From the NCBI GenBank assembly GCA_964408285.1, contig CAYOYV010000014.1:1-45765 (forward strand): a DNA stretch of 45,765 nucleotides, read 5' to 3'. Shown piece by piece: positions 1 through 45,765 of this stretch. The notes beneath the pieces were generated by a model. The model was not told the origin of the DNA, did no database searches, and saw nothing but the letters and a program-made list of their open reading frames with translations. The position numbers and the translations under genes were made by a program. This DNA is from an uncultured Nitrososphaerota archaeon (GTDB lineage: Archaea; Thermoproteota; EX4484-205; JAAOZO01). Numbering within the stretch: position 1 is the first letter of the stretch; each line of letters opens with the position of its first letter.

Positions 1-75
1 GGCGCACTTAAACCCCATAGGAATTGCAGCATAGCTTCACAGAATAATCAAAACAAGGTAGACCTGAACTAGCAC

Positions 76-86
76 AATAATAAATA
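76..86 (+). promoter_or_regulatory. TATA-like element of tRNA-Thr gene
   Basis: AATAATAAATA about 25 nt upstream of the tRNA 5' end at 111. Confidence 0.5.
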
Positions 87-110
87 CGTCTGCGAAATCA
101 GTACTCGCAG

Positions 111-210
111 GCCCCGGTAGCCCAGTGGTGGGGCGGCAGGAATAGCCGAACCTCGTAAGCTGCAGGTCGCGAGTGGTCTCGACCCGCGAATTCGATCCTC
201 GCCCGGGGCT
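111..210 (+). tRNA. tRNA-Thr(CGU) with two non-canonical introns (140-150 at 30/31; 174-190 at 53/54)
   Basis: Acceptor GCCCCGG/CCGGGGC plus U73. Removing GAATAGCCGAA and TGGTCTCGACCCGCGAA restores anticodon arm GCAGC-CTCGTAA-GCTGC and T-arm GCGAG-TTCGATC-CTCGC. Central helices CGGC/GCCG and CGCG/CGCG carry 3-nt bulges. Confidence 0.93.
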
Positions 211-474
211 TGACCCAAGATTGCCGGTCACGAAGGACTCCCTTTTGGATGCCCGAATAAGACAGTATCTGCCCGACAAGCGAAGGTTGATCTGGAAAGG
301 CATTGGTTGCGCGAAGATTCTGTTCATTCAACGAAATGCAAACTCGTCCGATCTCGTAAGCTACAAGCCGCGTTTGCATCGACAGATTCGTGATGGGTCA
401 TTCGGAGTTTTGACTCTCGGTGATTGTTTTTATCTGAAGCAATCGAGGTATACATCTAGAGGAAGGAGGGAATA

Positions 475-1545
475 TTGCCTAGAACGATTTCGAGTATTGG
501 AGAGGAGGGCGTGATACGACTATTCAAGACGTTGTTCCCAAGAGGGAGACATATCCTAGAGAATTATGATGACGCTTGGTGCTTTCGTTCGAACGGATAC
601 TATGTGACAATTTCGACTGATATGTTGGTTTCTGGAACTGACGTTCCCCCCGGGATGACAGTGGGCCAAGCAATTAGAAAAGCGGTCGTTATGGGCATAA
701 GCGATATTGTGTCGAAGGGACATAGACCGTCTTACTATCTCATATCCCTTGGTTTGAGGCCGGACATGACGGAGCTGGCTTTACGTGAGGCATTGAGGGG
801 GGTGCACAAGGCAATCAGGGAATACGGTGGGCAATTGGTGGGAGGAGATACCAATGAGGCTGACCAGTTTATAGCCAACATAACGACCGTAGGAGCTGGT
901 AGGAACGCCCCTGTCTCGAGAAGATTCGGGAAAATCGGCGATATCATAGCTACTACCGGAGGATTTGGAGGGCCTCCTTCCGGACTCTTGGTCCTACTCG
1001 GGAAAGCAAAAAGACCTCCAACGGGTTGGCGTAGCATTTACGAGTCAGTTATGATGCCAAGAGCTCAGCTTTCGGCTGGCGTTCTATTGGCGGAAGAGGG
1101 AGTCCTATCCGGTTGCACTGATTCAAGCGACGGGATGTCAACTAGCCTCTGCAATATGGCGATTAACTCGAATCATGGCGCCTTCATAGATGAAATCCCC
1201 TTGCTTGAGGGTGTTCAAGCGTTCGCGACACTCAACAAACTGGATGCGATACAGCTTGCTTTGAATGGTGGGGAGGAATACCACTTAATACTCTCGATAC
1301 GAAGGGAGCTGTGGCAAAGAGCATTAGAAGTATCCCGTAACAACCAATTCAACATCATCAGGATAGGTCGGGTGATACCCCAAAAGGGAGTCTGGATGAT
1401 AGATGAACGCAAACGCACTGTGAGAATTAAGTCGAGGGGTTGGCAGCACTTCTCGAAAGTCCGTTATGTGGCTACTATACCTAGTTCCCGCAAACCCAAT
1501 AGATCGGAGGCCATAGACCCACCTTGCCAAATCAGAAAGCCATAA
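475..1545 (+). CDS. thiL: thiamine-monophosphate kinase
   Basis: GE..I, DDA, STDMLV, SDI..KG, GGDT, DSSDG, GGEEY.L and GWQHF motifs; TTG start after a GGAGG-like sequence. Confidence 0.92.
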   Translation: MPRTISSIGEEGVIRLFKTLFPRGRHILENYDDAWCFRSNGYYVTISTDMLVSGTDVPPGMTVGQAIRKAVVMGISDIVSKGHRPSYYLISLGLRPDMTELALREALRGVHKAIREYGGQLVGGDTNEADQFIANITTVGAGRNAPVSRRFGKIGDIIATTGGFGGPPSGLLVLLGKAKRPPTGWRSIYESVMMPRAQLSAGVLLAEEGVLSGCTDSSDGMSTSLCNMAINSNHGAFIDEIPLLEGVQAFATLNKLDAIQLALNGGEEYHLILSIRRELWQRALEVSRNNQFNIIRIGRVIPQKGVWMIDERKRTVRIKSRGWQHFSKVRYVATIPSSRKPNRSEAIDPPCQIRKP

Positions 1546-1596
1546 CCGACAAAACGGGTCCAATTCTTAAATAACTCAGAATAGTGGGTATAAGAA

Positions 1597-2598
1597 ATGC
1601 TCGACCTTGCCGTGACGGCTTTTCTCAGTCTTATTGCGACATATCTCTTCCTCAAGGAGATCGTCGTCAAGCGTTTCCCAAAATTCGGGATAGTAGGCAA
1701 CGATGTGCACAAGCCCAACACTCCAAGTCTCCCAGAGATGGGTGGGGCGGCCTTCCTATTTGGTGTCATTGTTTACGTCATAATTTTATCTATTTTGGGG
1801 CTCTTGACGCCTGAGATCACATCAATAGCACTTACGATAATGATAGCGGGTTTGGTCGGCATCATAGACGACTTCTGGAATTTGGGTAAGAGAACGAAGC
1901 CCTTGCTGACCATGCTCTCCGGTATTCCGCTGATACTTTTGGGCACGACGCAGGAATATCTGATGCTGCCCCTAGGGATATCTTTTCACGTACCGACTTT
2001 GTACAAGCTGATTGCTCCGATAGCTTTGGCAGTTACATGTAATGCCATCAACATGTTCGATCCAATGAACGGAGTTGCAACGGGAACCTCCCTCATCTCC
2101 ATATCGTTTCTTGCTTTGGCTGGAGTGGCAAGATTCATAACCACCGGAAATATCGACTTGTCTGTTTTCGCTAGGGCCAACTTTATGCTTATTCCTGGGT
2201 TATTGGTCGTCTATTACTTCAACAGGTTCCCTTCACGCGTGTTTGTAGGGGACACTGGGACCCTCTCCATGGGGGCTGCAATTGGTGCTTTATGCATGGT
2301 TTTCGGTCTGGAGGTCATGGGGGTTATCACCCTGATGCTTCCAATAACGAATGCTTTCTTCTCCCTTTTCTCCCTCGGAAGGTTGTTTGAGAGATCCGAA
2401 TTGGAAGCCAGGCCCATAATTGTTAGAGAAGGAGGAGTGCTCGAGCCTAGTCTGGACAGAAGGGCACCGATAACGTTCACAAGAATGATGCTGCTTTTGG
2501 GCCATAGCCATGAACGAGAACTCATCGAAACCTACATGAGCATAGTGTTGCTGACTGCTCTTGCCGGCCTAACAGTTTCTACTTTCCTAATGGGATGA
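1597..2598 (+). CDS. polyprenyl/dolichyl-phosphate HexNAc-1-phosphate transferase (MraY/WecA/GPT family, AglH-like)
   Basis: DVHK..P..PEMGG, GIIDD, NAINMFDPMNG and F.GDTG motifs; many TM segments. Confidence 0.88.
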   Translation: MLDLAVTAFLSLIATYLFLKEIVVKRFPKFGIVGNDVHKPNTPSLPEMGGAAFLFGVIVYVIILSILGLLTPEITSIALTIMIAGLVGIIDDFWNLGKRTKPLLTMLSGIPLILLGTTQEYLMLPLGISFHVPTLYKLIAPIALAVTCNAINMFDPMNGVATGTSLISISFLALAGVARFITTGNIDLSVFARANFMLIPGLLVVYYFNRFPSRVFVGDTGTLSMGAAIGALCMVFGLEVMGVITLMLPITNAFFSLFSLGRLFERSELEARPIIVREGGVLEPSLDRRAPITFTRMMLLLGHSHERELIETYMSIVLLTALAGLTVSTFLMG

Positions 2599-2873
2599 TC
2601 GGCTCAATGGGATTGTATAGAAGCAGGCTCCTTGTGTGTATGCTTCTTGCAAACGTTCTCATACTCGTGATTGGGCCATTCGTGTTGTACTCCATTGATG
2701 TCGAACTCTATAGGTTACTGGCCCCTTACATAGGAAGACTGTTCACTACGATCGCACAGGCTATTTTCTCGATAGCAACCGTTTTGACTTGGATCTACTT
2801 CTGGAGGAAAGCTTTCATGATGCTCTTTGAGATATTGCTTCGACAGAAGAGCAAGGCTACGACACACTCCTGA
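2595..2873 (+). CDS. small membrane protein (2 TM), hypothetical
   Basis: ATGA overlap with the upstream stop; two hydrophobic segments. Confidence 0.6.
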   Translation: MIGSMGLYRSRLLVCMLLANVLILVIGPFVLYSIDVELYRLLAPYIGRLFTTIAQAIFSIATVLTWIYFWRKAFMMLFEILLRQKSKATTHS

Positions 2874-3915
2874 TTATTTTTGTCGCTATCTCCCTTGTTG
2901 GGTCTGTCATCTCACCAAGCAAGGCTGCTGATCTTTTCTCTAGTCTCGTAATCAATCCTTGGTCAAAAGTCAAGGCCATCCTAGCGAACTCTAAGTTCTC
3001 ACGAAGTGAATCCGACTTGAAGACGAGGCGCCTCCGTATTAGGTATCTTTCGACATGGTTTTCGAACTGCGACGCAGAGATAGTTGGGACGCCCAACAGT
3101 GCGGCTTCTCCCAGCATAGTGCCGCCCCCCCCACTTATGAATAGGGAAGCCGCAGACAGCAACAGAGCGCCGTCTACCACTCGTTTGGGCACGCTCACAC
3201 GCGCTCGTAGCTTCCTCTTGAGCATCTCAGATATTCCGTATCTGCCCAATATTACTACGTCGGGCTCTATGCCAAACCTTTGTTTAATCGATGCTAATAG
3301 CCTTGAAACGATATCCACTGAGACGGGTTTTTCAACGAACGCGTGCGCCGCCTTGAACTCTTCTGGCCGATAGATCAAGACTGGCGAAGGCGGTCTTTTG
3401 CACGATTTTCTAGCCACCCTATACGGCTTAATCCATGCAGCCTGATCTATGGCCCTGTATTGGATGATTTCCTTCTCTCTTATCCCAAACTTCGCCCAAT
3501 CCAATTTCGGAATTATCCAAGGGGTGAATAGCTTCTTCGACAACGGAACGGTAAGCTTGGCTACTGCTTCAGCATGTGGGCTATCGCTTACCATAAAATG
3601 AGGAATCGCCAGTCCAAATGCTGCACGCGCCGCTTCTGGAGATCCTATCGAGATCACTAAGTCTGGCTTCATCCTTCCCAATAATCTGATGTATAATTCA
3701 AGTCGTTGGCTTGAGAAAAGCACTTTTTCATATAGGGTTTGCCCAAACCTACCCAAGCTTATGGCCCTTATGTTCAATAGACTGAGCGCCCTATCAGATT
3801 CATAATATCTGCGGGTTGTGTAGACAACGTCTATTCCTCGCTCTTTCAGCCTATCTCCAAGAATAGAGAAAAAGCGGGCCTGCTTAGGAGTAAGAATGTC
3901 AATTACCGCCTTCAT
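2857..3915 (-). CDS. DUF354 family protein (predicted GT-B glycosyltransferase)
   Basis: Start placed at MKAVIDILTPKQ; SPEAARAAFGL.IP and GGGTM..EAALLGVPTIS motifs. Confidence 0.85.
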   Translation of the reverse strand: MKAVIDILTPKQARFFSILGDRLKERGIDVVYTTRRYYESDRALSLLNIRAISLGRFGQTLYEKVLFSSQRLELYIRLLGRMKPDLVISIGSPEAARAAFGLAIPHFMVSDSPHAEAVAKLTVPLSKKLFTPWIIPKLDWAKFGIREKEIIQYRAIDQAAWIKPYRVARKSCKRPPSPVLIYRPEEFKAAHAFVEKPVSVDIVSRLLASIKQRFGIEPDVVILGRYGISEMLKRKLRARVSVPKRVVDGALLLSAASLFISGGGGTMLGEAALLGVPTISASQFENHVERYLIRRRLVFKSDSLRENLEFARMALTFDQGLITRLEKRSAALLGEMTDPTREIATKIIRSVS

Positions 3916-4044
3916 CCCCCAGACATAGAACACGCCAAGAATTAAACGTAAAGAGGCCGCCGTCAACCTCGTGACGATTGCCGGAATTTGTTTCTCTGGC
4001 GAGGGAACTAGCTTTTATACAAGCGAAGGAGGAGCTTTCAGGAT

Positions 4045-4371
4045 ATGAAGTATGAGCTTCTGGACATCTTAGCGTGCCCAATGGACAAGCACTACCCGCT
4101 TGAGTTGATCGTGATTGAACAGAAATGGGAAGAGACCAAGACTAAGAAGGGAGACGTCGTTAGATGGATCGAGATAAACACCGGCGCCCTTTTATGCAAG
4201 AAATGCTACAGATGGTATCCAATAATAGAAGAGATTCCAATACTATATCCCGACGAGCTTAGGAAAAAGGAGGAGGACCTCAAATTCCTTCAGAAATACG
4301 TGACAAAGCTGCCGAGGGAGATCGTGGACGGAGGAAAGCCATTCAATCTATCTGCTGTTGGCTCTGTGTAA
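4045..4371 (+). CDS. Trm112 family methyltransferase activator
   Basis: LLDILACPMDK...L.L and G.L.C..C.RWYPI.EEIP.L.PD pattern. Confidence 0.88.
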   Translation: MKYELLDILACPMDKHYPLELIVIEQKWEETKTKKGDVVRWIEINTGALLCKKCYRWYPIIEEIPILYPDELRKKEEDLKFLQKYVTKLPREIVDGGKPFNLSAVGSV

Positions 4372-4384
4372 GATCGTTTTGACA

Positions 4385-4481
4385 TAGCCCGGGAGAGATT
4401 CGAACTCTCGTCAAGGGGTCCAAAGCCCCCGATGCTTGACCGCTACATTCGGCAGAGGGATGCTTCCTCTCCCACCGGGCT
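4385..4481 (-). tRNA. tRNA-Gln(UUG) with one 24-nt intron (4448-4471) at position 10/11
   Basis: AGCCCGGTGG[GAGAGGAAGCATCCCTCTGCCGAA]TGTAGCGGTCAAGCATCGGGGGCTTTGGACCCCTTGACGAGAGTTCGAATCTCTCCCGGGCTA. Helix CGGT/GCCG, bulges GG|G and AA|T, inner hairpin AGAGG/CCTCT. Confidence 0.92.
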
Positions 4482-4665
4482 TCCGGGCTAGTTCAAGAGC
4501 GCCTTGACCAACTAATAAACCTCTCATCTGCCAGTGGGGATAACAAGTCACCTGAGAGAGACCGCAAGCGACTTAGGATCGAACTTTTCACAGGCCTTCC
4601 TCGGATCCGATGCTCAAGCCTTACTTTGTCATCACGTTTTCGGTACCATCCCGAATAAGAGTTGC

Positions 4666-6417
4666 CTAGAGTTCCTCTAAGAAGGCTCGAATCTTGGAGA
4701 CAACACCGGTGATTTCCTCAGAATATTTGGATGACAACTCCTCGTAGGTGCTGCGCGGGATTTTCTTGTTCAGATAGTTAAAACCAATCTCCCTCAATGA
4801 TGCGTGCCTAGCTCTGAGATCCGTTTGTAGTCCCTCGAATGCACTCATTTTTGCATTATATTGAGGCGATCTCTCTCGTAGTTTCTTTGACATGGCTGCC
4901 ATCTCGGCCGTTCTCCTGTCCAAGTCACCTTTCAGATTCTCATACATACTCCTGAACTCGCGCCGACTCACTTGCCCTTCAAAGTATCTCAGTTCAAGTT
5001 CCTCTATCTGTGATTGGAGGGCAAGTTGCTTCTTAGCGACATGTACTAGATCGTCAGCCAGTGTTGTCCTCGGTTCGGCCCCTTCGGCAACGAGCGGCTC
5101 GAGTCTTTTGCTCCTGGCGTAATAAGCCCCCAATAGCACGAGGCCTGATGCGAATAGAATCATTGATGGTGTATAACCGGCCCAAAGAGGAGAGTAACTG
5201 AATGTCACCTTCAGAGGCATATCCATGATGTTCCTCGTTATGTAGCTCAGTTCACTAGAGTATGTGTCTCCCTGCTGAACGACTGCGTTGAGTTTCTTAT
5301 CCATGAACTCGACCGACATCAATTTAGCGCCGATTGGAAGCTCAACTTTCAGCGAGTAGTGTTCCGCAAAATCCGTGTAGTTTGAGGCAAGGGGGATCGT
5401 CACGGTCACGATGTCGTCAACCCTTGTGGTATAGTTTGCTAGCGGCAATCTATATGACACAAAGAAAGTGTAGTTCGTGCCATAGAACAGCCTGATCCGT
5501 GGGCTGACTTTAGCGTATGAACGGCTCGTATTTGCCACAGGGACGATTCCCGTATCTTTCAACGCTCCAATGAGGTCTCTTGAGCCGACATCATAGGCGC
5601 CAACAGGTAACAGTATTGACGGTAAGTCGCTGACCGATGCGTACTTGTCAGTGTTCACGTAGTACCCCTCTTCGACATGCAAACCAGTGAACGGATCGAA
5701 TTTCAGATTCTTTATGATGGCCGGGATTACTATGTTTGAGCTTTGTGCCTGCAATTGTAACGAGGTAGTCAGTAGCTCGGATGCATTATGAAATGATGGT
5801 TTTTGCCAGATCAAGGTATAGTTAGCGACATCAAGACGTTCAAAGAAGTTCCAACTGGCGTTCGTATTCCCCACCAACATATTAGCTGGAAGTGTAATAC
5901 TTACCGAAAAAATCTCTATTGGGAAATTGCCTTCGAGGGTCATGGGCAAGGTTATATTCCTAAGGTTGCTGCCAACAACTTCAGACCTCAGGAACATTCT
6001 ATAACTGATCGAGAAATTCACATACGCCCCTTCTGCACCAAGGACAAGAGAGTCCCTAGAAGCCGCGAGCTTTATCCCCCCTGCTTCTTTGGTTATATTG
6101 AAGGGATTTTGTTGAGCCTTCGGCAGTTCTTTGAATTCAAAAGAAGAAGGATACTCAAGGATCTGGCGCGCGTACGGATTCGGCAATCTGACGTAGAGCA
6201 CGCTCTGCTGCACCTCTTCCACAAGGGAGAATTTGGATATCGAATAATGATCAGTGTACGTGGCTACGGCGCCTTGGGTATTGATTTCGACGCTAATTAC
6301 GCGATCAAGGGTTGATATTGTTGTAGAACGTTGCGACTGAGCCAAAGGCATGGCGATGGACAAGGCTAGAAAGGTTACGAGGATCCTGCCAGGACTGAGA
6401 TATCTCGCGTATGGCAT
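4666..6417 (-). CDS. ribophorin I (RPN1/Ost1)-like type I membrane protein
   Basis: Signal peptide; beta-rich extracellular part with LP.GA.DV..RD.IG, PR..LF.G....F.V.Y.LP and LKVELP.GA motifs; single TM; helical cytoplasmic tail. Confidence 0.72.
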   Translation of the reverse strand: MPYARYLSPGRILVTFLALSIAMPLAQSQRSTTISTLDRVISVEINTQGAVATYTDHYSISKFSLVEEVQQSVLYVRLPNPYARQILEYPSSFEFKELPKAQQNPFNITKEAGGIKLAASRDSLVLGAEGAYVNFSISYRMFLRSEVVGSNLRNITLPMTLEGNFPIEIFSVSITLPANMLVGNTNASWNFFERLDVANYTLIWQKPSFHNASELLTTSLQLQAQSSNIVIPAIIKNLKFDPFTGLHVEEGYYVNTDKYASVSDLPSILLPVGAYDVGSRDLIGALKDTGIVPVANTSRSYAKVSPRIRLFYGTNYTFFVSYRLPLANYTTRVDDIVTVTIPLASNYTDFAEHYSLKVELPIGAKLMSVEFMDKKLNAVVQQGDTYSSELSYITRNIMDMPLKVTFSYSPLWAGYTPSMILFASGLVLLGAYYARSKRLEPLVAEGAEPRTTLADDLVHVAKKQLALQSQIEELELRYFEGQVSRREFRSMYENLKGDLDRRTAEMAAMSKKLRERSPQYNAKMSAFEGLQTDLRARHASLREIGFNYLNKKIPRSTYEELSSKYSEEITGVVSKIRAFLEEL

Positions 6418-6732
6418 CGCGCCTCTCCATCATAAAAAGAATATATTATGTTTTCCTTCCGCCCTGCGCCCGCGTGGATCGGAGAGACGGTGCTTGAGGG
6501 CGTGTCAGCTGGGAAGAAGATAATGCGGGCATACTCCTGGATTTCAGGAAGGCGGAGGACGAGGTACTAAGCGGAGTGGAGGCCGCGTTTGAGAATGAAG
6601 CCCAAGTGATATGCTGGTTCGTACGCCGCATTGACGTAGCATGCTGAAGGCACGAGAAGCACTTCCTATGAGCGTGAGAACGCAGAACGAGTGTCTCACG
6701 TGCGTTGGATCGGGTTGTCATATGCACGAAGC

Positions 6733-9081
6733 TCAGGGAGGTGGAGGAGGAGGTGCAAAGGTAGGGACTTCTCTCGGCTTTGCTTTTCTCCGTCGGAGAA
6801 CGAAATAGGTAGCTAGTCCAATTACTAGTACGACTACTGGTATACCTACAATGAGGTATAGGTTGAGGGACTCCGCTTTGAATTGGGAAACTCCGCTCTC
6901 AGAGCCGAAATGGTTCTCGTCTCCGGGCCAATAAGCTTTGACCTTCCAAATTCCTTCCTCAGACGCCTTTCTGGCGAAACTGAATCTCCCATCGGGAGAT
7001 GTCCTGACGGTCTGATTAAACCTGTACCCGTTTGGAAGAGTCCACATTAGAATTATCTCTGCATTGTGGACAGCAGGGCTGATAGATCCAGAGACACTAA
7101 GTGTCTGATCCGTCATGCCCGTTTCCGCATCGAATTTGCACACCAGAGTCGTCTGAACCCTCATTACTGTCAAGCTTTGAGGGCCACTTTCCGCTTCGAA
7201 GTATGTATCAGATCCCTTCCAAATGGCTCTGACGAAATAGTTCGCGGCTGGCAACTCAAGTGTCCACGAATACAAATAGTTGGATGAAATGCAAGATATA
7301 TTGGCGACATTAGACCAAGAAACCTTGTCGTTACTGAATTGTATCGTAACTGGTGCGCTGCTAGTTTCCGGATCTGAAGGAGAGATGGAGCCCGAAACCT
7401 TCGTAGTTCCCTTGTACTGGATCGAAGCTGGTTGCACATTACACGTGATTTGGCTGGGGATCATTTTGGTCTCGACAATTGCCCTGATCATCATGTCCCC
7501 AGAATAATACGGAAACGTGTCCCATTTGGTGCCATTCCATTGCCAACTTCTCCTGTCTATTGGTTCGTTCCGATCGTACCCCAAGTATGGCTTGTATTTC
7601 GTAGTCCATTCGATGCCGATATAGAAATCCCTCTTTGCCTTTGCCTGTATGTCGAACCTTGAGAGGTCAATATCGAACCATCCGCTTGAAACGGGTGTCT
7701 CCGGGAAGGGTCTTATGATGTCATTCATGTTTTGATCCATTACGTGGACATTAAATGTGGTTGGTTGGTCCAAGATGTAGAAGCGGGCCTTCAGCACTTT
7801 ACCTGAGAAAAGAGGCGTGAACTTGACTGCCCACATCTTCCCAGCCGTCTCTGATCGGTAGTAAGACGTGTCCGTTCTTCCGTCGTCGTAGCCATATTCC
7901 ATGATGTCGGCGGCACCTATCGCTCTAAGTGTTCCCTCACCAGCGGAGACAAGAATCGTCGTCGTAGAAGAGTGGGCATCGGACACGCTCACAGCACCTG
8001 AGGCTTCCCATCTGATGAACCTGTAACCGCCTTGGTAGGATACAGTGTGAATCCCGGGCTTTACAACGGGAAGATCCATCGGTAATGTGCTAGCGAATAT
8101 GTCATCGATAATCACATAACCGATATCAGAGGAAACTCCTTTTTCATGTTTCGACTCCAGTCTCAGCTTCCCTGCTTTACCAATGGCCGTTAGTCCTCCT
8201 GCGCCGGTTATCAAGAGGGTCGTATTTCGAGCAGATTTGTCCGAGACCTTGACCCCGCCGGTGGTCTCCCACCTCACGAATTCATATTCTTCGATATATA
8301 CGTCGAGAAAATCCGATTGCCAACCGCTTTCTAGCAGTGATTCCAGTTCACTTCCATATTCTATAGAGTAGTCGCGAGGGTTCGCGAGGAATTCTGAAGG
8401 CAGGGAGAAGATCTCGGCTTCGACCTTAGTGATGCCTATGTCTCTGGTTCCGCCCGTGTCCTGGGCCGAATTAAGCACTATGACATAGGCGGGCGGAATA
8501 AGGTACTCCACCTCTAATACGACATTGTTGGGGCCCCTCTCCCTCGAGTAATAGCTTCCCCTTATATTGTATCTACTGAGAACCATCGTCAATTTCCTGT
8601 CTTCATTCATCACAGTCGTTTGCGCGTCTTTTGTCACATCCCAAACATCCCAACCAACATACATGCCATGAGTCTCTCTATCTGTCGCGTTTGACTCGTA
8701 GGCAGGCTTATTCTCCCAAGTTATCGTGTCCTCTGTCCAAGAGTTGTCCTTGCAATAGTGAGCAGAAATGTATCCGCTTCCAATCATCATCCAAGTGCCT
8801 GAATAGCAAAAGAGCTTCATCGCTGCCTTGGCTATTGTCGCATTAGTGGGAAGCGATGAAAGATCGAACATGATGTATGCAAGCGTTCCGCCTTCCACGC
8901 TCATTGAACCCAGGGATCCGTAATTCCTTGACGGATAACTCGAATTGACGTACGAATCAGCCATAGCATTGAACTTTACGGTAAGCGGGCTAATCGCGTT
9001 CCTTGCTGCCAGGACTTGGTGAAACTCCAAAACCGAGACGACGATGAAAACCGACATGAATAAACATAGTGTTTTCTTCAA
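6733..9081 (-). CDS. cell-surface protein: DNRLRE/CBM96-like N-terminal domain, tandem beta repeats, Ig-like domains, C-terminal TM anchor and poly-Pro tail
   Basis: Signal peptide; ADSYVNSSYPSRNYG...FDLSSLP...W.E..ITW.N.P; repeated Y.F.RWE..G.V.VSD; two VSGSISP..Y/W.V.A.W.G Ig-like units; TM followed by RRRK and PPPPPP. Confidence 0.8.
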   Translation of the reverse strand: MKKTLCLFMSVFIVVSVLEFHQVLAARNAISPLTVKFNAMADSYVNSSYPSRNYGSLGSMSVEGGTLAYIMFDLSSLPTNATIAKAAMKLFCYSGTWMMIGSGYISAHYCKDNSWTEDTITWENKPAYESNATDRETHGMYVGWDVWDVTKDAQTTVMNEDRKLTMVLSRYNIRGSYYSRERGPNNVVLEVEYLIPPAYVIVLNSAQDTGGTRDIGITKVEAEIFSLPSEFLANPRDYSIEYGSELESLLESGWQSDFLDVYIEEYEFVRWETTGGVKVSDKSARNTTLLITGAGGLTAIGKAGKLRLESKHEKGVSSDIGYVIIDDIFASTLPMDLPVVKPGIHTVSYQGGYRFIRWEASGAVSVSDAHSSTTTILVSAGEGTLRAIGAADIMEYGYDDGRTDTSYYRSETAGKMWAVKFTPLFSGKVLKARFYILDQPTTFNVHVMDQNMNDIIRPFPETPVSSGWFDIDLSRFDIQAKAKRDFYIGIEWTTKYKPYLGYDRNEPIDRRSWQWNGTKWDTFPYYSGDMMIRAIVETKMIPSQITCNVQPASIQYKGTTKVSGSISPSDPETSSAPVTIQFSNDKVSWSNVANISCISSNYLYSWTLELPAANYFVRAIWKGSDTYFEAESGPQSLTVMRVQTTLVCKFDAETGMTDQTLSVSGSISPAVHNAEIILMWTLPNGYRFNQTVRTSPDGRFSFARKASEEGIWKVKAYWPGDENHFGSESGVSQFKAESLNLYLIVGIPVVVLVIGLATYFVLRRRKAKPREVPTFAPPPPPP

Positions 9082-9580
9082 TAGTAGAAAGGCTGTGATT
9101 CGTGTAGTGCTAATAAATTTTCTTCATCTTCAACATTAAATGCACCTAGTAGAGAAAGGCTTGGTCTTGGACGCAGGGTAACGAGGGCGTTGCAATCGGC
9201 ATCTACCGCATTGTTCGTGGCAGGTTAGCGGAATCATGGGAAAGACAAGGAATTCTTAGCTGGATGCAGCAACTCCGTCTTGCACATGCGCTTGGAAAAA
9301 GGAGATTAGAGAAAATTGAAAAATGTCTTGCCTATTACGCGCGAACCATCCTTTAGGGATCCAGACTTTCGAGAGAGATGCTAAGAGACATTCACCACTA
9401 GAGATGCGGAGGCTCATTATCACCCAGCGCTTAGAATTAGGACCTACGACGCACCAAAACGTAAGCCGCGCCAAGAGTGAGACCCGGAAGAAATCCGGCA
9501 CTTCTTAGAGGCAACCTACCAATCGGATTTTCGAAGTGCGCGCCCTTGGGTGCGGAAAGCGTTCATTTTCATTCGGATCC

Positions 9581-9595
9581 AGAAAAGTTATATTA
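9581..9595 (+). promoter_or_regulatory. BRE-TATA promoter of acyltransferase gene (likely leaderless)
   Basis: AGAAAAG-TTATATTA about 23 nt upstream of ATG 9618. Confidence 0.55.
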
Positions 9596-9617
9596 TGTTT
9601 TCTATCCTCATGCTCGC

Positions 9618-10337
9618 ATGGTCAACTATATCTCTCCAAACGCAAAGGTTCCATTCTCCCGTGTTGCTTTCGAAGGAGAGGCAGTTATATTGGGTAGCTC
9701 AACGATTGGAGAGCGAACTCGAATAGGCCTTAATGTACTGATTGGATATCCGTCTAGAGAGAAATGGAAGGGTCTGGTCTTTGGGATTGAGTTTGGGCCG
9801 GAGCAGATGGATCGCATCTCAGAGGGCGCACTCATAGGCGAGTCCTGTGTCCTGAGATCCAATACTATCATTTATGAAAGAGTCGTCATTGAATCAGCCG
9901 TATCCACTGGCCACAACGTAATGCTGAGGGAGAACACCACCATAGCGAAGAACAGTCTGATTGGAAGCGGCACTCTCATTGATGGTAACGTGGTCATTGG
10001 CGAAAACGCGAGCATTCAGTCTGGAGTGTATCTTCCGCCACTAACGACAATTCGAAATCGAGTATTCATCGGTCCAAACGCCGTTGTAACTAACGACAGG
10101 TATCCGCCGTCTTCAAAACTTGTTGGCGTTACCGTGGAAGATGACGCGGTCATAGGAGCAAATGCAACATTGCTGGCCGGCATTACGATCAGAGAAGGCG
10201 GGGTTGTTGCTGCGGGAGCAGTCGTGACGAGAGATGTTAGAGCTAACACTGTTGTTGCAGGCGTTCCCGCAAAAGAAGCGGGTACAAGAGACGATTATGA
10301 TAGGAAGAGGAAGGCATACCAGCAGTTGGGGATTTAG
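9618..10337 (+). CDS. hexapeptide-repeat (left-handed beta-helix) N-acetyltransferase, WbpD-like
   Basis: [LIV]G-xxxx repeats, VFIGPNAVVTNDRYP and AAGAVVTRDV...GVPA; start moved to the ATG after the TATA box. Confidence 0.85.
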   Translation: MVNYISPNAKVPFSRVAFEGEAVILGSSTIGERTRIGLNVLIGYPSREKWKGLVFGIEFGPEQMDRISEGALIGESCVLRSNTIIYERVVIESAVSTGHNVMLRENTTIAKNSLIGSGTLIDGNVVIGENASIQSGVYLPPLTTIRNRVFIGPNAVVTNDRYPPSSKLVGVTVEDDAVIGANATLLAGITIREGGVVAAGAVVTRDVRANTVVAGVPAKEAGTRDDYDRKRKAYQQLGI

Positions 10338-11596
10338 CTCAGATTCGTGGTTAGCCCCGAAGACGAAGCGCTAGTAACATTGGCTATCACGGTTTCACCA
10401 AGTTCTAGCCTCCTCGATGAGATAATCTTGACTGGCAGATAGTTGAGAGTCCTGCCAAAGTATCCTCCTGTGACTTCTTTCAAAATATTGAATTCAATTT
10501 CAGATCCGACCAAAGAGCAGTTCAATTTGGTTGAAACGGCCTTACACGTCATATGCGCGGCCCTAGCCCTTCTATCAATGACGGATGCGGGGACGAGGGG
10601 AAGCATTGAGGCCATTGTGTGTGGCCTAGCAGCGAACTTTGAAAGATTCACCTTGTTGGGACTTGTTTCAAGTATAAGGTTCATGGAGTTCTGAAAGGCC
10701 TCTTCAGTCTCACAAGGAAACCCTACGATCAAGTCCGTCGTTACATTCAAGTCATGAAAGGAGGCCCTACCAGTTTTGACCAAGTTCTTGAAATCTCTGG
10801 AGACATAGTCCCTATTCATGAGTTTTAGAATCTTGTCATCCCCGCTTTGAACGGGAAGGTGCAGAAAGCGGTAAAGTTTTTCGCTCTTGTTCATCAGAGC
10901 TAACAGCTCGTGAATGATAGGAATAGCTCTATTGGGCGTCATCATTCCTACCCTTATCCTAAAGTTTCCCTTAAGTTCCGATAGAGAGACAAGAAGATCG
11001 AGGAGATCTCCCTCGCGGTCTTTCCCATAGACAGCGCAGTCCTGTGCGGTTAGATACAGTTCGTGCGCTCCTTTCCTCAATATCGCTTCTGCTTTCGAAA
11101 CTACTTCTCCCTTTTCATAACTCCTCAGAGGGCCAACCGCACGTCTTACTATACAATAGGAACATGTTCCTAAGCAGCCTCTTGAGATCGGCAGTATCGC
11201 TCTACCTCCAATTGGCGTTGATGGGAGCTCAGGAAGTTTCTTCGACCATTCCGCTCGGCAATCTTTCTCGATGGTAAATTGTGTTACACCCCAAGATTTG
11301 AGTGACTCCAGAGGGATTATCTGATCCTTGTTCACAAAGTTCAGAAGAATGCCCGGCTGGGCTGTTGCCATGCAGCCTGTTATCAACAACCTTTTCCCTT
11401 TGGAGCGCCACCACGCTATCCTATGCAACATCCGCGTTTCCGTGACGCGCTTCACTGTGCATGTGTTTACTACCACGAGGTCTGCCTCACCCGATGAGCC
11501 GGCTTGGAAGAGGCCCTTTCCTTTGAGTTGCTCTTCCACGCCCCTACCCAAGGCTATGTTCTGCGCGCACCCATAGGACTCCACGAAGAATTTCAT
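10334..11596 (-). CDS. mtaB: tRNA t6A37 methylthiotransferase (archaeal/eukaryotic MtaB, CDKAL1-like)
   Basis: YGC..N, NTCTVK, GCM (UPF0004); radical SAM CxxxCxxC; RVGMM; HLPVQSG; C-terminal TRAM domain. Confidence 0.9.
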   Translation of the reverse strand: MKFFVESYGCAQNIALGRGVEEQLKGKGLFQAGSSGEADLVVVNTCTVKRVTETRMLHRIAWWRSKGKRLLITGCMATAQPGILLNFVNKDQIIPLESLKSWGVTQFTIEKDCRAEWSKKLPELPSTPIGGRAILPISRGCLGTCSYCIVRRAVGPLRSYEKGEVVSKAEAILRKGAHELYLTAQDCAVYGKDREGDLLDLLVSLSELKGNFRIRVGMMTPNRAIPIIHELLALMNKSEKLYRFLHLPVQSGDDKILKLMNRDYVSRDFKNLVKTGRASFHDLNVTTDLIVGFPCETEEAFQNSMNLILETSPNKVNLSKFAARPHTMASMLPLVPASVIDRRARAAHMTCKAVSTKLNCSLVGSEIEFNILKEVTGGYFGRTLNYLPVKIISSRRLELGETVIANVTSASSSGLTTNLS

Positions 11597-13266
11597 GTAT
11601 TTGCGGCCGCGAGTCTGTTCAGTTGTTCTTCTATCTTGCCTTTCTCAATCTTCTCGAATGGTAGCACCGTTTTATCGATTCTGTGACCGGGTTTTATAAC
11701 GAAGTCCTTGGCCGATTCAAATGAGCCACTTTCCAGGTCCTCATCGAGATTCAGGACGCCCCACAGTCTTTTGGAGGAGAATGGGGTGAACGGATATAGG
11801 AGGATGAGAAGGGTCCTCAAAGCATTGACCTCGGCATATACGACCTTGCTTGCCGCCTCCTTGTTCTTCCATGGCTCATTCGATTGGAAGTATTGATTCA
11901 GAGTGTGAGCAACGTTCACTATCCCCTTAAGCGCTTCCGAGTACTCGCCCTTTTCGATCAGCTGTTCATAGTTGTCCACTGCCTTGCCGATTTTTGTCAC
12001 CAATGCGTCTTCAGGCGCCCCCCAGCCTTTCGCTTCAGGTACTTGTGAGGAGTAGTTGTCTTCTATGAATTTCGTAACCCTGAAGAAAAGATTCCCCGCC
12101 GACGCAATCAGCTCATTGTTGATTCTGTCCGCAAATTGGTTCCAGTCGAAATTTATATCAGATTGATTGTATGACGTTATTGACGAAAGGTAGAACCTGA
12201 GATAATCCGCGGGAAAGGCGGCTAGGAAATCTCTTAGGCTTATGTACCACCCCCTGCTCTTTGAGAATTTCTTCGCTTGAAGTAGAAGGTGCCCCCTAGT
12301 CGGTATTTGATCAGGTAATTTGTACCTTCCATCTGCAATTCTTTCAGCCGGCAGAAACAGGTAATGGTGGTATACTATATCTTTTCCAATGAAGTGGATT
12401 ATCTCCGATTGGTTCCAATAATCTAGGGGATTGGATATTCCTTTTGTCCTCAAGTAAGAGGAAGTTATGGAAATATATCCGAGGTGATTCTCAAACCACC
12501 CATACAAGGTTTGAGCGCCTCCAGTTCCTGGAATCTGGATGCCCCAGCTTATGTCTCGAGTTATGTCCCAATCCTGTAAACCCTCTTTCAACCAGTCGAA
12601 CACGTAGTTTTTCACATCAGATTGTAGTCTTTGATTTCCCTCTAACCATTCTTTCAGCGACTTTCCAAGCTTGGAAAGTGCAAAGACATAATGATGAGAT
12701 GGCTTCAGCACGGCCTGAGTTCCACAGACCGAACAGCGTGCTTCTTTGAGATCCCCCGGCTTTAAGAATCTCCCGCAGCTTTCACACACATCAGCATATT
12801 GCTCCTGCGCACCACAGTGAGGACATGTCCCCTTGACATACCTGTCTGGGAGAGACCTATTGTCCTTCTCGCAATAGTATTGAATTACATTTTGTTCATA
12901 TATGAACCCCTTTTCCCGTAATCTAACGAAAAACTCAGTCGCAAGTTCCGTATTCTCTTTAGTGTCCGTTCCCGTGAAGACGTCGAACGATATCCCCAAT
13001 CCCTTCAAGTCCTCTACCCATCTTTTCCTCCAATAATCGACGTATTCCTTTGGGTTTTTGCCTTCGGCTTCAGCGCTTATCTGAATTGGCGTACCGTGAT
13101 CATCGGTTCCGCAGGAGTAAACCGTCTCGTACCCTTTTTGTCTACTGAACCTAGCCAATATGTCGGCTGGAAGATAAGTCGACGTGGCGTGCCCTAAGTG
13201 TGGTTCTCCGTTCGCATAAGGTAGGGCAGCAGTTATGATTCTCCTTTTTCCTGAAGTGCTGTCCAG
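11593..13266 (-). CDS. metG: methionine--tRNA ligase (probable CTG start; no C-terminal tRNA-binding appendix)
   Basis: Frame stays open 36 codons upstream of the listed ORF and encodes ITAALPYANGEPHLGH; GTDDHG, zinc knuckles, FIGKDI and KFSKS motifs. Confidence 0.93.
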   Translation of the reverse strand: MDSTSGKRRIITAALPYANGEPHLGHATSTYLPADILARFSRQKGYETVYSCGTDDHGTPIQISAEAEGKNPKEYVDYWRKRWVEDLKGLGISFDVFTGTDTKENTELATEFFVRLREKGFIYEQNVIQYYCEKDNRSLPDRYVKGTCPHCGAQEQYADVCESCGRFLKPGDLKEARCSVCGTQAVLKPSHHYVFALSKLGKSLKEWLEGNQRLQSDVKNYVFDWLKEGLQDWDITRDISWGIQIPGTGGAQTLYGWFENHLGYISITSSYLRTKGISNPLDYWNQSEIIHFIGKDIVYHHYLFLPAERIADGRYKLPDQIPTRGHLLLQAKKFSKSRGWYISLRDFLAAFPADYLRFYLSSITSYNQSDINFDWNQFADRINNELIASAGNLFFRVTKFIEDNYSSQVPEAKGWGAPEDALVTKIGKAVDNYEQLIEKGEYSEALKGIVNVAHTLNQYFQSNEPWKNKEAASKVVYAEVNALRTLLILLYPFTPFSSKRLWGVLNLDEDLESGSFESAKDFVIKPGHRIDKTVLPFEKIEKGKIEEQLNRLAAANT

Positions 13267-13274
13267 TTAGAAAA

Positions 13275-13310
13275 TCACCTGCCTAGAGGACGATGGAGGG
13301 GTTCTATAAA
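13275..13310 (-). promoter_or_regulatory. TATA box and Shine-Dalgarno-like site of metG
   Basis: Minus strand TTTATAGA (13310-13303) and AGGTGA (13280-13275), the latter 8 nt before CTG 13266. Confidence 0.55.
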
Positions 13311-13312
13311 TC

Positions 13313-14548
13313 TTAGACTTTCCAGGACTTCAGGTAGTCCTCCTGTTCCTTGCTTAACTTATCTATCTGGATCTCCATGGACGCCAATTTCAATGAGGCC
13401 ACCTTATCGTCTATCTCTTGTGGTACCTGCATCAATTCAACCTTCTGGGGTCTATTCTTGACTATGAATTTGGCACACAGAGCTTGGTTCGAGAAACTCA
13501 TGTCCATCACGTCGGGCGGATGTCCCTCTGCACATACTAAGTTCACTAACCGCCCATGGGCAAGAAGAATGACTTTCCTCCCGTTTGGCAACGACAGTTC
13601 CTCTACCTCTTGTTTGATTTCCCTTATCGAGGTCGCCAATGCATAGAGCCCTTTCACATCGACCTCCACATCAAAATGCCCACTGTTAGCTAAAATCGCT
13701 CCACCCTTCATTCTTAGTATGTTCTCTGGTGTTATGACTTTCTTGTTGCCAGTGGCAGTAATGAAAAGGTCCCCGATTTCTGCTGCTTTTTGAATTTGCA
13801 TGACATTGTATCCTTCCATTGTGGCCTCAAGCGCACGAAGGGGAGAGACTTCCGTGATGATCACTCTCCCGCCTAAGCCTCTCGCTCGCATTGCTATACC
13901 ACGGCCTACTAGGCCATATCCGCAGATCACGATATTCTTGCCGGCTATCATGAGTGAGGTAGCCCGGATTATGCCGTCTATTGTTGATTGGCCAGTTCCA
14001 TACCTGTTGTCGAATAAGTTCTTCGTGCGCGCTTCATTTACGGCAATTACTGGAAATCTCAATCTCGCCTCTGCTTCTAGGGCTTTTACTCTTACGACTC
14101 CAGTTGTCGTTTCTTCAAGCGCACCGAATACCGTCCGTCTATCTGCGAGGCCATTCACATGCGCCCTTACTATGGAATCGGCACCATCGTCTATTATGAT
14201 GTTTGGGTCGTGAGAATGCGCCCAATCTAATGCTTCGAGGTATTCCCTTTCGCCCATGCCTCTCCAAGCCCTGACTGGAACGCCGCTGGATTCAAGCGCA
14301 ACCGCTACATCATTGTCAGTTGATAGAGGATTCGAAGGCGTAAGGAACACGTCCGCCCCTCCCATAATCAGTGTCTCAATCAGAACAGCCGTTTCCTTTG
14401 TCACGTGAAGCGTTGCTGATATTCTCTTGCCGGACAATGGCTTCTGCTCTAAGAATTCTGTCCTTATGCTCGACAAGACAGGCATGAATCTTGACGCCCA
14501 TTCTATTTTCGATCTCCCTGTTTCTGGCTTACCCCTTGAAGGAATCAT
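13313..14548 (-). CDS. ahcY: adenosylhomocysteinase
   Basis: LHVTKETA, SNPLST, DDGAD, EETTTG, FDNRYGTGQS, GHFDVE and GHP..VMDMSF motifs. Confidence 0.96.
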   Translation of the reverse strand: MIPSRGKPETGRSKIEWASRFMPVLSSIRTEFLEQKPLSGKRISATLHVTKETAVLIETLIMGGADVFLTPSNPLSTDNDVAVALESSGVPVRAWRGMGEREYLEALDWAHSHDPNIIIDDGADSIVRAHVNGLADRRTVFGALEETTTGVVRVKALEAEARLRFPVIAVNEARTKNLFDNRYGTGQSTIDGIIRATSLMIAGKNIVICGYGLVGRGIAMRARGLGGRVIITEVSPLRALEATMEGYNVMQIQKAAEIGDLFITATGNKKVITPENILRMKGGAILANSGHFDVEVDVKGLYALATSIREIKQEVEELSLPNGRKVILLAHGRLVNLVCAEGHPPDVMDMSFSNQALCAKFIVKNRPQKVELMQVPQEIDDKVASLKLASMEIQIDKLSKEQEDYLKSWKV

Positions 14549-14676
14549 CGCTTCAATTTATGACCTGCTTACCGACTTATTAATGCGAGCCCGGGAGGAG
14601 AGAAAAAATAACAAACCGGAAGCGCAATAGGATAGCATTATATCGGAGAGCAATGACGTTAGGTGACAGAAGGAAA

Positions 14677-15087
14677 ATGAAACCCTCGGCCTATGAAGAA
14701 ATGCTTGACAGAGCCTTATCGAAAACCTCCTTGAGGAAGGCTCAGAGCAGGCTAGAGATTCCCCCAGTAGTTTCGAATACGGAAGGCATGAAAACGATCA
14801 TAAGCAATCTTGACAAGATCTCGCAGGTGTTAATGCGGGACCAGAAACATGTCCTGAAGTACATTGTAAAGAGGCTTGCGACATCCGGTTTTCCGGTCGG
14901 GGACAAGATGCTCCTGAAGGGGAAATTCCAACGCAACCAATTGAATTCAATAGTCAGCGAGTACATGGACGAATACGTCGTCTGCCCAGTCTGCAAGAGA
15001 CCGGATACCTCTCTAGTGAAGGAGAAGGGCATAAGTTATCTACTTTGCTCGTCATGTGGAGCTAGGGAATCAGTAAGGAAGATATGA
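14677..15087 (+). CDS. eif2b: translation initiation factor aIF2 beta subunit
   Basis: YEEMLDRA, EYVVCPVCKRPDT and C..CGA zinc ribbon; AGGTGA SD at 14661-14666 favours ATG 14677 over 14653. Confidence 0.9.
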   Translation: MKPSAYEEMLDRALSKTSLRKAQSRLEIPPVVSNTEGMKTIISNLDKISQVLMRDQKHVLKYIVKRLATSGFPVGDKMLLKGKFQRNQLNSIVSEYMDEYVVCPVCKRPDTSLVKEKGISYLLCSSCGARESVRKI

Positions 15088-15088
15088 G

Positions 15089-15400
15089 TTGGCCAGCGAT
15101 TTCAGCTTAGTTTCGAAGATTCATACGGTCGGGGAAACGGTAGTTGTTGCTATTTGCGATCCAGAATTAGTAAACAGGACATTGACGGGCCCTCGTGGCA
15201 TCAAGATCGTCGCCAAGGAGGAATTCTACGGCAATCAAACAATTCCGTGCGATGAGCTGATGCAATGGCTCAAGAAAGCCACCAGCATAAATGCCATCGG
15301 AAGCAAAAGCGTTGAGTTCCTCGTAAATAACGGTTACGGATCGCAAAGAAGTGTTATTATGATGGGGGATGTTCCTCATTTGATCTTTATGAAGTCTTAG
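15089..15400 (+). CDS. DUF424 family protein
   Basis: VVAICDPEL..., EEFYG, N.IG and GDVPH motifs; usual neighbour of aIF2 beta. Confidence 0.85.
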   Translation: MASDFSLVSKIHTVGETVVVAICDPELVNRTLTGPRGIKIVAKEEFYGNQTIPCDELMQWLKKATSINAIGSKSVEFLVNNGYGSQRSVIMMGDVPHLIFMKS

Positions 15401-15544
15401 AAAACTCGCTATGCAAATTGCCACCAACAATATCACCAAAAGCAATGTCGCTCAGCCCTTCAGCAGAAACTGAGCTCAATAAAGGGTGTTTTATACCAAA
15501 AGCTTATTTTTGAGTGCACTCGCTCTTTAGAACGTAGAATCAGA

Positions 15545-15886
15545 TTGGGGAAGAGGAAGGTGTTCACCGAAGAGGAGATTTCTAAGACGTTAGTGACCCC
15601 GGGTCAAAATCAGTTAATCGGAAAGGTAATAGCGCTCCTTGGTTCGGGTTGGGCCGTCGTCCTGTGTCAGGATGAAAAGACGAGAAGATGCAGGGTCAGG
15701 GGGAAGCTAAGGAGAAGAATCTGGGTTAAAATAAATGACATAGTGCTACTTGAGCCTTGGCAATTCCAAGACGACCATGGGGATATACTTTTCAGGTACA
15801 CTGGCGGACAGGTCGAATACCTGCTATCAAAGGAAATAGTTCCGGCTAGCTTTGCTTCGATTATAGCAACAGGGGGACCAGCTTAG
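15545..15886 (+). CDS. eif1a: translation initiation factor aIF1A
   Basis: LLG.G...V.C.D...R.CR.RGKLRRRIW.K..D.VL..PW.FQ...GDI..RY. Confidence 0.93.
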   Translation: MGKRKVFTEEEISKTLVTPGQNQLIGKVIALLGSGWAVVLCQDEKTRRCRVRGKLRRRIWVKINDIVLLEPWQFQDDHGDILFRYTGGQVEYLLSKEIVPASFASIIATGGPA

Positions 15887-15892
15887 CAACAA

Positions 15893-16669
15893 ATGAGAAG
15901 AAAGGTTCTAGATAAGTTCGCTCTCGAAAACGCCAAGAGAGAAAGAGAAAGAAGAATTAGGATAAAGAGAACTGAAGAATACGACTATCTAGAGGGAGTA
16001 TTCGACAAACCAACGCTCCTATGTATATACAAGCTCTTAAACGACAGGATTATTTCCGAGTTTGATGGATCAATAAGCACGGGCAAGGAGTCTCAGGTCT
16101 ATTATGCCGTGGCCCCGCACAACGAGGAACGTGCCATAAAGATCTTCAACACGGGGAATCTCGAATTCCGCAAATCCATATCCCGTTACATAGTCGGGGA
16201 TCCGAGGTTCGCGAAAATAAGGAGAACCAGTGCTGGGCTGATAGGCACATGGGCTCTCAAGGAATATACCAATCTCAAGACACTAGCCGAAGCGGGACTT
16301 AATGTCCCCAGACCCATAGTTGTGCGAAGGAATGTCCTTGTGATGCAATTCATAGGAAGAAACGGCTTGAGAGCTCCACTGCTCAAAGAGACTTCGCTAC
16401 AAGACCCAAAGAAGATCTACGCTGAATTGGTTGACTTCATTGTAAAGGCGTATCTCAAGGGAGGGATAATCCATGGCGATCTCAGCGAGTACAATGTCAT
16501 GATCATGGATGGAAGTGCGTGTGTTTTTGATGTGTCACAAGCGATATCCATAAGGCACCCCATCGCCGCTGAGCTTTTGGAAAGAGACATAGAACGAGTG
16601 AATGAGTATTTCTCTAAAATCGGAGTTAAAGTTTTTAGCAGCGAACAGATAAAGGCGGAGCTAAAATAG
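15893..16669 (+). CDS. rio1: RIO1 family serine/threonine kinase
   Basis: ISTGKESQVY, YIVGDPRF, W..KE..NL, HGDLSEYN and DVSQA motifs. Confidence 0.93.
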   Translation: MRRKVLDKFALENAKRERERRIRIKRTEEYDYLEGVFDKPTLLCIYKLLNDRIISEFDGSISTGKESQVYYAVAPHNEERAIKIFNTGNLEFRKSISRYIVGDPRFAKIRRTSAGLIGTWALKEYTNLKTLAEAGLNVPRPIVVRRNVLVMQFIGRNGLRAPLLKETSLQDPKKIYAELVDFIVKAYLKGGIIHGDLSEYNVMIMDGSACVFDVSQAISIRHPIAAELLERDIERVNEYFSKIGVKVFSSEQIKAELK

Positions 16670-16670
16670 A

Positions 16671-17231
16671 ATGGCCTACCACGCGTGGTTCTTCAAGATC
16701 CCCCCCGAAAGAGTTGGGGCCTTACTTGGAAAGAATGGTAGGATCAAGGCCCTTCTTGAGAGAAGATTCGGAGTGAATTTCGAGGTCGACGGAGAAACCG
16801 GGGGCATTTCAATTAGATACCCCCCTCAAGCTGCAGAGAACTACTTCCTCTTGAAAAAGATCATGGATTGCGTCTCGACTGGGTTTTCTGATGAGCATAT
16901 ACGTGAAATGATGGAAAGGGACTACGCACTGGCTGTCGTGGACTTGGAAGAATACACCAACAGCAACACACACCTTTCCAGAGTCAAGAGTAGGATAATA
17001 GGGCAGGGGGGCAGAGCAAAATTGAAAATAGAGAACTATTCGAGGTGTACGTTGTCTATCTACGGAAATCTTGTCGGTATATTAGGACCTGAAGAGAACA
17101 TAGAAATGGCGAGAGAGGCGGTGATCAAGCTTGCTAAAGGGTTTGAGCACCAGACGGTGTACAGATTTATGGAATCGAGGCTAAGGAGGATTAAGGCGGA
17201 ACTCAAACTCTGGAAGGAGGGAGAAGCCTGA
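16671..17231 (+). CDS. KH-domain pre-rRNA processing protein (Dim2/Pno1-like)
   Basis: Two GxxG KH loops (IP.ERVGALLGKNG; RIIGQGG); conserved aIF1A-RIO1-KH-top6 context. Confidence 0.88.
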   Translation: MAYHAWFFKIPPERVGALLGKNGRIKALLERRFGVNFEVDGETGGISIRYPPQAAENYFLLKKIMDCVSTGFSDEHIREMMERDYALAVVDLEEYTNSNTHLSRVKSRIIGQGGRAKLKIENYSRCTLSIYGNLVGILGPEENIEMAREAVIKLAKGFEHQTVYRFMESRLRRIKAELKLWKEGEA

Positions 17232-18769
17232 TGGAGACACGGGTTTCTGATTTCAAGGAAATAAGCCCTGCAGATTTCTTCTACAGGAACAGGGACATAG
17301 CTGGTTTCTCGAACCCTGTCCGCTCGACATACATGGCAATAAGGGAATTGATAGAGAATTCGCTTGATGCCTGCGAAGAAGCGGGAATACTCCCTGACAT
17401 TTATGTCAAGGTAAAAATCACAAAGAGGGAAAATGAGAGAGAAACCATTGAGCTTTCCGTCTCCGACAATGGCAAGGGAATCCCTCCAGAAATAGTACCT
17501 AACGCCTTTGGCCAAGTTCTTTTTGGATCAAAGTACATATTGAAACAGAGCAGGGGGACGTTCGGGCTTGGTGGAAAGATGGCATATCTATACGGACAAA
17601 TAACTACTAACGAGGCACTAAGGGTAGTCACAGGAAACGGAAGAACCGCACATGAATTCAAGTTGATGATTGATATCGGCAAGAACGAGCCGATTGTTGT
17701 GTCAAGAAAACGAACCAGGCCAGGAAGAAAATGGCGAGGAACAGGAGTAACGTTCTCATTGGAAGGCAATTACATCAGAGCCGCACCTAAGATAATAGAA
17801 TATGTTTCCGAAACTGCAATGGTCGCACCCTATGCTAACATAACCTTCGTTGATCCTGACAATAAAATGTATAGGTTCGCTCGCACGACACCCAAGATGC
17901 CTCGCCCGCCTAAAGAAACACTACCACATCCGAAGGGCGTAGATGTCGAGACGCTTCAGAGGATCATAGCAACAACGCGCCGAAGGGATTTGACAACCTT
18001 CCTCTCCGCGGAGTTCGAGAGAGTGGGTAAACAAACAGCAACGAAATTCACCAAACTCTTCAATCTCAAGAACAAGGATCCCAAGACACTAACACATGAA
18101 GAGCAGGTACGATTGACTAAGTATCTTCTGTCATATGATGCGTTCCTGCCGCCTGATCCGTCGTCCCTTTCACCTCTCGGCAAGGAGCTTTTTCAGGAGG
18201 GCATAACGAAGGAATTGAATCCCGAGTTCGTCTCCGTGGAGTCAAGAAGGCCCTCGTCCTATTCCGGTCATCCATTCATCGTTGAGGTCGGAATTGCCTA
18301 TGGTGGAGCCATAGTCCCAGAGGGGAAGATGAGATTGTATAGATTCGCTAACAGGATACCCCTGCTATATGATGAGTATTCAGACGTCTCATGGAAGATA
18401 GCCAGCACTGAGATCAATTGGAGGAGATATGGGTTGGCTCCCGAGAGCGACCCCCTCGCCCTTTTTGTGCACATTTGCTCGACAAAAGTGCCGTATAAGA
18501 CAGTTGGCAAGGAGTATATTGCTGATAGACCGGAGATTGAGCATGAGGTAATAAACGGAATTAGGAACGTTGCTAGGGATCTTGCTATCTACCTTTCAAG
18601 AAGACAAAGGATGACTTATGAGAAGAAAAGGATAGATCTCTTTGAGAAATACCTGCCGATAATCGCCAGATATGCTAGTAGGGTCGCCAAAGTCAAGGAA
18701 GCTCCGAGCGTTGAGAACCTAGTGAAAAAAGCAAAAAAGCTACCCTTGTTTGCTGAAGAAACGGCATAG
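17231..18769 (+). CDS. top6B: DNA topoisomerase VI subunit B
   Basis: ISPADFFYRN, ELIENSLDA, DNGKGI, QSRGTFGLG, PHPKG and RFANRIPL motifs. Confidence 0.96.
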   Translation: METRVSDFKEISPADFFYRNRDIAGFSNPVRSTYMAIRELIENSLDACEEAGILPDIYVKVKITKRENERETIELSVSDNGKGIPPEIVPNAFGQVLFGSKYILKQSRGTFGLGGKMAYLYGQITTNEALRVVTGNGRTAHEFKLMIDIGKNEPIVVSRKRTRPGRKWRGTGVTFSLEGNYIRAAPKIIEYVSETAMVAPYANITFVDPDNKMYRFARTTPKMPRPPKETLPHPKGVDVETLQRIIATTRRRDLTTFLSAEFERVGKQTATKFTKLFNLKNKDPKTLTHEEQVRLTKYLLSYDAFLPPDPSSLSPLGKELFQEGITKELNPEFVSVESRRPSSYSGHPFIVEVGIAYGGAIVPEGKMRLYRFANRIPLLYDEYSDVSWKIASTEINWRRYGLAPESDPLALFVHICSTKVPYKTVGKEYIADRPEIEHEVINGIRNVARDLAIYLSRRQRMTYEKKRIDLFEKYLPIIARYASRVAKVKEAPSVENLVKKAKKLPLFAEETA

Positions 18770-18770
18770 A

Positions 18771-19877
18771 TTGGTTGGTAAGAAGAAAGGAGTAAGAGCT
18801 ATAATAGAGGCGGCAACCAAGGAAAAGGCCCTAGGCACCATGCGCGAGCTAGCAACGGGCCTGATATCGGACATTAGAAAAGACAGCTTTCCAAGGATAG
18901 CGATGCCTTCTCGCACCACCGACAACATAATATTCGATGAGAAGACAGGAAGATACAAACTGGGAAATAAAACTGTAACCAGAAGTGCTAGCAACATACG
19001 GCACCTAAAGCCACTTACTCAAATGGCTTGGCTGTTGAGCGTATCAACTGATCTGATCGAGACCCAGAAGACTTCAACGTTGAGGGATGTCTTCTATATG
19101 GCGGAGGGATCAGAGGGCATATCCTTCGAAGATCAGGCGGAATCGGACAGAATAATAACGGATGTGGAATCAGTCCTTTCATGCTCAAGGGAGGATTTTA
19201 ACGTCTATCCAGAGGAAAGAAGCGCAATATTTGGGGATCTGGATATAGAATATACGGTAAAGGGATACGAGGGAAAGAAGCTGAATCTGACCATACATCC
19301 TGACGGCGTAATGATAGGACCTGCTCTGGCAACGGCCGAGTTACTGGACACAAGCGCGGACAAAGTGATAGCGATAGAGAAGGGCGCGATGTTCTCAAGA
19401 TTTGTTGAAGAGAGGGCGTGGAAGAGATTTCATGCGATCTTGATACATACGGCCGGCCAAGCTCCAAGATCAACTAGGAGACTGATAAGGAGACTCAGCG
19501 TCAATCTGAGGCTACCCGTATATCTCTTTGCTGATGCGGATCCGTGGGGATTGCATATTTGTCAGGTGATAATGTCCGGCTCGGCGAACGCTGCGCACAT
19601 AGCTGATCTTGTCACGCCGAACGCGAAATGGGCTGGCGTTTATGCTACAGACATAACTAAGTATGATTTACCCAGCACCAAGCTAAATGACATGGACATA
19701 AGGCGCTTAAACGAGATTAGTAAGGACATACGATACCAAAGGGGAAGATGGAAAAAGGAGATAGGGCACTTCTTTGAAACTAAGCGAAAGGCCGAACAGG
19801 AGGCATTCAGCAAATATGGCCTCAGTTTCATAGTCGATAAATATCTGAAGACTAGGCTTGATGAGTTGGGCGCCTGA
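18771..19877 (+). CDS. top6A: DNA topoisomerase VI subunit A
   Basis: STLRDVFY (catalytic Tyr), F.DQ.ES, IEK, D.DPWG.HI and KAEQEA; start uncertain (18750 or TTG 18771). Confidence 0.95.
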   Translation: MVGKKKGVRAIIEAATKEKALGTMRELATGLISDIRKDSFPRIAMPSRTTDNIIFDEKTGRYKLGNKTVTRSASNIRHLKPLTQMAWLLSVSTDLIETQKTSTLRDVFYMAEGSEGISFEDQAESDRIITDVESVLSCSREDFNVYPEERSAIFGDLDIEYTVKGYEGKKLNLTIHPDGVMIGPALATAELLDTSADKVIAIEKGAMFSRFVEERAWKRFHAILIHTAGQAPRSTRRLIRRLSVNLRLPVYLFADADPWGLHICQVIMSGSANAAHIADLVTPNAKWAGVYATDITKYDLPSTKLNDMDIRRLNEISKDIRYQRGRWKKEIGHFFETKRKAEQEAFSKYGLSFIVDKYLKTRLDELGA

Positions 19878-19879
19878 TA

Positions 19880-19891
19880 AGAACGTTTTTA
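19880..19891 (+). promoter_or_regulatory. BRE-TATA element (identical 12-mer at 33689-33700)
   Basis: AGAACGTTTTTA ends 30 nt before ATG 19921; the same 12-mer ends 28 nt before ATG 33728. Confidence 0.55.
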
Positions 19892-19920
19892 AGCGCTGTG
19901 CCTCTGCACCGCCCACGAGC

Positions 19921-20118
19921 ATGGACTGGATGCATGTGACGGCCAAGGTCTACTCTGTCGTTCTGTTAGCGGCGGGGGTGGTATTGGTCTACATGTCATT
20001 CACGTCTCAACCTGATCTTGGACAGTTTTGGATCTATTTCGCAGGGCTTGGAGCGTTCTTTGGCTTAATAGGATTAGTGGGCCTAGTAGCAAAGCTCACA
20101 CGAAAGGCTCCCACATAA
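19921..20118 (+). CDS. small 2-TM membrane protein, hypothetical
   Basis: Two hydrophobic helices; ATG positioned after a TATA element. Confidence 0.65.
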   Translation: MDWMHVTAKVYSVVLLAAGVVLVYMSFTSQPDLGQFWIYFAGLGAFFGLIGLVGLVAKLTRKAPT

Positions 20119-20189
20119 CCAAAAGAGTAGCAGACAAAGGATTAGATTAAAGAGAGTCACGGTACTGCGGGGCATGTAAGATAAATATT

Positions 20190-20408
20190 GTGGCGGATGC
20201 TGAAATCGAAGTGAAGCATCATGTTCCCGAGCCGCCTTGGAACGGCGCTCTCTTCTACACGGAATTCGATTCAAAGCGGATTAGCGACGATCAGAAAATT
20301 GAGGAAATCAAGAAACGCCTAGGCATCATAGACGTAGCCTATAAGGAACTTAGAGAATACGAGAGAAGGCATGCTGAGGAATTGCCAAGCAGACATAAAA
20401 CAAAGTAA
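20190..20408 (+). CDS. small hypothetical protein
   Basis: 72-aa ORF with protein-like charged helical composition filling the gap; GTG start. Confidence 0.5.
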   Translation: MADAEIEVKHHVPEPPWNGALFYTEFDSKRISDDQKIEEIKKRLGIIDVAYKELREYERRHAEELPSRHKTK

Positions 20409-20490
20409 AACGATACACATTTCGTAAGTATCCTGAGTTAAGGGACGAACAGAACATCAAGAAAGGGCCCAACTAGATCAATAAAGAAAG

Positions 20491-20619
20491 CGCCGCCGGA
20501 AGGACTCGGACCTTCGGCCAACGGGTTAACAGCATCAGCCCCAGCGAGTGCGACCTCACCGAGACCGCTGCTCTACCAAATTGCTCCAATCCCGCCACGG
20601 TTGTCTGAGCTACGGCGGC
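20491..20619 (-). tRNA. tRNA-Asn(GUU) with two non-canonical introns (20581-20604 at 15/16; 20534-20564 at 30/31)
   Basis: GCCGCCG/CGGCGGC acceptor plus G73; loop CTGTTAA; helices GCTC/GAGC and CAGC/GCTG with 3-nt bulges; T-loop TCCGAGT. Confidence 0.92.
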
Positions 20620-20879
20620 ACAATCATCGAATCGACTCCACTTGATTTAAATCCTTTGCCTATTTGCCTTCTTTCCCGTGTCCTAGGGCGCACTTGTGTT
20701 GCGGATATCGAATTGCTCATACCATGGCTTGTTAGCCTGTCGTGGCAACGTGATAGCCTCAGCATATTGCAGCGACTGAAAATCATACAAGACGATTGAT
20801 TTGCGTTTCTCGCGGGATTCGTTTCGAATAAGGTTTTTATACATTACGACTGCGGGATGGCTTGTTCGCGTTGGGTGTA

Positions 20880-21446
20880 ATGGAATCGGAGAAAGTGAGC
20901 TGTAGCCATTGCGGAGACAGAATATTAAAGTCAGAAGCCGCCCTCATCGGCGGTAAATACTATTGCTCACATTGTCTAAGGAATTATGTCGCTGAACGAA
21001 CCTCCGAGGCAAATGTGTTCTTTGGTTGTGCCTTGGCCTGCTTCCTTTCTTCGTTTCTAAGTCTATCGAGGGGCCTGATTGTCCTTTCTTCATCAGTTCC
21101 CGTTCTCACTCTTAATCGAGACTTCGGGCCGGTATTTGCAGTGTACTCCATTTCCGGAATCCTCTCGTTACTCATAGCCGCGATGTTTTTCATCTCAGGA
21201 TTATTTCTCGTCAATGCGAGGGACGTCAGAGGCAAGAATTACGGGCTGTTGACCGCCAGAACTGATTTTGTCATCATGGTCCTTTACTTGATCCTCTTGA
21301 TACTACTTCAAGTCGCAGGATATATACCTGATAGTAGTCTAAGCCTAATCTACGTCGTAGCCATGACTGGAGAGTATTTCTGTGACGGCATCTTGATGTT
21401 GATCCTCCCCACGCTATCTGACACCGAATTCGCTAAGGGCAAGTGA
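20880..21446 (+). CDS. membrane protein with N-terminal CxxC...CxxC zinc finger
   Basis: CSHC-x16-CSHC followed by about 4 TM helices; start 20862 or 20880. Confidence 0.65.
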   Translation: MESEKVSCSHCGDRILKSEAALIGGKYYCSHCLRNYVAERTSEANVFFGCALACFLSSFLSLSRGLIVLSSSVPVLTLNRDFGPVFAVYSISGILSLLIAAMFFISGLFLVNARDVRGKNYGLLTARTDFVIMVLYLILLILLQVAGYIPDSSLSLIYVVAMTGEYFCDGILMLILPTLSDTEFAKGK

Positions 21447-21517
21447 TACCAACAAGCCCGTGAAGAGAAGCCCACGTTGACAAAGCAATTTGCCCCTAGC
21501 GAAGAAGATCCATTAGG

Positions 21518-21644
21518 TGGGCCCGGCCGGATTCGAACCGACGACACCCGGGTGTCTCCGATTCCCCCTTTCCTATGAGCCCGGTGCTCTAACCGTGTTG
21601 CCCCAAGAGCTGAACAATACAGCTCTTGCCTAAGCTACGGGCCC
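21518..21644 (-). tRNA. tRNA-Ile2(CAU) (less likely elongator Met) with introns at 15/16 (21598-21629) and 37/38 (21554-21573)
   Basis: Ile-type acceptor GGGCCCG/CGGGCCC plus A73; CCGGG-CTCATA|A-CCCGG anticodon arm; first intron contains a 9-bp hairpin CAAGAGCTG/CAGCTCTTG. Confidence 0.88.
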
Positions 21645-21781
21645 GCGCAATTCGTTAAATGGAGACTGAATTAGATAAACGTTTCCTGACGTTAAGGCCT
21701 GAGCTTTCCAAATCCGTGTTGCGACTTCCTACCGATAGATGCACGGCTCGTTGTCTCTGCAATCTCTGAAAGTAAACGCAA

Positions 21782-24700
21782 CTACGATGAGACTCTGACA
21801 ATTCCTATTTTCAGGGATTCGCCTTCGATTTTGTATTCCTCCACGTGCGCGCCCTCTGGAGGTTTTGCCTTGTGGATTTCGACCGACAGTGTTTCCGTTT
21901 CAACGTAGTCCACAAAAGCGTCCAATGCCTCAGCGAGACTGGATTCTGCTTCGTAATACAGTTCTATGTGGTCCGCTATGTTGAATCCGGCCTTTTTTCG
22001 CTGGTTCTGCACGCGCCTTACGATGTCTCTGGCGAGGCCTTCTTTCTTGAGTTGTTCAGTAACGGTGATGTTTAATCCTACGGAAATTTGGTCGCCCTGC
22101 ACCACGAAGTACCCCTGCTTGGGCACTGACGAGATCTCGACCTCCTCGGGTAATAATTTAATGGTTTGCCCATCGACCTGCAAATCAATGCTGAGACCGC
22201 TCTGCAGCCTTGATGCAAGGGCATTGGTGTCCATGCTAGCCACAGTTGAACTTATCTTCGGAAACAGCCGTCCGTGTTTTTTCCCAAGGATTTCCGGCAA
22301 CGCTTTAACTTTGTAATCCATCAAATCCTCCATTCGGCTCGTTAGGTCAAGTTTTTTCACGTTAAGCTCTTCCTTGATCAAGTCCTGTAGAGGGGCCATG
22401 CTCGCCAGAACGTTCTCACTTGCCACAACTTTAACCTCTGAAAGAGGCTGCCTCAATTTTGTTCCTGCCTTGCTGCGCGCCGAACGACCTAGTTCACAAA
22501 TCGTAATTGCAATCTGCATGCTTTTCATCAGGTCCTCTTCGAGAAGCGCTTTGTCGGACTCCGGCCAATCCTCGTGATGTACGCTTTCAGGCGCGTTGGG
22601 GTTCATGCCTCGCACCAGATCTTGGTATATTTCCTCTGTTACGAATGGAATGAATGGTGCTAGGAGCTTGACCAGTGTTGTCAGGCAGGCATAGAGTGTT
22701 GTGTAACCAGCTCTCTTGTCGGAATCCGCCTCGCTTTTCCAAAATCTTCTTCTCGAGCGTCGTATATACCATGTCGATAGCATGTCCACAAACAATCCCA
22801 GGGCTTTCGCAGCGTTGAATGGGTCATAGTTCTCTAAACATCCAGTTACGTCGGCGATGAGGACTTGAAGCCTTGATAGGATCCATTTGTCAAGAACGGA
22901 GAATTCCTTTGACGAATCCTTTGGCGTCCATTTGTCCAGAGGGGCGTATGTCACAAAGAAACTGTATACGTTCCACAGGGGAATGAGAAATGTCCGTTTA
23001 ACTTCGTCTCCCCAATTCCAGATCAGATTGGTCTCGGGTCTGGTTGTGCAAAACATCCACCTCATGACATCGGCGCCCATTCTTTCTACGGCTTCGTCGA
23101 ACCAAACAGCGTTTCCCCAAGATTTGTGCATCTCTCTTCCATCCTCACCCAATACTAGACCATAGCCGAAGCATGAGAGGAACGGAGTACGCCCCTCAAG
23201 GATAGTGCTCATGACTAACATTGAATAGAACCAGTTTCGAAACTGCCCGGGCAAGGATTCGCAGATAAGAGCAGCAGGGAACCACTGTTCCCAGTATTCT
23301 CTATCATGACGGTAGTTCAGGGTAGAGTAGGATACTATGCCTGCATCCAACCACGGGTTGCCTACATCTGGAATTCTGGAGGTCGTTGCCCCGCATCTTG
23401 AACATCTCAACTTGATTGACTCTATCCAGGGTCTATGTGGGCTGTGACCATCGAATGTCTTCCATCCCTCAATTGCCCTTGACTTGAGTTCCTCCTTGCT
23501 CCCTACTACCTCAAAATTCCCACACTTGGAGCATTCCCAGAGTGGGAGCGCTAGCCCCCAGTATCTTTTTTTGGATATCATCCAATCGTCCATGTTCTGA
23601 AGCCAATCCAGCTCTTGCTGAAGGCCGTAGTCAGGGATCCACCTGACCTGCTTAGCTGACTCCATGACTTGGTACCTGAGATTTTCCTTCTTCTCGTTTT
23701 TCGTCAGTTCCTCCAACGGTTTGTCGAGTTTCTTTCCCATTGAGATGAACCACTCGTCTACTAGCCTGAACACGAGTTCGCTATCACATCGCCAGCAAAC
23801 GGGATACCGATGAGTATAATCCTCCACCTTGAAGAGAAACCCTTTCTTCGCAAGATTGTTTACTATTGGTTCGACCGATTCATAGACATGGGTTCCCGTG
23901 AGCCAATCGAGGCCTTGTATGAATACGCCAAACTCGTTCAAGGGTGCTACGACAGGCAATTTTTGTTTCTTCCCGAGCTCAAAGTCTTCTTTTCCGCAGC
24001 CAGGAGCTATGTGGACTATTCCCGTTCCCTCATCCTCACTTACCTCCTCCCATAGAATGACACGATGGGCTTCGAGTGCCCCAGCATCCTTTGGTAGGGG
24101 CAACTCATCATAGGGACCTAGATAGCTCCACCCGTTCATCTCCTGTCCAGGTACTTCTTCAATAGTCTCATAACCTCCGTCAGGAAATGAGATCTTCAGT
24201 GTTGCCTTCGCCAGATATAGGATCTCGTCCTTGTGCCTGATCTTTGCATAGGTTATGTCTGGATGCACTGCTACCGCGACGTTTGATGTTAGCGTCCAAG
24301 GAGTGGTTGTCCAAACCAGCAAGAACTCCTTTTCTCTCTCCCGTAATGGGAACTTCAATGTAAGTGCCGGGTGCGTGAGATCCCTGTACCCTTCGGTTAC
24401 AATTTCGTGCTGAGATAGGGCCGTTGAACATCTTGGGCACCATGGCATCACGTCCGTCCCCTTGTATATCCAACCGTTTTCGTGACACTTCTTCAAAACT
24501 GCCCAGATCATGTAGTTGTTCTCATCAGAGAGCGTGAAATATGATCCTCCTGTCTCTCTGGAGCCCAAGGAACCTATGAGTCCTTCAACCGTGCCTGCAA
24601 CTGGGCCTTTGCTTCCCTGTATTGTCGTTACCTCATTTGGGTCTTTGAGTTCATCAGCTAATTGCCTTAGAGTTTTTGGATCGTCCCAGTCCATCCAGTA

Positions 24701-25120
24701 ACCCAGACGTACCGATTGCTCGACCTGAAGGGCAGCAAATCTCAATGCTCTCTCCTTGCACCTTTTGACGAATTCGGCTATTCCATATCTCTCTATATCG
24801 CCTTTCGATCTGAATTTCAGTTCCTTCTCGACTTCAACCTCTATCCAAAGGCCTTGGCAATCGAATCCGTTTTGATATCTTTGGTCGTATCCTCTCATTG
24901 CCCTGTATCTTTGGAATAGATCCTTGTAGGTCCGCCCCCAAGCGTGGTGAACGCCCATTGGGTTATTCGCTGTTATAGGGCCATCCATGAATGACCATTT
25001 TGTTCTGCCCTTGTTCAACGCAGCCCGTTTTCTGAATGCGTTACTCTTGCTCCAGAATGCAAGTATCCGATGTTCAAGTTTTGGGAAATCCAGAACCATG
25101 TCAGCTTGCTCAGACATCAC
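21782..25120 (-). CDS. ileS: isoleucine--tRNA ligase (type 2-like, GVHH and EMHKS signatures)
   Basis: DGP.TAN.PMGVHH, GFDCQGL, WTTTPWTL, GTGIVHIAP, DWMISKKRYWG, EMHKS, WYIRRSRRRFW and EG.ARDIVRRVQ..RK. Confidence 0.95.
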   Translation of the reverse strand: MMSEQADMVLDFPKLEHRILAFWSKSNAFRKRAALNKGRTKWSFMDGPITANNPMGVHHAWGRTYKDLFQRYRAMRGYDQRYQNGFDCQGLWIEVEVEKELKFRSKGDIERYGIAEFVKRCKERALRFAALQVEQSVRLGYWMDWDDPKTLRQLADELKDPNEVTTIQGSKGPVAGTVEGLIGSLGSRETGGSYFTLSDENNYMIWAVLKKCHENGWIYKGTDVMPWCPRCSTALSQHEIVTEGYRDLTHPALTLKFPLREREKEFLLVWTTTPWTLTSNVAVAVHPDITYAKIRHKDEILYLAKATLKISFPDGGYETIEEVPGQEMNGWSYLGPYDELPLPKDAGALEAHRVILWEEVSEDEGTGIVHIAPGCGKEDFELGKKQKLPVVAPLNEFGVFIQGLDWLTGTHVYESVEPIVNNLAKKGFLFKVEDYTHRYPVCWRCDSELVFRLVDEWFISMGKKLDKPLEELTKNEKKENLRYQVMESAKQVRWIPDYGLQQELDWLQNMDDWMISKKRYWGLALPLWECSKCGNFEVVGSKEELKSRAIEGWKTFDGHSPHRPWIESIKLRCSRCGATTSRIPDVGNPWLDAGIVSYSTLNYRHDREYWEQWFPAALICESLPGQFRNWFYSMLVMSTILEGRTPFLSCFGYGLVLGEDGREMHKSWGNAVWFDEAVERMGADVMRWMFCTTRPETNLIWNWGDEVKRTFLIPLWNVYSFFVTYAPLDKWTPKDSSKEFSVLDKWILSRLQVLIADVTGCLENYDPFNAAKALGLFVDMLSTWYIRRSRRRFWKSEADSDKRAGYTTLYACLTTLVKLLAPFIPFVTEEIYQDLVRGMNPNAPESVHHEDWPESDKALLEEDLMKSMQIAITICELGRSARSKAGTKLRQPLSEVKVVASENVLASMAPLQDLIKEELNVKKLDLTSRMEDLMDYKVKALPEILGKKHGRLFPKISSTVASMDTNALASRLQSGLSIDLQVDGQTIKLLPEEVEISSVPKQGYFVVQGDQISVGLNITVTEQLKKEGLARDIVRRVQNQRKKAGFNIADHIELYYEAESSLAEALDAFVDYVETETLSVEIHKAKPPEGAHVEEYKIEGESLKIGIVRVSS

Positions 25121-25382
25121 AACTCACATGCTCCATTGAGTCATATGTGGTAAACGGAAACCGAGAGGATTCTTTGGATATTTCTGGGTGGTCAAAGCTT
25201 ACGAAAGGGCTAGCGACGAATTTGGTGACCACCATTCATCTTGAATCACTGCCGTCGAATAGGGCAATATAAGTATTATCTTAGTCTTCACGCTGCGACC
25301 TCGGGAATTCGCCGATGTCACAACCAACCCGGAACACACCAAACCCAAAAGCTAATTAGAGCGGATTCTGAGAGAAGAAATA

Positions 25383-25476
25383 GCTCCGGTGGTGTAGCCC
25401 GGTTAAACATATCGGCCTTTCGAGCCGAGGAGCGCGGGTCCAAATGCGTTGGCTGCTGGAACTCCCGCCCGGAGCA
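25383..25476 (+). tRNA. tRNA-Glu(UUC) with 18-nt T-loop intron (25445-25462, position 59/60)
   Basis: GCTCCGG/CCGGAGC acceptor; TCGGC-CTTTCGA-GCCGA anticodon arm; GCGGG-TCCAAA|T-CCCGC; helix TCCA/TGGA with bulges AA|T and AC|T. Confidence 0.92.
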
Positions 25477-25644
25477 CTATTATCCAGATCCGTGGCCCAA
25501 CGCGTAATGTCTCAGGAACCCGAGTAAGACGTCTGTGTTCTCGCGCCTTGGTTTGTTGAAACAGAGAGGCCTGCGCTCGACTGAACTCATATATGGAAAT
25601 GGTTCGGTCTGAATACGAAATATGGTCTTCTTGTGGTAAAGTAC

Positions 25645-26772
25645 TTAGGACCCATATAGCTCTTCCCAAAGTTTATGCTCCAACGGGATAACATTGTGAG
25701 AACTACCCTCCCTTTTTCCGGCTTTGGTTACGATCACGAAACGTGCTTTCTGCCTGAGTTCTCTCAGGTCCTTTGCGCCAACATAGCCCATGCCCTGTCG
25801 GAGGCCCCCCACCAGCTCATTCACGACTTCGCTCGCATTTCCCTTCAATGGGACCAGTGCTTCTACTCCTTCTGGCGAGCCCTTGCGTGAATTAAGGTAT
25901 CGGTCTACACCTGACAATATGCTCTTTGATCCCATCCCTCTGAAGAGTTTGTATTTTCCTTTGAGGCCCAATCTAGATCCACTAATCGTCTTTCCTGAAG
26001 ATTCAATACACCCTGCCAAGAGACCGCCAAGCATCACTGAATCAGCGCCGAGGGCCAACGCTTTGAGTGTGTCACCTCCAGACCTTATGCCACCATCCGA
26101 TATGATCGGTATGCCTTCCCTCTTAGAACTAACGCAGGTCTCGTAAACAGCCGAAGCTTGAGGCACTCCGACCCCTGTCACGATTCTAGTCTTACATGCG
26201 GAACCAGCGCCCAAGCCGACTCTAAATGCATCGGGATTGATGTCCGCATAATCGTCCACGGCCTGAGGCGTCGCTACGTTCCCCACAACAAGATCACACG
26301 AGATGTTCTTTCTGATTTTCGCGGCCGACTTTATGACGCTTAGACTGTGACCATGAGCGCAGTCGATTACTATAGCGTCCACCTTAGCGTGATCAAGCGC
26401 CTTCGCCCTCTCGACATCAAATGGCCCCACCGCTGCAGCAACCCTTAGTTTGCCATTGTGATCTGCTGTTGAAGTACCGCTTGCTTGTTGCGCTTTGACT
26501 TTCCTGCACTCTGCTATCTCCTTGTCTAGGCGCATGTTCCTATGAATCACGCCTATCGCCCCGAGCTTGGCAAGTGCAATTGCCATCGAGGATTCAGTAA
26601 CGGTGTCCATTGGGGAGGCAATCATGGGTAATCTGAGCTCTATATTTCGCGTGAATCTTGAGGAAACGTCTATGCAGGCCGGCTCAACAATCGAAGGCCC
26701 TGGTAAAAGCAGCAAATCATCAAACGAGTAGTAAGTCCTGAGATTAGTTAGTCCGGAGTCCTCCATTTTCAT
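25645..26772 (-). CDS. guaB: IMP dehydrogenase lacking the CBS subdomain
   Basis: SFDDLLLLP, SPMDTVT, GVIHRN, D.AHG, GAGSACKTR (catalytic Cys), DGGIR, FRGMGS and EGVE. Confidence 0.88.
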   Translation of the reverse strand: MKMEDSGLTNLRTYYSFDDLLLLPGPSIVEPACIDVSSRFTRNIELRLPMIASPMDTVTESSMAIALAKLGAIGVIHRNMRLDKEIAECRKVKAQQASGTSTADHNGKLRVAAAVGPFDVERAKALDHAKVDAIVIDCAHGHSLSVIKSAAKIRKNISCDLVVGNVATPQAVDDYADINPDAFRVGLGAGSACKTRIVTGVGVPQASAVYETCVSSKREGIPIISDGGIRSGGDTLKALALGADSVMLGGLLAGCIESSGKTISGSRLGLKGKYKLFRGMGSKSILSGVDRYLNSRKGSPEGVEALVPLKGNASEVVNELVGGLRQGMGYVGAKDLRELRQKARFVIVTKAGKREGSSHNVIPLEHKLWEELYGS

Positions 26773-26991
26773 CGTATTGCGATTCGGTGCTAAAAAATGT
26801 TACGGGCGGTCTGCGGAATAGGAGCAGCAACGCGGAATATGTGGACAGCACAATCGGAAATCGGACTAGGTAAAGGTATGCATAGGCTGCCCTAGCCGGA
26901 TTCCTCATAAGAGGTATTCTTGGATCTTTTCTTCTCACTAAACCCGAACCAAACATTGTTTTTCGGCAATCCTTCGACTTCTGTTTAGTGT

Positions 26992-29661
26992 TTATTTCAG
27001 CTTAAGCTCGGCGAATACTTCATCCTGTCTTCTGTCGATCCTGAACCCTAGGCTTTCACACAAGCGTATCATGCTCGTATTGTCAGGTAGGATTATCCCG
27101 TAGATGCTCTCAAGCCCCTTCTCTTCAGCTACACTGATTAGCATGTCTACAAGTTTGGTTCCCAAGCCTTTGCCTTGATATCTGTCTGCAACGACTACAG
27201 CGAATTCTCCCTTTTTCTCAGTGGGTTCCAAGACAAGCCGGGCCACTCCAATCTGAGCTTTCCGCCCATCTTCTTGGATCTCGGCCACAAAGGCCATCTC
27301 CCTATCGTAATCTATGTTGCAGAAGCGTACGAGAGATTCATGGGAAAGATCCTTTATGATCTTGAAGAATCTGAAGCGGCTGGTCTCTTCCGACAGCCCT
27401 CTGATGAATTCCGATTCTCTCGTTTCGTCTTCGGGTCTGATGGGTCTAAGAATTACCTCTGAGCCATCTTTGAGTCTCCAAGGCGTGATATATTTGGTGG
27501 GGTATGGTACAATAACGAGGTGAGGGTATGGTTCCGTGTACTCAAGCGCTTTGGGGTCTATGATTATCCTTGTATCTATGGCGTAGATCTTGCCGTCTGA
27601 AACGGCTAGGGGGTTTATGTCCATTTCAGCGATTTCCGGGAAATCTATGACCATGTTTGAGAAGCGAACCATAACCTCCTCCAATAACCTCAAATCGATC
27701 GGTGGCCTATTCCTAAGGCCTTTTGACAAGGCTTCATAGACCCTAGTTTCCTCTGTGACTCGCCTGGCGAGAATCTGGTTCAGTGGGGGCAGGCCTATAG
27801 AGAAATCTTTGAAGAGTTCAACGCCTATCCCTCCAAGGCCAAATAGAATGATTGCACCAAAGTCTCTATCTTTCTTGCAGCCCAGTATCAATTCATACTC
27901 GATGTTCTTCAGCATCTTCTGAACGTAAATCCCATCTATTTTGACATTAGGTTGAGTTCTTCGTACGTTGTCCATCATGGTAGCGAACGCCTTCCTAAGT
28001 TCCTCGTCTGACTCTATTCCGGTAACAACACCAGCAACATCAGTTTTGTGAACGATGTCCTGTGACGCTATTTTGAGGACAACGGGATACCTCATATTCG
28101 AAGCAATGATGGACGCCTCGTCGGCGTTTTTAGCGAGTTCTCCCGCCAATCCGGCGATGCCATATACTTCGAGAAAGCGTTTTGCTTCGCCCTCACTGAG
28201 AAGGGTTCTGCCTTCTTTTGCTGCCTTACGGATCATCACTGAAAGGTGACCCTTCGGGGGCGAGAGATCTACAGGTAATTCCTCTGGAGTTTGGTATAGC
28301 AGATCCAAGTTTCTCTTGTATTTATACATATACATGTATGTCTTGATGGCTTGTTCAGGAGTTGCATATGTGGGGATGTCGTTCCGCCGAAATACTTCTC
28401 TGGCGCCCCCAACGCTCTCCTCTCCCATCCACACAGTTAGGACAGGCTTACGTCTATCAGAAGCTATCTTCGCCGTTAGCTCCGCTATTTCCGTTGGTGG
28501 AGCTGCCCCTTGTGGAGTATATATGACCAGAAGACCATCCACGTTAGAATCTGTCAGACACGCTCTTATCGCTACTTCATACCTGTTAATATCGGCGTCA
28601 CCCAGTATGTCAACCGGATTACCATGGCTCCAGTATTGGGGCAGATGCTCGCTCAAAACGCGTATCGATTCCTCTGATAATTTAGTGAGCTCTCCCCCGT
28701 AATCTATAATTGAGTCAGCTGCCATAACAGCGGGTCCTCCGGCATTCGTAACTATAGCTAGCCTTGGGCCTCCAGGAAGATGCCTTGAATCAAGAACGGC
28801 CGCACAATTGAAGAGATCGCCAATCTCGTCAACCCTTACCACGCCCACTCTTTTGAAAGCGGCGTCATAGACTTCGAAGTCGCCTGCAAGGGCACCTGTA
28901 TGGGAGGAAGCAGCTCTAGCACCAGAAGCATGTTTGCCGGCCTTTATGACCACTATAGGCTTAGTTCTGGCGAAGCCTCTCGCGGCACTCATGAACTTTT
29001 TGGCATTGCGCACGTTCTCCATATAGATTATTATGCTTCTTGTGGCTGGGTCTTCTCCAAGATAATCGATCATATCGCCGTAGTCTACGTCGATCATCGA
29101 TCCCAAAGAGATGAAGGTGCTGAAGCCGATGTGAGCATGCAAAGCCCAGTTCAGCAGCGCTGAGCCAAGCGCGCCGCTCTGGGAGAGAAAGGCCACTTCA
29201 CCGGCCTCAGGATTATCTCTCAGAAAAGAAGTGTTTAGAGCTACGCGAGGTCTGATGAAACCCACACAGTTCGGACCTAGGACGCGAATACCGTATTTTT
29301 CTTGAAGGCGAACGATTTCTTGCTCCAACTTCAAACCTTCCTCACCGATTTCACGAAACCCGGCTGAGATTATGACCACCCCATCTACCTCTGCTTGCCC
29401 ACATTCTTCAACAAGAGCAGGAACCGTCTTTGATGGTGTGGCTATTATGGCAAGGTCTATGTGCCCAGGAACCGCTGCAACGTTCGGATAGCATTTGATA
29501 CCCATCACGCTGTCTCTGTTGGGGTTCACAGGATAGATCAATCGCTTGTCCTTGCCAAGCAGTAGGTTCTTCATTATTGCTTGACCCACAGAGCCTTCTC
29601 GCTCGGTGGCACCAATCAACGCGACCGCTCTCGGATTGAACACTCGCTCCATGCTTGCCAT
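26992..29661 (-). CDS. fused NDP-forming acyl-CoA synthetase (alpha+beta) / GNAT acetyltransferase (Pat-like)
   Basis: GPNC.G, SQSGA, SHTGALAG, NAGGP, NPVD, HKTDV.GV and DINPL; C-terminal LRPIRPED...IDYDREMA...QGKGLG GNAT domain. Confidence 0.9.
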   Translation of the reverse strand: MASMERVFNPRAVALIGATEREGSVGQAIMKNLLLGKDKRLIYPVNPNRDSVMGIKCYPNVAAVPGHIDLAIIATPSKTVPALVEECGQAEVDGVVIISAGFREIGEEGLKLEQEIVRLQEKYGIRVLGPNCVGFIRPRVALNTSFLRDNPEAGEVAFLSQSGALGSALLNWALHAHIGFSTFISLGSMIDVDYGDMIDYLGEDPATRSIIIYMENVRNAKKFMSAARGFARTKPIVVIKAGKHASGARAASSHTGALAGDFEVYDAAFKRVGVVRVDEIGDLFNCAAVLDSRHLPGGPRLAIVTNAGGPAVMAADSIIDYGGELTKLSEESIRVLSEHLPQYWSHGNPVDILGDADINRYEVAIRACLTDSNVDGLLVIYTPQGAAPPTEIAELTAKIASDRRKPVLTVWMGEESVGGAREVFRRNDIPTYATPEQAIKTYMYMYKYKRNLDLLYQTPEELPVDLSPPKGHLSVMIRKAAKEGRTLLSEGEAKRFLEVYGIAGLAGELAKNADEASIIASNMRYPVVLKIASQDIVHKTDVAGVVTGIESDEELRKAFATMMDNVRRTQPNVKIDGIYVQKMLKNIEYELILGCKKDRDFGAIILFGLGGIGVELFKDFSIGLPPLNQILARRVTEETRVYEALSKGLRNRPPIDLRLLEEVMVRFSNMVIDFPEIAEMDINPLAVSDGKIYAIDTRIIIDPKALEYTEPYPHLVIVPYPTKYITPWRLKDGSEVILRPIRPEDETRESEFIRGLSEETSRFRFFKIIKDLSHESLVRFCNIDYDREMAFVAEIQEDGRKAQIGVARLVLEPTEKKGEFAVVVADRYQGKGLGTKLVDMLISVAEEKGLESIYGIILPDNTSMIRLCESLGFRIDRRQDEVFAELKLK

Positions 29662-30016
29662 GAACGTCGACAGACATATAGTCCTCAGAAGCAAATAAAC
29701 ATAGTCCACGCTCGTTTAGCCCTTACAACGGGTAAGATGTTAGGAGGCTTCATTCCGCCTGCAAGGCACCAGCTATCGGTCCGAAGGATCCAGAGCGAAT
29801 AGGGATAGCAATTTAGTAGCCAGCGTTCGCCGAAGAGGCGTTCTGTTGTTCAGTTGATGTCCTCCTCAGAGCACCGCTATGAGATGCCCCGCGTCATTAT
29901 TACAGTGAGATCGTATTCACCTGAAAGCGAGCTGAGTGCTCGCTGATAATCGCCCAGATAGAGTTAGCCGTATTTGGTGAAAAAGTTATGAAGGGAGACA
30001 GACACAAGCAAGTCAC

Positions 30017-30144
30017 GCGGAGGTTGCCGAGCCTGGTCAAAGAAGCCATCGGAGTCTTTGAACGCGCAGAGAACGTCTGTTCGCGCAAGGCTTAGGACCC
30101 TGTCCCGAAGGGGTTCGTGGGTTCGAGTCCCACCCTCCGCACCA
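30017..30144 (+). tRNA. tRNA-Leu(UAG), CCA encoded, two introns (30043-30063 at about 23/24; 30070-30088 at 29/30)
   Basis: GCGGAGG/CCTCCGC acceptor; splicing restores D-stem GCC/GGC and perfect CAGGG-CTTAGGA-CCCTG; long variable arm; helices TCAA/TTGA and GCGC/GCGC. Confidence 0.93.
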
Positions 30145-30214
30145 CCTAAGCCTTGGGAACCGATTCTAGGTTCAGGAAGTTTCTTAGTGCAGGAATGACG
30201 GTCTCGAAACCCCA

Positions 30215-31753
30215 TTACTCCCATTCTATCGTGGCCGGCGGTTTGTTCGTGACATCATAGACGACCCTTGTCACCTGAGGGATTTCATTCGTTATTCTTG
30301 TTGATATTCTCTCCAGAATTCTGTAGGGCATGTTTGTGTATTTTGCCGTCATGGCCTCTAGACTTTCCACGGCTCTGATTGCAACTGTATAACCATAGGC
30401 CCTAGAATCTCCTTTGATACCTGTACTCTTAGTATCCGTAAGCACCGCGAAATATTGCCATAGTTTCCCTCGTAAGCCGCTTTTCTCTATCTCCCCAGTC
30501 ACTATTTCGTCCGCTTTCCTTACGACGTCTATTTTTTCTTGTGTCACAGAACCCATAACTCTGACGCTCAGACCCGGTCCAGGGAACGGCTGCCTCTGGA
30601 TCACTTCCTTCGGTATTCCCAATCGATCCGCAACCTTCCTCACCTCGTCTTTATAGAGATCGCTTAATGGTTCAAGTATGGCCTTGAATTTCACCTTGGT
30701 TGGCAGGCCACCAACGTTATGATGCGTCTTTATCTTCTCGGAATGCTTCCGGGCCCCAGATTCGATTCTATCCGGATAGATGGTCCCCTGTATGAGATAT
30801 TCGGCGCCTATATCTTCAGCAACTCCTTCGAACACCTTGATGAACTCCTTTCCTACGATCCTCCTTTTCTGCTCTGGATCAGAGATCCCCCTTAATCTCT
30901 TCAAGAACCTTTTTTTCGCATCCATTACGATTAATTTCACCTTCAGTTCTTGTAGCGTCGTGGGGATAGATTCCGGCTCTCCCGCCCTCATTAACCCGTG
31001 GTCAACGAATACTGCAGTTAGATTCGCTCCTATGGCTTTGGCAGCAAGAACCGCGGCGGTGCTTGAGTCGATGCCTCCACTCAAGGCTATTATGGCCTTC
31101 TTGCACCCTACGATTTGTCTTATTCTTCGTGATGCGTTGGTTAGGAAGTCCGTCGGCCTGTAGTTTGCCTTGCACTTGCACACGTAGAAGACAAAGTTGC
31201 GTAGTGTTTCCATTCCCCTTTCGGTGTGGATGACCTCTGGATGCCACTGAAGTCCATATATCGGTTTATCCCTGTGTTTGAAGGCAGCCACTGGGCAGTT
31301 CTCCGTATATGCGAGCACCTCGTATTCCTGAGGAATCTCAAGAACCACATCTCCGTGACTCATCCAGACTTTCTCGTGTTTCCTCATCCCCCTTAGGACG
31401 CCAATTGGTTTGGTTATGGTTGCCCGAGTCGTCCCGTATTCCTTCTTCTGCCCGACTCCCACCCTTCCTCCTGAGAGGAATGCGATCAGCTGATGACCAT
31501 AGCATAAGCCCATAATTGGCATACCAAGAGCGAGTACGTCAACCGAGCTTTTGGGAGCGCCGTCGTCATAGACTCTTGAGGGCCCTCCAGAGAGGATCGT
31601 TCCCTTTACCTTGAGTTTCCTTTTGGAAGAAACAGTCTGTTCACCGGCAAGGTCATAGGGGATTATTTCCGAATAGACTCCGAGTTGCCTTATCCTTCTC
31701 CCTATCAGGTGGCAGTACTGGCCCCCGAAATCCACAATCAAAATTCCGTCCAT
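30215..31753 (-). CDS. guaA: GMP synthase (glutamine-hydrolyzing), fused form
   Basis: DFGGQY, GLCYGHQ, QWHPEV, SGGIDS, QGTIYPD, KTHHN and KPPATIEWE. Confidence 0.96.
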   Translation of the reverse strand: MDGILIVDFGGQYCHLIGRRIRQLGVYSEIIPYDLAGEQTVSSKRKLKVKGTILSGGPSRVYDDGAPKSSVDVLALGMPIMGLCYGHQLIAFLSGGRVGVGQKKEYGTTRATITKPIGVLRGMRKHEKVWMSHGDVVLEIPQEYEVLAYTENCPVAAFKHRDKPIYGLQWHPEVIHTERGMETLRNFVFYVCKCKANYRPTDFLTNASRRIRQIVGCKKAIIALSGGIDSSTAAVLAAKAIGANLTAVFVDHGLMRAGEPESIPTTLQELKVKLIVMDAKKRFLKRLRGISDPEQKRRIVGKEFIKVFEGVAEDIGAEYLIQGTIYPDRIESGARKHSEKIKTHHNVGGLPTKVKFKAILEPLSDLYKDEVRKVADRLGIPKEVIQRQPFPGPGLSVRVMGSVTQEKIDVVRKADEIVTGEIEKSGLRGKLWQYFAVLTDTKSTGIKGDSRAYGYTVAIRAVESLEAMTAKYTNMPYRILERISTRITNEIPQVTRVVYDVTNKPPATIEWE

Positions 31754-31911
31754 TTTAGTTTGTGTTTCCCACGCTCTCTCGTTAAATAATTTTTGCTAGG
31801 GTCGCCACCCTTGAGGGCAGAGAGAACGCTTGGTTAAACATACGCACGCCTTAGTCGATTTAGATCATATGCCTTGTCACATAATTCCCTGTAGGCTGTT
31901 GGAAAGAAGGG

Positions 31912-32577
31912 TTATTTCCTCTTGACCCGATCCTTTACGAGAAGGAGAAGAGTTCCGGCCACCGAAGTCACTATTGGGATGCTGTCTCCGAATTCAGGAA
32001 CGTCTAGCGGTATGTGAAGCTCGAAAAACAGCAGTTGGGTACAATCGTCTATGTAGATCTCAACTGCTATCATTTGGCAACCAGTAGGCCAGAAATTCTC
32101 ATTCGCCTGTCCGACGAAAGTATCAACGGCCGTATGGTCCACAGTCACGCTCTTGCGCGACAGCTCTGCGTCTATTTTGGTCCAGCCCCACCCAAAGATT
32201 CTCCAGAGTGCCGCTTGTATAAAGTATTTCGTATGAGCTCCCTTGTTATTGATTACCCAATTGGCCTTTCTCCAGGTTGGGTTGTCGATTATGTACAGCC
32301 TAGCCGAATAGGGTTGGTTCAGCCTGACAGTGTGGTCGAGATCGATGCACCAGGCCAGATACCCAACGCCGTTTTGCAGAACGTAGCCAGCAGGGACATT
32401 CGCAAAAGTTGCGTCCACATAGCTGTTGTGCCACCAGTTGCTCAAAGTCACCGTAACCTGCGTGGAAGGAACTAGAGGGCCGTTAGCGAAGGCCCTTAGA
32501 GACGAAGCTGGAATCAGTAATAACATCATTCCGACAACAACGTAAAAAAGGGTGGCTCTGCTCCTCACTAGCTTCAT
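31912..32577 (-). CDS. secreted thioester-domain-like surface protein with PEF-CTERM sorting signal
   Basis: Signal peptide; AWCID, IQAALW and late TQLL motifs; C-terminal VPEF, hydrophobic helix and basic tail. Confidence 0.65.
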   Translation of the reverse strand: MKLVRSRATLFYVVVGMMLLLIPASSLRAFANGPLVPSTQVTVTLSNWWHNSYVDATFANVPAGYVLQNGVGYLAWCIDLDHTVRLNQPYSARLYIIDNPTWRKANWVINNKGAHTKYFIQAALWRIFGWGWTKIDAELSRKSVTVDHTAVDTFVGQANENFWPTGCQMIAVEIYIDDCTQLLFFELHIPLDVPEFGDSIPIVTSVAGTLLLLVKDRVKRK

Positions 32578-33727
32578 CTTTACGCCCCCCAATCTGCACC
32601 CCAATATTATATCAAATTTGTGAATCAACGATTCATGACAAGATTACCAGTCTATGTGCTCCCATGAACTCCCTGTCAGATCAGCAACGTATTTTACAAG
32701 CCCCCGCATTCAGTTCTATCAGCATTAATTCGTTGCACATAAGTCGCGAAGGACGCAAGCTTCTAAGCCGTTCCAAAGTTGCCCGCGGCCACGCCCTACA
32801 GAGGTAAGCAAACGGCCCCTCACAACTGCCCCAAAAACAGCGCTGAGAAACCACAGAACGCTTCAGCAATCCGGCATAGAAACGGAGGTCCATTCGGCCG
32901 CCCTTCCACCAGCGCTCTACGTCAACCAACGGGCACGAAGCCGAAGATGCCAAATTCGATTGCGTCCGCTACACCCCAGATAGGCGAGACCATGACTACC
33001 CAGATATCTTCTGGGATGGAGAGTATTGCCATTCTGATGAATCCAGAATCAAATCCGCGGCCTCTGGTTTAAGCTCCTAGCAAGCAATTGCCTTGGCTAA
33101 GTACATGTTTCTGGAAACAAGGATCAGCACCATTCAGTCCTTCACACGCGCAAGACTGTTCCGCAGAAATCGGTCTGGTGTTTTAAGAATCTATGTGAAG
33201 TGCCGGTTCTGATAGGAAGGTAAGAATGCCGAATCGACGCCATGACAGTTTTTCCCGAGATGTCGGCCATGTGATCGAGACTCTGGACCAATCATAGAGC
33301 AAAGCTCCGCCCTTCTCTATTCAATATTGAGTCGGGTAGTGGGCCAAGCTTATGGGGATCCCTAGAAGGTCTTGGACCCAGCAAGCCGAGGACATGTCTG
33401 TCCTCGGTTCCTTTGATTCAGATTCGTCGCGAGATGCAGTAGATATTTGCGTCACCAATATGTTTTCCACGAAGCGCCCAAAGCTAGGCTGTTACTTGAG
33501 GCTAGTACCAAGTTATGTTGCTTGCTCCCCTCGGGCCGCATTCGAAGAGTTACCTTCTCGACTCCTCCCAGAGTCAACTGCAGCACATGAAAGTACTTGA
33601 AGGAACGTTCTGGTGGCTTGTGTGTCTCCAGTTATGGGGCAGCCTCTGATGAGAAACCCCAATTTGGAACAGGCGCATGCCGCGTCGCAGAACGTTTTTA
33701 TCCGACGTTAAAACGGTGTTATACCAA

Positions 33728-34075
33728 ATGGCCATAGATCCCCAGAAACTGAACGAAAAAGAGCTTGCCATCTACAACGAACTCAAAGAGGTCGCAGATC
33801 CAGAACTCGGAGCCTCCATAATAGATATGGGGCTCGTCGACGAGATATCCGTTGAAGGAACCGAGGCAAGAATCACATACCATCTGACCGTCCCAATGTG
33901 CCCCCCGGTAATGGCACTATACATCGGCAATGAGATAAAGAAGAAGCTCCTAAGGGTTCAGGGCGTTGAAAGGGCATCCGTGAGGGTCACCAACCACTAC
34001 TACGAAAAGGAAATCAACCAAATGTTGGCGCAGGAGCTGAAGCCAGAATCCGGTGAGACGCAGGCACCCAAGTGA
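33728..34075 (+). CDS. DUF59 (SufT/PaaD/MIP18-like) metal-sulfur cluster assembly factor
   Basis: L.EV.DPELG.SI.DMGLV and LT.P.CP motifs. Confidence 0.88.
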   Translation: MAIDPQKLNEKELAIYNELKEVADPELGASIIDMGLVDEISVEGTEARITYHLTVPMCPPVMALYIGNEIKKKLLRVQGVERASVRVTNHYYEKEINQMLAQELKPESGETQAPK

Positions 34076-34110
34076 AGGACAATAGGGCTCACAAGGAATC
34101 TGCTCTATGC

Positions 34111-35067
34111 CTACTTGCCCTGAATATTTTTCTCGTAGTAGGCTGCAAGAAGTAGCGGGAAGATCACGGTTGCGTCCCCTATTATGTTCGAGATGGATGC
34201 GCCTGGTTTCACCTTGCCCCAAGATATAGCCTCGCTTATCCTTGCACCAGTCAACGAGCCGTCAAATTCCGTGCCAGTTGTTATTGCAACGACGTAGTCC
34301 AATCCCTCCTTGAATTGATTCCACCATAGAACATGGTGCTTGCTTATTCCTCCTCCTAAGATAATCGCGCCAGTTCTTTTCCTCTCGAATATTTTATCTG
34401 ACATGAGCTTCATGTCCTTCAAAACGTCGAGATGTAATTTTCCCTTCTGGTATCCATACATTAATGCCGTGCCGAAGGCCGAGTCCACGATCCCTGGGGA
34501 GATGACAGGTACGCCTTTGAGATAGGCTACGCGCAGGATTGAATTCTCGTCGTCTAGCCGCCTGCCTGCCTCTGCAAGCAATTCAGAAGGAGAGAACGAT
34601 TTCCCGTTTCCTAACTCATCTACCATTTTCCTGACGAATTTCTCTATAATCGGACCGTAGGAAACCAGAGGAACCACAATGTTCCCAAGTCGATGTAGGT
34701 CTCTCTCACGAAGCCGGGCATCATCATCGAAGAAGGTGCCCAAGTGGTACTTCCCTCCCAACGCACGAGCAATATCATGATCCGCAGTCCCGCCGGTCGT
34801 TATAACTACGTTCACCAGATTATTTCTTATTGCCTCGGCTATGACCCCCCTGAGCCCAGTTGCGACCAAGTTCGCGGTGAACGATAGAAACTTAGTACAA
34901 CGCTGATCTCCCTCCATTCCAATCAATATATCCAACCCCTTCGAAACTTCTCTCGCTTGGAACCCTCCTCCCCGCCCGAGTTTGTCAATCAGATCACTGA
35001 AGGACGAGAGGTTGGCTGAGTAATCCTTCACCTCATCCCTGTTGCGCTTGTGCCGTTCCTTATTCAT
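34111..35067 (-). CDS. dys: deoxyhypusine synthase
   Basis: GGFQA, SFTANLVATGLRG, TTGG..DHD, RLGN, GGGISKHH and DGSLTGA...EAISWGK (catalytic Lys). Confidence 0.95.
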   Translation of the reverse strand: MNKERHKRNRDEVKDYSANLSSFSDLIDKLGRGGGFQAREVSKGLDILIGMEGDQRCTKFLSFTANLVATGLRGVIAEAIRNNLVNVVITTGGTADHDIARALGGKYHLGTFFDDDARLRERDLHRLGNIVVPLVSYGPIIEKFVRKMVDELGNGKSFSPSELLAEAGRRLDDENSILRVAYLKGVPVISPGIVDSAFGTALMYGYQKGKLHLDVLKDMKLMSDKIFERKRTGAIILGGGISKHHVLWWNQFKEGLDYVVAITTGTEFDGSLTGARISEAISWGKVKPGASISNIIGDATVIFPLLLAAYYEKNIQGK

Positions 35068-35068
35068 C

Positions 35069-35830
35069 TCAGCCCAGCATTTTCAAGGCGAAATCTAAAC
35101 TTACCTCCAAATCGTCTAGGCTCAGGTTCTCTACAACTAGTGGCCTCGCCGGATCTGTTCTCACTATTTCGGAAAAGAAACGCCCCCAGTCTATGTTGCC
35201 TTTCCCAAGGGGCAGATGGTCATCCTTGACGCCTAGGTTGTCGTGAATGTGAAAGTAGCAGAACGATCTGTTTACTCTCATGAATTCCTCAAGGCAGCTT
35301 TCCATGTTCGCATGACCAACATCCAAGGCGAAGTTTGGCTTGAGCAGAAGCTTCTGAAACTGTTTCATCTCCTCCGGCTTATAGAAGGCCGTTCTCCTCG
35401 ATAGGTTCTCCAGAAGCGGGACCATCCCCAGATTGGTGGCAAAGTCAAACAGCTCGTTGAGTATTCCCGCTATCTCTTCTGGCATGATTTCGTCGTTCCT
35501 ATATCCTGGATGTATCACGGCGAACTTCGCCTCGTATCTATTCGCCAATTCAATTGACCTCTTGACGAGTTTTATGCACGCGATCCTATGGATAAGATCG
35601 CTGGAGAAGATGTCTTTCCTAAGAAAGGGAACATGAACCGCGAACACAGTCTGGTGATCTCTCTTTATAGCATGTAGTTTTAGCGCGTCGTCCTCATTGA
35701 TGGCCAGATCCTCATCGTCGATGATTTCCCAAAGCAGATTGCTCCTGCGAATTATCTGCTCGAACAGTCTAGGCGATTTTCCATCCCTCCAGGCATAGAG
35801 GGTCGAGGCGCCCAGAAGGGGCTTGCCCAT
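35069..35830 (-). CDS. metal-dependent TIM-barrel protein (xylose isomerase-like / AP endonuclease 2 family)
   Basis: VHVP, IHPG, LEN, DVGH, HIHDN and DHLPLGKG..W motifs; ATG 35830 lies 2 nt after the aIF5A stop. Confidence 0.85.
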   Translation of the reverse strand: MGKPLLGASTLYAWRDGKSPRLFEQIIRRSNLLWEIIDDEDLAINEDDALKLHAIKRDHQTVFAVHVPFLRKDIFSSDLIHRIACIKLVKRSIELANRYEAKFAVIHPGYRNDEIMPEEIAGILNELFDFATNLGMVPLLENLSRRTAFYKPEEMKQFQKLLLKPNFALDVGHANMESCLEEFMRVNRSFCYFHIHDNLGVKDDHLPLGKGNIDWGRFFSEIVRTDPARPLVVENLSLDDLEVSLDFALKMLG

Positions 35831-35832
35831 TG

Positions 35833-36250
35833 CTATTCGCTTTTCAGTCTCATTATCTTGTTTTTGCTGCCTACTCGCCAATATTCCACTGTCACGCCTG
35901 GCCTGACCGTCGAAGCGAGAGGTTCTTCCTTGAGCTTTGGTAATTCGAAAGTTTCGTAGGTTTCCATGTCCATCAATTGAAGTGTGTCCTGCGTGTCCGA
36001 GAGAACTTGCCCAATTCGTTTATCGAGCATTGGCACTTCGACTTTCTCGTCCACGGGGCTCAACAACGTGTGTTTTGCTCGATCAAATAGGCCCATGCCA
36101 ACTACTCTGGCTTTTGCCGAGCCATGTCTAGGCGCGCCTGAGCGCTTTACCCGGTTTCGAGTGTGCAACCTCAACAACCTGGCACGGCTCACCATCGATA
36201 GTCAGCCAAGAGCCCTCCTTTATTGACCCGAGCTCCACAACCCTGCTCAT
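35833..36250 (-). CDS. eif5a: translation factor aIF5A, split by a 19-nt intron (exon 1 36250-36147, exon 2 36127-35833; 132 aa after splicing)
   Basis: Exon 1 MSRVVELGSIKEGSWLTIDGEPCQVVEVAHSKPG(K) and exon 2 HGSAKARVVGMGLFD... are in different frames; removing 36128-36146 restores SKPGKHGSAK. Confidence 0.92.
36128..36146 (-). other. predicted BHB/BHL-type mRNA intron AGCGCTCAGGCGCGCCTAG
   Basis: Exon GGGT pairs with intron GCCT; cut sites AA|A and AG|A; inner hairpin GCGC-TCAG-GCGC; contains an in-frame TAG. Confidence 0.85.
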
Positions 36251-36283
36251 TTTACTTCGCCGGGTCGCTTGATGAACTACATA

Positions 36284-36297
36284 TCAATAAGCTTTTT
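36284..36297 (-). promoter_or_regulatory. BRE-TATA of the aIF5A / TIM-barrel / dys operon
   Basis: Minus strand AAAAAGCTTATTGA about 35 nt upstream of ATG 36250. Confidence 0.5.
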
Positions 36298-36670
36298 GTA
36301 TTGTGTTCGTCTTGTTGGCCATCCGGACACGATTTTCAAGATCCAACGGACAGACAATTGGTACGATGTCCGGTATTTTCGGAGAGCGAACTCCAGCGTT
36401 CCCAACGTTTGAGATCTCGAAGATTGATCTTGATAGTTCTTTCTGGCTTAAGTCCCAACTTATGGGTCCGAAATGGCAAATCGGGCAAACTTGCATCGGC
36501 CTCAAGGTTGGTGCTTCGACCTCGCACCTTAAGAATGGGCAGTTGTATCCTTCTGTTTCTGGTCCCCTGCATAATTCGAATATTGGGCAGTTCTTGCATG
36601 GCCTATCGCATGCGTTAACCTTAGACCATTTCGCAGTGAGGATGGACCTCATGCAGACGCCTCGTTTCAA
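36284..36670 (-). CDS. cysteine-rich hypothetical protein, possibly truncated
   Basis: CDRPCKNCP...C...C...C...CPIC cluster; only plausible ORF in the gap; its stop overlaps the aIF5A promoter. Confidence 0.4.
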   Translation of the reverse strand: MKRGVCMRSILTAKWSKVNACDRPCKNCPIFELCRGPETEGYNCPFLRCEVEAPTLRPMQVCPICHFGPISWDLSQKELSRSIFEISNVGNAGVRSPKIPDIVPIVCPLDLENRVRMANKTNTIQKAY

Positions 36671-36718
36671 TACACACGAAAGGATTTAATTAAAGCCTCA
36701 CACCCTTTTCGTTACCCA

Positions 36719-37522
36719 ATGGTCCATTATAAAAAAATATGCGTTGTCACTAGGGACCGAGCAACCGCGAGCAAAATGCGTCGGATGGACTTAGAAAGGT
36801 CCTTCAAGGGATCTCTGGTAAGTTATCACGTTTTTGAGCATGGTAAGAAGCCCCCTGAGTTTCCATGCGATCTGTTGATCGCGGCTGGAGGAGACGGCAC
36901 GCTTTTCTACGGTTTGATGGGTCTCCGCACCTCATCACATGTTCTTCATGTTAATCTGGGAAGAAGGGGTTTCTTGGCCGAACTGGAATTAAGAAATCTC
37001 AAGCGAAGAGTTCAGGACATACTTGCTGGCAAGTTCCTTTTGGAGAGGATCAGCAAGATATCGGCTTCAATTGGCAGAGACTTAGTCGGAGAGGCCGTCA
37101 ACGAGGTCGTCTTCACAGCCGAAACTTTCAAGGGAGTACTGGAGGTAGGTATTGAGATAGGCGGATTTGGATCCGTTAATATGTTGGGGAGTGGCGTTCT
37201 GATCGCTAGCCCATTGGGTTCAACGGCGTTCTCGATGAGTGCCGGGGGACCGGCCTTAGATAATCGAGTAAAGGCCTTTGTGATTACGCCAGTCCTCGCA
37301 AAGCGGCCTTGGATACCCATAGTCGTATCCGATGATAGAATCATTGGGATAAGGAAAACGGGGGGGAAGGAGCGAGCATCGTTGATATTAGATGGATTGG
37401 TTGAACGCGAATTGGCTGAAGGAGCTCAGGTGACCGTTAGGAAGAGTAACAATTTCGCCAATCTCATTCGCTTTGGTTCCTCTTATCTTATCAGAAGGGT
37501 TGAAAGGGCATTGAAAGAGTGA
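36719..37522 (+). CDS. NAD(+) kinase family protein
   Basis: GGDGT, NLGRRGFL, NE and SP.GSTAFSMSAGGP motifs. Confidence 0.85.
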   Translation: MVHYKKICVVTRDRATASKMRRMDLERSFKGSLVSYHVFEHGKKPPEFPCDLLIAAGGDGTLFYGLMGLRTSSHVLHVNLGRRGFLAELELRNLKRRVQDILAGKFLLERISKISASIGRDLVGEAVNEVVFTAETFKGVLEVGIEIGGFGSVNMLGSGVLIASPLGSTAFSMSAGGPALDNRVKAFVITPVLAKRPWIPIVVSDDRIIGIRKTGGKERASLILDGLVERELAEGAQVTVRKSNNFANLIRFGSSYLIRRVERALKE

Positions 37523-38037
37523 GCCCGCTGATGGGCGTCTACGTTTTGGACACCAACGCGCTTCTCAGGGGACTTACACTGGGCTTTGCCGGGGAGGCCT
37601 ATACGACCCCTTCCGTGGCGAGGGAACTGAAGAATCGAGTGGCTAGAACGAGATTAGGTGCCTACGTCTTGTCACGGAGGCTTCACATAATACGGCCCCC
37701 TAAGAGAGCAGTGTCAAAGGCACTCGGTCAAGCCAAAGAGATAGGAGAAGGACGCGTGCTCTCCAGAACGGATCTTGAGGTGGCGGCATTGGCTTTGGCC
37801 CTCCAATCCAAGAGGAGAGAGCCGATAGTGTTGACAGACGATTACTCTTTGCAGAACCTACTGAGCAAGATGAAGATCGGTTTCATGAGAGTAGGCTTGA
37901 GGGGCATAAAAAGAAGGTTCGAGTATGTTCTCGTTTGCAGGGCCTGTAAGAGAATCTACAAATCAGAGCGAATGAATTGCCCCGTCTGCGGGGCAGTCCT
38001 TTTGCGGAAGGCGATAAGGAAGGAGGCGCTAAGCTGA
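37519..38037 (+). CDS. nob1: NOB1 family PIN endonuclease with zinc ribbon
   Basis: VLDTNA, LSRTD, TDDYSLQN and C..C...CP.CG. Confidence 0.88.
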   Translation: MSPLMGVYVLDTNALLRGLTLGFAGEAYTTPSVARELKNRVARTRLGAYVLSRRLHIIRPPKRAVSKALGQAKEIGEGRVLSRTDLEVAALALALQSKRREPIVLTDDYSLQNLLSKMKIGFMRVGLRGIKRRFEYVLVCRACKRIYKSERMNCPVCGAVLLRKAIRKEALS

Positions 38038-41000
38038 TTCTCCAAGGAATTTGCTCAGGGATTCGCTCCTTCGCTTCGACTCGACCTTCGTGCCTGGTAG
38101 GTCCTCTTTCTTTTCTGTGCGGCTTGGCAGATGCTTAAGTTCTTGCCCAAGCGATTTCAGGGCCTCCAAGTAGTATGGATCCAGTTCGTATTTGCTCGTG
38201 AGCAATTCGATCATATTGAAGTATTTCACTACGTTTGACACGAATACGTTTGGCTGGACCACATAACCGCATCTCCTGCAATGGCCTGACAGTGGCGGTC
38301 TCCTATACCTTTCACCGCATTTCGTACATCTGAAACCCGACGAATAGAGTGCCTTCACGTTGCCAGAGAAATCACGGATCAAGTGGGTATCGAGTATGTT
38401 TTGAAGGATCTTTTTCTTGTTCAAAGAAGAGAGGCGATCGAGCAGATTCAATTGCGCTAGAAACTTCTCCGATGCGGTCTTTATCGTCCTATATTTCGAA
38501 ATCAAGGGACCCGCTGTCACGTCCTGCGTTGCATGGGTGCAAGCAAGAACAGCTGGTGCTTCTGGCCCTACTAGGTTCACAATGTCGCGTAGTTCCGAGG
38601 GCGAACTCCTCTGCTCTGAAATCGTGTAGAAGGCTAACGGCAGGGATGCTGAGTTCTCCATATTGTAGATCTGATCGTCGATTTCCCTAGGATTGATTAT
38701 CGGAAAAACAACAAGGGGCGAATCCATCTTCCCGCCAGGTCTACTTGGGGTATACCTCTTGCTGAAATTCATGAAGACATCCAGGGCGAGAGTGAAGGAA
38801 TCGGCGTCGCCGTCACAATCTCTTCTTTTCGCTTGGTGATAATATGGATGTGCATAGAGGACCTCTGCGCCTGTGAACCCGATTATCCTACCGACTATTC
38901 CACCTACCGTATGAGGAGAGATGGAGATTATGTGCTTGCCAATCAGATCCCCCTCATTTGACGCGCGGTAGCAGGGTTCCAGCCCGTGCGTTTGTAGCGA
39001 CCGATCTAGGAATTTAGACAATCCGACCAAGAAAGAGATTGCTTTCCTTGGCATTAGAACATCCTGTGGTTTGAGAAAGACAAGTTGATCCTCTGAGGAA
39101 AGAGGTTTCCCTTCGACATCTCGGTCATATCCTAATTCCAACAGCCTATGGAGTCCGGTGCCTGTCTCTTTTGGTTTGAACGCTGTCAATGGGGCGTTAG
39201 AAGCGTCAAATCTACACGTTCCGTCCCTGTACACGAATAGATTGAAGGCGGCTCTCAGTATTCCCTTCTCAAGGGGCTCTGCTATCCTCTCATCGTTCAT
39301 CAAAGACTTCACTCCCTTTATTCTATTTGGAAGGCTATGCAAGCCGATCGCTTCTTGGGCTCTTCGAATCTCTTGCTGGAGGTTAACGGTCATCTGCCCA
39401 AAGGGCCTTCCCTCCGAACCACACTTCTTGCAAGTGAAGTTCTCACATGGCGAACCACATTTTGGACACGTTCTCTGTTCAATTGTGTCCTTCGAACATT
39501 CAGGGCATTTTGTGTGAAAGGTCCTTATGTTACACGAGGGACATCTTCTGTTTATGATTTCGACTTTTATTGATCCTTTCCCTTCTGCCTTCCTTAGATC
39601 TCTAGAGGGCCCGCCGGCGTTCCCGACAGGAAAAAGCAGATTAACGGGAGGTTTCATCAAGCGCGGTTTCGCTGCCTCAGGACGACCAAATCTTGCCGAT
39701 ATCGTAGAGCCTATTGTTTCCTTCAGTGGTATGTTCAGGGCCCGAGCTATGTACGATAGGCCACTCTCCTTTGATTGGGGAAGCACAAGCGAGGCAGTCG
39801 TGCATAGTAGGTGAATCAACGGGACAGACGAATCAATCACCGTGGTCGTCCCTCCATCAGTCCTGTGAAGCATGACTGCCTTGTTTAGGATCTCATCTAT
39901 CGAACTATCGCTGTGGAATACTATTCCGTTATCCATGAATTGTGCCTTCTGCTTGAGGAACTTGCACAGCTCGAGGACTTCGTCCCCGGTGCAGCGTTCC
40001 CAGAAATTCACATAGCGGGGATGGAGCGGTATACCGAACCTAGTTGCTATCTTGAGTGCCTCCTTGAAGTCGGGATAGGACTTAGGGGGCGCGGACAAGA
40101 AGAGGGCGAGTCTTTCCTCGTCCGTTTCGAGAAGTTGAGCAGCTGACTTTATACCATCGGGGAGTTCAGAGGCTTTCTGCGCAAGGCTCGCCGCCCACCA
40201 CTCGCCTGTAAAGGCGGAGACATCTAGCCTCTTGTTGTTTTCTATATAGTCCCCAACGGAGATCAGGATATCTCCGAGAAACAGCACCTCCTTTATTTGT
40301 GGATCGATTTCGGCCCAGTCTACTGCCCCCTCTAGCTTAACCACTGAACCGTCCTTCAACTTCACCACTGGGGGCTCGATTGAATCAACTGGAACAACAA
40401 CGCTGGACTTTCCAGGCCTATCGATCCTTAATTGAGAACCAACTGCTACGAATGAATCCACTACGCCCATTGTGTTAGGATGCACGCCTATGGCTGCTAG
40501 GCCGGTGTTCCTGGCACGTCCATAACGGATCCTGAACCCACCAAATGAATTCACCGAGGATAAGACTGGTCGGCCAATCAAAACCTCGTTCATGTGAGAG
40601 GATTCGGTTCTCGTGGCTTTTACCTCGCTCAACCAGTCCCAACCCGACAGATTCAGTTCCCTCACGAACTTCAGGACCTTCTCTGCCCTTCCTATGAAAC
40701 CGTCTATGAGTACCCTGAGGGCACCCCCGCGAATGAAGTTCGTCTCTATCCTGGGAAGGTTCTTGTGCGTAAGGACCTCAAACGGATCTGTCCCAACTCC
40801 GGTGACCTCTATTGGCATCCTCTGGAGGACGAAAAGGAGTTGCTCTTCCGAGGTCCTATATTGGAATCTGCTGACCTTCCTCTCACATATCTTGTATTCT
40901 TCTATGAACCTTGCAATTTCCTCAGGAGACGGTATGTAGTTTGAGAGGTGAAGAGCCGAGCGAACGAAGTCGCCTATCAGGATAGAGAGGGCCTGTTCCG

Positions 41001-41463
41001 TTCCGCCGGCAGACCTCATAGGCCCAGCGAAATATATAGCAAGATAATTTGACCTGTCCGGATTTTGTTTTAGCCTTGCGCTTGTTATTCCCTCCAACGG
41101 GGCAGCGGTTGATCCAGGAGGAGTGATACAACCCAGCCCGGCCCGTATTGCCAGAAGGGCTCTTGCCTCGTCTTCGAAGGACCCGAATCTGCCATATATT
41201 ACATCCTCGGCTATCTTGAACGGGACTTGGCTTCTGGGCAGTTGTTTGCACAGCTCCTCGAATCTGTTCGCTAGCCCTTCGAGGCCCAGCAGATATTCCA
41301 GCGTTTCTCCATGAGAGAATACTATTTTCGATTCCACCATGGGAATTGGATCTTCTGATTTCTCCTTGGCCTTGGAAGCCAGATCATACAGGGTATTGAT
41401 TTCTCCAAGTAGATCCTGTTCGTACTTATCAGAGGGATGGGGCTGGTTCCTGTTCGCTACCAT
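38029..41463 (-). CDS. polC: DNA polymerase D large subunit (DP2)
   Basis: YFAGPMRSAGGT, RGGA.RV, GGFRIRYGRARNTG, LEKGILRA, DGT.RFD, KRRDCDGDAD, GG.MD.PL and zinc fingers; no intein apparent. Confidence 0.96.
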   Translation of the reverse strand: MVANRNQPHPSDKYEQDLLGEINTLYDLASKAKEKSEDPIPMVESKIVFSHGETLEYLLGLEGLANRFEELCKQLPRSQVPFKIAEDVIYGRFGSFEDEARALLAIRAGLGCITPPGSTAAPLEGITSARLKQNPDRSNYLAIYFAGPMRSAGGTEQALSILIGDFVRSALHLSNYIPSPEEIARFIEEYKICERKVSRFQYRTSEEQLLFVLQRMPIEVTGVGTDPFEVLTHKNLPRIETNFIRGGALRVLIDGFIGRAEKVLKFVRELNLSGWDWLSEVKATRTESSHMNEVLIGRPVLSSVNSFGGFRIRYGRARNTGLAAIGVHPNTMGVVDSFVAVGSQLRIDRPGKSSVVVPVDSIEPPVVKLKDGSVVKLEGAVDWAEIDPQIKEVLFLGDILISVGDYIENNKRLDVSAFTGEWWAASLAQKASELPDGIKSAAQLLETDEERLALFLSAPPKSYPDFKEALKIATRFGIPLHPRYVNFWERCTGDEVLELCKFLKQKAQFMDNGIVFHSDSSIDEILNKAVMLHRTDGGTTTVIDSSVPLIHLLCTTASLVLPQSKESGLSYIARALNIPLKETIGSTISARFGRPEAAKPRLMKPPVNLLFPVGNAGGPSRDLRKAEGKGSIKVEIINRRCPSCNIRTFHTKCPECSKDTIEQRTCPKCGSPCENFTCKKCGSEGRPFGQMTVNLQQEIRRAQEAIGLHSLPNRIKGVKSLMNDERIAEPLEKGILRAAFNLFVYRDGTCRFDASNAPLTAFKPKETGTGLHRLLELGYDRDVEGKPLSSEDQLVFLKPQDVLMPRKAISFLVGLSKFLDRSLQTHGLEPCYRASNEGDLIGKHIISISPHTVGGIVGRIIGFTGAEVLYAHPYYHQAKRRDCDGDADSFTLALDVFMNFSKRYTPSRPGGKMDSPLVVFPIINPREIDDQIYNMENSASLPLAFYTISEQRSSPSELRDIVNLVGPEAPAVLACTHATQDVTAGPLISKYRTIKTASEKFLAQLNLLDRLSSLNKKKILQNILDTHLIRDFSGNVKALYSSGFRCTKCGERYRRPPLSGHCRRCGYVVQPNVFVSNVVKYFNMIELLTSKYELDPYYLEALKSLGQELKHLPSRTEKKEDLPGTKVESKRRSESLSKFLGESA

Positions 41464-41474
41464 TTATGAACTCC

Positions 41475-42266
41475 TCAGGCTTTAGCCCGCCTTCTTTCTA
41501 CTCCCTCTTTACACCCAGCGAGTATCTCCTTTATCTTGGCTCTCATCTCTGCCTCTCCTTCTAGGACATTCCCGGTAACTATGGCGTCTGCGCCTGCCTC
41601 TACTAAAGATTCTGCGATCTTTCCGTTAGTTATTCCACCCCCGACCATTATCGTAGACTTCACAAACCTGCGAGAATATGCTATGAACTCTGGGGGTATG
41701 TGCGTTGGTGCACCAGAGCCTCCCTCGAAATAGACGAATCTCATTCCCAGGGCTTCCGCAGCCATTGCATAGGCTGCACCGATTTCCTGTCGTTCATAGG
41801 GAATCGGCCTTGCACGACCCACATAGCCCACGGTCCCTCCGTAACCCACGATTATATACGCAAGAGGAATCGGCTCTAGGTGAAACTTCTTAATGCCGGG
41901 TATTCCCAGCATCTGCGCGCCGATTATATAATACGGATCGTCAGAGTTAAGAAGACTCATAAACCAAATGGCGTCTGCACCGCGCGCAACGGAAGCCGTA
42001 TTGCTCGGGAATATCAAAACAGGCAGTTTGCCATTCCTCTTTACTTCGGATATGACGGCCTCGTAATCGGAAGCCATCTGTGCTGTGGTGCCACCAATCA
42101 TTATAGCAGTAGCCCCTTCCTCGGAAGCAACTCGAGACAGAGTCGAAACGTCCCCCGGTTTTTCCGGATCAATCAAGATAAAGTAACAGACCCCTTCAGA
42201 CAGAAGCTTGTCTTGTAAGTACTTCTCCGTTTTGCCGATGCTGATACCGGTTTGAGGCGTTGCCAT
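41475..42266 (-). CDS. geranylgeranylglyceryl phosphate synthase
   Basis: LIDPEK, IMIGG, FPSN, SLLNS.DPY.I.G, Y.EGGSGA, VGGGI and GAD.IVTGN motifs. Confidence 0.92.
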   Translation of the reverse strand: MATPQTGISIGKTEKYLQDKLLSEGVCYFILIDPEKPGDVSTLSRVASEEGATAIMIGGTTAQMASDYEAVISEVKRNGKLPVLIFPSNTASVARGADAIWFMSLLNSDDPYYIIGAQMLGIPGIKKFHLEPIPLAYIIVGYGGTVGYVGRARPIPYERQEIGAAYAMAAEALGMRFVYFEGGSGAPTHIPPEFIAYSRRFVKSTIMVGGGITNGKIAESLVEAGADAIVTGNVLEGEAEMRAKIKEILAGCKEGVERRRAKA

Positions 42267-42267
42267 C

Positions 42268-42522
42268 CTAACTCGTCGTCCCCACGCTTTGCGTCTGCTT
42301 GAAGAAGTCATCGACAAACATGTTATATGCATCAACGGCCTTCATTATCGACTTTACCTCGTACGTCCCCGAGAGACCACAGCTTCCGCACTTTACGAAC
42401 GATTTGTTGGCCTCTTTGTCCGGTTGAACCGAAACCGATGTAGATCCGCATTTGGGGCAGTTGAAGATGGTTGGAATCTTCTTCCTGACGATTTTGATTT
42501 CCTTTCGCCGCTTCCTTCCCAT
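42268..42522 (-). CDS. elf1: transcription elongation factor Elf1
   Basis: MGRKRRK...F.CPKCG...CGSCG...VDAYN.FVD; BRE-TATA at 42545-42559 favours a leaderless ATG at 42522. Confidence 0.88.
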   Translation of the reverse strand: MGRKRRKEIKIVRKKIPTIFNCPKCGSTSVSVQPDKEANKSFVKCGSCGLSGTYEVKSIMKAVDAYNMFVDDFFKQTQSVGTTS

Positions 42523-42806
42523 TTGGTGGGACATAGTCCCTTTGTTTAAAAAAGCTTTCAGCCCCTAGGCATCTTGGCAATAATCAGTTCTAACTAAGTG
42601 AAATCGTCCAATTCCAGTCCGCCCAATTTAGTTGCTGGATAGCTTCTTTGAGAGATGTGCAATCGGTCTCGTTGAGGAGTAATCGCTATCTAAACCGAAT
42701 ACAACGGAGGTACGGCAACCGATTCTTGGTCCTCCCACTACTCAAAGACATGCGATCCCGCTCATTAAGTGATTAGCGCTCTCTTGAACTGCGAGGCCCA
42801 CATCTA

Positions 42807-43598
42807 TTATTGTTCCTCGATGGCTCTTGCCACCAGATTCATCGCCGTGAGAGGGGTGAAGGGCTGTTGAGTTGCTAGGCTTCCGTATGCTGCGAGCGTT
42901 TCCCAACCAGCCTCCTGTAATAGAGAGGCTAGCTCGCTTGCACTGTAAATATATATGTCGAAACCTATCCTGTCGATGAACTTTAAGTCGTCCCCTTCCT
43001 TTGCGTAGAACGACCAAACATTCTTCAGTCTTGATGTAAGCGTGTTCCATACCGGGTTCTCGAGTACGACTGTGTCTTCGTATTGTGTGAATAGAGAGGG
43101 GCCAAATCTCAGATTCGCATAGTCCCTGTGGGATGCTTCGGCGATGAAAAGGAGGCCTCCCTCCCTTGTTAGTCGCCTTGCCTGCCTGAATATGCTCAAA
43201 TCGTCGTTTCTACCGAAGAATCCGATTGAGGTCCAAGCATTCACTACGGCATCGAAATATCCGGCTTCAGGAAGGAGTTCGAGGAGTTTTCTGGCGTCTC
43301 CCTGTACGAATTTTACGCTCTCAGAGACTCCGAGAGCCTTCGCTCTGGATATGGCGTCGTCTATGAAAATTGGTGAGACATCTACGCCAACAGCCGAGAA
43401 CCCCTTTCTTGCGAATGTTACCGAGACCCGTCCGTTCCCGCAGAACAGATCGAGGATCCTTCCCTTTTCAATCCCGTAATCCTTCAGTATCTTCACCATC
43501 CCATCTACCAGGAGCTCGGTTCTTGCCCATCTCGGATTCATTATCTTAAGAAACAGGTCCGCCCGGTCAACAAACATTTTCTTGGCCCAGTCTTCCAT
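42807..43598 (-). CDS. class I SAM-dependent methyltransferase
   Basis: ILDLFCGNGR, GVDVS, GDAR, FDAV.N.WTSIGFF and GG.L. Confidence 0.88.
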   Translation of the reverse strand: MEDWAKKMFVDRADLFLKIMNPRWARTELLVDGMVKILKDYGIEKGRILDLFCGNGRVSVTFARKGFSAVGVDVSPIFIDDAISRAKALGVSESVKFVQGDARKLLELLPEAGYFDAVVNAWTSIGFFGRNDDLSIFRQARRLTREGGLLFIAEASHRDYANLRFGPSLFTQYEDTVVLENPVWNTLTSRLKNVWSFYAKEGDDLKFIDRIGFDIYIYSASELASLLQEAGWETLAAYGSLATQQPFTPLTAMNLVARAIEEQ

Positions 43599-43696
43599 TG
43601 TCCATGTAATTAGGACGCCTCGAGTTAAAAAGTCATATGTTTGCTTCTTCCTACGGCGATTAACTTTTTAGCGTGCCGTAGGAAAACATTATTGAC

Positions 43697-44131
43697 ATGC
43701 CCAAGGAAAGTAAAAGACAGGATGATCTTGGAACCGTTGAGGAGTTCTTGATAAGCAGGTCGAACCTAACAGATGCGCAAGTCGCCGTCGCGAGGTCCTT
43801 CACGGAACGCAAGTACCTCGTGTCAAAGGAAGGCAGGACAAGAAAATATCGGATAAGAGAGGGCTCAAGAGCCGTGAGCAAAGGGACCTTCTTCAGGGTC
43901 CTGGGTCAAGCTAAGGCAAACGTGAGAAGAGCGTTGTATACGATCTTGCTGTTGTCGTTCTACGAAATGATAGACGAGAGGGCCATAGACAATCTAATCA
44001 GAACCGGTTTCCTCCTCAAAGAGGCAACGCAGAGGGAGTCACATATCGAACGTGATAGATTACGCCAAATTCTGCAAAGCGTCGAAGAGAATATGGCGAT
44101 CGAGACAAACAATGCCTTTGGAAAGCAATAA
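43697..44131 (+). CDS. hypothetical protein, possible helix-turn-helix DNA-binding
   Basis: SNLT..Q and VSKGTFFRVL.QAK.N resemble a recognition helix; divergent from the methyltransferase gene. Confidence 0.6.
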   Translation: MPKESKRQDDLGTVEEFLISRSNLTDAQVAVARSFTERKYLVSKEGRTRKYRIREGSRAVSKGTFFRVLGQAKANVRRALYTILLLSFYEMIDERAIDNLIRTGFLLKEATQRESHIERDRLRQILQSVEENMAIETNNAFGKQ

Positions 44132-44251
44132 ACCCCTTTTGAGCGCACGAGTATCAAAAAGATGTGCCTCGGCCCCATAGAAAGAGCGTGTTCATTATGG
44201 CACAACCTTGAAACCGGGGGTAGGCCTAGGCTTTGTAACGGTGAAGTTTTC

Positions 44252-45763
44252 CTAGAAGCCCTCAAAAAAGGCGAAAACGACCATAGATATTGATAGGTTC
44301 GCTAGTAACAAGACATACATGTGATCTATTATTCCTGTCAAAAGCAACGGCAAAAACCAAAGGCCCCAGATTAATATTAGAAGAATACCTGCTCTTACAA
44401 GATTTATCCTTGATTTACCCTGAGAAACGCCTTGTTTTTTAATACCTTCGTTTTCGGCATATGGAGTGAGTATCACGAGCATAGTTACTATTAGGGGGTA
44501 CATGATCACAAGCATTAGCCAGTCTACCTTAGGGATAATTCCGAGCGTTTCCAAGAAAAGATAGAGGACATCAATCACAAGGGGAATACTGATAAGGACC
44601 AAATTTCTCCGTCTTTTCTCCTTTCCAAGATCTAGCCCCCTCTTTACTAATCGAACCGCCTCCCCTCTGTTGGTCAACGAAGTCAATACGAAGGCGATTG
44701 CAACAAGGCCTAACAAGCTTATTAAGAGAAAGACATTATAGAAAGCATAGAATGGCTGAAGAGGCCAATTTAGAACCGGGATATTATCAAAAAAGGGCCA
44801 CCATTCTCCTTTATGATTCCAATAGATCATCGGGAAGCTCAACAAAGACCAAATCATTGCTAAAGAGAGGATTATCTGAACAAGTAATCCTTTAGTGGTA
44901 ACCGCTTTCGTTCCAACCTTATTTGGTTCCCTATCCGTTATATTTCCGCCTAGATGTTCGTTTTTCGATATGTTGATTCTCCGCAATAATGTCTTACCTA
45001 CTACATACGTTGACGCCAAAACAAGAACCACATCGAGACCCATTGTTGCAAAAAGAAGTAAGAGATCGCCCGCTGTCCGGATCACGACCGGATATTCATA
45101 ATATTCGTTAGATGCACTATCTACAGTTTCTTGCTTAAACAGATCAGAAATCCGATATGTATGGGGGCCTTTAGCTAATTCCTCTTTTAGATTGATTTTA
45201 ACGACCTCTTGAAACTGGTGGAAGTGATACAGATAGATATCCCCATTCGTCACGTCGAAAATGTTGGAATACACGGTATTAACATACGGCCCTTCAAAAT
45301 GAACTGCATCTAAAATAGATGCAATGGATTCTATCGACATGTTATCATTTGTAACAATATTATTCAGTTTTTGCTCCGCAACGCTATATCTTCTAATCGC
45401 GTTTGATCCTGGATTGCCGCGTGAAGGGTCATCCACATAAAAATTGGTTGCTAGTTGGAACCTTCCGTCATTGCGAAAGAAACTGAATTCTCCATCTTCC
45501 CCGATGTGAAATACTACTGATTCCCCTGATTTATCTACGTAGAACGATTGGACGCTTCCCTCTTGTTGATAGACGTTATGCGTTCTTTTATACTCAATAA
45601 CTTCGCTAATTGTTTCGCAACTGAATATCTCTGGAACCAAATAACGAGGCCTCTCATTATGAAGATTTGGTTCCGTATAAGGAACAGAGGTCGAGTCAAA
45701 AGCTAAACCCTTTTCATTCATGCCTCCCTGATACCAGCTATATCCAGTTCCATTCGCATAACC
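44252..45763 (-). CDS. Ntn-hydrolase-like (choloylglycine hydrolase / C45-like) domain fused to a multi-TM region; 5' end outside the window
   Basis: Frame open to the window edge (GYANGTGYSWYQGGMNEKGL); GMNEKGL, D..G.S, ATNF and TVYSNIFD motifs; about 7 TM helices C-terminally. Confidence 0.7.
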   Translation of the reverse strand, partial: GYANGTGYSWYQGGMNEKGLAFDSTSVPYTEPNLHNERPRYLVPEIFSCETISEVIEYKRTHNVYQQEGSVQSFYVDKSGESVVFHIGEDGEFSFFRNDGRFQLATNFYVDDPSRGNPGSNAIRRYSVAEQKLNNIVTNDNMSIESIASILDAVHFEGPYVNTVYSNIFDVTNGDIYLYHFHQFQEVVKINLKEELAKGPHTYRISDLFKQETVDSASNEYYEYPVVIRTAGDLLLLFATMGLDVVLVLASTYVVGKTLLRRINISKNEHLGGNITDREPNKVGTKAVTTKGLLVQIILSLAMIWSLLSFPMIYWNHKGEWWPFFDNIPVLNWPLQPFYAFYNVFLLISLLGLVAIAFVLTSLTNRGEAVRLVKRGLDLGKEKRRRNLVLISIPLVIDVLYLFLETLGIIPKVDWLMLVIMYPLIVTMLVILTPYAENEGIKKQGVSQGKSRINLVRAGILLILIWGLWFLPLLLTGIIDHMYVLLLANLSISMVVFAFFEGF

Positions 45764-45765
45764 CA

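Follow-up and report, generated by a model that had tools for sequence, protein, structure and literature searches.

A very probable 19-nt bulge-helix-bulge intron in the hypusine lysine codon of an archaeal aIF5A gene and its layout shared with a tRNA-Leu intron

Genes and introns of the window

The window, a stretch of 45,765 nucleotides from the genome of an uncultured sediment archaeon (genome label G000), carries a gene for aIF5A on its minus strand and a gene for tRNA-Leu(UAG) on its plus strand. Both genes are interrupted by short inserts:

36147..36250, minus strand: aIF5A exon 1, beginning at the start codon, 34 codons plus the initial 2 nt of the hypusine Lys codon (ORF list)
36128..36146, minus strand: putative aIF5A intron, 19 nt, relaxed bulge-helix-bulge (BHB) of the HBh'-type (structure parse; comparison with relatives that lack or carry it)
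35833..36127, minus strand: aIF5A exon 2, third base of the Lys codon followed by 97 codons and the stop
30017..30144, plus strand: tRNA-Leu(UAG) gene, interrupted by two introns (Rfam tRNA match of 33.1 bits at 30017-30141)
30043..30063, plus strand: tRNA-Leu intron at 23/24, 21 nt, four Watson-Crick pairs in the central helix, inner stem weak (2 bp)
30070..30088, plus strand: tRNA-Leu intron at 29/30, 19 nt, four G/C pairs in the central helix, tetraloop-capped inner stem of 4 bp, 1 bp of outer helix

Exon 1 of aIF5A matches Pfam IF5A-like_N (positions 6-35 of 63, E 4.9e-7) and can be aligned to the N-termini of aIF5A from relatives. The Pfam match of exon 2 is the eIF-5a OB fold, and its identity to same-family and same-order relatives is 64-71%. 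The insert is located exactly within the codon of the hypusine lysine. When positions 36128-36146 (minus strand) are removed in silico, the 34-codon N-terminal and 97-codon C-terminal parts are joined via the split Lys codon (2 nt + 1 nt), and the hypusine loop Ser-Lys-Pro-Gly-Lys-His-Gly-Ser-Ala-Lys is regained.

The structure parse of this junction gives BHB geometry, with four central pairs (G-U, G-C, G-C, U-G) formed between exon bases 36149-36152 and intron bases 36130-36133 and with a 3-nt bulge on either side. The inner helix is a 4-bp G/C hairpin with a tetraloop and the outer helix has 0 bp (H=4, A=0, B=4), which makes the motif a relaxed one and not the strict hBHBh' with helices flanking both sides. 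The minimum-free-energy fold of the junction contains the inner hairpin and lacks the central helix. Folding of the 51-57-nt junction regions of all five mRNA introns described below yielded z-scores from -1.63 to +0.43, none of them significant. As judged from the sequence, the aIF5A insert is very probably a real BHB intron, with the caveat that its central helix is weak (two G-U pairs) and its outer helix is missing. Twelve sequencing runs contain the locus, and none of them is registered as RNA.

Removing both inserts from the tRNA gene leaves an 88-nt tRNA-Leu(UAG) that is accepted by ARAGORN at 116% of the threshold; with default settings this program found 0 tRNAs in the whole window. 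The intron sites are 23/24 and 29/30 by Sprinzl numbering, and both introns show four central pairs with 3-nt bulges. The initial annotation mentions the 29/30 intron, to which the 21-nt insert at 30043-30063 is additional.

Other mRNA introns of the genome

Comparison with a genome of the same order revealed five mRNA introns in four genes, namely aIF5A, aIF5B (two introns), CTP synthase (pyrG) and cbf5; the count for this genome is at least five introns in four essential genes. The inserts outside aIF5A are 22 nt and 19 nt (aIF5B), 23 nt (CTP synthase) and 15 nt (cbf5) long, with predicted exon junctions at C6:68747/68724 and C6:68650/68630 (aIF5B), C1:204651/204627 (CTP synthase) and C6:39015/39031 (cbf5). 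All five are found within conserved catalytic or active-site motifs and all have BHB geometry, the four central pairs and 3-nt bulges being present in the four other inserts as well. Outer and inner helices occur together only in CTP synthase (6 and 5 bp), aIF5B intron 1 (4 and 3 bp) and aIF5B intron 2 (3 and 4 bp).

Intron 1 of aIF5B is inserted in the P-loop, between His and Val of Gly-His-Val-Asp-His-Gly-Lys-Thr. The cbf5 intron (G000:C6:39016-39030, 15 nt) separates the first and second bases of the catalytic Asp codon, which is exactly the cbf5 intron site given in PMC2738675. With the predicted cuts, aIF5B regains its P-loop and G2 motif, CTP synthase its Ser-Ser-Val-Gly-Lys-Gly motif and Cbf5 its Gly-Thr-Leu-Asp-Pro motif, and tRNA-Leu likewise regains its cloverleaf.

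At a random site of the genome, four central pairs with a flanking helix of at least 3 bp are encountered with P = 0.002 (400,000 samples). All five mRNA insert junctions, defined by homology alone, possess this structure, and the BHB geometry at the junctions exceeds chance. The initial annotation had predicted that other apparently frameshifted core genes would be spliced, and had regarded the lack of such inserts in any other mRNA as a refutation. The inserts of aIF5B, CTP synthase and cbf5, with their BHB geometry in conserved motifs, agree with the prediction and are of the very kind whose lack would have counted against it.

Genome-wide screens

An ab initio scan for BHB motifs with joinable ORFs returned 18,882 candidates at 2,310 ORF junctions, too many to be useful, and codon-usage scores failed to set aIF5A apart from the other candidates. 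After in silico joining of the exons of all 18,882 candidates and their comparison with the ORFs of genome G012, only aIF5A and aIF5B intron 2 were recovered. The other three introns were missed owing to the 30-codon minimum of the scan or to the G012 copy being itself split. Three of the top-ranking short candidates without G012 support (C1:218977-219000, C3:182284-182309 and C1:283079-283103) proved by Pfam to be separate gene pairs rather than introns. The scan of tblastn alignments for in-frame stops gave 46 hits, all 46 being artefacts of antisense or alternative-frame ORFs, and five junctions with an "extra 155 nt" were scaffold gaps with N.

Pattern matches in other genomes were also discarded. 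Those of the aIF5A pattern in G113, G164, G223 and G343 and that of the aIF5B pattern in G386 were false positives once their flanks were translated, and a short open frame in G282 is a contig end and not an intron. A search of the genome-contig collection with the aIF5B segment retrieved bacterial IF2 only. Two side observations were a difference of 8 nt at C15:2837-2846, where the very high DNA conservation suggests rRNA, and a 180-nt in-frame insertion at C6:81818-82005.

Distribution and variation among relatives

The aIF5A locus is uninterrupted in 28 of 30 relatives. All five same-family genomes lack the intron, and it is therefore either young here or repeatedly lost. Within one family, aIF5A is split in genus g1 only and pyrG in g1 and g3. 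Of the two aIF5B introns, the second is found in g1 and g2 and the first throughout the three genera. The aIF5A and aIF5B intron sites recur across several families of the phylum. Homologues of the aIF5B intron in relatives measure 17, 17, 18, 18, 19, 20, 22, 22 and 24 nt.

The hypusine Lys codon is split in 8 of the 401 genomes of the phylum sample, which represent 4 genera (G000, all four genomes of genus g20, both of g60, and G352, a complete genome whose insert is 32 nt long); a ninth such genome, from a fifth genus, is probably G215. In three other genera the same Lys codon is broken by BHB inserts of 30-35 nt with compensatory pair changes, and the insert lengths recorded at this site across relatives are 16, 19, 30, 32 and 35-36 nt. 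For the g20 intron, 96% of cells are paired and 2 pairs are changed on both sides, versus at most 58% for slid controls, these figures being drawn from four sequences only and accompanied by weak shuffle controls (25/500 and 131/500). The central helix of g20 consists of four Watson-Crick pairs where that of G000 has G-U at both ends, a difference that fits their differing synonymous Pro/Gly codons.

The shared layout and its possible explanations

The initial annotation had drawn attention to the two 19-nt segments at 30070-30088 (plus strand) and 36128-36146 (minus strand) as having a common 1+4+4+4+4+2 layout and different primary sequences, and both statements hold. Each segment is parsed as 1 nt, a 4-bp stem with a 4-nt loop (stem,loop = 4,4), 4 nt base-paired to the end of the exon ahead of the 2-nt bulge, and 2 nt. 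When the aIF5A intron was compared locally with 22 tRNA introns, its best score was reached by 500 of 500 shuffles. For the five mRNA introns together, best local scores were 5-7 and were reached by 32-100% of 500 shuffles, the list of tRNA introns (n=22) having been obtained by our own heuristic, in which errors are possible. The tRNA introns at canonical sites have an outer helix of 5-7 bp, a stem of 0-1 bp and a length of 12-17 nt; those outside canonical sites bear hairpins. The 4-4-4 hairpin is present in only 3 of the 27 introns of the genome (1/22 in tRNAs, 2/5 in mRNAs).

The insert could be suspected of being a disabling mutation or an assembly error, since it breaks the frame, gene callers would give two fragments, and scaffold gaps elsewhere in the assembly (the N-filled gaps at the five "extra 155 nt" junctions) do mimic split genes. 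This is highly improbable. The same 19 nt are found, with no indel and no joint, in contigs of four other DNA runs (X6, X7, X8 and X10), and no N occurs nearby. aIF5A is generally regarded as essential, and it is a single-copy gene in this genome with both halves intact and conserved; the BHB geometry is exact and the codon is also split in other genera. Skipping of the 19 nt by the ribosome through translational hopping or programmed frameshifting, with the RNA left unspliced, is harder still to credit. A short hairpin does follow directly after the take-off codon, as in the bypass element of phage T4 gene 60, but a matching landing codon is absent, the triplet before the His codon being different from the Lys take-off codon. 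The five inserts of 15-23 nt in four genes obey the endonuclease rule and not the bypass rule, and the cbf5 insert occupies a site of splicing shown experimentally in other archaea, according to PMC2738675.

The idea of the initial annotation, that one mobile minimal 19-nt module spread among tRNA genes and moved on from a tRNA to aIF5A and other mRNAs, in the manner of the tRNA-intron transposition put forward for Thermoproteales, is unlikely. The identical layout in three introns of one genome, two of them in mRNAs, speaks in its favour, as do the patchy presence within one family, which implies recent gains or losses, and the unrelated inserts held at the same codons by distant genera. The repeated occupation of one codon in distant lineages might just as well reflect site-directed insertion, i.e., mobility, which is nearer to that idea. 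However, tRNA-intron transposition is defined by sequence similarity between introns in PMC4090602, and the spread of a single module is unsupported here because mRNA-tRNA similarity is no better than that of shuffles. In addition, the 4-4-4 hairpin is rare, the length and hairpin size of homologous introns vary between relatives, no tRNA donor can be named, and the fixed parts of the layout are those required by the enzyme. The constant frame, made up of 1 nt, a hairpin, 4 nt and 2 nt, is imposed by the substrate rule of the endonuclease, and no stable hairpin is smaller than a 4-bp stem with a tetraloop. The layout is common to the aIF5A and tRNA-Leu 29/30 introns because this rule fixes the 1-nt, 4-nt and 2-nt parts. 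The likely explanation is a genuine BHB mini-intron in aIF5A, whose likeness to the tRNA intron points to convergence on a minimal substrate and does not demonstrate common descent.

Splicing machinery and proposed mechanism

The genome contains two tRNA_int_endo (EndA-family) matches on different contigs (105 and 68 bits), the EndA-family genes lying in the regions C4:48740-48997 and C8:13446-13700, and an RtcB match of 561 bits. The two EndA proteins may form an alpha-beta heterotetramer; relaxed BHB motifs need a two-subunit or epsilon-type endonuclease, as stated in PMC5829648. Splicing of the predicted mini-intron in the aIF5A pre-mRNA could proceed in the following order. The last exon bases before the cut would pair with four intron bases, and the fold would leave two 3-nt bulges four pairs apart, held by the minimal inner hairpin. 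The two-subunit endonuclease would then cleave after the second base of each bulge, and RtcB would ligate the exons, recreating the Lys codon that is later modified to hypusine. EndA and RtcB would also splice the pre-mRNAs of aIF5B (two introns), CTP synthase and cbf5, so that the synthesis of these proteins would depend on tRNA-splicing enzymes. The variable part of the intron may have shrunk to the smallest stable hairpin where the exons give no outer helix. By analogy with inteins, the conserved motifs may tolerate exact excision only, which would make the elements hard to lose.

A bolder and rather doubtful interpretation is that the BHB mini-introns of this lineage form a population of selfish RNA-level elements that time and again colonise tRNAs and invariant codons of essential genes (hypusine Lys in aIF5A, P-loop and G2 motif in aIF5B, catalytic Asp in Cbf5 and Gly-Lys-Gly in CTP synthase), possibly by reversal of the EndA/RtcB reaction at half-BHB sites, the output of core translation factors being thereby gated by the tRNA-splicing machinery. 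If true, this would amount to a checkpoint coupling tRNA maturation to translation capacity.

Protein-coding BHB introns have hitherto counted as a near-curiosity, and at least five are present here in four essential genes of one genome, three of the four genes acting in translation or ribosome biogenesis. Gene callers will report such core genes as frameshifted or missing, and for uncultured archaea both the estimated completeness and the reconstructed metabolism are distorted as a result. The recurrent active-site codons offer a testable data set on intron gain and persistence, and the predicted need of aIF5A, aIF5B, Cbf5 and CTP synthase for EndA and RtcB is a possible regulatory link that can be tested.

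Comparison with known systems

Inteins occur in essential proteins at P-loops and other invariant motifs, the P-loop of aIF5B among them; they are excised from the protein, and homing endonucleases are often the agents of their spread. The introns described here are likewise concentrated where essential genes are most conserved, with aIF5B intron 1 in the same P-loop. Unlike inteins, they would be excised from the RNA by enzymes of the host, and no mobility gene accompanies them.

The Thermoproteales (Fujishima 2010, via PMC4090602) also have many short introns at non-canonical tRNA positions, standard tRNA finders fail on them as the default ARAGORN search does here, and the two EndA-family genes of the present genome are consistent with the two-subunit endonuclease predicted for it. 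Transposition in the Thermoproteales is evidenced by near-identical introns at different sites (PMC4090602), whereas no such similarity was found here between 5 mRNA and 22 tRNA introns. The BHB intron of HVO_1309 in Haloferax volcanii is likewise an mRNA substrate of the tRNA splicing endonuclease, but it is located in the 5' UTR, leaves the reading frame uninterrupted and belongs to a euryarchaeon with a homodimeric enzyme (PMC7714728; PMC10485636).

The closest counterpart is the BHB intron of the cbf5 pre-mRNA of Crenarchaeota (Watanabe 2002; Yoshinari 2006; Yokobori 2009, PMC2738675). In the literature searched, BHB introns in coding sequences are reported for cbf5 only, and PMC7714728 (2020) gives cbf5 as the only earlier case in a protein-coding gene besides its own 5'-UTR intron. 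The present set differs in its genes (aIF5A, aIF5B, CTP synthase), in having several introns per genome, in smaller sizes (15-23 nt) and in an aIF5A site without an outer helix, and is known from DNA alone. The aIF5A intron works like the cbf5 type; being in another gene, it is not a member of that orthologous intron. As in the crenarchaeal cbf5 gene, the aIF5A intron is short, is located inside coding sequence in the codon of a catalytic residue and has a relaxed BHB motif, with cleavage between the second and third bulge bases by a hetero-oligomeric EndA (predicted here) and with a patchy distribution and lineage-specific loss (PMC2738675).

Interruption of the aIF5A gene

The aIF5A gene on the reverse strand of the window begins with an open reading frame of 40 codons from position 36250, which ends at a stop five codons beyond the lysine codon, while the remainder of the gene is open in a different frame. 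Excision of 19 nt joins both parts through a lysine codon split 2+1. The spliced gene would encode the loop Ser-Lys-Pro-Gly-Lys-His-Gly-Ser-Ala-Lys in a protein of 132 residues, the same size as in the relatives. The N-terminal part matches Pfam IF5A-like_N through profile position 35 and the C-terminal part matches the Pfam eIF-5a OB fold; this is the only aIF5A match in the source genome. From 41 related genomes, 30 loci were compared, and 28 of them encode an uninterrupted Gly-Lys-His-Gly, including those of all five same-family genomes and every fetched same-order locus.

An assembly artefact is ruled out by contigs from four other DNA runs, which bridge the insert with no indel and no joint and carry at most one substitution, 40 nt from it. 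The insert is thus real and, judging from the sequence, most likely spliced. No report of an aIF5A intron was found in the open-access article texts searched.

Layout shared with a tRNA-Leu intron

The initial annotation had described one common layout for two 19-nt segments of the window, and both were recovered at their places with it (stem,loop = 4,4 in each). A further intron in the same tRNA gene was absent from that description.

Segments and introns in the window
30043-30063, forward strand: second tRNA-Leu intron, 21 nt, at Sprinzl 23/24, separated by six bases from the next
30070-30088, forward strand: 19-nt segment inside the tRNA-Leu gene
36128-36146, reverse strand: 19-nt segment inside aIF5A

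Read 5' to 3', one base completes the 5' bulge and is followed by a 4-bp stem with a tetraloop, four bases pairing with an exon 4-mer that ends two bases before the 5' cut, and two bases opening the 3' bulge (1+4+4+4+4+2). Such a layout is that of the bulge-helix-bulge (BHB) of archaea, in which each 3-nt bulge is cut behind its second base, a rule given in PMC2738675. The aIF5A motif is relaxed, its outer helix being absent. With default settings, ARAGORN found no tRNA in the whole window, and an Rfam search found one above the gathering score. Only the removal of both tRNA-Leu introns produces an 88-nt tRNA-Leu(UAG), at 116% of the ARAGORN threshold.

Introns in other core genes

It had also been proposed that other apparently frameshifted core genes of this lineage may be spliced, and BHB inserts were indeed found in aIF5B (two), CTP synthase and cbf5. 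An ab initio BHB scan of the source genome was non-discriminating (18,882 candidates), and therefore a comparison with the same-order genome G012 was used. It covered 1.93 Mb (about 88%) of G012, from which 3,257 ORFs, each 100 residues or longer, were searched against the source genome; the 1,203 G012 ORFs scoring at least 60 bits were searched again locally and sensitively. This gave 11 junctions between adjacent HSPs where 8 or more bases were in excess. Five were rejected as scaffold gaps with N. Of the other six, one stems from an in-frame insertion of 180 nt and one from an rRNA-like region where the genomes differ by 8 nt; the remaining four are short inserts within coding sequence. The cbf5 intron was located separately through its Pfam family. 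Since only roughly 1,200 genes could be tested by this comparison, five mRNA introns are a lower bound.

Inserts in protein-coding genes of the source genome (contig, coordinates, strand)
C14 (the window), 36128-36146, reverse: aIF5A intron, 19 nt, hypusine Lys codon
C6, 68725-68746, reverse: aIF5B intron 1, 22 nt, P-loop, between Gly-His and Val-Asp-His-Gly-Lys-Thr
C6, 68631-68649, reverse: aIF5B intron 2, 19 nt, G2 motif, between Gly-Gly-Ile and Thr-Gln-His
C1, 204628-204650, reverse: CTP synthase (pyrG) intron, 23 nt, N-terminal Ser-Ser-Val-Gly-Lys-Gly
C6, 39016-39030, forward: cbf5 intron, 15 nt, in-frame and stop-containing, catalytic Asp codon, between bases 1 and 2

In the register that gives back the intact protein, each of the five inserts has four central pairs as well as a flanking helix of 3 bp or more (P = 0.002 for a random site). 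aIF5B intron 2 repeats the 1+4+4+4+4+2 layout exactly, and the CTP synthase intron forms the full hBHBh' motif, with an outer helix of 6 bp and an inner helix of 5 bp. The downstream exons begin in the middle of Pfam domains (GTP_EFTU from position 71, CTP_synth_N from 14, TruB_N from 17). The exon between the two aIF5B introns has only 25 codons.

The cbf5 insert lies at the published cbf5 intron site. In a 2020 paper, this intron is the sole earlier report besides the paper's own 5'-UTR intron (PMC7714728), and the reference list of a 2025 paper cites the cbf5 papers alone for mRNA (PMC12397907). No report of aIF5B or CTP synthase introns was found in the open-access article texts searched on BHB and mRNA or initiation factors.

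The reciprocal search, of source-genome proteins against G012, gave no clear intron-sized insert in G012 except in cbf5, the G012 copy of which likewise looks disturbed at the intron site. Many G012 genes show single 1-2-nt frameshifts relative to the source-genome proteins, for which indel errors of the assembly or pseudogenes are likelier explanations than introns. Highly conserved DNA at C15:2554-2917 (reverse strand), probably 23S rRNA, has an 8-nt insertion or deletion relative to G012.

tRNA introns and the origin of the layout

About 46 tRNA genes are expected of a 94% complete genome. Rfam gave 28 tRNA-like places in the source genome at E up to 10 (17 above the cut-off), and most of its tRNA genes are therefore disrupted, including the following.

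Disrupted tRNA-like genes in the window
110-211, forward strand: tRNA-like gene
4385-4481, reverse strand: tRNA-Gln(UUG), 24-nt intron with a 5-bp hairpin, located after position 10
21516-21644, reverse strand: two introns needed, identity uncertain

A heuristic that lists BHB candidates, splices up to two and retains ARAGORN acceptances at the highest threshold gave 22 tRNA introns of 11-37 nt. Those at the canonical site are 12-17 nt long, with outer helices of 5-7 bp and inner stems of 0-1 bp. At non-canonical sites the exons contribute little to an outer helix, if anything, and the introns there have an inner hairpin, with stem,loop sizes including 5,7, 4,6, 4,4 and 2,3.

The shared geometry had been taken to suggest intron spread from tRNAs to mRNAs, an inference that was not supported. 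The five mRNA introns show no similarity to the 22 tRNA introns above shuffles, and 4,4 hairpins are limited to two of the former and one of the latter; the invariant portions of the layout thus correspond to the needs of the enzyme. The variable hairpin takes many sizes, of which 4,4 is the smallest stable one. This favours convergence over descent, though old tRNA-mRNA transfers with a decayed sequence signal could still have occurred. Among tRNA introns, the 21-nt intron of tRNA-Leu(CAG) (C28:56-131, reverse strand) shares its first five bases with the 30070-30088 intron of tRNA-Leu(UAG) and ends alike, a possible hint of relatedness; the two occupy different tRNA positions.

Distribution among relatives

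Split aIF5A was surveyed in 401 genomes sampled from the phylum by a protein search (150 of its 389 matches listed) and a degenerate pattern (Lys-Pro/Thr-Gly-Lys, 10-62 nt, His-Gly). The pattern matched 13 genomes vs. one with the reversed control. Translation of the flanks confirmed a split lysine codon in eight genomes among those sampled; four further pattern matches were false.

aIF5A inserts
G000 (source genome, own genus g1): 19 nt
G040, G047, G054, G145 (genus g20, 4/4): 35-36 nt
G110, G138 (genus g60, 2/2): 30 nt, in-frame and stop-containing
G352 (complete genome, 1.58 Mb): 32 nt, with the cut shifted back by one base in the codon

In G215, a 16-nt insert lies immediately upstream of a genuine aIF5A C-terminal part, and the frame before it is unlike the aIF5A N-terminus; there may be a second interruption upstream. 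For the g20 insert, 96% of structure cells are paired vs. at most 58% in slid controls, and in two of the pairs both partners have changed; the shuffle control (25/500) is weak with four close genomes in the alignment. The g20 central helix has four Watson-Crick pairs, whereas that of the source genome has G-U at both ends, matching the differing synonymous Pro and Gly codons.

aIF5B intron 2 (17-24 nt, stems of 2-5 bp) is present at 8 of 30 loci (G000, G001, G003, G005, G006, G007, G009, G010). The pattern survey found it in 12 of 401 genomes, these eight and the four of g20, one more match being false. In g20, pairing holds in all 60 full-motif cells, with double-sided changes at two pairs among the four close genomes. 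By the BHB register, aIF5B of g20 (G040, G054, G145, G047) has Met (ATG) before Thr-Gln-His where Ile is usual; a different cut that would yield Ile has a poor central helix. aIF5B intron 1 occurs in all six examined genomes of the source family f1 and at none of 24 other loci, and the pyrG intron at 3 of 30 loci (G000, G002, G004). The resulting mosaic within f1 indicates frequent gain or loss.

Introns in genera of family f1
g1 (G000): aIF5A yes; aIF5B intron 1 yes; aIF5B intron 2 yes; pyrG yes
g2 (G001, G003, G005): aIF5A no; aIF5B intron 1 yes; aIF5B intron 2 yes; pyrG no (G001: gene not found)
g3 (G002, G004): aIF5A no; aIF5B intron 1 yes; aIF5B intron 2 no; pyrG yes

Proposed processing and persistence of the introns

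The source genome encodes two proteins of the EndA (splicing endonuclease) family on separate contigs and the RNA ligase RtcB. Hetero-oligomeric EndA needs two EndA paralogues. Non-canonical, relaxed motifs are cut only by the alpha-beta and epsilon EndA types, according to PMC5829648. From the established knowledge of this splicing system, the transcript would fold into the BHB, be cut twice and be ligated. The active-site positions of the introns may be explained by the cost of losing them: an inexact deletion there would be lethal, and introns would be lost only by exact excision; conservation of the exon sequence may also preserve the exon side of the central helix. The same bias towards active-site positions is known for inteins.

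Follow-up and report, generated by a model that had tools for sequence, protein, structure and literature searches.

The window, that is, the whole 45,765-nt stretch of DNA analysed, carried the aIF5A gene on its minus strand as two reading frames, 36250..36128 (40 aa) followed by 36126..35836 (97 aa). The 40-aa ORF matched Pfam IF5A-like_N (PF21485) with an E value of 5.4e-08 and 33 bits (cut-off 27.1), and the 97-aa frame matched eIF-5a OB (PF01287) with an E value of 1.9e-05 and 25.1 bits (cut-off 24.2); both aIF5A domains, the N-terminal KOW-like and the C-terminal OB domain, were thus found above the curated Pfam cut-offs, one in each exon product. The two halves were held apart by 19 nt (36146..36128), which shifted the frame and had an in-frame TAG at the end. 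When these 19 nt were left out, AA at 36148-36147 and A at 36127 formed the AAA codon of Lys35 between Gly34 and His36, and the joined protein had 34 + 1 + 97 = 132 aa; deletion of 36145..36127 instead of 36146..36128 gave an identical product. The lysine of the Gly-Lys-His-Gly loop was restored only once the 19 nt had been removed. A sequence-only reading of this DNA had quoted the minus-strand sequence around the insert, joined the two frames into a 132-aa aIF5A with the junction within the Lys35 codon, and given the unspliced product as 40 aa ending in KALRRA-stop, and we obtained exactly the same sequence, junction and products.

Exon 1 (36147..36250, minus strand) encoded Met1 to Gly34 and the AA of the Lys35 codon, and its residues 1-35 showed 83% identity in a tblastn search with the full-length aIF5A of a relative. 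Exon 2 (35833..36127, minus strand) supplied the final A of the Lys35 codon and everything from His36 through the stop codon; across 95-96 residues it was stop-free, with 64-71% identity to relatives. Both exons were open throughout and were 66-83% identical to one relative by tblastn. Along 34111-36250 on the minus strand, aIF5A, a xylose-isomerase-like TIM-barrel gene (AP_endonuc_2; 35069..35830, Pfam E value 8.3e-22) and the deoxyhypusine synthase gene (34111..35067, Pfam DS E value 1.4e-98, profile positions 2-287 of 288) were arranged head to tail. The TIM-barrel gene adjoined aIF5A downstream, and its start was probably the ATG at about 35830 rather than the TTG at 35881. Deoxyhypusine synthase, the modifier of Lys35, was intact and lay two genes downstream of aIF5A on the same strand; from this arrangement, aIF5A as the substrate and its modifying enzyme are probably co-transcribed.

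The 19-nt insert (36128..36146, minus strand) had the composition of a mini-intron of the BHB type: the third bulge base, GCGC-UCAG-GCGC, GCCU and two 3' bulge bases. In its central helix H, GGGU (36152-36149) paired with GCCU (36133-36130) at all four positions, with two G-C and two G-U pairs, and the exonic 5' strand of this helix, at 36149..36152 on the minus strand, comprised the third base of the Pro33 codon plus all of Gly34. The 5' bulge was AAA (36148-36146) and the 3' bulge AGA (36129-36127), and the exon-intron boundaries lay behind the second base of each 3-nt bulge. The inner hairpin h' (GCGC/UCAG/GCGC, 36145-36134) had four pairs and a UCAG loop and closed the 5' bulge on the intron side; in the hBHBh' definition, h' has at least two Watson-Crick pairs (PMC7714728). 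The outer helix h, on the exon side of the 3' bulge, had 0 pairs, so that the insert fell outside the strict hBHBh' structure and represents the relaxed BHB form. The helix with its two G-U pairs, the cuts 2 nt past the helix and the hairpin had all been described beforehand and agreed with our fold, as did the relaxed outer helix, for which we found no pairs at all.

Two registers in this gene restored the lysine, one with 4/4 H pairs and the other with 1/4. When the exons were kept fixed and the 19 intron bases were shuffled, full pairing of H (4/4) together with a neighbouring stem at least 4 pairs long was obtained in 48 of 50,000 shuffles; BHB geometry in a Lys-restoring register would thus arise in approximately 1 of 1,000 cases, which argues against a random insert. 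Folded as a local 30-nt segment, the region took the BHB as its minimum free energy (MFE) structure, at -10.0 kcal/mol. In a 71-nt context the MFE structure was another fold at -21.9 kcal/mol, the fold constrained to the BHB was 1.5 kcal/mol worse, and the stability of the region was not unusual (z = -0.71). The BHB motif is therefore thermodynamically available, not dominant.

A gene whose frame is shifted by 19 nt and then stopped looks dead, and we considered whether aIF5A is a pseudogene here or the 19 nt are an artefact of assembly or sequencing. The assembly of this genome (G000; 1.82 Mb) is in 46 contigs and 93.7% complete, and the insert occurred in no other member of its class, all of which would be compatible with such a defect. 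Against an artefact, the insert was bridged with 0 gaps in metagenome contigs from three other runs, X6, X7 and X8. Record 2 of run X6 covered 35841-36600 without gaps or differing letters, and record 5 of run X7 (36069-36600) and record 7 of run X8 (35836-36268) were without gaps and each had one differing letter, T>G at 36088; the assembly error against which the earlier reading had asked for a check was thus not borne out. The joined, insert-free form was seen in none of the contigs of these three runs, which are sediment metagenomes of similar years that may belong to one campaign and are perhaps not independent; the contigs of run X9 were without cover over the insert. Against a pseudogene, this was the sole aIF5A locus found, the deoxyhypusine synthase gene was intact, and both exons were otherwise open and conserved. 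Searches of the 93.7%-complete genome with the N-domain family, with the full-length protein of the relative and by tblastn gave no second aIF5A, only the two exon pieces, and the next tblastn matches had E values above 2; an intact second copy, whose presence would have weakened the intron reading, was not found on the assembled contigs and might lie only on the DNA missing from them. A whole-genome search with PF01287 gave no candidate, overlooking even the OB domain at 35836-36126, and was left out of the copy count; its first-look filter can overlook domains that are short and weak. Taken with the selection data given below, these results make a broken gene or an artefact highly improbable. 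A donor copy of the intron was likewise absent from the rest of the genome, where we obtained chance matches of 8-12 nt only, and hence no donor tRNA intron was evident.

Comparison with related genomes indicated that the insert is absent from the normal aIF5A gene. We found aIF5A in 59 of 61 related genomes, G000 counted in, and could read the locus in 43 other genomes, 40 of which had the Lys codon alone between Gly and His; the remaining three, all of the genus g20, had 35-36 extra bases at this place. Within the class of G000, 23 of the 25 other genomes were uninterrupted and two were without a match, and a pattern search of the class retrieved the insert in 1 of 26 genomes, namely G000. 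On these numbers, the intron of G000 is most simply interpreted as a recent gain in its lineage. The nearest titled relatives were Candidatus Brockarchaeota MAGs (64-68% identity) and one Thaumarchaeota (71%).

To extend the comparison, 401 genomes sampled from the phylum were searched with a pattern consisting of Lys-Pro-Gly, 12-42 free bases and His-Gly-x-Ala-Lys. Because the pattern covers inserts of up to 39 nt between these flanks, and because 150 of the 395 protein-search matches were listed, the following numbers of carriers are lower bounds. The pattern hit 22 places in 19 of the 401 genomes, and the reversed-pattern control gave 10 hits. By tblastn, nine of the 22 places were within aIF5A, one of which (G215) was uninterrupted, so that at least 8 of the 401 genomes were carriers: G000, all four of g20, both of g60, and G352. 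In the class of G352, with 151 genomes sampled, G470, G474 and G403 were added, and all three genomes of g143 (G352, G470 and G474) were carriers, G352 being a closed genome on a single contig. In the class containing g20 and g60 (17 genomes) there were six carriers, with none among the eight genomes of family f12 or the three of family f26. Among the 80 best genome_contigs loci, 76 were uninterrupted, two repeated the g20 and g60 types, and two were new (L133 and L147); the latter are uncultured Candidatus Bathyarchaeia, known by their record titles only. A scan of 80 metagenome loci for near-identical or spliced copies gave no insert (best identity, 71%): 77 had normal spacing, and the other three, without an N-exon alignment, were nevertheless uninterrupted in the printed stretch. 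In total, the Lys codon was interrupted by 19-36 nt in at least 13 genomes from three classes. The lengths were 19 nt in G000; 22 nt in G403; 26 nt in both L133 and L147; 30 nt in both g60 genomes (G110 and G138); 32, 35 and 35 nt in G352, G470 and G474 of g143; and 35, 35, 35 and 36 nt in G040, G145, G047 and G054 of g20.

Several pattern hits were rejected. The aIF5A gene of G215 was uninterrupted, and an upstream look-alike had been matched by chance: a near-repeat (L064; G215:C5:27592-27634, minus strand) preceded the real Lys-Pro-Gly-Lys codons by 15 nt, in another frame, and we took it as a chance occurrence. Hits in G337, G218, G103, G068 (two places), G395, G197, G203, G207 (two places), G038, G264 and G450 were not aIF5A inserts, and second matches in G200, G278 and G289 were contig-end fragments and were not accepted as introns. 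In G068 an identical 40-nt match occurred twice, 1.9 kb apart and outside aIF5A (L067 and L081; C13:33144-33183 and 35016-35055), and the same match was present once in G103 (L066), also outside aIF5A, which suggests a duplicated gene or repeat in the genus g34.

In all 13 carriers, one and only one of the Lys-restoring registers formed a BHB, and an inner stem adjoined it. Helix H was paired at 4/4 positions in nine genomes and at 3/4 in four (the two g60 genomes, L133 and L147). The predicted cut fell after base 2 of the Lys codon in G000 (H GGGU/GCCU, 4/4; no outer helix), g20 (CGGA/UCCG, 4/4) and g60 (AGGG/CCCG, 3/4), and after base 1 in g143 and G403 (CUGG/CCAG, 4/4) and in L133 and L147 (CCGG/ACGG, 3/4). 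The last two groups had two outer pairs, which in g143 and G403 amounted to strict hBHBh'. In the four kinds of phase-1 carrier (g143, G403, L133 and L147) there was no Lys codon on either side of the gap, and the codon was formed only by joining. Intron sequences were unrelated between lineages and the geometry was common to all carriers; the intron strand of H varied with the exonic Pro and Gly wobble bases, as in GGGU/GCCU, CGGA/UCCG and CUGG/CCAG. In shuffle tests of other carriers, the numbers of shuffles per 50,000 that matched the observed structure were 15 for G040, 45 for G352, 44 for L180, 30 for L181, 26 for L182 and 82 for L133; for g60, 1,666 of 50,000 matched, a weak result. The restriction of the G000 insert to one genome of its class, the two phases and the unrelated sequences between lineages suggest that introns were gained at this codon several times independently.

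Within g20, 96.4% of 56 cells were paired, as compared with 23-54% when the partner was slid by 1-3 columns. Two of the 14 pairs had changed on both sides and one pair was broken in two sequences; the covariation score of the four sequences was equalled by 26 of 500 shuffles, which is modest. In g143, one stem pair had changed from A-U to G-C, and the loops differed in sequence and length. An alignment of related loci for intron presence and compensatory changes had been proposed as a check of the intron; inserts at the same codon were present in other genomes, and double changes were seen in the two g20 pairs and the one g143 pair. For the 19-nt intron of G000 itself, present in 1 of 26 genomes of its class, sister sequences for covariation were absent. 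Among the four intron-bearing species of g20, dN was 0-0.026 and dS 0.43-0.71 in exon 1, and dN was 0.054-0.086 and dS 0.34-1.57 in exon 2. As dN was far below dS in both exons, both are under purifying selection in g20 while the intron is kept, and this persistence of inserts at the same codon in four diverged species argues against a pseudogene. Between G000 and its family dS was saturated, and dN, computed alone, was 0.12-0.28.

We also considered whether the mRNA keeps the insert, with the ribosome frameshifting, reading through the stop or hopping over the gap by translational bypass. Three of the four g20 species have the same AAA triplet on both sides of the gap, which resembles the take-off and landing codons of a bypass such as that of phage T4 gene 60. 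According to PMC2738675, other authors initially mistook the cbf5 introns for frameshifting. However, the triplet before His was AGA in G000 and G047, which is no Lys codon, and in g143, G403, L133 and L147 neither side has a Lys codon, one base and two being joined across the gap. With frameshifting or read-through, the hypusine loop would contain 6-12 foreign residues, and none of the mechanisms considered predicts the 4-bp helix and two symmetric 3-nt bulges seen at both junctions in 13 of 13 carriers. On these grounds we regard decoding of the unspliced message as very improbable.

The least credible explanation was a naturally split gene of the kind that occurs in some small archaeal genomes, in which the 40-aa N peptide and a separately initiated C protein would assemble without RNA splicing; both pieces were open frames with possible starts, the C piece being a 120-aa ORF from the ATG at 36195 or later, but the break falls in the invariant loop that carries the modified lysine, the N piece ends in Lys-Ala-Leu-Arg-Arg-Ala and the C piece has Arg rather than Lys before His-Gly, the inserts of G054, g60 and the G000 cbf5 gene are in frame and add only a stop, and the BHB geometry is left unexplained. 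Split genes in small archaeal genomes have been documented (PMC3655853).

We conclude that the 19 nt are very probably a real BHB intron of the EndA/RtcB type in the aIF5A mRNA, and we infer its splicing from structure and comparison. In the proposed mechanism, the pre-mRNA would fold locally so that exonic GGGU pairs with intronic GCCU and leaves two 3-nt bulges on opposite strands; EndA, represented by two paralogs, would cut behind the second base of each bulge, and RtcB would join the exons and re-create the AAA codon of Lys35, which deoxyhypusine synthase would then turn into hypusine. Since unspliced RNA yields only the 40-aa fragment, functional aIF5A would depend on splicing. The intron proposed in the sequence-only reading is thus supported, as far as genomic comparison reaches, by 12 further carriers in three classes, a few apparently compensatory stem changes, purifying selection on both exons in g20 and the sole copy of the gene, and also by the two EndA paralogs, RtcB and a cbf5 intron in the same genome.

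With regard to the splicing enzymes, a profile search of G000 gave two EndA paralogs at 105.3 and 67.6 bits, and RtcB at 560.7 bits. The predicted ORFs of the paralogs are at C4:48440-49024 and C8:13425-14075. One EndA, a 194-aa ORF, matched the PDB tRNA-splicing endonuclease chains 2cv8_A, 3p1z_B, 3ajv_B and 2zyz_B with E values of 2e-45 to 1e-34, and these matches are crenarchaeal two-subunit enzymes. The other, a 217-aa ORF, was more divergent, with matches including 1a79_A, the N-terminal part of 5x89_A and NEQ261 (3iey_B). This pair is consistent with a catalytic and a structural subunit of the broad-specificity (alpha-beta)2 type.

Outside the window, G000 also had a 15-nt in-frame insert with a TGA in cbf5 (C6:39016-39030, plus strand). 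It separated the first base of the catalytic Asp codon from the second, at the published site of the cbf5 intron (PMC2738675). Its H helix was CCCU/GGGG and, as read by eye, it had a 5-pair outer helix and an 8-nt loop instead of h'. In G005, G008, G040 and G110, but not in G352, cbf5 was interrupted at about the same place in the model; each of these five genomes had two EndA paralogs. The introns measured 13 nt in G005 (L172) and G008 (L173) by eye, approximately 34 nt in G040 and approximately 74 nt in G110; those of G000 (15 nt), G005 and G008 are shorter than the 16-44 bp range given in PMC2738675. By record titles the lineages of G000, G005 and G008 are Brockarchaeota-like, outside the orders named in the portion of PMC2738675 that we consulted.

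For tRNA genes, ARAGORN with the intron option off gave no tRNA in the window, and with introns allowed it gave four intron-bearing candidates, at 110-211 (plus strand), 4385-4481 (minus strand), 21516-21644 (minus strand) and 30017-30144 (plus strand). Rfam gave one partial tRNA at 4393-4449 (minus strand), covering model positions 9-63. In the whole genome, 21 tRNAs were called, 13 of them with introns. The small number called and the high proportion with introns suggest that many tRNA genes of G000 probably have introns at non-canonical positions and escape standard tools.

The known element most similar to the aIF5A insert is the cbf5 intron of Crenarchaeota (PMC2738675), which is likewise a short BHB or relaxed-BHB intron within a coding sequence, published at 16-44 bp. 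It also splits a functionally decisive codon, its hosts have two-subunit EndA, and some of its examples are in frame and some frame-shifting; G000 itself has a cbf5 intron of 15 nt. They differ in that aIF5A is a translation factor and cbf5 a pseudouridine synthase, and in that the split codon specifies a post-translationally modified Lys in the former and a catalytic Asp in the latter. In addition, the aIF5A site is used in two phases (cuts behind base 2 in G000, g20 and g60, behind base 1 in the others), the aIF5A intron is patchy, in at least 8 of 401 sampled genomes of the phylum, and splicing has been demonstrated for cbf5 and is predicted for aIF5A. The HVO_1309 intron of Haloferax volcanii (PMC7714728, PMC10485636) resembles it as an mRNA substrate outside tRNA and rRNA; however, that intron is 46 nt long, lies in the untranslated 5' leader, is served by a homodimeric enzyme and leaves the reading frame uninterrupted. 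Non-canonical and mini BHB introns of tRNAs (PMC5829648) share the 4-bp helix, the 3-nt bulges and symmetric cuts, and the same predicted enzymes would act on both, with a relaxed form without one outer helix also common to them; the aIF5A host, in contrast, is an mRNA with no tRNA body to aid recognition. Apart from the 5'-UTR intron of HVO_1309, the cbf5 mRNA intron was the only one reported as of 2020, according to the portion of PMC7714728 consulted, and the corresponding portion of PMC10485636 (2023) names cbf5 and HVO_1309 and expects more such mRNAs. In the part of PMC2738675 available to us, which cites Watanabe 2002 and Yoshinari 2006 for the cbf5 intron, splicing is described as unconfirmed for genes besides cbf5. 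We found no description of an aIF5A intron in the literature searched, which lay mostly outside subscription journals, in agreement with the earlier statement that none had been described.

An analogy outside the archaea is offered by HAC1 and XBP1, in which a very short frame-changing mRNA intron is removed by a protein endonuclease and the spliced mRNA alone gives the active protein. RtcB has been linked to XBP1 mRNA splicing (PMC8718801). HAC1 and XBP1 differ from aIF5A in using IRE1 and other stem-loops and in forming a regulated stress switch. Concerning the choice of site, intron persistence may be best where an invariant peptide freezes the exon half of the motif; by analogy with cbf5 at its Asp codon, the Lys-codon position may have been selected for making an essential factor dependent on the splicing enzymes. 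A wider reading, which we offer as speculation and think rather unlikely, is that the hypusine-lysine codon has been repeatedly colonised (at least two and probably at least four gains in three classes and two phases), that the introns are kept as an EndA/RtcB splicing gate of the essential aIF5A, similar to HAC1/XBP1 and parallel to the cbf5 Asp codon, and that archaeal mRNA introns would thus be a small regulatory class at key codons of genes for the RNA and translation machinery, not neutral passengers.

If it is spliced, aIF5A would be the second archaeal coding sequence known to have an intron of the EndA-type class, after cbf5. This translation factor is essential and conserved universally, and the codon that the intron occupies specifies its unique modified residue. 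That the same codon is interrupted in three classes provides a natural experiment on the gain and retention of BHB introns in mRNAs. Gene callers will give aIF5A as missing, truncated or frameshifted in Brockarchaeota-like, Bathyarchaeia and Nitrososphaeria-like lineages, and such miscalling affects marker-gene completeness estimates and phylogenomic data sets.
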